A stretch of 62,898 bases of DNA, the filler included, from Globobulimina sp. (lineage: Eukaryota), in NCBI GenBank assembly GCA_003354225.1. It is 29 parts of 29 records of this genome, joined end to end, with 100 filler letters (N's around TTAATTAATTAA, not from the genome) between each part and the next. Parts side by side here need not be neighbours in the genome. Positions count along the whole stretch, not along the records: positions 10,867 to 12,939 come from PIVH01009226.1; 28 more parts are not named here. One strand, 5' to 3'. This document shows positions 1-62,898 of the stretch, piece after piece; positions within the stretch are counted from its first letter, which is position 1, and each line of letters starts with the position of its first letter. The notes under the pieces are model-generated. The model made no database searches. It was not told the origin of the DNA and was given only the letters and a program-made list of their open reading frames with translations. The translations under genes and the position numbers were made by a program.

Positions 1-266
1 ATCTGTAAAAAACTGTAAATTCAAAGAGTTTACAGTAAAAACAGTAATTTCAAACTGAAAAGCAAAAAGTTAAATGTTACCTTTAACATTTTATTATTAA
101 CCTATTTTCCTTCCCGAAATTCATAAATGAGAATCATATTTAGGATCGCCAATCTAAAAGACAAGTGTAGACATTGGAGACATGAAATGTAACGGTCTCG
201 AAAACCACTTAGTTGGACATATACAAAAACTTTCCCTCACTTGCCTGGTAGTACCCTTGTCTGAAC

Positions 267-2074
267 ATGGCAACTATGCAAGAATATATTTTAGACAATC
301 AAATTCAAGTCAATACCGCGACCAAGAGCGGTCCGATCGATTTTGATCTGAACGCAACGGAAGATCCACAGCAAACACCCACGGGATCGCCGAATGAATG
401 CAATGACAAATCCAGCCAGAAATCCGCCATCGATAAAACGGCGACGCAAATTGCAGCCGTTGAATTCACGTTCGATGACTATGACATTTCAATGAGCGAG
501 CAAGAGGAAGAAGAGATTGACGGCACCATTAATGACGAGGAACAGGCAGTTGGTGCATTTCCATTCAGTAAGCGCATCGCAAAACAAGTGGCAACCGATG
601 ACTGTACGCAAATTCGCAGCAAACAAATTGTTGTGACGGAAGCGCCCGATGCGGAGGTAACAGCGGTTGATCAAAATGATGCGGTGATCAGCCAGACAGT
701 GCCACAGAATGGGGATAATGGGAAAGTTGAAGAAAATTCATCCGATAATGCGGCGGACGAAAATAATCAATTTATTGAAGCATTTGTCCACAACGCCGGT
801 GGCAAACTCATCCAACGAATACAATTAAGTGCCGATTTTTAGCTGACAGTGTCGCTGAGCAGAAGCAAAGGTTGGCGCGACAGCAGAGTCCAAGTGCGAC
901 CCCGCTCACAAAAATCAAAGACCAAATTATGCAAATCCAAATCGAAAATCAGAATAAACGGCAGAAGTTGGCTCCTGCCGCAGAGTTAAGTCCATCAGTC
1001 AACAAAAAGAATATTCCCTTCACAGAAGTCCGCGAGAAATATAGAAAGCGCGCGTTTGCGAATTTGCGCACACGCCGCACTATCAAAACGAAAGCAACGT
1101 TGTGCAAGTCGCCCCACAATCTATTACTCGATGATTATACAATGGTCCCGAACCCAGTCCTCCTTCATGGCCCAGGCATCATAGCCATGGGCTTCCTCCA
1201 TGGCAAGCAATGGTTGAAATTGGCGTCCATTGACATGGATGTTAATGACATTAGATCATTCATGACACGTACAACTGGTGAGCTCGTAGCAGGATGGGGC
1301 AAACTCACTTTCTTCCCTTTCACATCGAATGGAGGCGTCATTTCATTGCTCGAGGGTTATGACTTGGCAGTCGGCGATGAATTGGAGGGAGCAATGTCTT
1401 TCAAAGGCCAACTCATCAAAGTCAAACTCCTCCCGCCGGAATACAAATGGCCGGATGTAACTGTCCAATTACAATCCAAGCCCGGCAGAAAAGTGGCGAT
1501 CCGCGATATCCCCGATGAACAGTTGAAGGCGGAACTTGCCGAGATGATCAATAACAAAATACGACTCACAATACGCGGTGCAGCCTGCGTTATGCGTAAC
1601 CTTTACGGTGATTATTCCACGGACATTGATTTGGGCGGCGTGTTGGCCATGTATCAAGTGCCCAGCACCAACGATGATGAATTTGTTATCCCCATGAACT
1701 CACATGCACCGAGCGATGCGTTAGTAAATGCCACTGCGATCTGGGAGTATACCCATGACAAGAAATTGCGCGATGACCACTTCTCCCATCCTTCGCGCCC
1801 AATCCCCTTCGATCATCAACTCAAAATCGAACGAATGTGTGCAAATTTATTGATTTCCCCTGCCAATATACAGATGGATCGATGGCATGATTCGAACAAA
1901 GGCGATTGTGACCGAAATGTCCGCATCGTCACCATTGCCAACGTGAACAAGTTCTTCCTCGTTGGCATCAATCCGACTGACACCCACAGCTTCAGCCATG
2001 ACATTCATACAATGATGCATTCCAATACAATTAAATTGACAGCGGGACCCGTAAATATCACTGAAACGTCACCC
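267..2074 (+). CDS. Hypothetical protein, 3' partial; two frames probably joined by a 44-nt intron (799-842)
   Basis: ORF 267-842 and ORF 872-> overlap in different frames. A GT(799)...TTTTTAG(842) intron joins them in phase. No family recognised. Confidence 0.5.
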
Positions 2075-2174
2075 NNNNNNNNNNNNNNNNNNNNNNNNNN
2101 NNNNNNNNNNNNNNNNNNTTAATTAATTAANNNNNNNNNNNNNNNNNNNNNNNNNNNNNNNNNNNNNNNNNNNN
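2075..2174. other. Artificial contig linker (N44-TTAATTAATTAA-N44, stops in all six frames); first of 28
   Basis: Identical 100-nt linkers recur every ~2.17 kb. Contigs: 1-2074, 2175-4247, 4348-6420, 6521-8593, 8694-10766, 10867-12939, 13040-15112, 15213-17285, 17386-19458, 19559-21631, 21732-23804, 23905-25977, 26078-28150, 28251-30323, 30424-32495, 32596-34667, 34768-36839, 36940-39011, 39112-41183, 41284-43355, 43456-45527, 45628-47699, 47800-49871, 49972-52043, 52144-54214, 54315-56385, 56486-58556, 58657-60727, 60828-62898. Confidence 0.99.
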
Positions 2175-3523
2175 TACTCTTGAATATGCAAAAGAGGCAA
2201 CAATAACAACACCACAACCAATCAATCCCATTGGCGTTGTTGGATTTTGAAATACGTACAATGCGATAACAGTTTGTGCAGCAGCTTTAGCCGTACCAGA
2301 AACGTTATGTGTCAACGGTGATGTAAATTTAATTTGAATATATGATGCAAAATTAATTAAAAATCCAAATATTCCCGCTAGCAATGTTATTCCCCAAAAT
2401 AGTGTTTGCCGATACGCATATTGACTCACCGATAACTCAATCACTTCATCCTATACATAATACATCATAACATATACACACATATAGTAAACACAAAAAC
2501 ACATAATTAAAAAAGGGAACTTAACAGTAAACAATACAATAAATATAGGTAATACAAATACAGCATTCATGTTATTATAAATCATCAACTTCTCCGCGTT
2601 ATCATCGACCACTGGTAATATCTTCTTCACATAAATAGCATTCAACGCCACAAACACAGACGACAATAAACCAAAACTAACACCGAACCAATCAAATCTA
2701 ACCTCTCCATCACATCCCATTAAATATCCAATTACTATAATTACACAACATACAATCGATGATCTATTGGTTGTTCGTCCTAATAATAAATACGTAAACA
2801 TGATATTGATGACAATAGTCATAGATCGTGCGACTTGATAGAAGGAGATCTCCACATATTTTAAACATAAATTATTGAATACAATCATGCCTAAAAACAC
2901 AATGGTTAACGGCATTACTTTGCGAGCTATGGCTAACTATATAAACATACACATATAATATGATGTGTTATTTACAAATTGTAATATAAATATACTCAAC
3001 TTTATACTCAAAAGTTGGAAAGAAGGCGAATGGTTTAAAAAAGCGACCGATTTGCCCTAATATAGCACAACAAATGACTGTGATGAGAAACTGTGTCCAA
3101 CTCATAAATAATGGCGCATCTAAATTGATGATATCACCGACCATTACAAACTTATTCAAGAATACCAATGACAATGAGGTTACCCTTTAATATGTTTTAC
3201 AGAATGAATATCTATGTGCAAGGATAAGAGAATAAATTCACATACCAATAAAAGGCAACAGCAATCATTTTTTGTTGTGATGTTTTTATTTTTTTAGGTG
3301 GTGGTGGCGGCGCATCTTGACCTTTAATAAATGGTTCGGATTCTAGGTTATCATCCAAATCAACCGTGACTTGGGTTAATTCTTCCTCGACCAAATCACC
3401 AGATTGTGTTGTATTTGGCGGATAATCCGGATATGCATTGCCTGCATCTTTCCTTCGCGAAGTGAATGGGAGATCCTCGTTCTTTTTATTCATGTCTATA
3501 TTTTCGCTAAAAAAGATTTTCAT
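2175..3523 (-). CDS. GDP-fucose transporter (SLC35C1-like), 4 exons, 3' partial
   Basis: Motifs SLVFLNK, DAPLFMSW, FNNLCLKYVEISFYQVARS, QIKFTSPLTHNVSGTAKAAAQT. Three short GT-AG introns restore the frame (e.g. 3185-3245). Start may be ATG 3493. Confidence 0.9.
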
Positions 3524-3570
3524 TTTATATCATTTTGCTACATCGCCGCCAAACATCAACAGCTGTCATA

Positions 3571-4247
3571 ATGAAACTCTTTGACAACAGCGGACAATCA
3601 TTTTCTAATAACACTAACCACAACAAACACAAACCAATCACACGTATCAACACCAAAAACAATAATCAAAATACGAATAGCTTATTATATCGTGTCCAAT
3701 CCTCACAAAATGAAACCCATCAAAATGGAACACAAAACATTGAATTATTCCTACGCCATCGTAGCGAGACATATTTATCTAATTTTGATTACGAAACTGC
3801 GTTATTTTACGCAGAGCGATTATTATCCTCCGCAGACAATCTATACAATCGATTATTAGTCGCAAAATGTTACCATTCATTAACGAAATACAACCGAGCA
3901 TATCATGTGTTACATACCATTGTCCGTCAAACGCAAACATCATATCAACGCCATTTAGAAGCACGAATCAAAAATGAAAATGCAAATAAATTAAATGTAC
4001 AACATATGAGACACTCGGAACATGAGATACGAAATCAAAATGACATCTCATTCGATGTGGATCCCTTAACCCCAAACGGCAGTAATCCAAATAATATGTC
4101 TGACATTGGATTTGCATTTCCAACCACTACGAATAAAAACGACCGTAACAGCAATAATAATACGTGTACAGAAGCATTCGGAGCATCATTTTTCAAGACA
4201 CCAATAAATATGAAGGAAAATATGAGTATGGATATGAGTATGAATGT
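3571..4247 (+). CDS. Anaphase-promoting complex TPR subunit (CDC27/APC3-like), N-terminal part
   Basis: YETALFYAERL...LLVAKCY....YNRAYHVL matches the ANAPC3 N-terminal TPR domain, followed by a low-complexity linker. Confidence 0.7.
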
Positions 4248-4809
4248 NNNNNNNNNNNNNNNNNNNNNNNNNNNNNNNNNNNNNNNNNNNNTTAATTAAT
4301 TAANNNNNNNNNNNNNNNNNNNNNNNNNNNNNNNNNNNNNNNNNNNNCAATCAGTGTTTCAATCACAACACAAAACCACAATCTCACATAATGTCTGGTT
4401 CAGCATTGAATCAATTAAGAGAATTAATGCAAATGATCGATGAATTCGAACTTAACATCAAAAATAAGCAAAAACAAATCTGAACCAGAACAAAAATATC
4501 CGCCTCACATATTACCCAAACAAAAAAAAACAGAGTCGATGCAGCATTTCTGCCAAAACTACCAAAATGCCATAAAGCATATTCTTGGACCTATTCAAAT
4601 GTTTACATTCCAGCCCAAGAAAAAAAAGAAAAACCCCCAAAAACACAAGCACCAAAACAAAAGAAAAAGGGCATAAACGGCGAATTCCCGCAAAAAATGC
4701 TAAAAGTCGGCGATGTCGATGACAGCAAACAGTTCAGTGAATGAAACGGGATATATCGTTGAAATAAAATAATAAAATATAAAATTATTAAATAAATAGG
4801 TAAAATTAA

Positions 4810-6219
4810 TTAACATTTAGTTTGGTTGCAATTGGATTCATTGGAAATAAAGCATTGAATGGAATCATCAAATGATTGGGTCCATGGAGTGTGGAATTTA
4901 ATTGCTTTAATCCCATTAACCTTTGATTTAAAACATGAATCACGATATGATAAAATATTTGAATGTTTGTCATGTTCCCATCCTGCAAATAATTGGCGAC
5001 AGTCCAATTTATTGACATCATCAGTATAATCCAATGGATATTTCATGTTTTCATATAAATCTTTAACATAATTTGTTTGAAATAAAATACGTTCGCAATC
5101 ATTATTTGTTTCATTTTTTTGAATTATTCTCCATTTTAAAATGTCCTGTTTCATTTGTTCTTTATTTGGCAATTTGACATTTTTTAAAATAATATCTTTG
5201 GTTAAATGCGACTGCAAATCGAACATTGTAAAGGTATACCACTGATCTTGCATTCCTAAATAAAAAATATTCGGATTCTGTACAAATACCACACCTTTAA
5301 ATAATGCATCCGGATATAATACGTTTTTTGTTTTTAATTTTAAATTTTCGGCTAAAAATGGAAATGAATGTTTGTAGCCCGTACATAAGATAATTGAATC
5401 AATATTTTGCACGCAATTTCCATCAATAAACCGTGCTGTATTGCCGTCAATAATTTCTTTCAATAATGGCAGCTCTGTGATGCCTTTCGGCCAATTAAAG
5501 TTCATTGCCGATGTACGATACGAAATTGTCACGCTTTTTGCCCCAAATTTCCAACATTGTAAACCAATGTCCTCGGCAGAATACGATGAACCAATAATAA
5601 GCACATTTTGACCAGAAAATGATTTTGCATTTCTAAAATCGTGCGAATGAAGAATACGGCCAGTAAACGCATCAAATCCTGCAAATGAAACAACATTTGG
5701 TGTACTAAAATGGCCGCATGCTACAACACAATGAGTGAATACTTCTGTTTCGCAAATATCTGTTTTTAAATCTTTGTGTTTGATCTCAAAATCCGAATTC
5801 ATTTCTTCTACACTCAATACTTTGTGTGATAATTTCATCTCAAATTCAATATGTTTGTTGTTTAATATTTCTTTGACTCTGCCTAAAATATAATCTTTTA
5901 ATACTCTGCGCGGAGGGAATGAGCCAACATTTTTACCGAAATGTTGCTGAAATGGATAGTCTAACATTTCCAAGCATTCTTTCGGACCATTTGACCATAA
6001 ATGTGTGTACATACTGCCATGCACTTTGTTTCCGTACTCATTTGTTCCTGTTTTCCACGAATAATTCCATAAACCACCCACTTCTTTTTCCTGTTCGAAG
6101 CAAACAATTTTAAATCTTATTTCTTTTGACTCTCTTCTTAATCTTTCAATTTCTTTGTCAAATGCATGCAATAATGACAAACCGCATGGACCCAAACCAA
6201 TCAATGCTACCGATATCAT
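4810..6219 (-). CDS. Flavin-containing monooxygenase, bacterial trimethylamine monooxygenase (Tmm/mFMO) type
   Basis: GxGxxG (IGLGPCG), GGLWNY, SMY.HLWSNGPKECLE, FMO motif FTGRILHSHDF, GSSYSAEDIG, GMQDQWYTF.MFD, HTPW...DDS. Complete and intronless. Confidence 0.93.
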   Translation of the reverse strand: MISVALIGLGPCGLSLLHAFDKEIERLRRESKEIRFKIVCFEQEKEVGGLWNYSWKTGTNEYGNKVHGSMYTHLWSNGPKECLEMLDYPFQQHFGKNVGSFPPRRVLKDYILGRVKEILNNKHIEFEMKLSHKVLSVEEMNSDFEIKHKDLKTDICETEVFTHCVVACGHFSTPNVVSFAGFDAFTGRILHSHDFRNAKSFSGQNVLIIGSSYSAEDIGLQCWKFGAKSVTISYRTSAMNFNWPKGITELPLLKEIIDGNTARFIDGNCVQNIDSIILCTGYKHSFPFLAENLKLKTKNVLYPDALFKGVVFVQNPNIFYLGMQDQWYTFTMFDLQSHLTKDIILKNVKLPNKEQMKQDILKWRIIQKNETNNDCERILFQTNYVKDLYENMKYPLDYTDDVNKLDCRQLFAGWEHDKHSNILSYRDSCFKSKVNGIKAIKFHTPWTQSFDDSIQCFISNESNCNQTKC

Positions 6220-6520
6220 ATTAAATTGTTTCAAGTTATAAACAAATCGATTGAAACAATAAAAATAAGTAAAAATATAAAGTAAAAAAAAGGAGAATTA
6301 AAAATGTGTCCACTTATTATGAGTACAAAAAGTCTCATAATCAATATTTGATGCTTGCAGCTGCACATTGCATTTTTCATATATTCCAATTCAGATTCAT
6401 TTCCATAATCTGAAACACACNNNNNNNNNNNNNNNNNNNNNNNNNNNNNNNNNNNNNNNNNNNNTTAATTAATTAANNNNNNNNNNNNNNNNNNNNNNNN
6501 NNNNNNNNNNNNNNNNNNNN

Positions 6521-8338
6521 TGCCACATTTGTTATTTTCTCCACCAACTCCGGCGCCTTCGAATCCATTATACTAGTAATTGGGATCTGTGTCGAATGTC
6601 TCATGAGTTTGTTTTTAGATCTCACATCGCCTAGTCCGCCTAGATTAGCTGGGATAGAAAATGACCGAATATGTTTCTCCGCCATTTCCAGCCCTTCTGA
6701 CGGCTGTATTGACACATTTGACTGTGCTGAATATATTGACCGTGCTGAATGTATTGACGTCTGTGGTGAATGTATTGACTGTGGTGAATTCAATCCAATT
6801 TCTGTTTTGCGACTATTACGTTCTGTAACTTCTGTTCTGTAACTGCTCATAAGCTCCATTTTAGATTCAGAGAGTGCTTGTTTAGCTTTCACAGGATATA
6901 AAACATGCATTAAACGCTGATATTGTTGCGTTGATTTGAATCGAATATATGAATCGGTTTTAATCAAATTCCATATTTCTTTGTAAACCGCATCAAATAA
7001 AGTGAATAAATTAGCTGCTACCTGTGCATGTATATCAGTATCAGTTGCAGCTAAATGCTTAAAACAACGATAAATATCACGCCGATTTGCGGATGATATA
7101 TTAATTGATAAATCTGCGGATGAATCTATATATTTGTCATAGAGATATAATGCAATTTTGTATGGGGAATAAACATTCATTCTCTCATCAATCGGCATCC
7201 AGTCAACATTCAATATCGTTGACACTGTAAAAATCAGGTTTGCCTCATTCCAAACGGAGTTACAAACATCAGGGATATTTTTTGTTAACTCTGTGTATTT
7301 CTGATATACTTTTGCTTTAAATTGACATACTTCAATGAGAAATAAAATAGATTCTAAACCATATTCATTCGCCAAATGATGACAAAATGCTTCAACCCCT
7401 GCTCGATGATTGAGCACCGCATCAAATTTAATACGTTGTTTTGTAACAAATATTTTTAAAAATGATTGCCTTCCTTTGGGTGATATTTTTGATATGGCTT
7501 CCATTATAAATTTATTTCGTACCCAGTATATATTATAAATTACGCATAAATTAGCAAAAGAGAGAAATAATATTTCTGCGAACAGTGCAATTTCAGAGTA
7601 TTTGCAGCATAATAAGACAATGTATACAATATGCGATGCGACATACAATAATCCGGCGGTTTTAATCCCATATAATAACTCTGTTCGAACATGATATGAA
7701 CCTGTAACCGTTGACATTTTATTGCAAATTAAATGGTATGTTACCGATACTAATACAGTCAGCATAATTGTATACACTATGCGATAGGGAACAGTATGAT
7801 ATCGATCTAAATCTGACAATAATAAAAAAACAGCGTATAGCGGACAAATAACGAAAATGTAAAATATAGTTATCATTAAATGACGATTGGATGAAAGCGT
7901 ATCACGATATTTTATCAATAAATTTGTTTCACATTCTTTTGAATTTATTTCCCTTCTCCAAAGCCAATTGCTTAATGTGTCACTAAAATATCTATCAAAA
8001 CAAAGTACCCACGCTCGCATAAAAAATAATACATAGAGTAAATGGTTACCAATGTCATTAATAAATATAGGTAAACGTATATCAGAGTTACTATTTAACA
8101 AAATTAAGGATAAAGGATTTAATACGTACAATACGAATAAAAATAGCGAAATGTATAATAAATGTAGTTTTGAATATCTTGCTTGGAAGAATGGATTATT
8201 ATTATTTATACAGAAGCATTGAATCAATTTGATAGTTTGTGGTACAATGAAGATTCCAGAGCAATAAATTAGTACAATGGAAATAATGCATGGATAAAAT
8301 GTGGGTTTAGAAGATAGAGAGATTAGTACGCCTGCCAT
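6521..8338 (-). CDS. 7TM-RGS protein (multi-pass membrane N-terminus plus RGS domain), 3' partial
   Basis: About 7 hydrophobic segments, then RGS motifs F..HL..EY..ESILFL.EV..FK, LYDKYI.....INIS, LFD....EIW.LI..DSY.RF. Confidence 0.88.
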
Positions 8339-8813
8339 TGTGGAGATATAACTAAACTTTGGGAACGATCATTTTTGAACCCAAAAGTATCAGCTCCTTT
8401 GGTTGAAAAAATAAAAGTGTTATTGAATTAGTCATCTATTAACACATCATTCGTATACAGTGAATAATTTAATATATAATTTATTTACATAAACAATGAC
8501 ACAGCGACCAAAAAGATACAAAACATATCGCAGTAACAACAAAAGAAACTAACACAAACATAATACTCACATCAATATTGAATTTGAAATAATNNNNNNN
8601 NNNNNNNNNNNNNNNNNNNNNNNNNNNNNNNNNNNNNTTAATTAATTAANNNNNNNNNNNNNNNNNNNNNNNNNNNNNNNNNNNNNNNNNNNNAATATAT
8701 TTTACAAGACGATGCCATTATACATTTTTAAAGTTAGAATTGAGGGAGAGTTTAAGTTTTTTTGTTTTTTGTGGTCTTTTCAAATCATTGCGACGAATAC
8801 GTGAACAAGAAAC

Positions 8814-9361
8814 ATGTATCAACAAGGATTAGTAAGCAATGACGAAACCCTCCAGAACTTTCTCACCAATCAGGAGTATATGGTATAATAATATGATATA
8901 TGTATACAACTTGGAAACAATATATAGCAACTCCTACATAATTAAATATACATAATACTGTGCAGCCAAATCCACCAACAGACAAAAGAGATGTGATTGC
9001 TTTTCGAAAATGGAACGCAGCGAGTTGGGTGAGACCAATGTATTTTTTATCATTATTAATCATGGCATGTGTATTGATAGTAAACTTTATTAGCTTTGTA
9101 GATACCGGAAGTGGAGGGATTATATTTTTTGGTGTTGTAGTAATTGTATTGTGTTGTGGAGCATGTCTTATATTTCATCGTATTGTATATGAGTTAGTGA
9201 TGGCATTTTTGCAAATACCAAAATTAATTGCTTCTATGGAAAGATTAGCCGATACTGTGGATAGGACAACAACTCAGAACAATGGACCCCAAGTACCAAT
9301 CATGACCACTGTCACCACTGGATATCAAACAGGATATCAAGGGAATCAACATCATGAATAA
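8814..9361 (+). CDS. Small membrane protein, DUF4282-like (paralog A); intron 8883-8965
   Basis: Spliced product MYQQ...NQEYM|PNPP...FRKWNAASWVRPMY...RIVYELVMAFLQIP; two TM helices; aligns with the convergent paralog. Confidence 0.65.
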
Positions 9362-9464
9362 ATGAATTAAGTGTATGGCCAGGCCATGTCAATTATATAT
9401 AGTGTATTAATTATAAAATTACAATTGAGTTACAAAAACACTTAGAAATTATCCTTGCACAACG

Positions 9465-9888
9465 TTATATTGGTAAAGAACCGTCGTCCGATTTTAACTC
9501 CAAATCTTGTCTCATTGCAGATTCAAGCTTGTCGACAGCAAATATCAAACGTGGTATTTGCAAGCATGCCATCACCGCCTCACAAAATATTCTTGCATAC
9601 AATACATAGCTTACACAAAATAAAAGTATTGCAATGACACCAAAAAAGATGTAAGCTCCATTATCACTATATCCTACATAAATTAATGCCAAAATACATC
9701 CAAAAAAAACTGTGATCAATGACAAATAAAACATTACACGAACCTATTATTTTGTTAATTCTTGTGATAACATATATTGTGAGTGTATATTCATTACATA
9801 CCCATCCAGATGCAGCCCATGCTCTGAATACCAATAATTCTTTAACATCTACAGCTACTTGCGGCATAAATTCCTCATTTCCTGCCAT
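9465..9888 (-). CDS. Small membrane protein, DUF4282-like (paralog B); intron 9744-9801
   Basis: MAGNEEFMPQ...FRAWAASGW|VRVMFY...RIFCEAVMACLQIP. GTATGT...TAG intron restores the frame. Confidence 0.65.
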
Positions 9889-10027
9889 ATTTTGAGCTAC
9901 GCTTGTTTAAAGATTTTATTTTAGCGAGTTTTTTTTTCGAAGCAAGCGGATTAGTATTTTAAATTACCGTCAATATATTTCCATTAATTTAGCACTTTTT
10001 AAACTCCTAAACTAAAAAGACAGCTTA

Positions 10028-10766
10028 ATGTCAAAGACTAACCAGTTCCCCAACAGATATGAAATGAAATGTTCAGGATGTTCATTTATTTGCGCTCAAC
10101 TTTTAATATTAGTTGCAGTATTTCTGTATTCCATTGATTATGATGTATATTCCGTTAACACTGAAGAAGAAGCACTCACACTCCACAATTTATTGTCATC
10201 AAAAGAATATCGAAGCAGAATGGAGATTGCTGCATCTACCATATGGTTATCATTCCCGTTTCTATTAATTGCATTATTTGGCATAAAGAAACTAATGCTA
10301 TCACTGTACGCAGGGACGAATGGTGAAACGTTTCTATTCACTGCAGTCCAATCATACATTGTATTTATTACAATAAACTGTATTTATATGCCAGCCATTA
10401 TTCTTACAACGAGTGGCTTTCATAAATATATACACCAGAATTCGAATTCGAACCAGATTGAGTTTTTATTCCCACTGGTTATTATATACAATTATATCTT
10501 GTTATATTGTATGGCCGTCGTTGATGCAGTATTTATGATCTCATTGCTTATTTTACCACGCTTCATATTAAAGGATACGGCAAAATTTAAGGTACAGTAT
10601 ACGTGGTTTCTATATAAAAAATCGTCATATCAACTTTTTAAAATCATTTTTTTTTGCACTGAAAAGAAACTTAAATCTGTAATGGATCCATCTTTGCCAA
10701 ATTGTTTAAAAAATATGCAATGTTTGATGAAATTTTATAATATTACAATAATTGCATTTGTGTTAA
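10028..10766 (+). CDS. Hypothetical multi-pass membrane protein, 3' partial
   Basis: Long ORF with several hydrophobic helices; no family recognised. Confidence 0.5.
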
Positions 10767-10920
10767 NNNNNNNNNNNNNNNNNNNNNNNNNNNNNNNNNN
10801 NNNNNNNNNNTTAATTAATTAANNNNNNNNNNNNNNNNNNNNNNNNNNNNNNNNNNNNNNNNNNNNATAAAGCGATGACATTGACAATCAATGGTGAAAT
10901 TTATTTTTCATTTATATATG

Positions 10921-11518
10921 CTGGCGCGCGAGGATATTATAACTTATTTTCATCCACTTATTGTAGTTTTCATTTATACACTGGCGCGCGTACGTGCGCG
11001 CGGATATTATAACTTATTAGTTTCTTCTGACGAGGTCCTGCTAATAAGTTATGAGAGAAATTTATGGCGCGCGCTTGTAAATAATTTCCAAGGTTGTGTT
11101 TGTCCATTTTCTATGTGTGTCCCACACTCCTGTTGAGCCGGCGGAACCTAGGGGTGTAATGGCCTTGGACGCCGGTATTATCATGCCAGAGAGTGTGGGA
11201 TATGTCGTTGCTCCAAAATGCCAATTGGTGTCTCTTCAATTGGAGAGAAGGCATTTTCATGTTGTGAATTTGCGATTTGTGAATGTTGCCCACACCAACA
11301 ATGTCGGTAGGTTGGCACTTGTTGATGGGCTTTCAATGTTTCCTTCACAGGATGTGTCCTTTGTCTTTTGCCCATGCCAGTGGGATGTAATTTACTTGCA
11401 CTGCTGTTGGGTTTCTATGTTTGTGTTTTGTCTCTAAGTGTTTTGTCTTGACCTTGGAAAAGTCGTTGGCGTGCGCGAGGGACTTATTATTTTCATCTGA
11501 CGAGATCCTAATAATAAG
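10921..11518 (+). repeat. Dispersed repeat GGCGYGCG...ACTTATT...TTTC(A/T)TCTGACGAG; copies at ~10921 (degenerate), ~10981-11052 and ~11468-11518
   Basis: Two 38-nt copies exactly 470 nt apart, each a hairpin with CTGACGA in the loop. The closing pair changes compensatorily from G-C to T-A. Confidence 0.8.
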
Positions 11519-11559
11519 AAAAATTAAGTCAAGAAAAAAGGACCGAAACTTAATTTTTC
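11009..11559 (+). ncRNA. Putative split (bipartite, loop-loop) hammerhead ribozyme; predicted cleavage 3' of C11530
   Basis: Catalytic half UUUCUU-CUGACGA-GGUCCU (11021-11039) lies in the loop of a 12-bp hairpin. Substrate half GUC-AAGAAA-AA-AGGACC-GAAA-C (11528-11549) is closed by an 11-bp stem III. Stems I and II are each 6/6 Watson-Crick, and all conserved core nucleotides are present. Confidence 0.7.
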
Positions 11560-11574
11560 AACAACCGGTCGGGG

Positions 11575-11717
11575 CCCCCTCCCCTCCCCCTCCCCCCTCC
11601 CCTACGCCTCGCCGCATTCAAGCCCCCGAAGGGGCTTGAATGGGCGAGGCTCCCTCCGCTTTGGTGGGGGGAAAGGGGGGAAGGGGGGTTTTGGCCAGGG
11701 CAAGGCCTTTGGCCTTG
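11575..11717. other. GC-rich palindromic cluster (20-bp hairpin, flanking C and G tracts, second 7-bp hairpin)
   Basis: GCCTCGCC-G-CATTCAAGCCCC-CGAA-GGGGCTTGAATG-GGCGAGGC (11606-11650); C runs 11575-11602; G runs 11663-11688; CAAGGCC-TTT-GGCCTTG (11701-11717). Confidence 0.9.
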
Positions 11718-11739
11718 TACAATTTCGTTTGAAGTATAT

Positions 11740-12300
11740 TTATAAAGTTTTATTCTTTCTACAAGTTTGAAATAATTTTCTCAAATTTACATCAACAATT
11801 TGTGTACTGCCTAAAGGTGTCATAGCTAACATATCCAACATAGTTTTCATTCCATCTGGTATTGTAGTAGAGTTGTTGTTGTTTTGTTGTTGCGGTATAG
11901 GAGGAGGCGCTTGTTTACATAGGGCATTTAAAATATCATACAAATTTGAACCTCGCACACGATAGCGATATCCTTTGCCAGGTAGGTAGCACAGTATCTC
12001 ACCACTACTTGTATCGAAACCAAACTCGTGACCTTTGAGTAAATGTTTGAGCAGTTGATGGGCAGGATCTCTGGAGCGGGGTGGTAGAGATTGGATCAAA
12101 GTTAAAAATTCTGTATCCATTCCATCACTACATTTGGGTTCGGGTTTTGTTTCTATATCTTGCTGCTGCTGCTGCTGCTGTTCTGTCTCTACAGTTGGTA
12201 ATAGCTGCTGCTGCTGCTTTCTCAACCGATCCAATTCGGCTACCATATCCTGATATTGATTTCTGTCCACCGCTACATATTCGATAAATTTATTGTTCAT
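11740..12300 (-). CDS. Conserved uncharacterised Polinton/adintovirus protein
   Basis: Pattern I.SLP...R..A..LL.HL....GEI.....GSN..D.L....P.G.....L resembles the conserved ORF downstream of Polinton ATPases. Confidence 0.7.
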   Translation of the reverse strand: MNNKFIEYVAVDRNQYQDMVAELDRLRKQQQQLLPTVETEQQQQQQQDIETKPEPKCSDGMDTEFLTLIQSLPPRSRDPAHQLLKHLLKGHEFGFDTSSGEILCYLPGKGYRYRVRGSNLYDILNALCKQAPPPIPQQQNNNNSTTIPDGMKTMLDMLAMTPLGSTQIVDVNLRKLFQTCRKNKTL

Positions 12301-12586
12301 ATTTTAGAATCAATTGAACAAGTGGCATGAAATCACCAAGTCTTTTCTTTAGGTAAGAACTTGGTCGTTTTACTCTTTTAAATCTATTGATCAATTTCTT
12401 TTGTTGGCCGACAATATCTCGTTCTTCCTTGGTCAAACGAACGTCAGTTCTTAATTTTTCCAAAGAAAATTGCAAATATCCGAGCCAATCGGTATAGAGT
12501 TTATTTTTGAACAGAAATTTTTTAATGGCAGACAGTTTAGGATTTTTACTTATAACAAGAGTGGCAATGGCAGTATCAATATTCAT
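12290..12586 (-). CDS. Small basic Polinton protein (putative core protein)
   Basis: 98 aa, K/R rich, V.LT.....+...KK.+ segment and C-terminal G.F.PL; lies directly after the ATPase. Confidence 0.55.
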   Translation of the reverse strand: MNIDTAIATLVISKNPKLSAIKKFLFKNKLYTDWLGYLQFSLEKLRTDVRLTKEERDIVGQQKKLINRFKRVKRPSSYLKKRLGDFMPLVQLILKYEQ

Positions 12587-12939
12587 TTGGGGTTATAGAC
12601 AAGTTTCTCTGGTTCGTCATCGAATATTCCACAACGCAGTCGAAAGTTATTGCCACGAATGGCCACTGGGCTGTTGTCGATCAATATATAGTCACTGTGG
12701 CGCTGCAAGAACATATGATTGGCTACTGATGGTAAAAATCCTGACCATCGATAGAACAATGAGCGCTGCAATGTTTCTAGTGAATTTCCATTCATAATTG
12801 CTGGCATCAGAAACATATAAGTTGCATTTTTTCTTATAGTTCTCATCGAATCACCACCAGCTTGTAAATCTTGGGCTAAAAACCAACACTGAGCTCCAGC
12901 ACCATTACAGGCATGGTGGCTAGTGATTGTGAATAATTT
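12583..12939 (-). CDS. Polinton packaging ATPase (A32/FtsK-HerA family), C-terminal part
   Basis: Frame open to the contig edge: KLFTITSHH...FLAQDL...MRTIRKNATYMFL...YILID...FRLRCGIF. Confidence 0.85.
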   Translation of the reverse strand, partial: KLFTITSHHACNGAGAQCWFLAQDLQAGGDSMRTIRKNATYMFLMPAIMNGNSLETLQRSLFYRWSGFLPSVANHMFLQRHSDYILIDNSPVAIRGNNFRLRCGIFDDEPEKLVYNPK

Positions 12940-13115
12940 NNNNNNNNNNNNNNNNNNNNNNNNNNNNNNNNNNNNNNNNNNNNTTAATTAATTAANNNNN
13001 NNNNNNNNNNNNNNNNNNNNNNNNNNNNNNNNNNNNNNNAAATAAAAAAAGCTAAAATATACAAAAAAAAGTTGAGAGATATTTAAAAAAAGTTGAAAAC
13101 AATGAAAGATAGAAA

Positions 13116-14480
13116 CTATTTTCTAATAATCTTGGCCAATTTTTTGGATCCTCTCGATTTCGACTCAAAGAAATACGCTTTCTTTTTAGTTTTCGTTTGT
13201 GGCGATTTGGGCGAGGTTTTGGTGGATTTTTTAGTTTTGGCCACTTGATTGGAATGCATATTTGCATGCACATTGGGATGGACCTCGATGATTAATTCGT
13301 GCTGCTTGTTATATTTGCGTTTATTGTAAGAATGCGCCACGCGCGGAATCGAGGTAATATTATGATGCTTTTCATCATCATACTTTTCGCTGTAATTCGA
13401 CACATTGGAATAAGAGGGCGATGGCGAAGACATAGAGAGCGATTCCGAGGTATTGGGCGAGTTTAGATATTGAGAGGAGATGGATTTGGGCGATTGCCTC
13501 GATACAATTTCTCGTTTTGGCGACGAATTGGGCGAAATGGAGGAATTGGTGCTAAGTGATTTGGGCGAGGTTTTTTGCTTTTTTTTGAGATGGTTTTGTT
13601 GGATGGGATCCCACAAATACTTGCATAATAATTGCAACTCGTTGTCGATGTCATGTATTTGGTAGCCATAACAAGGGGGCATCCAAAAATTAGTGATCTT
13701 GCGGTCGGCGTCAAACCACGACGTCGCGTTGTCGTCCACAATTAACACTTTTTTAGGGTCCAAGTCGTGTCTATTGCATATTAATCGGAATGGCTTCTTA
13801 GGTTTACCTTCATCGTGTTCGTCGTCGTGTAAATCATGGAAATTATATACATCGTCCTATATATGGCAGATAACAATATGTAAAAAATAGTTTGTGTTTA
13901 CGCAAATTCGATACTATGTTAATTTGAGTTTGGCGCAAAGCAAAGTACAAAAACATACAATTAAGTCAGGATTGGCCGAGGTGAAGTTACTGATTAACGC
14001 CGCTAAGACGGAGGCGGCGTAATGTTCGCCAGCTTTTGTACAAATGATGATTTTTGTACCAAAGTGAGACTTTAAATAATCTAAAACCGCTAATAAGTGC
14101 CATGTGAATGGTCGATAATATATCATAGTACGCCCGCGAATGAAGGGATGCATTTGATGGCCTTTGCGATGAATATGGCGATGCCATTTAGAACATTGGT
14201 TCTCTGCTAAGGATGGAATGGTGCCATTCTCGACGTATTTGCGCCATCGTTTGACAGATAATCGTTTGCCATGAATTATGGTACGATCTAAGTCTAATAT
14301 GATGCAGTCCCATTTGTAGCTAGTCTTATGTGCCTCGGCAAGTGTGTATAATTGAGGATAGATTGCATTTTGATATTGGGGCATGGCTTCGGGCAATTCG
14401 CGTACGGGTACTTTACTACATCGTCTTTTATTGTGGTTGTTTTGGCCATTATGGGCTAAGGGGACTTGTTGTTGGTTCAT
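13116..14480 (-). CDS. FCP1/SCP-family (NIF) HAD phosphatase; one intron ~13858-13948
   Basis: IILDLDRTII (DxDxT), YYRP, IICTKAGEHYA, VLIVDD; S/P-rich tail. Confidence 0.8.
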
Positions 14481-14740
14481 TATTGATTATGTATTCTGTA
14501 TCAAGGCGAAGAGGATGAAAAGAGGTTGGGATGATTAAGTGTAAAATGTTTTTTTTTGTAGAAAACTCATGACTTTCGTTTTGATGGACGGACTTTTAGG
14601 ATGCGCAAAAACGCAGATTCGTTGATCGAATTGAAAAGGTCTATGGTTTCGGTTCAATAAGAAAATGTAACGTAACAATATATGGCTGAAAACCTACTTT
14701 GAAGTTTTTTGGTATATTTAAATAGTGTGAATGTGATAAG

Positions 14741-15112
14741 TCATGGTTTCAAGGCTTGTTTCAATGGAATTCGTTGTTTAGCAATATCTCTCGCATGCAT
14801 TCGACCTCTAAAAGGTTCTGACTTATAACTACTACGCATTCCTTTTGTATTCCTCTCCGAATGATCAATAACAACATCACCGCCATGGTCCATCCCCTTC
14901 TCTTTTCGATATAACTCATTGTAACTCATCCAATCGCCCAATACAATGCGTGGATGCTCCTCAACCATCATATCCAATCTTTGATTGCATGATTCGTAAA
15001 TATCCATAAACTTTTCTCTATCTTTCCATGACATGTCCACACTCCAAATATGAGCAGTTGCCACACGAACTTTGTTCTCAAACCCTGACTTTGCTGCAGA
15101 TGCTGGCAACTC
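14741..15112 (-). CDS. Hypothetical protein, C-terminal part
   Basis: Frame open from the contig edge; no family recognised. Confidence 0.4.
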   Translation of the reverse strand, partial: ELPASAAKSGFENKVRVATAHIWSVDMSWKDREKFMDIYESCNQRLDMMVEEHPRIVLGDWMSYNELYRKEKGMDHGGDVVIDHSERNTKGMRSSYKSEPFRGRMHARDIAKQRIPLKQALKP

Positions 15113-15212
15113 NNNNNNNNNNNNNNNNNNNNNNNNNNNNNNNNNNNNNNNNNNNNTTAATTAATTAANNNNNNNNNNNNNNNNNNNNNNNNNNNNNNNN
15201 NNNNNNNNNNNN

Positions 15213-16076
15213 GGTGGTAAACCTTTCCTTGCTCTCATTTTATTGTCATACCTTCTCTTCGCAGCTTTCTGTTGTTTGGCAGTCTCTTCCTGTTCTATAT
15301 ATGCTTCCGCATATCTTTGCAAATAATCCTGTTCCTCATCTTTTGGCTGTTCTCTTTTATGCAATTCGCCCATCACAAAAGAGCGGAACATTTGCCTTTG
15401 ATCATCAGCAATCTCCTCAAATTTTTCACTGCCCCATTCCCTTTGCAATTTGCCTTTCTTTTGCTTTTTTTTACAAGAATGCCGACAGACCTTTTTCTGT
15501 AACTTGGCAGTGCTGATTTTGGAATATAAATATTCAGGTATTTCTTCTTCATACTCTTCGATTAATTGTTGGCAGACTAACGCTATGGTCTCACATTCAT
15601 GGCTACACCTTCCATATACAGCTTTTTGTGCCACTGATAAAGTTTTGCCCTTTTTGACGATGTCAAGTTTTGTGATCCAATCGCCGTGATCATGGTATGG
15701 CTGACACGCATATCTGGTTATATTTGAATAATGTTCTTCTTCCAATTCCTTTCACACAAATACGTGTACAATAAATAATACAGTGTAGCTATATATGTTT
15801 TAATACCTCATATTTCAATGCATCTCTCATTGATCTTGCTCTCCGATTGATAGATTTCATAGCTAGTTTACATACGTCGCATGCTATCCACTTTCTCATT
15901 CCTCGAATGGGTTCACGCCGAATCATTTTCAAATAATCTTTGTCCTGTTGACTGTACACGTTTTTTGTCCTGTTGACTGTTATGTATGCGGATATAAGAT
16001 ATTTTAGAATGCTTAACGCTGATGTTGTGGTGGCATAAAACCATATTAGCACAAGCAACACGGAATAGGACGACAT
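15213..16076 (-). CDS. Secreted saposin-like/Canopy (DUF3456-like) protein, multi-exon, 3' partial
   Basis: Signal peptide, IACDVCK, later C..EC.TI..VCQQL.EEYEEEI and C..SC cysteine spacing. Confidence 0.65.
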
Positions 16077-16159
16077 GTTCGTATTGTTCGAGCGAGTAAA
16101 TGTTTTGCAAAGTTTTTTAAGTATATAAACTTCACTTTGATAGTATTATACTACAACAA

Positions 16160-17285
16160 ATGGGTCTTTGTCAAGCTTCTGCAAATGCAAATAGCATTGA
16201 AACTCAACAACAGGAACACAAGGCGGAGTTCAAAGTCAGTGAAGATTTCGCCGGAGAAGTATACGATCTTATTGTGATCGGTGGTGGCAGCGCAGGCATT
16301 GCCAGTGCTAAACGTGCCGCATCCTATGGTGCCAAAGTTAAACTATTCGAAGCGAATAGATATGGTGGAACATGTGTCAATGTTGGGTGTGTTCCAAAAA
16401 AATTAATGTGGACGGCATCAAACATTGCAACCACATTAAGCACTTATTCAAAACATTATGGATTTACTTTTGCAGATCACAATGAGTTTAAGTTCGACAT
16501 GAAAGCGCTTAAACAAAAACGTGATGATTACGTGACGTTTCTGAACAAAATCTATTCGAATGGTTTAGATAAATTAAACATTGATCATGAACAGAGTTAT
16601 GCAAAATTTATTGATTCAAACATTATCGAAGCAGATGGAAAACAATACACTGCACCGCATATTTTAATTGCTGTTGGTGGCTATCCCTATATTCCTGATA
16701 TTGCAGTTAAGTATATACCACAATTAATATTTGAAAGCAGCTGAACTCTGTATTCAAATTCAGGGCAAACAATATGTGAAAACCTCAGATGATTTCTTCA
16801 ATGAATTGGATTATATTCCAAACAAAGTAGGCATAGTTGGTGCGGGATATATTGCTGTTGAGTTGGCTCAAGTTTTGCAATGTTTAGGCGCCGATGTTTC
16901 ACTATTTATTCGCGGCGAACATCCATTGCGAAAATTCGATATATTGCTGCAAAATGGAGTACATAACGCGTTGATCCATTGCGGAGTGACAATATGTGCA
17001 AATACGCATATTCAAGAAATACAGAAACAAAACCTGACAGATGTCGATGACGAGAAACGGGATTTATTTTCTGTACATACTGCTGAAGGTGCAATATATA
17101 CAGATTTTGACTATATTTTGTATGCGATTGGCCGTGGCCCATTGGCTCAAGATTTGGGTTTGGACAAAACAAATGTTGCGCAGAATGGGCGTGGGTTTAT
17201 AATATCCAATGAATTTGAAGAAACTGCGGAAAAAGGTGTATATGCCATAGGTGATATTAATAATAAAATGTCATTCACTCCTGTG
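16160..17285 (+). CDS. Glutathione reductase; intron 16706-16763; 3' partial
   Basis: YDLIVIGGGSAG, GGTCVNVGCVPKK redox motif, VGAGYIAVELA, YAIGD. Confidence 0.93.
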
Positions 17286-17385
17286 NNNNNNNNNNNNNNN
17301 NNNNNNNNNNNNNNNNNNNNNNNNNNNNNTTAATTAATTAANNNNNNNNNNNNNNNNNNNNNNNNNNNNNNNNNNNNNNNNNNNN

Positions 17386-19280
17386 AATAGAATCATAATG
17401 GTATACCACATTGTCAAAGAGAGCAGGATTTGCATGAACAGAAGGAGCAGAATCTTGTGTATTATAAGTATCTGGTTCTCCGGCTAAATTCGTCAAAAAG
17501 CTTCTTAATTCTTGCAAAATTGCCGTATTTTCAGGATTCATTCTTATATTTTTGGTCTCTGTCGGATCCTCATCGATGTTAAACAAGTATTCATTCATTC
17601 GCAAGGTGGACCATTCTATATTTTCAATTTGCATCATCGTATTTGGGTCAATGGGATGCGGTTTTTGCGGCAATGGCTGTGGCGCAGTCGCTATACCCTC
17701 AGAATCGAAAGGTATTTCTTGGGCGCCTTGCAATGGCGATTCCCACCAACCATCGTATAATTCAACTGGTTGTATAATATATTTATAGCCCTTCCAAAAC
17801 AGAGCCGCTTTCTCAATGTACGACGCTGTGACATCCACCGTCATATCACCAATAAATGGCGACTCTCGGACCGGCGCATCAATCCCATCATTATTCGTCA
17901 AAAACTCCCAAAACGACAATCCTTTGGTATTAACATTTAAGTCCACAGTGTCGACATTGACATTTGCCGCACTCAACAACGTCAAAAATATATCCGCAGA
18001 ATGCATCAATTCATTGTTACTTGTTCCATACAACGAATCTGAGAGATATCCGCCAGACAAAATAGATCGTACTCTTATCGAGCCTTCGAACAATGTGCCT
18101 TTGCCGCCGCGCAATGGCAAATTAACCGAACCGGAGCAAGTGTTCACAGAGCCGACATCCCAGCACATTAAGCCGCCATTGTCAGAGCTAAATAATATGA
18201 CAGTTCTGTCCCACATCGCAGTCTCTTTCAATTTCGCAATCAAGGAACCGACGGAAGCATCCAGCTCTTGCATCAAATTGCAATATTTATAACGAATCAG
18301 CTCCGACGTCTCGCCAATGTACGAACATTCCGTCGCGTATTCGTAATGATATTGGATCGGTGTATGTGCGTTCGGCGGAGAGTAATATAAAAACAATGGT
18401 TGCTCCGCATTGTCCTCGTTGTGAGTGTCCAGAATCGACGCGATCTCATTATCAAATATCTCCGTCACATATTGCATTTTGATGGGAGGCGCGTACACTT
18501 TGTTGTCTTTCCACAGGTCATAGCCCATCAACATTTCGTTGCTTTCGCTGTCGAAACTCGACGCCGCATAATGCCAATAATCGATAAATCGTTGATGGAA
18601 ACCCAAAAATGTGTCGAATCCTCGCCGGGTCGGCGTATAGTCCCATTTCGAATATCCCAATGCCCATTTTCCAACGGCGTGCGTCGCGTAGCCCCGCTCC
18701 GAGCGAAGGATCTCTGGCAAGAGACGCACGTCCAACGGGATGTGGGCGCTGCTACCGGTTTCGATGCCGTTTTGCAAACCCAAGTCGTAGCCGGGTATGC
18801 CAGTCAGTAGAGCGGCGCGAGTGGCTGAGCCAGATTGGTGAACGTACATTTTATTTAAGGATATGCCTTTTATGTTTGTGCGAATTTGCGGGTGGAAACA
18901 GTATATGTTTTGTTTTGTTTTGTTTGTATATACCTTGTTCTCTTAATAGGTCGATGTTAGTTGTCGGGAATTCTGCGCCTCCATAGCCGAGGTCGCCCCA
19001 TCCAACGTCGTCGGCGACAATAACAATGATATGCGGGTCTGAGGAATCGAAGGTTATCTGGGGTACCCACCATGGCCAACCGAAAGGTAACACGGAACGG
19101 ACAATGATTAATACTATTAAAAATGATGACTAGAATTGCAATGAATATGATTGTCCATTTAGAACAACATGTGAAACGAGACCAGCACGCATGGCAACAA
19201 TTGGACCGCTGTTTGACACGTTGACGTATTAATGGCGATATTTCCTGGGAATCAAAACTCGAAATATCTAATGTATCCCG
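17386..19280 (-). CDS. Arylsulfatase B/I/J-like sulfatase with a non-canonical active site (possible pseudogene); one intron
   Basis: ADDVGWGD, VGKW.LG, PTRRGFDTF.G, SSDNGG, PLRGGKGTLFEG, YLFNI..DP.E. Signature reads GSATR instead of (C/S)xPxR. 5' end uncertain. Confidence 0.85.
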
Positions 19281-19558
19281 TATTTGAGAAAAAGAAAACT
19301 TCCTTGCCTACTTTTTTACAGTTGAGCTAAAACTGCAATAGGCTCAGAATAAGTACTGGGAATTTCTGTAACCTATGGGCTGTCAGATAAGTGCTGTAAT
19401 AGGGCTCTCCGCTAAGGCAACATCTGCCCTCTTCTATAGAAGGGAAAGTCGGTCACAANNNNNNNNNNNNNNNNNNNNNNNNNNNNNNNNNNNNNNNNNN
19501 NNTTAATTAATTAANNNNNNNNNNNNNNNNNNNNNNNNNNNNNNNNNNNNNNNNNNNN

Positions 19559-21631
19559 AGGGAAACGTTCCCCGTCAAGCAACCAGCAGAGATATCCACA
19601 ATTTGGGGGGTCAAGTGGCTTTAACAACTCATAGCCTATTATAGATAGTAGCAGGTAAAAAGCAAATTTAGCTTTGTTAACAATTGAGGTTTTCTTTAGT
19701 TTGTATAGGCTAGGATAGTTCTTTTCTATATGCTTGAAACTTAAACTAAGAGCGAACGGTGTGATCTGTGTGAAATTGACAAAAAACACACATAAAATAA
19801 AGAAAAACCGTTAATAACAACAAAAATCTACAAAATAAAATGGCAAACGGTAATTCGCAAAAAAAAAATAAAATAAACGGTAATAAACGCAATGATTGTG
19901 GGAAATCCCAATAAGTGATTGGGTGTGGCATGCGATTGCTTTTGAAACATTCGTATGGCAATACATTGCATGCGTGGTTGTGGCAGGTAACTGCAACAGG
20001 TGGGAAACTCTGTGGAGAGTCCCATACGGCAACGCACGTAACAGCGCTATATGTTAAATATATACAAACTAAACATTAACAACCAAATAAAACATATATA
20101 AACATATATAAAACAATGTATAGAATGCCCAGAGGTAAGAAAAGAATGACGCGAAATACTTTGCGGCGCGCAAATGAAGGAAATAACGATGATGACTTTG
20201 ATATTGTCATCGATAATGAACATAATCATAATCATAGCAATGATGCCGGAGCCAGTGCATATACACAGTTATTATACCAATTGCAAAAAATTAATAACTT
20301 TACCCGTCCATTCATAGCTCGTACGGGATTAGATACTTTGCGTTGGATCCTTGATGTCAATGATTATATTGATATTAATATAGACGCTCCCGAGAATTTA
20401 GTCTTTGATAAGATAATGAATTCCATTCCGCAGCATATACAGCGATATTATCGTAATTATATAACTGAACAAAATCGTCAGTTGGTGGCCAATCAGAATC
20501 AGAAAAATCAAGATGATGATGATATTGATTTGTTGCATCACAAATCATTAAATACATTAAAGCAATGGGCTAAATACCAATATCCACCAACTCCCAATGT
20601 TGATTCGTTAATAAATAAATTAAAACAAATCCAATTCCGATACAAAGAAAATCCATTAACCGTTTTTGATCGGTTCCAGATACTATGTGGTAATATAGAA
20701 TTATGTACAAATTTATTGAATGATGACTTAACTGCCGATGCCCAAATTCCCCATTTGACAGATCGTGAGAAATGGATCCAATTAAAGCGGATCTTTATTA
20801 CGCAAAATAATGTACAATCTCATAATAATATATCCAAAATTAATAATAAAGTAAAGACTCACATTGGAAATCGAAATCCGATAACGTTGCAGCAATTTGT
20901 TGATTTGATTTTAGCGCTGCCCGATATCGTCGTACCTCGCGTACACGCCGATGACCGCAATTATCAGTATAAAATATATAAAGATGAGCCGAATGCCACA
21001 TCTTTATTTCAATCACAAGTCCGATCATATAATAACTATAACGATGGCGGTCCAAATTCATATAGAGGTCGCGGACGAGGTAGAGGTGGCTTCCGTGGCC
21101 GAGGTAGTTTCCGTGGCCGTGATAGAGGCAGTTTTAGAGGGAGTTATCGAGGGAGGCGTGGAGGTCTCCGTGGTGGTAGTTTTAGGCACCGTGGACGTGG
21201 TAACTATGGACGTGGCAGCTATCGTGGATTTGGTAGAAGCAGGGGACGAGGAAACGGCTGGCAGCGTGGACTAAAGCGTAGTTTCGATGATATGCAGTCG
21301 AATTCATCTCGAAATAATACCGAGTGTTACCGATGCGGCAAATACGGACATTTATCGCGTGATTGCCGCAGCAAACGACATAAAAACGGCCAGCCACTTG
21401 GTTGGAACGACCAACGTCCGACAAATGCTACGAATTCATCACAAAATACACAAAATCCATCACGGAATGCACCAAATAATAATAGGAGTAATAACCAACC
21501 AAATATACCAAATATAACTTGTTATCGTTGCGGCTTTGATGGCCATGGTCGCCGAGATTGCATGGCCACGATTAATAAAAAGGGACAGCCGATAAATGAT
21601 TATCGAACTAATGCTGTAAAGCAACAGCTAT
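19559..21631 (+). mobile_element. LTR retrotransposon 5' region (possible LTR end, PBS, gag)
   Basis: ...CCACA (19600), then TGGGGGTCAAG (tRNA-Pro-like PBS, 19604), a ~500-nt leader and an intronless gag-like ORF. Confidence 0.55.
20116..21631 (+). CDS. Gag-like protein with RGG region and two CCHC zinc knuckles, 3' partial
   Basis: CYRCGKYGHLSRDC and CYRCGFDGHGRRDC; capsid-like L..I.F...E.P...FDRF segment. Confidence 0.7.
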
Positions 21632-21731
21632 NNNNNNNNNNNNNNNNNNNNNNNNNNNNNNNNNNNNNNNNNNNNTTAATTAATTAANNNNNNNNNNNNN
21701 NNNNNNNNNNNNNNNNNNNNNNNNNNNNNNN

Positions 21732-22269
21732 CACAAGAAATGCGGAAAACGCTCAGCAAATGTCACGCGATGAAATTATGGACAAATTGGATGTTTTTGA
21801 AATAGAAACAGTTGAATATAATATAAACGATATAGTTTGCATTCGATCATTATATAACATTGAGATTACGGAGAAGATATTAAAAATAATACTAACGTAT
21901 TTGCCCAAAATAGAAAGGTTAAAATATAAATATAAACACGAATTACATGATTGTTGTATTCATTTCGTTAATGGCTTCACAGGGAACGGGATAAAATATG
22001 GAATGGATTGGATATTATCAAATGCTAAAACTACACAGTCACAAAAATTATATATTGCATCGAATTCGTTTTCCAAATCAAAAGCTGACGACAGCAATGC
22101 AAAGTTTTTAGGTGACACCAATGTGATACATTATTCATCCTCCACTGAGTATTTAGATGAATTAATGAGTCGAGGAAATGAAATGGAACAAAGTAAAGAA
22201 AGTATATTCGCTGTTAACCGTAATGAGTCTGGTTCTGTGTCAGCACCAATTGCAAAATCAATTTGGTAA
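21732..22269 (+). CDS. Hypothetical protein, C-terminal part
   Basis: Frame open from the contig edge to TAA. Confidence 0.4.
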
Positions 22270-22517
22270 TTAATTTCAATGAATTGTTGGAGGAATTGTT
22301 CTTAAATATATGCTATATTAAATTCACATTTTAGAATGTACAATTTTGTTAAATAATTAACTTCATAGATTTGTTGCATATTAGGTATCGATATTTTAAT
22401 TGGTGTTAAGCAACAGATCACCAATCCGAAGATCCGTACTACAGTTTAAAAATGTGAAGCTTAGTTTGATTACACTGAAAAATCACAAATGTTACAAAAA
22501 TATGAATGAGTAATTAA

Positions 22518-23804
22518 TTAATGCGAAATGTATGGAGTTCCTTCATCAATTCGTGGTTTCTGTCGTGTGAGATTCTGAATCGATTTAAATACAGCTTTAC
22601 GAACAGATATTTTTTTAATTCCCATTGCCTTAACATCATCTTTTTCAATATCTGCTAAGTCTTCGCCAGTATATTCAGATTCAAATATCTCTTTTTTTAT
22701 GCTTTCTTGGTATGGCTTTAAGGAGCCGTCATTCACTGTATTCATAATAAAATAAAACACTTTTTTTGAATCCCATTCCCGCCATAATGAATAATCCAAA
22801 TTATTCCCATTTAATCTCTCATTCTCTTCTCTTAATTCATTGATTTCTAATTCCATTTCTTTTTTATCATCCAATAAATTATTTATTTCTTGTTTTAAAC
22901 CATTTAATTCCTGATTCATTGCCGCATTCTTATCATTTAATTCTTGTTGTAAATGTTTTATCTGTTTTTGTATTTGTAAACATTTTATTCGCCACACAAA
23001 CAACACAAAAAACAAACGTTTTACCTGTTTTCTTAATTCTTGTTTTTCTGTTTCTGATTCTTTTCGCATTGCATTTATCCGCTGTTTTAATGCATTTTCG
23101 CCGCCTATTTTGCAGATTTTTTTATTTTAATATAATAATCAAACACTTTTAATATATTGTGATATACCTTCAATATTTTTCATTTTTCTTTGAAACGCCT
23201 TATTCTCGGCAGTTAAATCAGTAATTTCTTGTTTTAATGCATTATTTTCATCATCTGACTGTTTCTTCTGTTTTTTGTGTTTTTTATATAGAAAATTAAA
23301 AAACAAACGAGAGAAAAAGAAAATATTTCAAACTTGATTTTGTTGATTGTTGCTTGCTTCGTTTAATATCCTCTCATATTTATTGGTGATGCCTGCTTTC
23401 TCTTTTTCCAATTTATTGATTTTCTCCTTTAATTTCGCAATCTCACTTTCTTTCAAATCAGTTTCTTTTTCTTCTTCTTTGTTTTGATGAATTCCGAAAT
23501 CAGATAAAAAAATGGCATCTCTCTTTGAATATGTATTCAAACAAACAACCAAATAATATGTCTTTCCCAACCGCAAATTCCGAAAAGCAATTCCTTGATC
23601 ACTCCCATTTACCGAATATCCCATTTCTCGTTTTTCAAAATCAACTCTCATTTCAATCACATCACCGGCACCCCATTTAATTCCATATTCTTCCACTTTT
23701 CCTAAATTGTATTTCCTACCACTCCATCCATCATATCCATAATCTATCGCATCCCACTCAGCATCAACATTCCTGTTTGATTGAATACCAATATACATTC
23801 CACC
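22518..23804 (-). CDS. SPRY domain - coiled coil - SAM-like domain protein, multi-exon, 5' partial
   Basis: GDVIEMRVDF...GYSVNG..QG.AF (SPRY); heptad-rich middle; W..W....V..FI.....Y...I......G..L......D+..+GI (SAM). Confidence 0.75.
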
Positions 23805-23906
23805 NNNNNNNNNNNNNNNNNNNNNNNNNNNNNNNNNNNNNNNNNNNNTTAATTAATTAANNNNNNNNNNNNNNNNNNNNNNNNNNNNNNNNNNNNNNNN
23901 NNNNCA

Positions 23907-23983
23907 AAACTATCCTAAACTATCCTAAACTATCCTACACTATCCTAAACTATCCTAAACTATCCTAAACTATCCTAAACTAT
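23907..23983 (+). repeat. Tandem 10-bp repeat (TATCCTAAAC) x ~7.5 at contig start
   Basis: Directly visible; one variant unit TATCCTACAC. Confidence 0.95.
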
Positions 23984-24029
23984 AATTAATGCTCACCTCG
24001 CTTCGCTCGGTGGATACTATTCCAATGTC

Positions 24030-24194
24030 AGTAGTCAAGTAGTCAAGTAGTCAAGTTAGATCGTAACTTGACTACTAACTTGACTAATTCACCTATAGCA
24101 TATATATATAATGTGTGACATATTTAAGTAGTCAAGTAGTCAACTAGTCAACTTATTATTAACAATCATGAGTAGTCAAGTAGTCAAGTAGTCA
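24030..24194. repeat. Clustered TAGTCAAG 8-mers in direct and inverted orientation
   Basis: Arrays at 24031-24086, 24126-24151 and 24171-24194. A 13-bp hairpin AGTAGTCAAGTTA-GATCG-TAACTTGACTACT lies at 24046-24076. Confidence 0.9.
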
Positions 24195-24214
24195 TCTGTT
24201 ATTATATGGAACAC

Positions 24215-24457
24215 CTAAGAAAATAATGGCATCTGGACGCCGCCTAATAAAGTTTGTTGAAGTTTGGAAAATTGAAATGAATGATGCAGCATTATGTGGA
24301 CTGCTATTATTCCGCGTAAACCATTCAGTGCTTTTGTATTGATTCGTGAATTCGAAGCTGTTTTGGTAGTGTTGATTGGATTATTTATGATGATTTTATC
24401 GTTATTTTCAAAATCGTCTTGTTCTTCACCAGAAACATGCACATAAGTTGTTGCCAT
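24215..24457 (-). pseudogene. Truncated acyltransferase-3 family gene (N-terminus only)
   Basis: ALNGLRGIIAVHIMLHH motif. The frame ends at MPLF, just before the expected FFxLSG, where the repeat block begins. Confidence 0.6.
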
Positions 24458-24697
24458 TGATTACGAGATAATGTTTTGGAAATTAATGACACACTCGTTT
24501 TTACAACAGAAAATATCAGATTTGCATAATGTACTTTATGATTACTGCAAAAATGGTGAATTTAGAAGCTTTTATAAAATTCGTGATTGAAGAAAAAGCA
24601 AACTCCGAACTCGGACCAAAAGAACAATTAAATCGCTGACATTTTATATAATTGTATTAAGATAAATAATTTAGTTTAAATGAAGATTAATAAGTTA

Positions 24698-25570
24698 TTA
24701 TTGTTGTTGTTGTTGTTTTGCTTGAATTTCTTTTAAAAAAACATCCAAATAAAGAGTATTCGCCGTATCTTTAACTCTGTCATATTTGGTTTGGAAAATT
24801 TGAGCGGCATTTTTTAATTGACTTATTTTAAATTCTTGTTCACAAAATGGATTAATTTCATTGTCCCCAAATTGTGGATCATTTTGAGATAATTCATCCA
24901 ATTTTCTTAGGAATTTCTCCAGATTCGATAAGAATTTATTTTTAATCCAATCCAAATCAGTTTCAATTTCCTTTCTTCCCTTTTCTATGTTATTACCAAT
25001 TGTTTTATTTTTGCTTTCCATTTCTTTCAATTTTGCTTTTTTTTCATTCGCCTCTTTTTCTAATTTGCCATGTTTTTCTTTATGTTTTTCTATTTCAATC
25101 AATAATTCTTCGTTTTTTGCTTTTAATTGTTTCAAATCTCCGTCCTTTTGGTCGACGTCCATTGCTTCAGATCCTTGTTCTGCTTTTTCTGAATTTGGAT
25201 ATTTAAATTTCAGTTTATTTGCATTGAATTGTTTTATTGCCATATTTTGTGGACAGCCCATTGTTTTCAAAGCACTCATTGTCGCCGTTTCAATTTCTTT
25301 AAGAATGCATTGTGGCGATTTTGCCTCAAATAAATTTAAAATATTTTCATAATGCAATCTACCGTTAATTGATGACAATGCATTGCCAAAATTTAGCAAA
25401 CTATTTACCTGCGTTTCATGTCGGTCATTCATTGCTTTTTCCATATTTGAGATTTCTTTCTTATTTCGATTAATTTCGGCCATTTTATCTTTTTTAATCT
25501 CATTAATTTGGTTTATTGTTTGATTCAAAGTCTTTGTTCTCTGTTTCTTTGCATCCAAATCATTCCCCAT
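24698..25570 (-). CDS. Coiled-coil protein (last exon; upstream exons likely)
   Basis: 290-aa K/E/N-rich heptad ORF; intron-like AT-rich DNA upstream. Confidence 0.55.
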   Translation of the reverse strand: MGNDLDAKKQRTKTLNQTINQINEIKKDKMAEINRNKKEISNMEKAMNDRHETQVNSLLNFGNALSSINGRLHYENILNLFEAKSPQCILKEIETATMSALKTMGCPQNMAIKQFNANKLKFKYPNSEKAEQGSEAMDVDQKDGDLKQLKAKNEELLIEIEKHKEKHGKLEKEANEKKAKLKEMESKNKTIGNNIEKGRKEIETDLDWIKNKFLSNLEKFLRKLDELSQNDPQFGDNEINPFCEQEFKISQLKNAAQIFQTKYDRVKDTANTLYLDVFLKEIQAKQQQQQ

Positions 25571-26077
25571 TTCTTTTAACTGTTTGTAATATGATTAATT
25601 TATTTTATTTATAAATGCAATGAGTATATGACTATGACATACGGTTTGAAATTGGTCACATTTTGATTTTTGAATATTTTCTTGTTCGATTTGGATGGAA
25701 TTTAAATCTCTAATTTCTAATTTTGTCAACTTTTCTGTTTTCAAAATTTCATCCTTTTATTTTTATTTGTTTTCACTATTTAAAATTCCCAGAATTGTCA
25801 TGACATGAATTACTTACATTTAATGCTCTTATTTGTTGCAGAAGCTCTTGTTGATAGGATAAGGTCCCTTCACTCAGCTGATTCAGCATGTTTCAAGTAA
25901 ATGTTTTAAATAAAATGAAGATTTTAAACAAGTCAAAACAGTGCAGTTTAGCATGGCAGACATTCAAAAAGAAGTTGNNNNNNNNNNNNNNNNNNNNNNN
26001 NNNNNNNNNNNNNNNNNNNNNTTAATTAATTAANNNNNNNNNNNNNNNNNNNNNNNNNNNNNNNNNNNNNNNNNNNN

Positions 26078-27563
26078 AAATTTGTTATATTTTGGTGACG
26101 TGTTATTAAACAACAAACATTTATTAATTATGGTTTTGACCACATTGTCAAATAATTTATATTTTTATAAAAAATATGATAATAAATACAAAAACAGAAT
26201 ATTGTTTAAGAAAATTGATTTATCCAATTACAAAGAAATTATATTAACCAACAAAAAAAGTATGTCCTTATTTACACATAAATTAATTTTAAAAGGAAGT
26301 GAGAATGGAACAGATATTTTATTAAATTTAAAAAAAAATAATCCAAGACATGAATGGTTTGCTCATTTGGATTTTATAATAAATCACAAAATGACTGCAG
26401 ATATTGATGATAAAATTGAAATTAATGATGAAAAAGATAACCATTGCAAACAAACTGAAAATAATTTGAATGAATCATTTATTTTAATATTAAAAATACT
26501 AAAAATGTATGACGAAAATAATGAATCAGCATTAAATATTTCTTATATCGACATTTTAAACCATTTTAATAATATAATTCAATATTTTCATTCGAATGAA
26601 GTTAATGACGAATTTGTGGATAAAATGTTGAAATCGCAACATTGCGCAAAGATTGAATGTGAATATGTTAACAGACATACAATAAAAAAAAGAAATAAAA
26701 ACGAAAGAAATGACAGATTCTTAATGAACGAGTTAGTGGATAAAATTCATTGCTTTATATTCCATTCAAATCCACAAAATAGAGCTCGAGCTCGAGATAT
26801 AAATATTATATCAAATCGAAATAAATTTGTGATAAATACAAAGAATCAGCAACAAGAACTAGAACAAGAACAAGAAGTAAAATTACAAGACGTCGACATC
26901 AAAACTGCTGAAAACGATAATGATATCGATATCGATCATGAATCTTTAACATTTGCGTTTGGTGAAGTTTTTACATTTTATAATGCGGTGCATGGCAATT
27001 TTGTAAATGCTCATTATCTGACATTAAAAGAGGAATTGACCTCAAATCCCTATTATACATTAACTGAGACTGAATATTATAATTATTATATAAAGGCAGT
27101 AAACATTAAAAAAACAAAACAGTTTTCAAATATTGGAGCGAATGATAATGCCAATCATAATGAAACGGCTGAGATTGATATAAATGAGAAAATATCAATA
27201 AATCATATTATATCATTAATGACATATTGCAATGAAGATGAATTACAGTGCATTTTCAAAAAACAAACTAGAAAAATGAATAAAAATGAATCAAAAGAGA
27301 ATGTATTAAAAAAAGTATCATTTATTTGCCATTGGATTCGATATTTATTTGAAGCATGCCTTTTTTATGGAAAAGCATTGAAATCAAATGAGTTTGTTTA
27401 TTGTGGTATTGATAAAGCATTAATATTTAATACATTTAACATTGCAAATTATTGTCCATTATCAACATCATCAGATATCTGTGTAGCTAATAATTTTGCA
27501 TCAAATAATGGCATTATTTTGCAACTTAAACGAAATGGATCAGGTTTTAACAGTCGATATTTC
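26078..27563 (+). CDS. PH-like plus ART-like family protein (paralog of 60828-62871), truncated by a junction
   Basis: Shares FAFGE.F, LKEEL..NPY, HII.L..YCN.D.LQ..FKK, Y.CG+D, CPLSTS, VANNFA...GIIL.L with the last contig. Confidence 0.75.
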
Positions 27564-28150
27564 GTGGATAAATGCCAATTTTCAGAGGTGGCTCACTCAT
27601 TACGTACAACAATCAACAGTTGATAAATTGCGTCGTTTAGAGCCATCTCAGAGGCATACAAGCCTGGTATGTTTTCTATGGCAGCAGTATCAGGAGAACG
27701 TGGACTTTGCGGTTGATATGTATGATAAGCTTGTCTATCGCATCCATAATCGTTCTCAAAGAGACGTAGATGAATACCATAAAAATCAAAGAAAGAATCT
27801 TTCAAGATCCCTCCTTGCCTTTAGAAACATGGGATATGCGGTTCTTGATAAAAAAATAGAAGATGAACAACTACGAAAAGCAATTTTCAGCAAGGTCAAT
27901 AAAAAGGAATTGGAATCTCACATTGCTCAAGCCGATCAGTGGTTGACTGGAAAATATAGCCATACCTTCAACCTTGTCAAACAAAGGTTTAGCTATGTTC
28001 GACAGTTCCTTCCTCGCTTTTTAAAATCGATAGATTTTTCTGTAGAAAACAGTGCTCGCTCTTCAGATTTGATAGAGGCTTTGGAATTGCTTAAATCTGT
28101 CAATGAAGAAAACAAAAGAAAACTTCCTAAAAATCCACCTCTTGGCTTTA
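27553..28150 (+). mobile_element. tnpA: Tn3-family transposase internal fragment (bacterial), fused to a eukaryotic gene
   Basis: L.RL....R...LVCFL......D..VDM.DKL, F..+R.F.P.FL..+.F, L..A+E.L+.......+LP...P.GF match the DUF4158/Tn3 TnpA N-terminal half. No terminal inverted repeat. Confidence 0.8.
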
Positions 28151-28250
28151 NNNNNNNNNNNNNNNNNNNNNNNNNNNNNNNNNNNNNNNNNNNNTTAATT
28201 AATTAANNNNNNNNNNNNNNNNNNNNNNNNNNNNNNNNNNNNNNNNNNNN

Positions 28251-30323
28251 TTTGCTTATTGTCGACCGTGAATATGAGAATTTAATGAAAGAATCAATGA
28301 AAATGACCATCAAAGAGCCAGCTTCAGAGTCAAAGTTAAAGTCAAAGTCAATTCCATCGAATGAGATTCTTAAATTAGAAAGAAAAAAAGAGTTAGAAAT
28401 GTCATTATTATCGGCCGACGAGAATGCGTGGATACAAAATGAGAAACATGCCATTGCGATGAGGCATATTCCCATCAGAGATGACAACAAAAAGTTATTG
28501 CATTCATTTATTAAACAATCACTCGACAATACGCAGTTTAAATTTATTAAATTAAATATTTTGGCATATTTTAGTCTCAAACACAAAAAAAAAGATATCG
28601 ATACCAATCTGTTATTCAATCTACAATTAAATCAACTATTTAATATACAGTTAAATCCACAGACAACCAATAAAATAATTCAAATCATTAATAATTTTGA
28701 ACAATTTATTATCGAAAAACATTTTGAAATACAAAAAAGTGAGAAAACAGTTAAGTTCACAATGGAAAAGTATCAGAAATGTTGTAATTCCATTAAAAAT
28801 AAGCTTGAATCTTGTCCTTTATTATATATATTATTGTTAAATGACCAAATTGATTTTAATCTATTATTACAAAGTGATATGACGCAAATATGTTTAATTT
28901 GTATAAATGCAATTATTCGTAAAAAAATACAAAAAAAATTAGAATCATTGGTTAAAAAACAAAATGCAAATACTGTGGAAGTATTATTATTTAAACATTG
29001 GTGCAAAAACAAAGAAAAACAAACAGAAAACGAAAACGAAAAAGAGGAAGAAAAAGATCTTGAAAAGGAAAAGGATGACATATTACATGATAAATATCCA
29101 TTATTTTGTCAAAGATTTGTAAAGTTTTTAATGGCATTTCCTGATTACAGAAACTTAGTCATTTCAAATAATAATGAAATGAACAGAATATTTAGTTTAA
29201 CCAACGAACAGTTATTAAATCCGCCAACATTAGAAATGAAATCAAATAATAACAAGAAAAACAACATAATAATAAATTTTAATCAAAATAAGAAACGAAA
29301 GCATTTTCAAGGAAATACAGCAACGCCATTCGGGCCATTATCTAAACGAAGAAAGCTAGCATCAGACAATAATAATAATGGCAATAACAAAGACAACGAG
29401 AATGATCGTGTAATATGGGATGGATTATTAATAAATGACGCCGTCAAATGTCATGTTAAAATGAAACAAATTGGAGGCAAATCAGTATGGACTCTGCCAT
29501 TTAAACATGAAAATAATAACTATAAGAAAAATAATAAACAATTAAGCAATTTAATTATCAGCGGCAGAATTAACGTGTCCACCATCATAAAATTTATCAA
29601 ACAATTGCGAAAACATAAGAGCAGACGAATATTATTCGCAGAGATTAGCAACGCCTATGTGGCCATGGACAATTCGTATGATGTATTATCATCACAGTTA
29701 AGTAGTTCTGGGCGAGCCGGCGTCATTGATAAAGAGAAGCAATGCGGCATATTAATATATATTATATCCTCTTCGTTGTTGGAACCGACTCATTCCGTTT
29801 CTCATCACTTAAACAAATATTTCGATGGACATAAAGCAAAATTGCCAAAAACAAAAATGTTTTGTATCATTATAATGAATTTGGATGTTTACAGTCAGGT
29901 AAAACGCAAAATATCTAAACATGTTAATCTTGTCTCTCCAGTTTATAATAAGCCGCCTGTTCCTATAATGAGTACAATCGCACATTCAAATCCACCAAAT
30001 CCACCAAAACCAAATCAAAACAATAATAATAATAATAATAATACAAATGGAAAGAAACCACCACCACCGCCCCAACCGCCCCAACCACCAAAACCACCAA
30101 ATATTGATAAAAAGGAGCAACAAAAGGAAGTGGATGATGTTTGGGATAAGCTTGGCAACGAAATTGAGGACGATTTGGGCGAATTACCACCACCTTTACC
30201 GGCACATTTATTAGCGGAAAGAGAACGATATAAACAACAACATACTATGGCACCCAATTCGAATGTAAATATAGCAACGCAAGCAATGCCACCATTGCCT
30301 AAGCAACCGCCGCCACCTCAATC
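28251..30323 (+). CDS. SPOC-domain protein with Pro-rich tail, partial
   Basis: VIWDG.L, L.ISGRI.......FI.QL, Y..L...L....RAGV, IYII. Confidence 0.7.
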
Positions 30324-30423
30324 NNNNNNNNNNNNNNNNNNNNNNNNNNNNNNNNNNNNNNNNNNNNTTAATTAATTAANNNNNNNNNNNNNNNNNNNNN
30401 NNNNNNNNNNNNNNNNNNNNNNN

Positions 30424-30921
30424 CGTGTTGAATTTCCATCAAAATATGTGTTAGAAGCAAAATTCCATCCATTGGCCGCAATTTATAAATTATTTGAATT
30501 TGTTGATGGTGTCTTGGATGAAAATATTAAAACATATAAATATGAATTATTATTGCCGCCACATCAAATCATTCAAAATAAGCATGACAATGATCAGACA
30601 TTTAAGTCCGTTGGCGGTATGATCCCGGCGTGTACCGTAAGATTTGTATTCGATACAAAATCAAAGAAGAATAAGAACATAAATTATAATGATAATTATA
30701 TTAAAAACGGAGATATCCAAAAATATTTTACAGACAATATTACTTCTTTAAGATCATCTAAATCACTTATCGCCGATGAACAGAAAAGTAATGCGAGCAA
30801 TGATGATAACTCAAATAATAAAAATCAAAAGAAATCTGCTAAAACGACTGCTGCTGAGTTTAAAGCAATGAAAGAAAGAAAAAAATTGCAAGCTAAATTA
30901 GACAGATTAAACAGAAAATGA
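30424..30921 (+). CDS. UBX-domain protein (TUG/ASPSCR1-like), C-terminal part
   Basis: RVEFP....LEAKF.P......LFEFV...L....L..PP. Confidence 0.7.
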   Translation, partial: RVEFPSKYVLEAKFHPLAAIYKLFEFVDGVLDENIKTYKYELLLPPHQIIQNKHDNDQTFKSVGGMIPACTVRFVFDTKSKKNKNINYNDNYIKNGDIQKYFTDNITSLRSSKSLIADEQKSNASNDDNSNNKNQKKSAKTTAAEFKAMKERKKLQAKLDRLNRK

Positions 30922-31062
30922 TTTTGTGTTTGTTGTTTGCACTTTGTTGAGCTCATCACTTTCAACAGAAACAGACGAGATAATTAAACGAGAATATATC
31001 ATTTTGAACTGAACAAAAAAACTTTAGTCCTGTCTCATTTTTAATCAAATTAATAAAACAAA

Positions 31063-32495
31063 ATGGAGACGACGTCGACAGATGATGATGTTGTTATGGA
31101 TGGAAACGAAGGGAATGATGTGGATATGAACCAAACTGATAAAATTTCAATCGATGAAATTAATGATCACAACGATCACAATGACAAAGAGCCACAAACT
31201 AATCATCACATTGATCCACCTAAAAAAGGCAACAATGATAACAATGAGAATGATGATAGCAGTGATAATGACGACAATGACGCACAAAATAGCAAAAATA
31301 TGATATGCACGCAACAAAATGACACAGAAAGCAATGAGAATAGCGAAGGAAACTTATTATTAAATGCCAAAATAAATGAGTTTTTATCATCAGTCCCAGA
31401 TAAATTAGAACATTGTTCGAAACCCACCTTTTATTTAGTTTTATTATTAATCGTCGAAGTTAAAAACATAGAAAGCCAAAACAAAATTGATTATTTATTA
31501 TTATTCAATTTTCTAACCAATTTGGATGAATTTAAATCCTTTGATCAGTTTTCATTCGGCGCAGAAATATTAAAATTACCAAAACATGCATTTTTAACAC
31601 TTTTCGCTGAAAAAACCGATTTTGATACAAAAAAAATCGCAGACATTTATGATATATTAGCCACAAATAACACCACTCCAATTCTTACCGCATTTCGTGA
31701 CAATTCGAACAAAATCGATATGCAACAAACCTGGGATAAAATTGTAAACTGCGGATCCAATTTACAGGACAGCAACGAAGGGGAAATCGAAGAAAAAAAA
31801 GAAGAGAAACCCCCAAAAAATGAATCATGGAAAAGTTTCAAAATCGGCGATAAATTCGACTGCAAAGATCGATGGCAAAATTGGTATTTTTCACAGATAA
31901 AAAAGCACAAAAAAGCAACAGATATTATACCCGACGCAGAGTGGAAAGAAATGGATAAAAAGAAACAAAAACAAAAGGCACATTTAAATTCTTTGGAAGC
32001 TATATATGTTCATTACATTGGTTGGGATCAAAAATATGATGAATGGGTATTTATTGACACTGAAAGTGACATTTTCTGTGACTGTGACGACAATGATGAG
32101 GGAGACAAATGTTTTGACCCCGACCACCGACTCAGTGCAGCAAAGACACAAAGCGAATATAAGAAACGTAAAAGGAAGCAATACAGCAATAAACCACTAA
32201 AAGCAGAGCCTATAAAATATAAAATAAAAGACTTTAATAAGGTAGTTTTGCATCGAAATTATAACATTTTGTTTGTATTTTGCATGTTCTGTGTTATTTA
32301 GTTGGTGGTTTACATTGGAAAGACCTACGAAGCGCCGAATGGTTGTAATAGGACAGGGATTGGAGCGGAGTGTTACGCAGAAGCACAACTGCATGGTCCC
32401 GGTGGCAATTTGACCAAATTTATTTTATGGGATAAACAGAGGAAATATGAGCGGTTTCATCACAGTCATTATGATTGGTGGATGTTTCCAAATGA
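31063..32495 (+). CDS. Tudor/MBT-like domain plus OGFr-N-like domain protein; intron 32242-32301; 3' partial
   Basis: FKIGDKFDCKD....WY...I and YVHYIGW..KYDEWV; after the intron FHHSHYDWWMFP. Confidence 0.65.
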
Positions 32496-32595
32496 NNNNN
32501 NNNNNNNNNNNNNNNNNNNNNNNNNNNNNNNNNNNNNNNTTAATTAATTAANNNNNNNNNNNNNNNNNNNNNNNNNNNNNNNNNNNNNNNNNNNN

Positions 32596-32836
32596 TTTCA
32601 AGCGGCCTGCCGATTGTTGCAACCAGAGAAGGAGGGCCTGCCGATATAATTGGCAATTGTGAGAATGGTATTTTGGTGGATCCGGCTGATAATCATGAAA
32701 TCGCCGCAGCCTGTAAAGCAATCTTGGTTGACAGTGATCTGTGGAGCACATATTCGACCAATGGCATCAACGGAGTGCGTCGTCATTATTCATGGAAAAC
32801 ACATTGTCAGAAAACCGTGGAAATTTATCAGGAATC
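32596..32836 (+). CDS. Bacterial sucrose-phosphate synthase/GT4 fragment (chimeric)
   Basis: SGLPIVATREGGPADII.NCENGILVDP...W..YS.NGINGVRRHYSW..HC. Confidence 0.8.
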
Positions 32837-33460
32837 GCCGCATGGCATTGCTTTGTTTAACTGCGTGGTGATGTTTATAACGTGCGGTTGGAAATTTTGT
32901 TGGATGATTTGCGTTTTTTGAGCGTATTCCACTTGGAATTGATTGATAGTTTGCTGGATTTGAAGCAACAGTGATTGTAATTGCTGGGTGGTTGGTTGTG
33001 GTGGTGGCGGTGGCGGTGACTGTTGCTGTTGTTGTTGTTGTTGTTGTTGCTGTGTTCTTTTGAATGTGTGTTGCTGTGCTAATAATTGTTGTTGTTGCAG
33101 TTGTATTTGCGTCTGTTTATGTTGCTGTTGTTCTAATTGCCTCATAAATTTTAATTGTTCGTGATACTCAGCAGCTTCGTTGATCATTCTTGTTTCTTCG
33201 ATGGATTCTTTATGTGTGTCCCAAAATTCATCTCTTTTCATTTTCAAAAATTCTTCTGTGGATTTTCGTATATTGCCACTGCCGGATTTATCAAAGGATT
33301 TCAATCGTTCTGTCCAATCGCCACTACTCACTCGTTCAGATCCAACATGATGCTCGAAATCATTAAAATAGCCATCGTCGTCTTCATCTGCTGTTATTTC
33401 TGCAGTTTCTTGTTTAAAATCATGTTTGTCTTGCAATTGACAGTCTTGCTCAGCAGCCAT
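32828..33460 (-). CDS. Q/P-rich hypothetical eukaryotic protein, truncated at junction
   Basis: ATG start, poly-Q and poly-P tracts; runs into the bacterial fragment. Confidence 0.5.
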   Translation of the reverse strand: MAAEQDCQLQDKHDFKQETAEITADEDDDGYFNDFEHHVGSERVSSGDWTERLKSFDKSGSGNIRKSTEEFLKMKRDEFWDTHKESIEETRMINEAAEYHEQLKFMRQLEQQQHKQTQIQLQQQQLLAQQHTFKRTQQQQQQQQQQQSPPPPPPQPTTQQLQSLLLQIQQTINQFQVEYAQKTQIIQQNFQPHVINITTQLNKAMPCGDS

Positions 33461-33511
33461 GTATTTATAATATTCAAATTGTTTTTTCGAGGCAAGTAAA
33501 AACAGTGAAAA

Positions 33512-34667
33512 ATGCTCACCTCAATAAAACCTGCAAACTCACTTGCATTTGGCAGGAAATACAGTCATTACCGATATTGTTACAAAAATAAATCCAACCT
33601 GATATTTCACTCAATTTCTAAATTAAACACGTTTAACATTACTAATACTAAACCAGCTGTAAAAGATCCAATTATAAATGGATTAAAAGTAAATTTACGC
33701 GATTCAATGGTGTCATTGGATGAAATTGAGATTTCTAAATTAGAATTAAGTGAAACATTTGGCTTTGAATTGCGTGATTTACGCGCATTACAAAAAAAAC
33801 GCGCAGCAACGGAACAAACACAATACAAATATCGATCGCCTACATTTTTTATTCGACATGAGGCATTTTTAGCACATTTAGGTGTTATTACAGCATTAAT
33901 CTCTGCCGATAAATGTTATTTATTTAATGTTGAAATCGAAAATGACGGCAACAGTGCATATGACTCCGACAGTGACCAAGATAGCACACTCACATTCAAT
34001 ACCGATTCGTTTAATATGTTAAATAAATTCAACGCCAAATTACAATCAACATTGACGCTCAACACACTGCCATTTGAATTTCACTGTTTAGAGGCAGTCT
34101 GCAAAGCGGTTGTGTCCAAACATAGAAATAATTTAAATAAAATTGAGAAAATATGTGATCAAATATTAAGTGATGAAAATGATAAATATTCGGAAAGTTC
34201 ACATATATCGTTATCAAAAATAAAATTGTTACAAGCAATAAATAGTACAAAAGCGTGTGTTGATGCATTGAATGAATTGTTGAATAATTGTGATGACTTA
34301 GATGCAATGTATTTGAATATAGAAAATAAATTCAATATTGGCAAGGATAAACAGTTGGAATTATTGTTGGAAAATTATTTGTGGCAATTTGATGAAATAT
34401 TGGATAGATTTCAATTGTTGTTGGATGAAGTAACAATGTTTGAGAGATCTATTGGTTTTTTAATAAATAAACAAAGGAATGACATTATTCGAATGAATTT
34501 AAAGTTGTCATTGTTAACCTGCGGCTTTACCGGCGGTGCTTTACCAGCGGCAATATTTGGAATGAATTTATTGTCTCATTTTGAGTTAAATCCATATACA
34601 TTTTATCCGGTTGCTCTTGGCTTTGGCTGTGTGGTTCCCTTTATTATTTGGAGACATTTTAGAATTG
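33512..34667 (+). CDS. MRS2/CorA-family Mg2+ transporter (mitochondrial-like), 3' partial
   Basis: L.LRDLR, LPFEF.CLE, LELLLENY, RN.II, FGMNL signature; basic N-terminal presequence. Confidence 0.9.
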
Positions 34668-35152
34668 NNNNNNNNNNNNNNNNNNNNNNNNNNNNNNNNN
34701 NNNNNNNNNNNTTAATTAATTAANNNNNNNNNNNNNNNNNNNNNNNNNNNNNNNNNNNNNNNNNNNNACTAATTGTATGTTAAATTATTATTTTATCAAA
34801 ATATGGATAATGTTAATTTTTATTAATGTATTCAGTGCTTAACAGATTCAATCCCAGGGGTTCTTAGCTGCATGCAGCTTTTTATTGAGTGTAATTTAAA
34901 TTATACTTTACTTGAAAGGTTTTCACAGAAAAAAAAAATTTATGTGGATTGAACACGTGGTACAGGTTAATATTCAAAAAAAGGTAACAACATTGATTCG
35001 GTGGTAATAATCAATTTACATTAACAACAAAATTATGTTTTTTGAAACAAAATACTTTCTTTCCTTTCTTTACACAAAATAAAACGACACAATATTGATG
35101 ACAAAAAAAAATAAAAAAAAAGAAATAACGAATGTTTTATAATTGTGTGGTG

Positions 35153-36839
35153 TCAGGCAATTAATTCAACACCGGATTGATCAGAATCATCATAATTATC
35201 AATATGATTACAACTATCATTATCAGATTGTGTCTCATCATCATTACTATCGCTATGCGTTAATGCAACATTAATGGGATGGAATCCATACTTTCCTTCA
35301 GATCCACAGTTTTCTGAAATAATTTGTGGCATAAATTGCTTAGAAAACTCAACCATAAAATCTTGTCTTTTCTTCAAATAATAAAATATTAGCGAACATA
35401 ACAAAATTCCTACAAATATGGCAAATAAACTTATTAACCAAAATAAATTGGAATTTATCTCAATCAATGAATTAAAAGACATCAATGGAGGTACAAATAC
35501 GTCATCGTCTTCCTCTTCTTCTCGTTGCTCTTCCTCCGCTTCATTATTATGATCATATTTCTTTTGTACATATGTGATATCATCATCATAATTATTATAA
35601 ATGAAGAGGTTATGTTTTAAATATTTTTGTTGCTGCGGATGTTCAATTTTCTCCAATTCATAGGGTTCATCTGCATGTTTTACCCATTTATTATTTACGC
35701 GACCATATCCTTCTGCTACCTCTGCATATTCATCATACTCATACTCATCGTTGTTACTTTCATCGTAATTCTCATCATAGAATGCCTTTGCATCCCATCC
35801 TTCTTCCTCCACATCTTCATCGTCAATGCCATCATACATTTCATTCCTATCATCATCATATTCATCGTAATTCTCACCATAAATTTCCTCTTCCTTTCCA
35901 TCATCATATTCATCATCATACTCATCATAGTTTCCATAATTTCCATCATAAATTTCATTTAAATTTTGCTTTGCATCTTCATATTCATCATAATAATCAT
36001 CCATATCATAACTCGCTTCATCACCCTCATCCTCATAATAATCATCATCATACAACATATCATATTCATCCATCGCCTGCGCTTCATCACCATCACCACT
36101 CTGCGCTTCAACTTGTGGACCAACCTCACCATAATACCCACTCATATCTGCATTCCCTCCATAAAACATACCACCATCACCATACATCTCCCCCTCCTCC
36201 GCATACTCATCATACACATCCACATAATCATCAATATCCAAATCCAGCGCACTCGCATGTCCATCACCCTTCAACTTAGCAAAAATGCCTTCATCCCGCG
36301 GTTGACAATGATACTGCGGCGAATCAATCCATTGCAAAAACTGACACAAACACAACCTGCCGCCCATCATATGCATACACTTACGTTCCACCTCCCTTCC
36401 TTTATTAGTCCTAATCTCGTCCTTACTCCATACCTCACCGCCACCCACCTCGTCACTACCAACTACATCCTCTCCCACTTTGGCACTGGACACCACCCAT
36501 TCTTTGCCATCAATATCGTCATACCATTCATCAATAAAATCCTGCTCCATCTCTGCCGCTGCGTCATCATAATATAACATATCACCTTCCATCAGGTCAT
36601 GAGCTGCCGCATTTACACTCGCTTTAGCTGCCCATTTCATGTATCTCTTCACCTTAAACGGTAAATGTTTGATGACCTCTAATATCCGCTTAGCGATCTT
36701 CTTCCATTTATGTATGCTCTGAAACTGTATACTCAACTTCAACTCCATCAGATTTGGGTTGAACCCCATGCAGACTTTGGCAATGTACATAAAATTGCAC
36801 ATTTTTGTCATGGGCAAATGGATGGTCGTCGGTAATTTT
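35153..36839 (-). CDS. Single-pass membrane protein with a very acidic D/E/Y-rich ectodomain, 5' partial
   Basis: Long YD/YE/DE-rich tract, one TM (LFWLISLFAIFVGILLCSLIFYYL) followed by KKR. Confidence 0.75.
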
Positions 36840-37168
36840 NNNNNNNNNNNNNNNNNNNNNNNNNNNNNNNNNNNNNNNNNNNNTTAATTAATTAANNNNN
36901 NNNNNNNNNNNNNNNNNNNNNNNNNNNNNNNNNNNNNNNGCCGTATTTCTGAAGAACAAAAAACAACAAAAATGTGAGAATGAAGCAAAACGATTAGCTC
37001 GCATCTATTGTATTGAACGTGGTGAAAATTTAAAAAACTTTCCAGGCGTAGCTTTGAGGTCATAGACCCTATTTTGACAACTCACTCTCAAACTGCAGAT
37101 TCAGTAATCATTCAGTGTCATGACCTTATATAAGTTAAAAGTTGTCAGTAATGACAGTTTGAGTCAAG

Positions 37169-37537
37169 ATGGCCGATTTCGTGGCTGGTAGCTTATGGGC
37201 GACTTTGCGCAAGTCGGGAAAAGTTCTAGTAATCGGTCAAACTGTATCACCCGAAGAAGATATTAAAATAGATGTACCAAAAGAGATGTTGACTAATTTA
37301 TACAAATACACAAGATTTGTCGTGTTGAATGGTAGCACTAAAACAGCTGTGGTTGGTAAAACGGAGGCAGGATACCAAATTGAAATACAATGTATGGGAT
37401 ACGACGAACTGGAGAAACAAGATTCATATGAAATAAGAGCTTTCGAAGCCGATAATATCTATGATAAAACAATCATTGAGCTCAGAAGTAGAGAAGACAG
37501 ACGAAATTTTCGAAATTTGTTAAAATATTTTATGTAA
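37169..37537 (+). CDS. Hypothetical viral protein (122 aa)
   Basis: Complete ORF with TATATAAG (37127) about 29 nt before a CAGT initiator-like motif. Confidence 0.65.
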   Translation: MADFVAGSLWATLRKSGKVLVIGQTVSPEEDIKIDVPKEMLTNLYKYTRFVVLNGSTKTAVVGKTEAGYQIEIQCMGYDELEKQDSYEIRAFEADNIYDKTIIELRSREDRRNFRNLLKYFM

Positions 37538-37541
37538 ACAT

Positions 37542-38051
37542 TTAAATTATCACGCAGCAACTATTTGGCTGATGTGATTTCAAATATTGGCGCAAACATC
37601 TATCTAATCCCCTTTCCCAATTACCGTTTTCTATTACCCAATAAATCAAATTTCTATCGATATACAAGGATAACAGAGTATCCATGAACGCAATTACATT
37701 CGATGGCTTGTTTCTCACTACACTTTCTAAAGCTAAATAACCGGTTATGGAAAACATGAAAACGATTCTTTTCCATGTGATCTTTTCACCTAGTAACCAG
37801 TCTAATATTTTGTGATATTCCTCTTGAATACTATTCAACGAAAATTCCATTTTGTTGATCAAATTTTCTAGTTTTGTTATGTACCGCAATTCAAATGAAT
37901 ATGCCAGTTCGCGCAACATTAAATGTTTTCTGCCCGGAAGAAAATAATCGGGACGATATTCCCAATCGATTTTAGCTAATTTTAATCTATACCCAATATA
38001 GTCGCGTACCATAATAGTAGACTCAACGGAGTCTGAACATGTAACCGCCAT
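37542..38051 (-). CDS. Bcl-2 family protein with C-terminal CaaX box
   Basis: BH4 (VRDYIGYRL), BH3-like (LRELAYSFE), BH1 (ITWKRIVFMFSITG), BH2 (WVIENGNWE). Ends SCCVII-stop with no TM tail. Confidence 0.88.
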   Translation of the reverse strand: MAVTCSDSVESTIMVRDYIGYRLKLAKIDWEYRPDYFLPGRKHLMLRELAYSFELRYITKLENLINKMEFSLNSIQEEYHKILDWLLGEKITWKRIVFMFSITGYLALESVVRNKPSNVIAFMDTLLSLYIDRNLIYWVIENGNWERGLDRCLRQYLKSHQPNSCCVII

Positions 38052-38065
38052 GGTCTCATTTAAGC

Positions 38066-38101
38066 ACTGATTGAGCCTAACTGTTCTTCACTATATATAA
38101 G
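38066..38101. promoter_or_regulatory. TATA box (TATATATAA 38092-38100) with TCAGT initiator on the minus strand, between Bcl-2 and integrase
   Basis: TATA to Inr spacing is 31 nt on the minus strand; it is the only TATA in the 86-nt divergent gap. Confidence 0.6.
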
Positions 38102-38137
38102 CTAAAGTGAACTCACCTGTTCAAATTTCGATTAATC

Positions 38138-39011
38138 ATGTTGACAAAAAAGAAAAAAGACCAGCTTGCCAAATTGTACTATAATCCAGAGACCGGTTTC
38201 ACCTCTGCCAGGAAACTTTGGCTGCAAGCCCACAGAGAGAATCCTAAAATTAACCAATCGGATGTAGACCGTTACCTCTCTACTCAACCGGCATATGCCA
38301 GACATAAACAGGTACCGCGACCGAGGACATCGATTTGGAATCAATGGATCAATGCGTCATACCCGGGACAATTGGTTGCGATTGATATATGGTTTCTAGG
38401 ACAGAAAACAAAATCGCAATTCCCACACGCTCTCGTTGCAGTTGATGCATTGAGTAAACTTGCAGCCGTTGTTCCAGTCCATAATTTGACTGCTAAAAAC
38501 GTTGCAAATGCTATGGAAAAAATAATAAAAAACTATAAATTTAAAATACACTCAGCTTTTTCTGATCACGGGGTCGAATTTATGGGCAGACCATTTCGTG
38601 ACAAGATGAAGCAATACAATATCAAGCAGATTTTTACTTCTGGCAACAACCCCTCAAAAACTGGATTAGCAGAATCTTTGATACGATCGTTGAGAATTAT
38701 ACTTGGCAGAATTGTAACCGCTGGTGGTTCTGGATGGAACGGTGTGAAGCAAGCTGTCACTATTTACAATAACTCACCACATAGTTCCATTGGTAACAGA
38801 ACACCAAACAGTGTGACTACTGAAAACGCGGGTGACGTACTACATTCTGTCCTAAATAAAAGAAGAAAAATTATTGCCAAAAATATCTCAACACCACCCA
38901 AATTTCAAAAGGATGACATTGTACATAAATTAGAGCTCGACAAACAAGGAGCTTTTGGAAAAATTAATTTACCACGATGGAGTGAGGAACTGTATAGAGT
39001 ATATAAAGTAA
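38138..39011 (+). CDS. Polinton-type retroviral-like (RVE) integrase, 3' partial
   Basis: LYYNP..GF....KL, D-D-E triad (AIDIW, SDHGVEF, LAESLIRSL), YNNSPHSSI..TP, KF...D.V, PRWSEE.Y.V. Confidence 0.93.
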
Positions 39012-39149
39012 NNNNNNNNNNNNNNNNNNNNNNNNNNNNNNNNNNNNNNNNNNNNTTAATTAATTAANNNNNNNNNNNNNNNNNNNNNNNNNNNNNNNNN
39101 NNNNNNNNNNNTACCACTGTCCACTCTAGTTTTTTATTTTTGGAAGAAC

Positions 39150-41183
39150 ATGTCAACGTATTTCGATAAAGAAACACAATTTCTTTTGCAACAACTAGGA
39201 CCCAACACGCCCAACAAAAACAAATTAATACAATTCATCAAGAAACAAGAGGTATGTCATAAAATAAATAACATCCGGACAGTAATTTGATTCGATCCCA
39301 TTTCACTGTTTACACAAGTTCGATTACGGTTTGATCGTCGATGATATCCAAGGCCCGCAAGACCAATCCGATATCCTTGAAGTGGTTGGTAAAGATTTAT
39401 ATTTCGCAGTAAAATCATTGATTTGTTGTACAAACGATGTATCTGAGACTGATTTGCATGAAGAAGCTCTAGAGCTGAGTCGAAATATAAATCACCCATT
39501 CAATTACGGCCATGATTTGCCTCACCAACAACCACAACACATTCATTTATCTGACACTAGCTCTGATTTTGAAGACGATTATGTAATGCTTGAGTTTCCT
39601 GAAAAACAGAAAGAATTTCAACCACAAACACAAAATCTACTCAATATTCTACAACAACTACCAAACAAAGAAGGCATCAATGTATTACAGCAATTCCTCT
39701 TGGAACAAAATGTATTTATATCCGTTTTTTAATTGCAAATAACAAACGAATTAAATTACATTTATACACAGTATGAGAGCATCGAAGCTATCAAAGAAGA
39801 TATTGAGGACCAGCCGAATTCGATTATTTTCGAACAACTTGAAAATAAAAACATCGATATTACATTTTTCAGTGCATTCTGCAGCAAAGTGCGAGAGATT
39901 GACGATCAAAGTTATATTCATGATGCTATTCTAGCCAATGATGAATGGGGTGTCATTTTGCAACAAATGATGCGTAATGTTTCATTTTCAAATAAAATCT
40001 ATCAAACCGTTGTGGATTATTTTCGCGAAGACCAATGGACTGTGGCCAATTACCGCGAAGATGAAATTGGAACAGAATATGAAAGTTCTTTTTTTCATGA
40101 CATATTCCCGCAAATGAATGATGCTCAGCGACGGAAATTAATCAAAATATTCGAGGATACCATCAACAAACAATATGATATTATCACGCCACTGGGAGCA
40201 CAACCAAATAATGTGGGTGGTAATGAGGAAAAAAAACAAGATTTATCTGCCCAAAATACACATAGTATCAATAAAGCAGAGGACATAGAAGGCGGTGATG
40301 TGTGCGATGAGAATCATCCTCGATACAAGAAAATCGAACGTGTAATTGACAGATGTGCAGAAATGGTGCGACCACGCAGTAACGGACCGAATCAAGATTA
40401 CGATCTGAAAGGTATGGATTGTTTTTAATTTTGTGTTGTTTGCACAGTTTGCGGATAATATTGTTTTTAGCACTATGCAGTGTTTTCAATATCAATCAAG
40501 TATTGGAGATATCTGATATTTTATGTCGACAATATCTAATTGCGTTGTATCACCGCGATGAAACTGAATGTAATAATTTATTACGTGAGATCTCGACCAA
40601 TCCAAATGTTCTGATAATGTTCGAGAAATTCAGCACGAAGACCTATTGGAAGAAGCAACATAATGAACAAAAGTTTTCTTTATATTTTACAAATGCATTA
40701 AATGTATTAATGTTAAAGCGATATCTTGGATATTCGACACCGCCCATATCGCGATTGTCTCTGTATATACCAAACCCAAATAAGCCCGCTTTAGCAAAAC
40801 TGAACATCAATAAATTAAAATGCAATGCTCGCGATGTACAGATCTATGCATTTGCATTTTTAATATCGTCTACGAGAATGTTGATAAAAAATTTTGAGAA
40901 TACCAATGTTACATTGATATTAGATATGAAATTCCCCGCCAATCGATATCAGAATGACGAAGGTATGACCTATGTTTTCCGTTTTTATTCAATATTAAAT
41001 TTGTATTCTATCAAGGCACTCTGAGTTGTGCTAAATTGAGAGAACAGTCAATGAGAGATTTGCAGTCCAAAATTATAAAATTCGCAGAACCATTTGAGAA
41101 TCCATTAGTTCGTGGCACAGTTCGTGATAAAATTGAGAAGGAACATTGTATGATGGTACATAGTGTTAATTTTAATAAAACAA
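39150..41183 (+). CDS. Hypothetical multi-exon eukaryotic protein, 3' partial
   Basis: Successive ORFs separated by short GT...AG AT-rich gaps. Confidence 0.5.
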
Positions 41184-41283
41184 NNNNNNNNNNNNNNNNN
41201 NNNNNNNNNNNNNNNNNNNNNNNNNNNTTAATTAATTAANNNNNNNNNNNNNNNNNNNNNNNNNNNNNNNNNNNNNNNNNNNN

Positions 41284-41907
41284 TTTAAAAAAAAGTCATT
41301 TTATCATATATCTGGTGATCATTTAACATTAGTAAATATATACAACACATATAAACGGAAAAAATCATACTGTCAAAATTCAAGTTTTCTTCGTTCGTTT
41401 TGTAAATCTAATTATTGGGATTATTCAACACTTGAACGAATTGATCAAATTAAAAAACAGCTGGAATTTATATTGTTATCAGTTAATAGTCACAATAACA
41501 ATAATGATAAAATCAAGCTAAATAATCATAAATATATTGAATATTATGATAACATTATTAAATGCTTATTATGTGGATATTTTATGAACATCGCAGTACA
41601 AGGATTTGGAAATAAATATTGGAGATTCCGTGTCTTAGCATTAGATGAAACAGAAAATAATAAAACAATAGATATTATTGATAAGGTATCATGTCATCCA
41701 ACTTCGATGTTTTATAAAAACAACAATCAAAGAAATTGGGTCATATTTCATCAAGTACAAATATCACATGCTACACAATTAAGAGTATTGACTTCTGTTA
41801 AACCAATTTGGTTAATACAAATGCAACCAAATTATTATGATATTAAAGGTTTGATTAAAGATAAATCACCGATTGCAAAAGTATTAATTGCAAGCGGTAC
41901 AAATTGA
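41284..41907 (+). CDS. DEAH-box RNA helicase C-terminus (HA2/OB-fold)
   Basis: GDHLTL.NIY, I.KCL..GYF.NIA, HPTS.F, WVIFHQ, V.P.WL....P.YY. Confidence 0.85.
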   Translation, partial: FKKKSFYHISGDHLTLVNIYNTYKRKKSYCQNSSFLRSFCKSNYWDYSTLERIDQIKKQLEFILLSVNSHNNNNDKIKLNNHKYIEYYDNIIKCLLCGYFMNIAVQGFGNKYWRFRVLALDETENNKTIDIIDKVSCHPTSMFYKNNNQRNWVIFHQVQISHATQLRVLTSVKPIWLIQMQPNYYDIKGLIKDKSPIAKVLIASGTN

Positions 41908-42333
41908 GGCTCTTCAAACAAAAAATATTTATTTTTTATTTTTTTGTGTTTGTTTGAAGAGCCTAGATTGAGAGCAATGTTATTTAAATATATTATTATA
42001 ATCGTACTTGTATTAGTTAATTGTATCATATGTTGTTTTGCCTTTGAAATTCACTCAAATTGTCCGTATTTTATGAAAAATGAACGGATTTTTTTGAATT
42101 GTAATTTTGAAAACACAGGTCAGTTTCGCTTAAGCGAAGCCGATGTAGGCACAAATAAAATATGTTTTTTCCAAAAAAACGCATATAAAAAAGTTTTATG
42201 TGACTACTAGAAAAGTCACTTTATTTAGTGACATAATAAAATAGAATTATTTGAGAATTGTCGGATATTAATATGAAAAACACTATAAAGTCAATGCTAT
42301 ACAAGTTACGGTGCTATTGACCTAATTTCAAAA

Positions 42334-43355
42334 CTACCATCCACTGACTTTATGATATACATCAATTACCGTGTCATTATCATTTACAATATAATAAAAT
42401 GGATGTTGGCAAGCCATTAAACAAGAATGATGTGGTATTAATTGTAATATTCCACCATATTGCAATCCATCATCATTAAAATTAATATCCCTTCCATCGA
42501 TAGTAGTTATTTTACCAACTTCTTGCGATAATTTATATAATTTTAAATTTGGATAATTTTTAATTGATCCATAACCAATATCTGGTTCACTTTCATGATT
42601 TTTATCCAATGATATTCCAACATTTCCACAGTCAATCACTATCTCATTGCGATGTGGATATATTCCAATAATACGTGACATGACAGAGATTGGTATCGAT
42701 TCTAAATCATCAACAATGCCAAATTCATATTGCATTCGATCAAAAAACACATAATTTCCTGGATGAATTTCATTAATTCCTTCAAAATTATCAACTGCCA
42801 TGCAAGCGGGTGTTGATCCTGATGATATTATTGGTATTTCGATATCGCATTCATTTGTTATTTCAGCAATTGTATTCATCAAAATTTTTCTTTCATTTTC
42901 AAATACTTTTTGCATTTGTTCATGTCCGATCGTATAACAATTATTTGAATATTGATAAAGTCCGATAAGATTACAATATTTGCTATTATTTTTTATCAAT
43001 TTAACTGTTTCTAATAACTCGTTTTTTTGTGTTTGTGTCCGTGTATTAGTTATATCAAAACCAGTCCGTTGTGTGCCTGAATCAACTTTTATAAAGACAT
43101 TAAATTTAAAATTATTTGTTTTCGAATTATATTTTGCATATTGTATCATTTGTGAAGTTAAATGAAAACTATCTGTCATTACACTTATTGTATTTGGTGA
43201 TTGTAATGCGGCGATTTGCTCAATTTGATTAAATTTTGATTGTGACATAATTAAACCATATAATATATCATCAAAGCCTTTATCTGCAAAATAAAACGCT
43301 TCCGGAATTGTGGACACTTCAATTCGTTTTTCTGTTTGATCTCTTAATTGCATTT
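42334..43355 (-). CDS. D-serine dehydratase/D-threonine aldolase family (fold-type III PLP), 5' partial
   Basis: VST..EA, +KVD.G..RTG, S.GSTP, E+HPGNYVF.D, LSQE.G, +IP.HSC. Confidence 0.88.
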
Positions 43356-43455
43356 NNNNNNNNNNNNNNNNNNNNNNNNNNNNNNNNNNNNNNNNNNNNT
43401 TAATTAATTAANNNNNNNNNNNNNNNNNNNNNNNNNNNNNNNNNNNNNNNNNNNN

Positions 43456-45234
43456 CTAATTTGACCCAATCGTTTGCGGGGACAACACAAAACCAATTGT
43501 TCCAAAACAATAAGCCACTCATTGTCAAATTCGTGATGTATCATATCACACAAATAATCAATCCATATGCTTGGAAAAATATATTTTCCAATCAGTACTC
43601 AACATTGCTTTGATGTTGTGGATAAAATGTCATTTTGATCACTAACAAAACTATGAAATGAAGACAAAAGTAATTCAGTATTTTGTGTACAATATTCTTC
43701 TGAATAAATAATCATATTTCGAACTAATAACATTGCCATTTCTTTACAGTCATCCTTCCAATCATCAAATTCAGCCAATGCAGCTGTAACAATTCGGCCA
43801 AAATGTTCTCGGATTAATATTCTTGACCCCAAACATGGTCGATCTGTATACACATAACAAGGAAGAAGAAATACGAAATAATACAGATATATGTAAATAT
43901 AGACACGTTTGAAAGGAAATGGCAATATCATTTCATCATTGTCATCACCAAAATACTGCTTTGATATTTGGTCAGCCTGTTTTTGAAAAAATAACGTTTT
44001 CTTCAAATCATTATATTCGTTGTTTTCATGCATTTTGCCAATGTTTTCTATTGCTTCAAATGTCATCTCTTGAATCTCTTTATTTTGATCTTGTAATCCA
44101 CTCAAAACATATGATAATAATAACGTTTCTGTGCAAAGAAATAAAAATAAAGCAATCATCGGAAAAACAAGTAATATTTTAACTGTAATCATATCTTTCG
44201 ACCATATTTGTCATAATATTAAATATCATTTTATAAAATGCGTGTCTTACACCATATGTTTTATGACGACACAAAGCACCGAAATAATTTGTACGTGTTT
44301 CTCCACCAAACCACCATTGCAAAGGAACCACATTATGTTCACGGAAACCTGTCAATATTTGAATGGATTCATGGCCACCATTCAATAACATGCATTCAAT
44401 TAATTGTATACATGATATGCGCACTTTTGACTGTCTGCAGGATAGCAAATGCAATGCGTATTTAATTATCATTTGACTCACATTGTTTAATCTGATTTTC
44501 TTAGATAATATAATAAGTAAACAACAAACTTTTTTATTAATTTCAGCATATTTGTCATGTAATAATTTCAGAAAAATTGCAATCAAATCTCCACAAATTG
44601 GTTTTATTTCGTCTTCATTTGCTGCGATGTTAATTATCGTTTCTAGCAAATACAGCAATTTTAAGCGTATTTCCTCTGACTTTTCTTGATATTCTGTTGA
44701 TAAAATACAATGGACAATAATCGGAATAATATATTTTATGCTGGTCTGATAATCCCATATTTTATTATTGTAACCGATGTGATTTGAAACAATATCAATG
44801 CTTAAATTCCTTAATGGTTCCATCGGTGAAACAAATATTTTAATCACATTCTTTAATATTTCCATTGTGTCTGTCTTATCATCTTTGTTGTTTTCATAAT
44901 TGCGTAAATATTGATTGATAAATTGTAAACAATTTATTTTTTTTGATTTATCGGATTCGGGATCATTGAGCAAATTCGTGGCATGTTTTATACTCTTCAT
45001 CATTGTGGCAGATTGAATAACATTTCTCTGGCTTTTATTCTGTTTATTAACATTATAATTACCTCCACTCCATCTCTTTACATTTTCACTGTTCTTTTTT
45101 GCAGATATCGTTTTTCTCCAGAATTTCTTATCTTTTTTTGGTTTAATTTTCGACCGCAATGAATCCTCTTCACGTTGTAACTCCTCCCACACAGCTTTGG
45201 CCATTTTTTCACGTTGTAAATCATACTCTGCCAT
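43456..45234 (-). CDS. Dynein axonemal assembly factor 5 (HEATR2)-like, multi-exon, 3' partial
   Basis: HEAT repeats with E.SEEIRL, RP.LG.R.L, L.E..DW and ++YSE...TQ segments. Confidence 0.75.
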
Positions 45235-45415
45235 TAGTGGAGTAAAATTCAAGGGGGTCGAGCTGAAACATCCCTGTGAGGTTTTGGAAAATAAACAACA
45301 AAAAAAAAGAAGATATTTGTGTTTTGCGCAATATAAGAACAACCCCTTATTCTTAGTTTAATGATGTTTTTTTTCCAGTCGTTTTAAAGAGAAAACAAAC
45401 TTCCAATCCAATACC

Positions 45416-45527
45416 ATGTCACGCAGCACTCAAAGGACAAAAATCCAACAAATATTATTCGCACTCATCATCCTCTCATTTGCCCCATCATTTGGTGCTG
45501 TTCTAGGCATTGACTTTGGGGCCGATA
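45416..45527 (+). CDS. ER Hsp70-like chaperone (HYOU1/GRP170) N-terminus; not in the ORF track
   Basis: MSRS...ILFALIILSFAPSFG-AVLGIDFGAD: a signal peptide followed by the Hsp70 GIDFG motif. Confidence 0.75.
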
Positions 45528-45627
45528 NNNNNNNNNNNNNNNNNNNNNNNNNNNNNNNNNNNNNNNNNNNNTTAATTAATTAANNNNNNNNNNNNNNNNN
45601 NNNNNNNNNNNNNNNNNNNNNNNNNNN

Positions 45628-46339
45628 ATGACCATACGAATATAACACAACTGCTGCAGTGCATTCCTTCCCGAGTGTCTCACCCAGTGTTGCTTCCTTT
45701 GCATGGCGCCCAAGCTGTTTGGTGAAGGATATTTGCATCGGACTGACATTGGACAAAGTATGGCCGCATTGCAATGATGGCAGTGTGAAAGGAAAAAGAT
45801 ACTTTAGCTGCGAGTCAGGGCGCGGATACTTTGTGCGATTGCAGCATTTGGTGGAGAATGTGGGCAGTACGCTGGGCAAAGATGGACAGCAAAAAGCATT
45901 GGAAATGGGCAAAAGTGTCAATATCAATAATGCCCCGATTGTGGTCGAGGCCACACTGCAAAGTGAGGAGGCGATGAAATTGGAGCAAAAAAAAGAAATT
46001 ATCAATTTCAAAAATGGCTTATTCCAACAGGGCTATTATCGAATTATGGAGAAGTTGAAAGAAATCGACATGTTGGAAGATCGCAGGCGTTGCGGCTTTT
46101 TTTTATTTCCCACTCAATTTAAAAAAATGGAGAAAAAAGAAGAGTATTTGGAGAGTATCGAAGAGATAAAAACGGGGACATGGACTCCTCCGAAAATTGT
46201 AAGAAAAGAAAATGAGGCTGATGCGAAAGAGGCGGATGACGACGACGAAGATGGCGACGGCGAGGATGACGACGATCCATTTCTTGCTTTGGATCATGTG
46301 CTGGGTTTTGGATATTCGGTGGTTGCTGAAACTAAATAA
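45628..46339 (+). CDS. CAP-Gly domain protein, C-terminal part
   Basis: IGL.LD......NDGSVKGKRYFSC....GYFVR. Confidence 0.8.
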
Positions 46340-47430
46340 CTTTAAATGAAAATGTATAAATATTAAACTATTAAAATCCGATTCGTAAAATTTAAAAGTA
46401 ATAAATGGCTAAAAACTGGCTAAACGTTTATTTTTTTAATTATTAGTAATGAATATATTTTATTAATAGATGTTTGATCATTTTTTGCTTTGAAAAGCGC
46501 ACAAAATAAAATAAAGAGTGTAAATACTAATACTAAATATCATTATTTCCCCTTTTTTTATTATTATATTTCTATGTTTTAAGTTGTTCCAATTCTTGTT
46601 ATGTTTTATTTTTTTTTGTTTGGTTTCGGCATTTCATCAAAGAAATGCGACTGGAAATAAAATATATACTTTTTTTAATGTTTTACGTTGATTTTGCTTT
46701 TTGTTTTGTTTTGTTTTAGCTGTAAATTTTTTTTTTATTATATAAGGGATCTGAGATTGATCTTTTTTTTACGGATTGTTCTTTATTTTTTTGTGTGTTT
46801 GCAATCTTGGACAAGTTAAAAATGAGAGTATTTTACTAGTTACTTTGTAAAACACTGTTTCAATAATTAACATGTTTAAGCATAAGTTACTCTGAAAATT
46901 ACCTACTTTTTTATGAGTGTTTTTTTCTCCAAATGTGGGGTTTTCTTTTTGTTACATCCAACAAGATTTTTTTTTTATATTTTTATTCCTTTTTAGTACT
47001 ATTATTATTTGTTGTTAATGGTTTTTTTTGCATTTGCATGTATGCCATATATACTTTGTATGGTATCTGCTGAATTTAAATTTAATCATTATATTGTTTC
47101 ACTTCCTCTCTGTGTACAGAAAAAGTGAATGCTCAAAAACTGAATATTCAAAATTTTTATCTGAATATACAGTTGCAAAGGGAATGTTGGTAAATGACGT
47201 ATATAATTAAAATTGGACCCTAGGCCTGCATTCTTACAAGTTCTTACGGATGAAAAAAACTGCTTCAACTCCTTTAAAAACTCTCTTTAATTTTCAATCA
47301 GTTCGAGAAGTCTTGCACTTTTTAAAAAAGGTCGTAAACCCTTTTTAAAAGATGCCAAAACAACAAGAAAAGGAAACAATCCACTGAAGGGTATATATTT
47401 ATTTAATGGAATTTGATTGGAATGCATAAG

Positions 47431-47500
47431 GATTATCTAGCTCAAGTAGAGCGCTGGATGTATGGGTCCAGAAGATCCAGGTTCAATCCCTGGGGCTGCC
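47431..47500 (+). pseudogene. tRNA-like sequence (tRNA pseudogene or SINE head)
   Basis: D arm GCTC/GAGC, CTGGA/TCCAG stem with an 8-nt loop, T arm CCAGG-TTCAATC-CCTGG. The acceptor stem does not pair. Confidence 0.6.
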
Positions 47501-47601
47501 TCAACAACACATGAATGAATCGAGAATGTAAAATTGTAAAAAAAGGCAAATTAGATTGAATTATGTCCAAGTTATCGTAAGGTGGTTTGGTCGAGCAACT
47601 C

Positions 47602-47699
47602 GCCCGAGTTATCGTAAGGCAAAGGTGCACTTTTTTACACGCAACTTTATGCCCGAGTTATCCTAAGAGAAATGTGCACTTTTTACACTCAATTTTATG
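47602..47699 (+). repeat. 49-bp tandem repeat (2 copies, running off the contig)
   Basis: GCCCGAGTTATC...GTGCACTTTTTACAC units start at 47602 and 47651. Confidence 0.85.
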
Positions 47700-47799
47700 N
47701 NNNNNNNNNNNNNNNNNNNNNNNNNNNNNNNNNNNNNNNNNNNTTAATTAATTAANNNNNNNNNNNNNNNNNNNNNNNNNNNNNNNNNNNNNNNNNNNN

Positions 47800-48781
47800 T
47801 GAAGATCCTGTGGAATACGAAATAATGGATTACAAAGTATCATTGCGTAGAACAGAAGCATTATTAGTAGAAGTTATTTCGGCAGATAAATCGGAATTAG
47901 TTGAAGTGGTAGATATGGAATATATGTATGATAGCACTGGTGTTGCTGTGAGGACATTATGTGTCGATACAATGCATAATTATTTTGTAGGTGATGGTAT
48001 TAATTATGTATTGGTTCATAACAAAGGCTTTCAAATACATATTCAACCAGCGCGGGGTGGCAAATTTACCATGAATTTGGAACATAATTTTGTAAATATT
48101 GCAACGTTAAAATATATGATTCAACAAACAAAAAATATTCATGTTCAACATCAAACGTTAATGTTTTCAGGGATTACTTTGAAAGATGATAAGACTTTGT
48201 ATGAGTATAATATTCATGGCAGTGTAACATTGCAGTTATTGGTAAAATCAGAAGATAGTGAAATGGGGTTAGCCGCCGGTGGCAAAATGAAACAAAAAAT
48301 ATATTCCGATTCGCAAGGAAATCTGAATCGATATAATATTAAAAAAGTAACGCGCGTATTTGTAAACATTGCAAATGGTGATATGTGGCATAAAATTACT
48401 AATAAAGAATTACCAGATTCGCCATTAAATCCACAGATATATAAACAATTTGGATATCCGTGGTTTAAATTATATGATGATAATTTGAATGATATTGATG
48501 CCTCCGATATGTTATCAAATGTGAAATCAATTATGGAGATTGAGAATGATCCAAATAAAGCTTGGAATTGTCCACTTTGTACGTTTGAAAATGTGGCAAA
48601 GAATGTAAAATGTTGTATGTGTTTACAAGGATTAAAACCATATAAAAATAAAAATAAAGATAACGATAATTCAATGCAGATTGATCAAGATAAAGATGTA
48701 AAAAAAATTGTACATCCTGAAAATGACAAAAACAAAAATAAAAAAAAAGACAGCGATGATGTTGAAGATGGAGATTGGTAA
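47800..48781 (+). CDS. Hint (BIL/intein-like) C-terminus - ubiquitin-like domain - conserved domain - RanBP2 zinc finger, 5' partial
   Basis: V.TL.VD..HNYFV.......VLVHN (Hint blocks F/G); Q.LMFSG..L.D.KTL.EYNI (Ubl); MGLAAGGKMKQKIY...YPWF; WNCPLCTFEN......C.MC. Confidence 0.88.
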
Positions 48782-49086
48782 ACAAAAAAACATTATAAAT
48801 TTATATAATTAGTATTCGTCATAAAAATTATTATTTTATATATCTTTGCGTTGATAGTATTACTTCACGCTTTAGATTAAAAATACATTGTACATGTTTA
48901 TGGTCTCTTTTTTTTTTGAGGTCCGGTCATCGTTTTTTGCTACACAAGCGCGTCGGTTTATGAACATTTTCGTGAAATGTAAATCATGCAGTTATTGTTC
49001 TTTTCAACAAATAAACTGGAATTATTAATGTAAATGAGCATAAATAATATTAAAAGTACAAATATGAAGATAAAGTATGCATGTTG

Positions 49087-49746
49087 TTAACGTACATTGT
49101 ACATGTCTTCAGCAAAAGGATTGCAATCAACTTCAAGAGTTATTTTGGTGTCAACTAAATCTACTGAAGGCTGCCGCCGTTTACTTTTAAGATGCGGCAA
49201 TTCTTTGATGGATAATCTTTCTGTGTCCATAGCTATCTCTTCGTGATCACCAAATAGAACATGATCTTTGCTGTCAATTGTATTCGAATCCTGATCAACT
49301 CCGCAACACATTGCAGTAAAATTGGCAATACCTAATACGATCCATAACAATGCAATACATACAGTCCATATTTCTCCACCGAGTGATATGGTGCCCAGGA
49401 AAACATACCATACACCTCTACCAATGCGATATTTTAAGAATGACATATATTTCAACAGTATCGGTAATTTATTTAATTCCGATATGACTACAACTGCTGC
49501 AAATATTATATCATAAACTGACAATATTTTTTCGCGAAGATGAAAGGCGCCGAATATTAAACTTAGCACTCCTTCAACACACATTGCTACGGCCAGCATT
49601 ATTGCACCCACTTTTAATACATTTTCTTTATTTTTTTTCAAACACGGCTGTTTCGATCTGTAAAAAGCAGGTTCAGGTTCGCTATAAACGCTTACGTTCG
49701 GTACCCCCAAAGTTTCAGGTTGTTCTGATGAATCTGATCCAATCAT
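49087..49746 (-). CDS. COPI-associated/TVP15-like Golgi membrane protein
   Basis: Y...FA.+++..E, Y+.FL....GRG.+Y+F+G; four TMs. Confidence 0.8.
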   Translation of the reverse strand: MIGSDSSEQPETLGVPNVSVYSEPEPAFYRSKQPCLKKNKENVLKVGAIMLAVAMCVEGVLSLIFGAFHLREKILSVYDIIFAAVVVISELNKLPILLKYMSFLKYRIGRGVWYVFLGTISLGGEIWTVCIALLWIVLGIANFTAMCCGVDQDSNTIDSKDHVLFGDHEEIAMDTERLSIKELPHLKSKRRQPSVDLVDTKITLEVDCNPFAEDMYNVR

Positions 49747-50342
49747 TTTAATGCGAATACAAAACTATTTAGCAGGTACAGTAATCTCTAAATATATTGA
49801 TTATGAACTTCAATGTGTATAATTCTCTTCAAATATACATTCATATTCATAATCTAATGCAGCTGCTGTTANNNNNNNNNNNNNNNNNNNNNNNNNNNNN
49901 NNNNNNNNNNNNNNNTTAATTAATTAANNNNNNNNNNNNNNNNNNNNNNNNNNNNNNNNNNNNNNNNNNNNTATAGCTGTATATGATAATTTATTATGCA
50001 CCTCCAATGATCAAGATAACTAAATATGTTCAAAATGCCACAAAAACTAGTTCATAAATGGCAAGAATTTTCAATCATACAAGGTTGTATGTACAAATGA
50101 TGTACAAATGTTAACAATATATTTGTCCATATTATATTTACAAATTAATGTACAAAGACGGAGCCTCTACTTTAAGGTTTGCCGAACGGGTTTCACGTTT
50201 TTACCCAATGATAAAATATCATTTCTTCATAAAAAAACATACACAGCTTCAAAACAAAAAAAAACTATACAAAAAGGATGAATAAAAAGGAAATATTAGA
50301 GAAGAAACAAAAAAAGAATAAATTTTGATTTAATACAATTAA

Positions 50343-51560
50343 TTACTTATTTTTTGGTTCACAACATAGCCGACATGGCAAACATAACATTTTATACCAA
50401 TTATTCATAAAAGCAAACGTTAATATTAAACACATACTATTGACCAAAAAATCAAAGCCAATAAATGACAAAATCCCAGTGCCCGCATACATTCCCGTAA
50501 ATAACCACGTTGATAATACCGCCACAATAATTAAAATACATGATTTTGCCATTAAATATTTTAAATCTCTGACATTTTCTGCAGAATCTTTTTGTTTAGC
50601 TGCATCACTGAACGACTCTGAAATTTTAATAATAGAACGTAACTTCGACACAAACATTATCATCAAAGTGAATGCCCAAAAACAATCGTTCAACAAACTA
50701 ACAAATATCTGCAAGATTTCCATATCATCATTGCCTTCCGTCGCCTGATAGATATCACTGAAAATGACAACTAATGCGGTTATGGTAAAGGTGACATTTA
50801 ATAAAATTTTAAAACGTTTGTGTCTATTTTGGCCCATTGAAAACATTGTATTCGCAAATGTTATTTCGATTCTTTCTAAAAAATACAAATATAAAAACCA
50901 GCGTTGAAAAATACCCGCTAACGTATCGACGACATCTATCACAGCTTGAAGTTCTGAACATTAATTTCAATGTATTTTGATTATATACGTAGAAACAAGA
51001 AAGTTTACAAATTACACACCAGAACTTATGTGGCTTAAAGCAGCATTGACGGAATGCAATACCATATAAAGAGAAGCCGCGATCAATGCCGCCGTTGTTA
51101 AGCGTTTTGCGGTTGAATGCATTTTCGAGATCATAGGCATTTTTCGCACTCTACGCTTGACTCTTCGATGTGCGGTTTCTTTTTCTAATTCAGCTTCGAT
51201 TTTCGTATCATCCTCTTGCCCAATAACAATTTCTTTCGACTGATTTGACGGTCGCGGCGCCGCGTCGCTTTCAGTTTCGGTCAACGGTTCTCTTTTGGCG
51301 GGATTTACAATTTCAATGTTTGTATCTTGGACTGGTTTGTCAGCGGAAACATTGGGTGACGGGGTGGCATTTCTTGTGGTTGACGAAATATTTTTACTTG
51401 ATTTTGAATCGTCGTCACTGAGTAAGTTGCTTTTGTTTGGTGCAATTCGATAACCAAATATTAAAACTATCCATGTTATCGCCATGCCAACTTGCAGTGC
51501 TCCAATTAATGCAAAAGCAATAAAATCTCCTAAAGTATTATAAATACCAATTGCTACCAT
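50343..51560 (-). CDS. 7TM-like membrane protein; one intron ~50954-51018
   Basis: Two ORFs joined in phase; about 7 hydrophobic helices; ends D...N..C+.L.F......Y..LC..C. Confidence 0.65.
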
Positions 51561-52143
51561 AATGGACCTTTAATGAGCCTTAATTTTCGATCTGCACAGA
51601 ATGGTTGATACGAGTTTACAGTTTTTTAATTTAAAGTAAAATCAGTACAAACATGACTACTAAATTTAACAGATTAGGTCACTTACTTCAGTAAGACAAT
51701 AGCTCAGTACATGTCACGGATCAACTTTCAACTCTGATCCAACACCATAATTAGTCATCAGTCATTCCTATCTACCACCATACGAATTAGTATTAGACGT
51801 GGCAGCGCTTATCACAGTTTTCGCAATCTCCCAATTAGATTCTCATCGGAGTGGATGGACGTTTTTGTTATTCAGAAATTATTTGAAAAATCAACATTTT
51901 GGAACATCACTCATTTGGCTGGGTTTAGACCTATTGGGTATTGTCAAGGGTCTCTGGGATGACATTTATCTGTCGAGAAAAGTAGGTGTCACCGGGTTAA
52001 ATTTTGAGAAACAAAGCCATTTATATTCGGTTATGCAGCAAATNNNNNNNNNNNNNNNNNNNNNNNNNNNNNNNNNNNNNNNNNNNNTTAATTAATTAAN
52101 NNNNNNNNNNNNNNNNNNNNNNNNNNNNNNNNNNNNNNNNNNN

Positions 52144-52442
52144 TGAAAAAAATAAATATATCACAAGGAATTACTGCAGAATATATATGCAAATTACTTA
52201 ATAAATGGTTGGTGTTTTGTGATGGCCAGGAATACAAATCAAAATACGACCAAATGAGAAATAATTGTCAACATTTTGTGAGAGATTTTGTGTGTTTTTT
52301 GAATAAAAAGTTTGGTGAAGAATTAACGAAGGAATTTCATCATCGGAGAGTTGAGAAAATTATGACTCCATTTGGTGCCTCATCGGATGATTACGACCAA
52401 TATCCACGAATGGATAAAGTAAGAAAGTTTTTATCGAAGTAG
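52144..52442 (+). CDS. PPPDE/permuted papain-like peptidase fragment
   Basis: Y.....NNCQHF motif. Confidence 0.5.
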
Positions 52443-53218
52443 TCTCGTCACAGTTTATTTATTTGTGTTGTGTGAATTGTATACTATTATCATTTTGGTA
52501 TCGGATTTATTTTTTTATGTTTTTGTTATTTAAGAATCGTTTTGTGTTTAGTGTTTAGGATTCATTATTTGTTTGGCGTGTGATTTCTGTATGATATTTT
52601 GTTTTAAGTGTTTGTTAGTTTTTTCTCCTTTTTCTCCTTCTTCTCTCGAGCTCCTCTCTCGCGGCGGCTTCACTCTTTATACTCGTCTATGTTCTGCTTC
52701 GCTGATCGTGTCCATTGACTGATATTTGATGCTACTAATTACGTTTTGCATTGTCGTGACGAAAGGGTGCTATCAAGTTTACCACAATGTACGTGGATGT
52801 GCCAGATAGTTCCTAACGCTCTCAACTCAGGACAGTGTTTTCTTTAGCACACGCAGTGCAAGGGCGTACCCAGAGAACCGACTACGAACCACAAATCGTA
52901 GAAGTAGAGTGTGTAGGTTTGGACTTTTGGTAGGACAGAACGTACGTATTAGCCAGACTTTCCCCCGAGTTACCCATAAACATAAATTTGATGTACAGCA
53001 AAGTTGTACATTTAGGGCTCAGTGCATGTCCACACAGATTCTCTCTCTCGAGGGGTGCATGTGTGCGAGCGAGAGAACCTGCCACGGCACTGTTACATCC
53101 ACACAATTCCCCCAGAACAAAGTTTCTAGAAATTTCTGTCAAGACAACGGATCAAAACAATTAATTATTATAATTCAATTAGTACAGGTGTCAAATTATC
53201 ATACAAATTTTGACATTA

Positions 53219-54151
53219 TTAATAACGTCCTCTGCCGCGCCCTCTTCCTCGGCCTCTCGAACCATAACCACCACCACCACCACCTTGTGGACATTCGCGG
53301 GAATAATGTCCTTCTTCTCCGCATTTAAAACATGCTCCACCGCCTTTATTATAACCACCGCCACCGCCACCGCCACGGCCACGGCCACCGCCACCGCCAC
53401 TTGGACACTCTCTCGAAAAATGGCCCTCTTCACCACAATTGTAACAAGCTCCACCTCCACCTCCGCGTCCACCGCCGCCGCCTTGTGGGCACTCTCTCGA
53501 AAAATGGCCTTCTTCGCCACATTTGTAACAGGCTCCGCCGCCACCTCCTCCACCACCTCTCTTGTTGTACCCACCGCCGCCGCCATATCCACCGCCACCG
53601 CCTCCATAGCCGCCGCTTTCCTCATCGCGGGGTGCGCCAATGCAAAACGCGCCATTTGGGCCAGTCACGTTAACGGCTCTTATTTTGCCGTCTTCCTGCG
53701 TCTCAACGTCAAACTCGACCTCTTCGCCGGCTGCCAATGACCGAAATCCCTCGCAATACAAATCAGATTGATGCACGAAAACATCGCCGGAACCGTCGTG
53801 TTTCTCAATGAATCCAAAGCCTTTGTCGTTTTTAAAAAATTTGACAGAGCCTTTGATTTTTGAATTTGATTCATCATCGTTTTGGTCCTCATTCACATCG
53901 TCATCATTTTCATTCTCATCATTTGTGTTGTTGTTAGTCACATTTTTGATGTCATCATCTTCGTTTTCGTCTTGTTCCTCTTCCTCGTTATCGGGCGAAG
54001 ACTCGTTCTCTTCTTCGTCGTCTGCGACTGCGACTTCTTCTTTTTCTGTTGGTTCCTCTTCGGGGCTCTCTTCCTTCTTTTTTTTTGATTTTTTTTTCTT
54101 TTTCTTTTTGCTCTTTTTTTGCTTTATTTCATCATCATGGCTCAATTTCAC
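53219..54151 (-). CDS. Cold-shock domain protein with three CCHC knuckles and Gly-rich linkers (Lin28/GRP2-like), 5' partial
   Basis: KGFGFI and DVFVHQS (RNP1/RNP2); three C..CGEEGH.SREC repeats; RG tail. No in-frame ATG, so an upstream exon is probable. Confidence 0.93.
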
Positions 54152-54314
54152 TTAGTATTAGGTTGTCAGCAAAGCAATGTTGTGAGATTTGTCCAAAAAA
54201 ATAACAGACACGAANNNNNNNNNNNNNNNNNNNNNNNNNNNNNNNNNNNNNNNNNNNNTTAATTAATTAANNNNNNNNNNNNNNNNNNNNNNNNNNNNNN
54301 NNNNNNNNNNNNNN

Positions 54315-55845
54315 GGTTGCATATTTGTGAATAAAATTTAAAAATTTCAGAAAAATATCTCATCGGTAAACGAGAGTTAGCTGGAGAATCACACACCGAT
54401 TCATTTTTCTGTTGTATGGCTATCTTTATCCTTTGCCAAGAGAGGTTTGGTGGGATATTGAAATATATTAAAAGATACAAAATGAAAGCTAAAGAACTGC
54501 GTCGTCGGGTTAGAGATGAAATACCAAATTTATTCAAAATGGATGAAACTCTCGATTTTGAACAACTATCAAAACTGAACCTGATATTTGAAAAAAACAT
54601 TTGCATATGGGATCCTGTGATTCGAGAAATAGTTCACCAAGGAGAAGTTACCGATGATCAACTTTTTGATTGGTCAATTATTAACCTGGAACTCTCTCCC
54701 ACCACCAACACTTTTTCCCTCATTAAATCCACCCCAGACTACCGGGGTGATGTTTTTTGTGAGCATTGTACACAGAAGTTCAAATGTATAGAAAACAAAA
54801 TTCAACATTCAAAAGCCAACCGTTGTCCATTTAAGAAATGGAGAGTAAAAAATCCCGACGCAAATCGAGAGGAGTATTTTCAAATTGGAACGAAAGCTGG
54901 TGAATTGCGTTTCCGTCAAGGAATTTACAAACCAAAACAGACGATACCAGAATTATTGTTTGAGCTCGGTGCCATCACGGCGGATGAATATTCCTCCTTG
55001 TCCAAAAAACTATTGAATCCTTTTCTAGCTGTATTTGACATTGAAAGTTTGTTGTCAAGAATGGATTATGACCCAAACTTAAACAAAAAGACCTCAATCG
55101 ACTATCAGGAAAAGCACACGTGTGTTTCGGTGTCTGTCTGTTCCAATGTACCACGCTTCCAAAGAGTGCAAACTTTTATAGCAAAAGAACAACAATCCGA
55201 CATTTCAAAGGCGTTTCTAAATTACCTCTATCGGATTAGTGAAGAAGTAGCTTCAATAAACAATGAGAAACACCAAAAACTAATCAAAACTCTCGGAGAT
55301 TTGATAACAGCGGCAACAAACAACCAACAAAAATGGAAAGCGAGTCAATTGAATAACATTAGGAAGAGATTGGAAAAAGAACTGCAACGATTGGTGGTGT
55401 TGGGTTGGAATTCTAGCCGTTATGACCTCATTGTCCTAATAAGAAGCTCCGGTATGGCCTATTGGATTGAACAGATTGAAGGTGTTGCACCCACGGTATT
55501 GAGAAAAGGTCCCAAAGAATATTTAATGCTCTCGAGTCAAATATTGCAGTTTCTGGACCTGCTTAATTTTCTCGGTGCAAAAACAAGCTTAAAAAACTAT
55601 TTGAGACAAATGAAAATACCCGACTGTCTGGGAAAAATGCTATTTCCATATTCTGTGCTGTCGAACCACGAAGCACTTTTTCAGACCCAATTTCCATCCT
55701 ATGAAAGTTTCTATTCTAATCTAACCCAATCCAATGTACTAGAAGATGATTGGTTGGCGTTTAGCGAACAACTTAGCAGGGGTATGACAGAGAAAGAAGC
55801 TTTGGATATATTACAACTTCAAGAAAAACCCAAAACCGGAAGAGA
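54315..55845 (+). CDS. Protein-primed DNA polymerase B (Polinton/adintovirus type), exonuclease half, truncated
   Basis: ExoI VFDIES, ExoII LGWNSSRYD, LQFLD..NF....SL, K..FPY; upstream C..C zinc-finger-like segment. Confidence 0.88.
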
Positions 55846-56150
55846 AATGGCGCTATATTGAAGAACTGGAAAATAAAGAAGTCCAGGTTGAATCAAAGCA
55901 AGCCCAGAAACCGAGCCGCCCGTACCTGATGCAGTGCGGGGCATACCGCAGCAAAGATCAGGCGGAACAACGCAAGGCGATGATTGCTTTTCAGGGACTT
56001 GAGAGCCAGGTGAAAACCAGCCAAGGTGAAAAAGGCAACTGGTATCGCGTCATTCTTGGCCCGTATCCCCAGAAGCGTAAAGCCGAAAGTGATCGCAACA
56101 TGTTACGCCGTGCGGGAATTGAACCATGCGCGATCTGGTTTTGGGAGTGA
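55830..56150 (+). CDS. ftsN: Cell division protein FtsN, C-terminal part with SPOR domain (Gammaproteobacteria)
   Basis: PKPEEKWRYIEELEN...YLMQCGAYR...WYRVILGPY; lies directly upstream of hslV. Confidence 0.88.
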   Translation, partial: PKPEEKWRYIEELENKEVQVESKQAQKPSRPYLMQCGAYRSKDQAEQRKAMIAFQGLESQVKTSQGEKGNWYRVILGPYPQKRKAESDRNMLRRAGIEPCAIWFWE

Positions 56151-56203
56151 CCGCAGACCAGGCATAAGCTGGCCACACAGCCAAGCGGAACTCGATGTCT
56201 TAT

Positions 56204-56233
56204 ACAAAAAGGATGCTCAGGCATCCTTTTTGT
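56204..56233 (+). terminator. Intrinsic terminator after ftsN
   Basis: ACAAAAAGGATGC-TCAG-GCATCCTTTTTGT. Confidence 0.85.
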
Positions 56234-56275
56234 TATCTGTGGTCTCAAATTGAAAACGTCGTTTATGACTTTTGG

Positions 56276-56304
56276 CTTGAAAACTTATTATTTCATCCCC
56301 AACT
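56276..56304 (+). promoter_or_regulatory. Sigma-32 heat-shock promoter of hslV
   Basis: CTTGAAA-N14-CCCCAACT. Confidence 0.75.
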
Positions 56305-56359
56305 ATAGTAATAACATCGATACCGGCACTGCGCCGGAGAGAACCAAAGAGGTTAGACC

Positions 56360-56385
56360 GTGACAACAATCGTATCTGTACGTCG
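56360..56385 (+). CDS. hslV: ATP-dependent protease subunit HslV, first codons
   Basis: RBS AGAGG, then GTG-TTIVSVR; ftsN-hslV synteny. Confidence 0.85.
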
Positions 56386-56485
56386 NNNNNNNNNNNNNNN
56401 NNNNNNNNNNNNNNNNNNNNNNNNNNNNNTTAATTAATTAANNNNNNNNNNNNNNNNNNNNNNNNNNNNNNNNNNNNNNNNNNNN

Positions 56486-58556
56486 CTTTCAATAATACGG
56501 CACAGATATTGGTTCTGTATTGTCTTCATTAAAGAATCTATTATATAAAATATTTGTTTTGTGAAAATAATTCGTTTTGTTTATTACATTGTCAATTAAT
56601 GCATTGATTATATCATCAACAATTTCCTTGGATGGTGCCTGTGTTTGCGTTTGTTTGTCATTGTATAAATGGGATAACTCAGTTTGTGTTTGTTTGTCAT
56701 TTGGTGATAGTTTATTTTTGTTTTTTTTATATTTTTTATGTTGTTTTTTATATTTTTGCAATAATTCAGGTGTCACTCCAAGTTTCCTTTCTTTTCTTTG
56801 TTTAATTCTCTTTTTTTTATTAATCTCTTCCTGTTGTTTTTTTAATAATAACTCTTTTTCTTTTTCTTTTTTTAATTTAATTTTATATTCATTGATTTTA
56901 CGATAATATTCGTCAAAATCTGCTTCATATGCTACTAAATATAAATATAAGCCATCGGTAACCATTGGCAAATCCTTTGCTTTCCATTGTTTCGGAATAG
57001 ATTTATTACAATCAATGCCTAAATATATTTTGTATTGCATCTCCAATGTATTACAATCAATGACTTCCACAATGCCAAATTTCATTTGTATGGATCTCGC
57101 ATATATTTTACCATCAATCCATACGATTTGTACATGTTCACCGTTTCTATAATTTTTACAGGCGTAAAACTCCCATTTTCGTGTGTTTTGATCGCCTGTT
57201 CCTATCTTAATTAAACCGCGCGAACAATGAACATATAAAAATCGGCCATCGGTTGTAAATCCTTTGCCGTGCGAGATACGCGTATTGCGGCCACCACTCA
57301 CCAGGCCATAGCCGCCATAGCCGCCCATACCACCCAATCCCATGCCATATCTATGAGCAATATCTTGTTGGGACTTCTTTTTCTTCTTTTTATTATTGCT
57401 TTTGGTTTTATTTTTCATTTTATTTAATTGTTTTTCAGCCTCAGTGGCTTTTCGCGCAGATTCAGTGATTTGCACAGCCATTGTACGGGAACCACAACGT
57501 GGTACTGTCACGTCGTAATCATTGAGTCGAACATTTAATTCATTCAACATCTCTCTGACTTTACAATGCATCCAACCAAACATTTGTAATTCTTGCTCTT
57601 TTTGTTCTGGTTTGTTTTCTGTTTCTTCTGTTTTTGCTTGTTTTTCTTTGTCAGAGCCAGAGGGCAATAACAGTATTTGTAGATGTTTGGGTGCATTATC
57701 TAATTGCAACTGATATTTATGTAATAAATTTATAATTTGTAACATAAACACAGCGGAGCCATTTCTTATCACAAATGCTAATAATCCAGATATCATTTTA
57801 CCTTTTATTTGTAAATCATTTTCATTATTAATTCGTTGTAATGCATCGGTAAAAAATTTATCCAAAATGTGCCTCCTTTCTTCATATAATGACAAATCTC
57901 GCAAGGACATCATCTCTAAAATGAATTGATTCAATCCTTTGGGCCATAATAATGGATTGGTACCTATGTGAATAATGTGAATAATGTGATTGCAGTGTGC
58001 GCAAAAACGCATATCAAAAAACAGAAAAACAAAAATAAAGTGGTACCACACCAGGTATTTGATGCCATATTTTCATCGGTACTTTGACAGTGGAAAAATC
58101 TGGTTTTGAATGCTTTTTATATTTATTATGTGTGATTTGATAATATGGATCATAATGTGGCGTATTTGTATGTTTGGTAAAGTGTTGAAATAGCGACTTT
58201 AAAACATTATATCTTTTATCAAATATGCATCCAAATGAAGAGTTTCGTAAAGAGAATGAGTTTAATTGACTGCGCCATTTATCGATCATTTGTTTGTGTG
58301 CAAATGAGTCGTTACTAAAATCTAAGATTGATGCATGTTGCTCTGCATTTAATGATATTGTCTTGGTTGCATGTTTGGATTTTTCTGATTCATTGCTATC
58401 ATCAGCTGACTGTTGCTTTGATTCTGATTCTGATTCCTTATTATTATTATTATTATTATTTTCTTTGCTGTCTTCTTTATTATTATTGTCTTGCTGAGTT
58501 TGAGTGTCAATGGCAAGATCATCATTGTTATAATCAGAATCATCTGAATCGTCTGT
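56486..58556 (-). CDS. Large eukaryotic protein fragment, MYCBP2/HECTD4-like N-terminal region, multi-exon
   Basis: TDG.FLYVH...GL.KIGTG...T and +.+..GK+Y.R motifs. Confidence 0.5.
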
Positions 58557-58948
58557 NNNNNNNNNNNNNNNNNNNNNNNNNNNNNNNNNNNNNNNNNNNN
58601 TTAATTAATTAANNNNNNNNNNNNNNNNNNNNNNNNNNNNNNNNNNNNNNNNNNNNTCTCGCTATTACAGACAGTCCGAGTGAAGGTTCAGGACTTCTTT
58701 TCAGGTCATCAGATGGTACGAGTGTCGGATTACGTGACATCAATAGTGACGGTCAGCATGACGAGATGTTAATTATGGGAGATAACCCAACTAGACTAAT
58801 TGAGATGTTTACTTTTACCAATGGCGCATGGCAGGCCATTTCCCCTGAGAAATATTATGATGCAAATAAAATCATTGTGACCCACCACCAGAGAGTAGTT
58901 ACCATGGTCACTATTATAGTTTTTCAGTTAGCATTTAAACTCGTCGTC

Positions 58949-60727
58949 ATGTCAGCCAAACGACACTCAAAAAAGAATAAAAAAAGCAGTGTAATCTCTG
59001 CTAACCAGCAAAACCTTCACGAACATCGTAAATTTATCCCAAATTTAAAATTCAAACAAGTTCCCATTATCGAAATAGAAGTTGATCAAATAACGACAGA
59101 CAATTTCATCGACAAAGTATCAGAATTCACCAAGCTACCAAAGTGTGTTGAAAGTGGAGGATTTATGATTTTACGGCCCAAAAAAAACGAAAAACATCGA
59201 TATCTTATCGATCCATCTAAAATGCCAAAGAATTGGCATTATTCACTACATTCAGATCAACATTATTTTATCAACCAGCAACGAACAAATTCATTTAACA
59301 ATAAACCATGTAATAAAGAATGGGCGTATGACATACCACAATTATCGAAAAAGGTGAACAACAAACCATTATTAGTTGGCTCCTATCCACAAAAAACATG
59401 TGATGTAATACCCCCATTATTCACTCCACAAAGTCCACTGAATCAAACCCAACAGGAAAATTCGCAAAAAAATAATAATTTCGATAACAGCAATAATAAT
59501 GATAGCAAAAACAACACTGATAATCAGCGCAAAAGAAAACGAAATCAAACCCAAACCCCAACGCATCATAACACATTGAATACAAACTCGAAACGAAGGA
59601 AAGTACGACATGGTAATAACCATAACCATAATAATAAAGTTATAAAACTACCAAAAGAATTACGCGTGCCATTCGGTGATAATTTATTCGATTTACGTCA
59701 TCATTTATCACGTAATGATATCCATCAATTTACAACCTCGGCAACCAGATCACATCCGGCACATCGTACAAATCGCAGAAACAGCAACAAACACAATCAC
59801 AACCACAAAAAAACAGAGACACTCTCTTTATTTAATCAAGACAATGATAATGATATCATGGTACTATCCACCAACATAGATTCAATTGAGATGCATCATG
59901 ACAAAGCATTTGATATTGAATTATTTGACACCATATTCAGTAAAAAAACAACAGCACCGCCCATTACCATCACTGACATGGCCATTGATAATAAACACAA
60001 CCACAACCATACTATACTCGCATTGCCATCATTAGATACACCAACACCGCCATTGACTGACAACGACAATGACAATAACAGCGAGAGTGAGACCAACAGC
60101 GATATGCAATTATATCGTGGCTTTGCCTTTGTAGTCAACCAATTTGCCGAAAAAACCACCACAATCTCCAATTTCTGGCGTCCGGACGCCTTCGAAGACA
60201 CATTATTATCCTCTCCCTACGACGGGGCATCCGCAGAACAAATCCCTTTAATATTCGCACACGACCTACTCACAAACAACAAAGAAACCGAACGTTTCTA
60301 CGGCATCATCGGAGGCGATATCACTGTCTACGACGAATCCTCGCCACTCGATTTAGTCAACCTATCCCTCCACGGCCCCTTTGCAGAATTCACCGAAGGC
60401 GGCGCAGACAACGAATACATGGAAGGCGTGCAGTCTCCGTACATATACTTAGGAAATACGTCGACGTGGTTTGCCTGGCACCGCGAGGACATGAACTTGT
60501 ACGCTGTCAACCATTTGTTATGGGGCAAAGCCAAACTGTGGTACTGTATACCGCCTGCATACACGGCGCAGGTTTTGCAATATGTACGCATACAATACAA
60601 GGATTACTGCGGCGATCTGGTCAACGCATGCAATGAGAATGAGGCGTGTTGGACGCCATTGCAGCACAAACAATTTTGGTTCGATCCCTACGTGTTACTA
60701 TCTATGGGAATTCCCGTCTATTTTTTC
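58949..60727 (+). CDS. JmjC histone demethylase (KDM4-like), 3' partial
   Basis: GVQSPYIYLG...WFAWHRED.NLYAVN.L.WG..K.WY.IPP; L.HK; GIPV. Confidence 0.9.
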
Positions 60728-60827
60728 NNNNNNNNNNNNNNNNNNNNNNNNNNNNNNNNNNNNNNNNNNNNTTAATTAATTAANNNNNNNNNNNNNNNNN
60801 NNNNNNNNNNNNNNNNNNNNNNNNNNN

Positions 60828-62871
60828 GCAAAAAATAACCAAATAGTTCTTTATTTGTTAATGATAATTCCAATTGTTTTTGATTAATAAACATCAAATC
60901 CAAATGCTCTGAACTAGCAGAAAAATAGGAATTAATCGTATTATTAAACATTTTTTGAAAATAGTCATCATTTTGCCTTTTCATAACATAATTTTTCGAA
61001 AATTTAAGCATCATTAATTGAACATCATTTGCTGGTTGCTTCAAAAAAATGTTTCCTCTCAATATTAATTCTAACAATTCGAAACTAGAAATAATGGCAG
61101 AATTAGATTCTCCATTCATTATAATATCAACTATTTTCACCGAGGAAGAAACAAATAATCTTTCCCGTTCATATGGATAATGTGATAACTTCTCGACATT
61201 AAAATACATGCTTAAGTTTTGCTGACCAGACGAAATTGCTTGTAATTTGAGAATGATTCCAGTATTCGTTGCAAAATTATTAGCCACAGTCAGAGATAGC
61301 GTGGTGGATAAAGGACAGCTAAACATTGCTCTAAAACCATCAAATAACAATGGATAATCAACTCCGCAATAAAATGATTCGCCGGCTTTCATAGTTTCGC
61401 CATAAAATACTGTACATTCAAACAGATATTTTCTCCAATTTGCAACAAATGAATGTCTTTCATTTAATTGTTTGTTACTTTCATTTTTGTTTCGTTTCCT
61501 ACAATGTTTTTTAAATTCTCTTTGTAGCGCATCATTGTTACAATATGTCAACAAGCAAATAATATGATTGATACTTAAATTTGAGCCTTCTTCAATTCCA
61601 AAGTCTATATTGTCTGCACCGCGCCACTTAGATTTACTATTTTTAAAATGTGGAGAGCATTTAAAACGATATGCTTCAATGAAATAATCCAAATATTCTT
61701 CATTGCTAATTTTAAAATATGGATTTTCCAATAATTCTTCTTTTAACGTGCTATATTTCAGAACGATAAAATGTGGAACACGGCCACGCAAATTACTAAA
61801 ACAGTCATTATATACAAAATTTTCACCAAATGCAAAATGTTCATTGATAGTATCATTGCTTTGCGGGTCATCGATATCACTCTCTTCAAAACTAGTATTG
61901 ATGACAAATTTGGACGTAACTCTCTTTTGAGTCTTTTCATCAATTCGACCAATTCGATGTTGATTTGCAGTCAAATTGTTCGGTGCTCGTGAACGAGCTC
62001 GAAGCAATTTACACTTTTTTTTATGTTTTTTCCAATGTGCGGACTGACACTGCGAATTGCAATAATATACCACTTTACATCCACTGCATCGTTGTGATAC
62101 GTCGTTTTTTGAACAATTACCACATTGTCGGCTGTCTGTTTTTTGTTTCTGTTCAATATTCTCTTTTTGCTGACGTACGCGTTTGTTATCACATATATCG
62201 TTTTGATTTCTGATATTTAGTGGTTGTTGATCTTTAGCATCATATGCATGTTTATTTTCATTTTCATGTAATACTTCATCATAAACACTGATAATCTTCA
62301 TCGATTTTTCATTGATAATCTCATGCAAATGGCAGAAAAATTCCATTCTGTTATTATTAGATTTCGTTAAGAATTTCAAATCATGATTAGTAGATTTCGA
62401 CATTATTCGAATTCCGTATTTAAATAAAGTCTCACCTTTGGCAGCTGAAGGCGTAGATATTAGTTCAATGCGTTCGTAATTTGACAAATCAATAATTTTA
62501 TCCCTGTAACGAATTTCGAATTGGTTATTTTTTGTACTCTTGATTTTGATTAACGAAATATCACACAATAAAAATGTATCATTGTTTTGGTTTTGAGCTA
62601 AACACATTGCTGAAGCTGTGAATATATTTATTATGTTGTCATTATCGTTGAAATTGGTATTGGTATTGTCCTTATGTTTAATCCTAATACGACTTGATAA
62701 TAACTTAAACCATTTGCGTCTTTCTTTACTATCTGAATATAGATAATCAGTTTCATTGCCATTTTTTTTAAATAATCTAATACCAAACCACAAAAAATCA
62801 TTCTGTCCAGTACCAACATGTGATTCTTCAGCTTTATCAAAACGTGATAAATTAATTGCATCGAATGGCAT
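60828..62871 (-). CDS. PH-like domains - MYND zinc finger - ART-like domain protein, partial
   Basis: C..C......RCSGCK.VYYC...CQ..HW..HK..C (MYND); FYCG, CPLSTT, SHYPYERERLF. Confidence 0.8.
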
Positions 62872-62898
62872 TGCTGTAGTATTTGAATGATAAAAATA

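What the first reader, a model, noticed from the sequence alone, without database searches (positions are those of the whole stretch)
11009..11559. Split kissing-loop hammerhead ribozyme beside a Polinton-like virus gene cluster
Seen: hairpin E1 (ATAACTTATTAG/CTAATAAGTTAT) displays UUUCUU-CUGACGA-GGUCCU in its loop. About 490 nt downstream, hairpin S (GAAAAATTAAG/CTTAATTTTTC) displays UC-AAGAAA-AA-AGGACC-GAAA. UUUCUU pairs with AAGAAA (stem I, 6/6) and GGUCCU with AGGACC (stem II, 6/6, starting with G10.1-C11.1). The S stem acts as stem III with a GUC triplet. Established: this gives the full hammerhead core (CUGANGA, GAAA, NUH). Unusual: the strand order, with the stem I 3' strand joined by a 2-nt AA linker to the stem II 3' strand, is not a circular permutation of types I-III, so standard searches would likely miss it. 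Inference: a modular enzyme-plus-substrate ribozyme acting at long range or in trans, on the strand antisense to the neighbouring viral genes. It could process the 3' end of a convergent transcript or belong to a retrozyme-like RNA.
Basis: partly seen in the sequence, partly recalled or inferred. Interest (0 to 1): 0.92.

Follow-up and report, generated by a model that had tools for sequence, protein, structure and literature searches.

The report
Two-hairpin split hammerhead ribozyme candidate
Two hairpins about 490 bases apart in a marine protist-like genome carry loops that fit together into a complete hammerhead (self-cutting RNA) core in a strand order not described in nature, but only this one locus is available and the claimed virus neighbourhood is not there.

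Summary
Hairpin E1 (11009-11052) shows UUUCUU-CUGACGA-GGUCCU in its loop. Hairpin S (11518-11559) shows C-AAGAAA-AA-AGGACC-GAA, closed by an A-U pair and preceded by GU. Together they give helices I (6/6) and II (6/6, G10.1-C11.1), a 12-bp helix III, CUGANGA, GAAA and GUC.

Chance does not explain it: 0 of 1110 simulated windows gave even the stemless core plus arms plus UH, and only 3 of 1,113,840 reorderings of the S loop fit. Rfam finds no hammerhead, as expected for a non-canonical strand order (helices I and II both open).

New here:
- A second, mismatched E copy (E2, 11483-11518) abuts S.
- A degenerate third copy lies upstream.
- The 597-nt stretch folds strongly (z -5.3), and a long-range helix brings E1 next to E2/S.

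Against: no relatives were found, so there is no covariation for helices I/II. There is no RNA data. E1's own apical helix hides the core, and helix I is weak.

The neighbours are cellular eukaryotic genes. No ATPase or Polinton hallmark was found.

Verdict: probable (about 0.5) new topological variant of the hammerhead, awaiting a cleavage assay.

The parts
10923..10963 (+). E0: degenerate third copy of the E unit. It keeps GGCGCGCGAGGATATTATAACTTATTTTCATC and lacks the CUGACGA core and the 3' arm.
   Evidence: D1, D3, D12; alignment.
11009..11052 (+). E1 hairpin, the proposed enzyme module. Stem 11009-11020 / 11041-11052. Loop = helix I 3' strand 11021-11026 (UUUCUU), core C3-A9 11027-11033 (CUGACGA), helix II 5' strand 11034-11039 (GGUCCU), then G11040.
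   Evidence: (I5).
11066..11478 (+). Central structured domain, higher in G+C than its flanks. It is closed by a long-range helix (about 11066-11095 with 11450-11478) that brings E1 next to E2/S.
   Evidence: MFE -141 kcal/mol, z -3.3 alone; z -5.3 for 10974-11570; I14: 11085-11094 / 11451-11460, 10/10.
11483..11518 (+). E2 hairpin: second E copy with the CUGACGA core intact (11497-11503). Its arms mismatch S at 1.2/2.2 (A.A) and 10.2/11.2 (A.C). Its own apical helix is stronger than E1's. It abuts S with no linker.
   Evidence: (D2, I3).
11518..11559 (+). S hairpin, the proposed substrate module. Helix III = 11518-11529 / 11548-11559. GUC = 11528-11530, with the predicted cut between C11530 and A11531. 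Helix I 5' strand 11531-11536 (AAGAAA), linker AA 11537-11538, helix II 3' strand 11539-11544 (AGGACC), GAAA 11545-11548.
   Evidence: I6; longest of the 60 listed S-type hairpin entries in the window.
11570..11700 (.). Very stable G+C-rich imperfect palindrome directly 3' of S. Whether it belongs to the ribozyme unit is not shown.
   Evidence: 11560-11725: -110.9 kcal/mol, z -6.3; C-rich motif found only here apart from one 1-mismatch match at 36191; I1, I7, I8.

Best explanation
This is a hammerhead-type self-cleaving RNA motif assembled from two hairpin loops on the + strand. It lies in an intergenic, repeat-built and strongly folding ~0.6-kb stretch of a unicellular, apparently marine, eukaryote.

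The E1 loop supplies the enzyme strand (helix I 3' strand, CUGACGA, helix II 5' strand). The S hairpin supplies everything else: helix III as its own stem, GUC, helix I 5' strand, a 2-nt AA bridge, helix II 3' strand and GAAA. Loop-loop pairing would form two 6-bp (about half-turn) helices side by side. The hammerhead core closes them at one end, and the E stem plus the AA bridge close them at the other. In-line attack would cut after C11530, leaving a 2',3'-cyclic phosphate on the upstream RNA and a 5'-OH on A11531.

This is the natural counterpart of the first synthetic trans hammerhead, which had helices I and II both open. A long-range helix closing the 11066-11478 domain puts E1 near S. 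E2 is a decayed or locked copy.

Shown: the letters, the complementarity, the improbability by chance, and the predicted fold. Inferred: that the region is transcribed, the three-dimensional fit, the cleavage, and the role. The most likely role is 3'-end formation of a structured non-coding RNA or of read-through from the upstream + strand gene.
For: - Every defining hammerhead letter is in place: C3-A9, G12-A14, A15.1-U16.1, C15.2-G16.2, GUC, G10.1-C11.1 and A1.1-U2.1.
- E1-S arms are 12/12 Watson-Crick. Duplex energies are -2.2 kcal/mol (helix I) and -8.7 kcal/mol (helix II).
- Chance is excluded under several nulls.
- The arm order (a..b against a'..b') is that of a hammerhead, not of a DNA inverted repeat (read).
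- The S loop is predicted almost fully unpaired: probability 0.93 or more at 16 of 18 positions.
- 10974-11570 folds at -194.4 kcal/mol with z -5.3 and 0 of 100 shuffles as good. E1, E2 and S form as hairpins, and a closing helix juxtaposes them.
- The E hairpin is kept in the E1/E2 duplicates through one two-sided change (G11020-C11041 versus U11490-A11511) and one one-sided change.
- E0 and E2 share the A at the position where E1 has U11025, so the letter that perfects helix I with S looks derived in E1 (a parsimony inference from three copies).
- Precedent: in the crystallised pseudoknot hammerhead, a 6-bp helix made with a hairpin loop replaces helix II, stacks on helix III and on that hairpin's stem, and lies parallel to helix I (PMC11300833, passages and section 7 read).
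Against: - No second locus was found. Three DNA-pattern scans of IMG/VR and one of JGI metagenome contigs gave only hits without a stem III. Helices I and II therefore have no covariation support.
- The only natural variant, E2, breaks one pair in each helix instead of compensating.
- No RNA data exist, so transcription of the + strand is not shown.
- E1 alone prefers a 4-bp apical helix that buries C3-U4 and A9-G10.1, with unpaired probability 0.14 or less there.
- Helix I is all A-U apart from one G-C pair and is weak.
- The closed two-loop topology has never been shown to fold or cleave.
- There is only one cleavage site, so no unit-length excision.
- The region is built of short repeats, some of which occur elsewhere in the genome (loose ends). 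Part of the structure may therefore be DNA-level repeat history.
Confidence: 0.5

Rival explanations
1. It is a structural RNA or a ribozyme relic without present catalysis. The two loops evolved to kiss, or once formed a hammerhead, but the closed topology, the weak helix I and E1's self-pairing keep it inactive now. The E/S units may be decaying duplicates of an ancestral adjacent E-S unit.
For: - The E2-S pair has two mismatches next to the core.
- A short stretch after E1 aligns weakly with the start of S, as if an S copy had decayed there.
- E0 has lost the core.
- E1's apical helix sequesters the core.
Against: - E1-S is perfect at all 12 arm pairs, and every core letter is intact, which is not expected of a decayed relic.
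- Given a kissing pair, the extra match to CUGANGA, GAAA and UH is itself improbable. My estimate is of order 1e-5; this is arithmetic, not a tool result.
Confidence: 0.22
2. It is a DNA-level feature with no RNA function: a hairpin-rich minisatellite or the remnant of a foldback-type mobile element. The palindromes and duplicated units would then only by accident read like a hammerhead.
For: - Three copies of the GGCGCGCG...ATAACTTATT unit, 60-70-nt sub-repeats, many inverted repeats, and a huge G+C-rich palindrome next door.
- Contigs of run X1 diverge within 10899-10950, so the left-hand sub-repeat exists elsewhere in the genome.
- Both strands fold well: z -5.3 for + and -4.3 for -.
- CU-GACG-AG is itself a small palindromic hairpin tip.
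Against: - S is not an inverted copy of E. Their stems are unrelated, and the complementary arms stand in swapped order, which an inverted duplication does not produce.
- The joint match is far beyond chance even given the loop composition.
- No other copy of E or S occurs in the 62.9-kb window.
Confidence: 0.2
3. One reading: a modular enzyme-plus-substrate ribozyme tied to a Polinton-like virus. It would process convergent viral transcripts or belong to a retrozyme-like circular RNA.
For: - E copies flank a structured non-coding domain as direct repeats about 470 nt apart, which loosely recalls retrozyme architecture.
- ORFs downstream do lie on the opposite strand.
Against: - No Polinton or virus hallmark was found.
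- The neighbours include an intron-like split NIF phosphatase gene.
- Only one cleavage site is visible, so a circle cannot be excised. The 100 masked bases at 10767-10866 could hide another.
Confidence: 0.05

Closest known systems
First synthetic trans-acting hammerhead (Uhlenbeck 1987), as described in the review PMC6155905 (passages read)
   Same: The split is the same. One strand is helix I 3' strand-CUGANGA-helix II 5' strand. The other carries GAAA, a closed helix III and the cleavage triplet. There are no loops on helices I and II.
   Different: That construct is an artificial pair of linear oligonucleotides. Here both strands are closed hairpin loops on one DNA strand: the far ends of helices I and II are tied together by a 12-bp stem and a 2-nt AA bridge. 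The layout is natural.
Discontinuous (split) hammerhead in the 3' UTRs of rodent Clec2 genes (Martick et al. 2008). Read only through passages of PMC2920678, PMC6765202 and PMC6155905.
   Same: Enzyme and substrate segments lie hundreds of nucleotides apart on one transcript. A role in 3'-end or expression control was proposed.
   Different: Clec2 is described as an atypical type III hammerhead with a very large helix I, which is the canonical strand order with helix II as a hairpin. Here helix II is also split, and the order is enzyme first, then substrate.
Pseudoknot (PK, RAGATH-1) hammerhead, Rfam RF03152 (accession taken from earlier scan notes); crystal structure in PMC11300833
   Same: A 6-bp helix made with the loop of an extra hairpin takes the place of helix II. 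It stacks on helix III and on that hairpin's stem, with helix I parallel to it. This is the geometry needed here.
   Different: In the PK form the core, helix I and helix III are in the ordinary contiguous order, and only helix II is a loop-loop helix. Here both helices I and II are loop-loop helices, and the CUGANGA strand itself sits inside the hairpin loop. No RF03152 match was found at E<=10.
Dimer-dependent hammerheads: Penelope-like elements, and the viroid and newt hammerheads of ref. 133 in PMC6765202 (passages read)
   Same: A single unit is not competent by itself. Activity needs parts from two repeat units.
   Different: Those dimerise through a short palindromic helix III and keep the type I or type III strand order.
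Retrozymes (abstract of PMC5680766 in a search listing; the rest is recalled)
   Same: A non-coding, highly structured few-hundred-nt region lies between direct repeats that carry hammerhead parts.
   Different: Retrozymes have a complete canonical hammerhead in each repeat and give circular RNAs. Here only one cleavage site is visible and the repeats carry only the enzyme half.

Membership tests
Hammerhead ribozyme (core definition) | Conserved C3-U4-G5-A6-N7-G8-A9 strand | tested here: met
   CUGACGA at 11027-11033, and again at 11497-11503.
Hammerhead ribozyme (core definition) | G12-A13-A14 followed by the A15.1-U16.1 pair that opens helix III, and an NUH triplet before the cut | tested here: met
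   GAAA at 11545-11548. A11548 pairs with U11529. GUC is at 11528-11530. Helix III has 12 pairs.
Hammerhead ribozyme (core definition) | Helices I and II flank the core, with helix II starting at G10.1-C11.1 | tested here: met
   6/6 + 6/6 Watson-Crick pairs between the E1 and S loops; G11034-C11544 is the first pair of helix II. This is complementarity only; folding is not shown.
Hammerhead ribozyme, types I, II and III (Rfam hammerhead models) | Strand connectivity that is a circular permutation of III-I-core-II-GAAA-III, detectable by the Rfam models | tested here: not met
   No Rfam match at gathering thresholds in the window and no hammerhead family among 32 matches at E<=10. The block III-5'/GUC/I-5' lies between II-5' and II-3' (read).
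Hammerhead ribozyme (any type) | Site-specific, Mg2+-dependent self-cleavage giving 2',3'-cyclic phosphate and 5'-OH ends | not testable with these tools
   No RNA run holds the locus, and only contigs could be laid.
Hammerhead ribozyme (any type) | Helices supported by covariation among relatives | tested here: inconclusive
   No relatives were found. Within the locus, the E stem has one compensatory pair between E1 and E2, while helices I and II show two uncompensated changes in E2.
Pseudoknot / RAGATH-1 hammerhead (RF03152) | Contiguous core, with the helix II loop pairing to the loop of an extra hairpin; matches the Rfam model | tested here: not met
   RF03152 is not among the matches at E<=10. 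Here the core strand itself lies in the hairpin loop.
Discontinuous Clec2-type hammerhead | Type III order with a long insertion in helix I and helix II as a closed hairpin | tested here: not met
   Helix II is formed between two loops, and the order is enzyme then substrate. The definition comes from PMC6155905 passages.
Retrozyme | Two complete hammerheads in flanking direct repeats, giving an excised circular RNA | tested here: not met
   One S site only in the readable sequence. 100 bases at 10767-10866 are masked. Circular RNA is not testable here.
Polinton-like virus gene cluster | Hallmark genes nearby: packaging ATPase, capsid proteins, and protein-primed polymerase or integrase | tested here: not met
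   0 of 152 ORFs of 80 aa or more have a Walker A motif. Pfam gives cellular families. There are no IMG/VR relatives for the two neighbours tested. One rve integrase ORF lies 27 kb away at 38138-39011. Capsid genes without a Pfam model could be missed.

The most novel reading that the evidence does not exclude
A fourth natural hammerhead architecture. The catalytic core is assembled by a two-helix, paranemic-like kiss between two hairpin loops, with helices I and II both open. The enzyme and the substrate are then separate, portable hairpin modules. Such a ribozyme could act at long range or truly in trans in a cell. It would be invisible to all current hammerhead descriptors, so the class may be widespread and uncounted.
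Probability: 0.45. Interest if true: 0.85.

Novelty: new variant of a known kind. Interest (0 to 1): 0.62.

Why it matters
All catalogued natural hammerheads, apart from the pseudoknot form, are circular permutations of one connectivity, and searches assume this. A natural hammerhead whose enzyme strand sits in one hairpin loop and whose substrate sits in another would have three consequences:

- The motif could be built modularly.
- It would give a natural candidate for trans cleavage, a possibility raised for split hammerheads in PMC2920678 and said in PMC6765202 to have fuelled a search for trans-cleaving ribozymes.
- It would call for new descriptors that pair distant loops.

The closed two-helix design also offers a compact scaffold for engineered ribozymes. 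If the cleavage assay fails, the locus is still a clean example of how far a motif match can go without function.

Tried and rejected
- **Rfam.** Whole window at gathering thresholds: 0 matches. 10860-11760 at E<=10: 32 weak matches, mostly miRNA models on the G+C palindrome and none to a ribozyme family.
- **tRNA scan** of 9000-13000: none.
- **Own genome:** not held.
- **Other copies in the window:** none by descriptor, by short-word BLAST, or by patterns for a partner of E2's arms.
- **IMG/VR DNA-pattern scans.** A 16-mer of S gave 8 loci, all unrelated and apparently coding contexts. The E pattern gave 1 locus, which also reads as coding. The loose S pattern gave 2 loci, neither with a long stem III (at most 6 pairs).
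- **JGI metagenome scan** with the loose S pattern: reported as 93 stretches. Across all 104 loci held, 95 pattern matches were checked for a flanking stem III. The longest stem was 6 pairs (2 matches) and the rest had 4 or fewer, so there is no relative.
- **Sequencing runs:** no RNA holder listed. X1 holds the stretch, X2 holds a small share, and X3 and X4 had nothing laid.
- **Earlier scan notes:** nothing for this place or sequence.
- **ESM Atlas** for the neighbouring ORF: best score 0.88 to unnamed clusters, so no lead.
- **Inverted-duplication origin of S from E:** rejected, because the stems are unrelated and the arms stand in swapped order.
- **Canonical hammerhead from E2+S read contiguously:** rejected, because helix III's 5' strand lies inside what would be loop 2.
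- **E2 acting on the adjacent S in cis:** judged sterically unlikely, because there is a 0-nt linker between two stems whose loops would have to meet. This is inference only.
- **Literature.** Searches listed no title or abstract describing a natural hammerhead with helices I and II both open. I read only passages of four papers. One search failed on a term of more than four words and was not repeated.

Full report
**What is in the sequence.** One search shows the two hairpins exactly as described.
- E1 has a perfect 12-bp stem (11009-11020 / 11041-11052; I5). The stem reaches 15 pairs if G-U is allowed.
- The E1 loop reads UUUCUU-CUGACGA-GGUCCU-G.
- S has a perfect 12-bp stem (11518-11529 / 11548-11559; I6).
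- The innermost S pair is U11529-A11548. The unpaired loop is C-AAGAAA-AA-AGGACC-GAA.

In hammerhead numbering this gives:
- C3-A9 = 11027-11033.
- G12-A14 = 11545-11547.
- A15.1-U16.1 = A11548-U11529, and C15.2-G16.2 = C11549-G11528.
- C17 = C11530, the proposed cut site.
- Helix I = 11531-11536 with 11021-11026 (6/6).
- Helix II = 11034-11039 with 11539-11544 (6/6), beginning G10.1-C11.1.

**Is it chance?** I tested three nulls.
- (a) Random sequence with the window's dinucleotide statistics. In 1110 simulated 60-kb windows (both strands), a CUGANGA whose two flanking 6-mers are matched within 1 kb by arm'-N0-6-arm'-GAAA preceded by UH occurred 0 times with perfect arms. It occurred once without the UH. 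With one arm mismatch it occurred 5 times, and with two mismatches 27 times. The real window gives one perfect case (E1-S) and one two-mismatch case (E2-S). No stems were demanded in that count.
- (b) Stems. In 844 simulated windows, a CUGANGA inside a hairpin loop with a stem of 12 or more occurred 10 times. A UH...GAAA hairpin with a stem of 12 or more occurred 237 times. In 630,630 bases of unrelated fetched contigs, no E-type stem exceeded 10.
- (c) Conditioning on the S loop's own purine-rich composition. Only 3 of 1,113,840 distinct orderings of its 18 letters give H17, arm I, a 2-nt bridge, arm II and GAA in place.

Multiplying even the generous figures leaves a chance expectation far below one case in a scan of hundreds of thousands of windows. 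That product is my arithmetic, not a tool result. The complementary arms also stand in the order a..b against a'..b'. A hammerhead needs that order. An inverted DNA repeat would give b'..a' instead.

- There is a second E hairpin, E2 (11483-11518), with 32 of 37 letters identical to E1 (D2). Its CUGACGA is intact, and it abuts S with no linker.
- With S, E2 would leave A.A at 1.2/2.2 and A.C at 10.2/11.2. Duplex energies fall from -2.2 and -8.7 kcal/mol for E1 to -1.2 and -3.3 kcal/mol for E2.
- All five E1/E2 differences sit at positions that pair within the hairpin. G11020-C11041 becomes U-A, a two-sided change. U.G becomes U-A. Two further changes lengthen E2's apical helix to four Watson-Crick pairs around a GACG tip.
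- So the E hairpin as such is kept. E2 looks locked shut, and E1 is the copy whose letters fit S.
- A third, degenerate copy (E0, about 10923-10963) keeps the left half and shares E2's A where E1 has U11025. This suggests that the letter perfecting helix I is derived in E1. With three copies this is only a hint.
- A short stretch after E1 aligns weakly with the start of S. An ancestral adjacent E-S unit may therefore have been duplicated and decayed in a complementary way.

**Fold of the region.**
- The + strand 10974-11570 folds at -194.4 kcal/mol (z -5.3; 0 of 100 shuffles as stable). E1, E2 and S appear as separate hairpins.
- A long-range helix (about 11066-11095 with 11450-11478, including the perfect 10-mer I14) closes the 410-nt central domain.
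- In the fold, E1 is therefore separated from E2/S by about 16 unpaired nucleotides and one helix end, not by 430 nt.
- The - strand also folds better than its shuffles (-150.6 kcal/mol, z -4.3), so the fold statistic alone does not fix the strand. The hammerhead letters occur only on +.
- Against easy activity, E1 alone prefers a 4-bp apical helix that buries C3-U4 and A9-G10.1 (unpaired probability 0.14 or less), and helix I is weak.
- The S loop is predicted open, with probability 0.93 or more at 16 of 18 positions.
- A competing 11/12 pairing of 11441-11452 with 11528-11539 could hide the cleavage site (I9). In this A+T-rich stretch that may be chance.

**Can such a topology work?** This paragraph is inference, with one structural precedent. 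The enzyme strand runs down helix I, through the core and up helix II. The substrate loop runs the opposite way. Both far ends are tied, by the E stem (0 and 1 nt linkers) and by AA. Two parallel helices of about half a turn joined at both ends allow two closed loops to associate without threading.

In the crystal structure of the pseudoknot hammerhead:
- A 6-bp helix made with a hairpin loop replaces helix II.
- That helix stacks coaxially on helix III and on the hairpin's stem, and lies parallel to helix I.
- That form is more than ten times faster than the extended hammerhead studied earlier (PMC11300833, passages and section 7 read).

The split itself is that of the first synthetic trans hammerhead, which lacked loops on helices I and II (PMC6155905, passages). 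For E2 acting on the adjacent S, the 0-nt linker between two stems whose loops must meet looks sterically prohibitive. E1, or an E from another molecule, is therefore the plausible partner.

**Relatives and expression.**
- None were found. No whole genome is held, and the window has no other copy.
Those I read lie in what look like coding sequences.
- Helices I and II therefore have no covariation test.
- One run (X1, kind not on record) holds 0.86 of the sampled words. It gives a 954-nt contig over 10902-11855 with 3 differences, which bridges E1, E2, S, the G+C palindrome and the start of the next ORF.
- A marine metagenome run of another study (X2) has a 205-nt contig at 11668-11872 with 4 differences.

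**Surroundings.** The window is cellular eukaryotic DNA, not a virus cluster.
- Pfam finds SPOC, MRS2, JmjC, zf-MYND, a DNAAF5-type TPR, SAM and a D-serine dehydratase-like enzyme.
- It also finds an NIF-type phosphatase whose profile is split between two ORFs: positions 2-79 of the profile in 13914-14480 (E 5.9e-5) and positions 94-150 in 13119-13856 (E 0.1, weak alone). The ORFs are about 60 nt apart, as a short intron would give.
- No ORF of 80 aa or more in the whole window has a Walker A motif (0 of 152).
- The two nearest minus-strand ORFs tested have no relatives in IMG/VR.
- The motif lies between a + strand membrane-protein-like ORF that runs into the mask at 10767 and a minus-strand ORF ending at 11740. 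It is therefore in a convergent intergenic region.
- Directly 3' of S lies an extraordinary G+C-rich palindrome (11560-11725: -110.9 kcal/mol, z -6.3). It is unique in the window.

**Comparison with known forms.**
- It works like a hammerhead at the level of every defining letter and helix.
- It fails membership of types I-III and of the RAGATH-1 form on connectivity and on the Rfam models.
- It differs from the Clec2 discontinuous hammerhead, which is described as a type III with a giant helix I.
- It differs from dimer-dependent hammerheads and from retrozymes, because only one cleavage site is visible.
- Three literature searches listed nothing that describes a natural hammerhead with helices I and II both open. 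I read passages of four papers only, and supplements were not consulted.

**Verdict.**
- The hammerhead reading is the best explanation (0.5), but it rests on one locus without covariation, expression or biochemistry.
- The viral association is not supported.
- If cleavage is shown, this is a new topological variant of a known ribozyme class.

Noticed in passing
window 11560-11725: A very stable G+C-rich imperfect palindrome lies in a ~30% G+C genome, directly 3' of the S hairpin. It has C/T-rich and G/A-rich arms around a perfect 12-bp hairpin (11615-11642), and folds at -110.9 kcal/mol with z -6.3. It is unique in the window. Its function is unknown; it could be a transcription block, a foldback element, or part of the 3' cleavage product.
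   Followed up: partly
window, every ~2173 bases (e.g. 10767-10866): There are 28 masked blocks of 100 bases, each two runs of 44 N around TTAATTAATTAA. ORFs run into them, so they replace real sequence. One hides the left edge of the repeat region and part of a further A+T-rich hairpin whose 3' strand is 10900-10909.
   Followed up: partly
window 11441-11452 and 11528-11539: An 11/12 complementary pairing would sequester the GUC site and the helix I strand of S. It could be a regulatory alternative fold or chance in A+T-rich sequence.
   Followed up: no
window 10899-10950 (run X1 loose ends): Contigs of run X1 match the left-hand sub-repeat (TTTTCATCC / GGATATT units) and then diverge. Copies of that short unit therefore exist elsewhere in the organism's genome.
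   Followed up: no
window 13119-14480 (- strand): An NIF/FCP1-type phosphatase domain is split between two ORFs about 60 nt apart. This is consistent with one short spliceosomal intron in a cellular gene.
   Followed up: partly
window 20116-21631 (+) and 38138-39011 (+): There is a gag-like ORF with a CCHC zinc knuckle (PF14787, E 1.2e-12) and a separate integrase-core ORF (rve, E 5.5e-10).
   Followed up: no
window 11668-11872: A marine metagenome run of a different study (X2) holds a 205-nt contig with 4 differences. The organism or a close relative therefore occurs in seawater samples.
   Followed up: no
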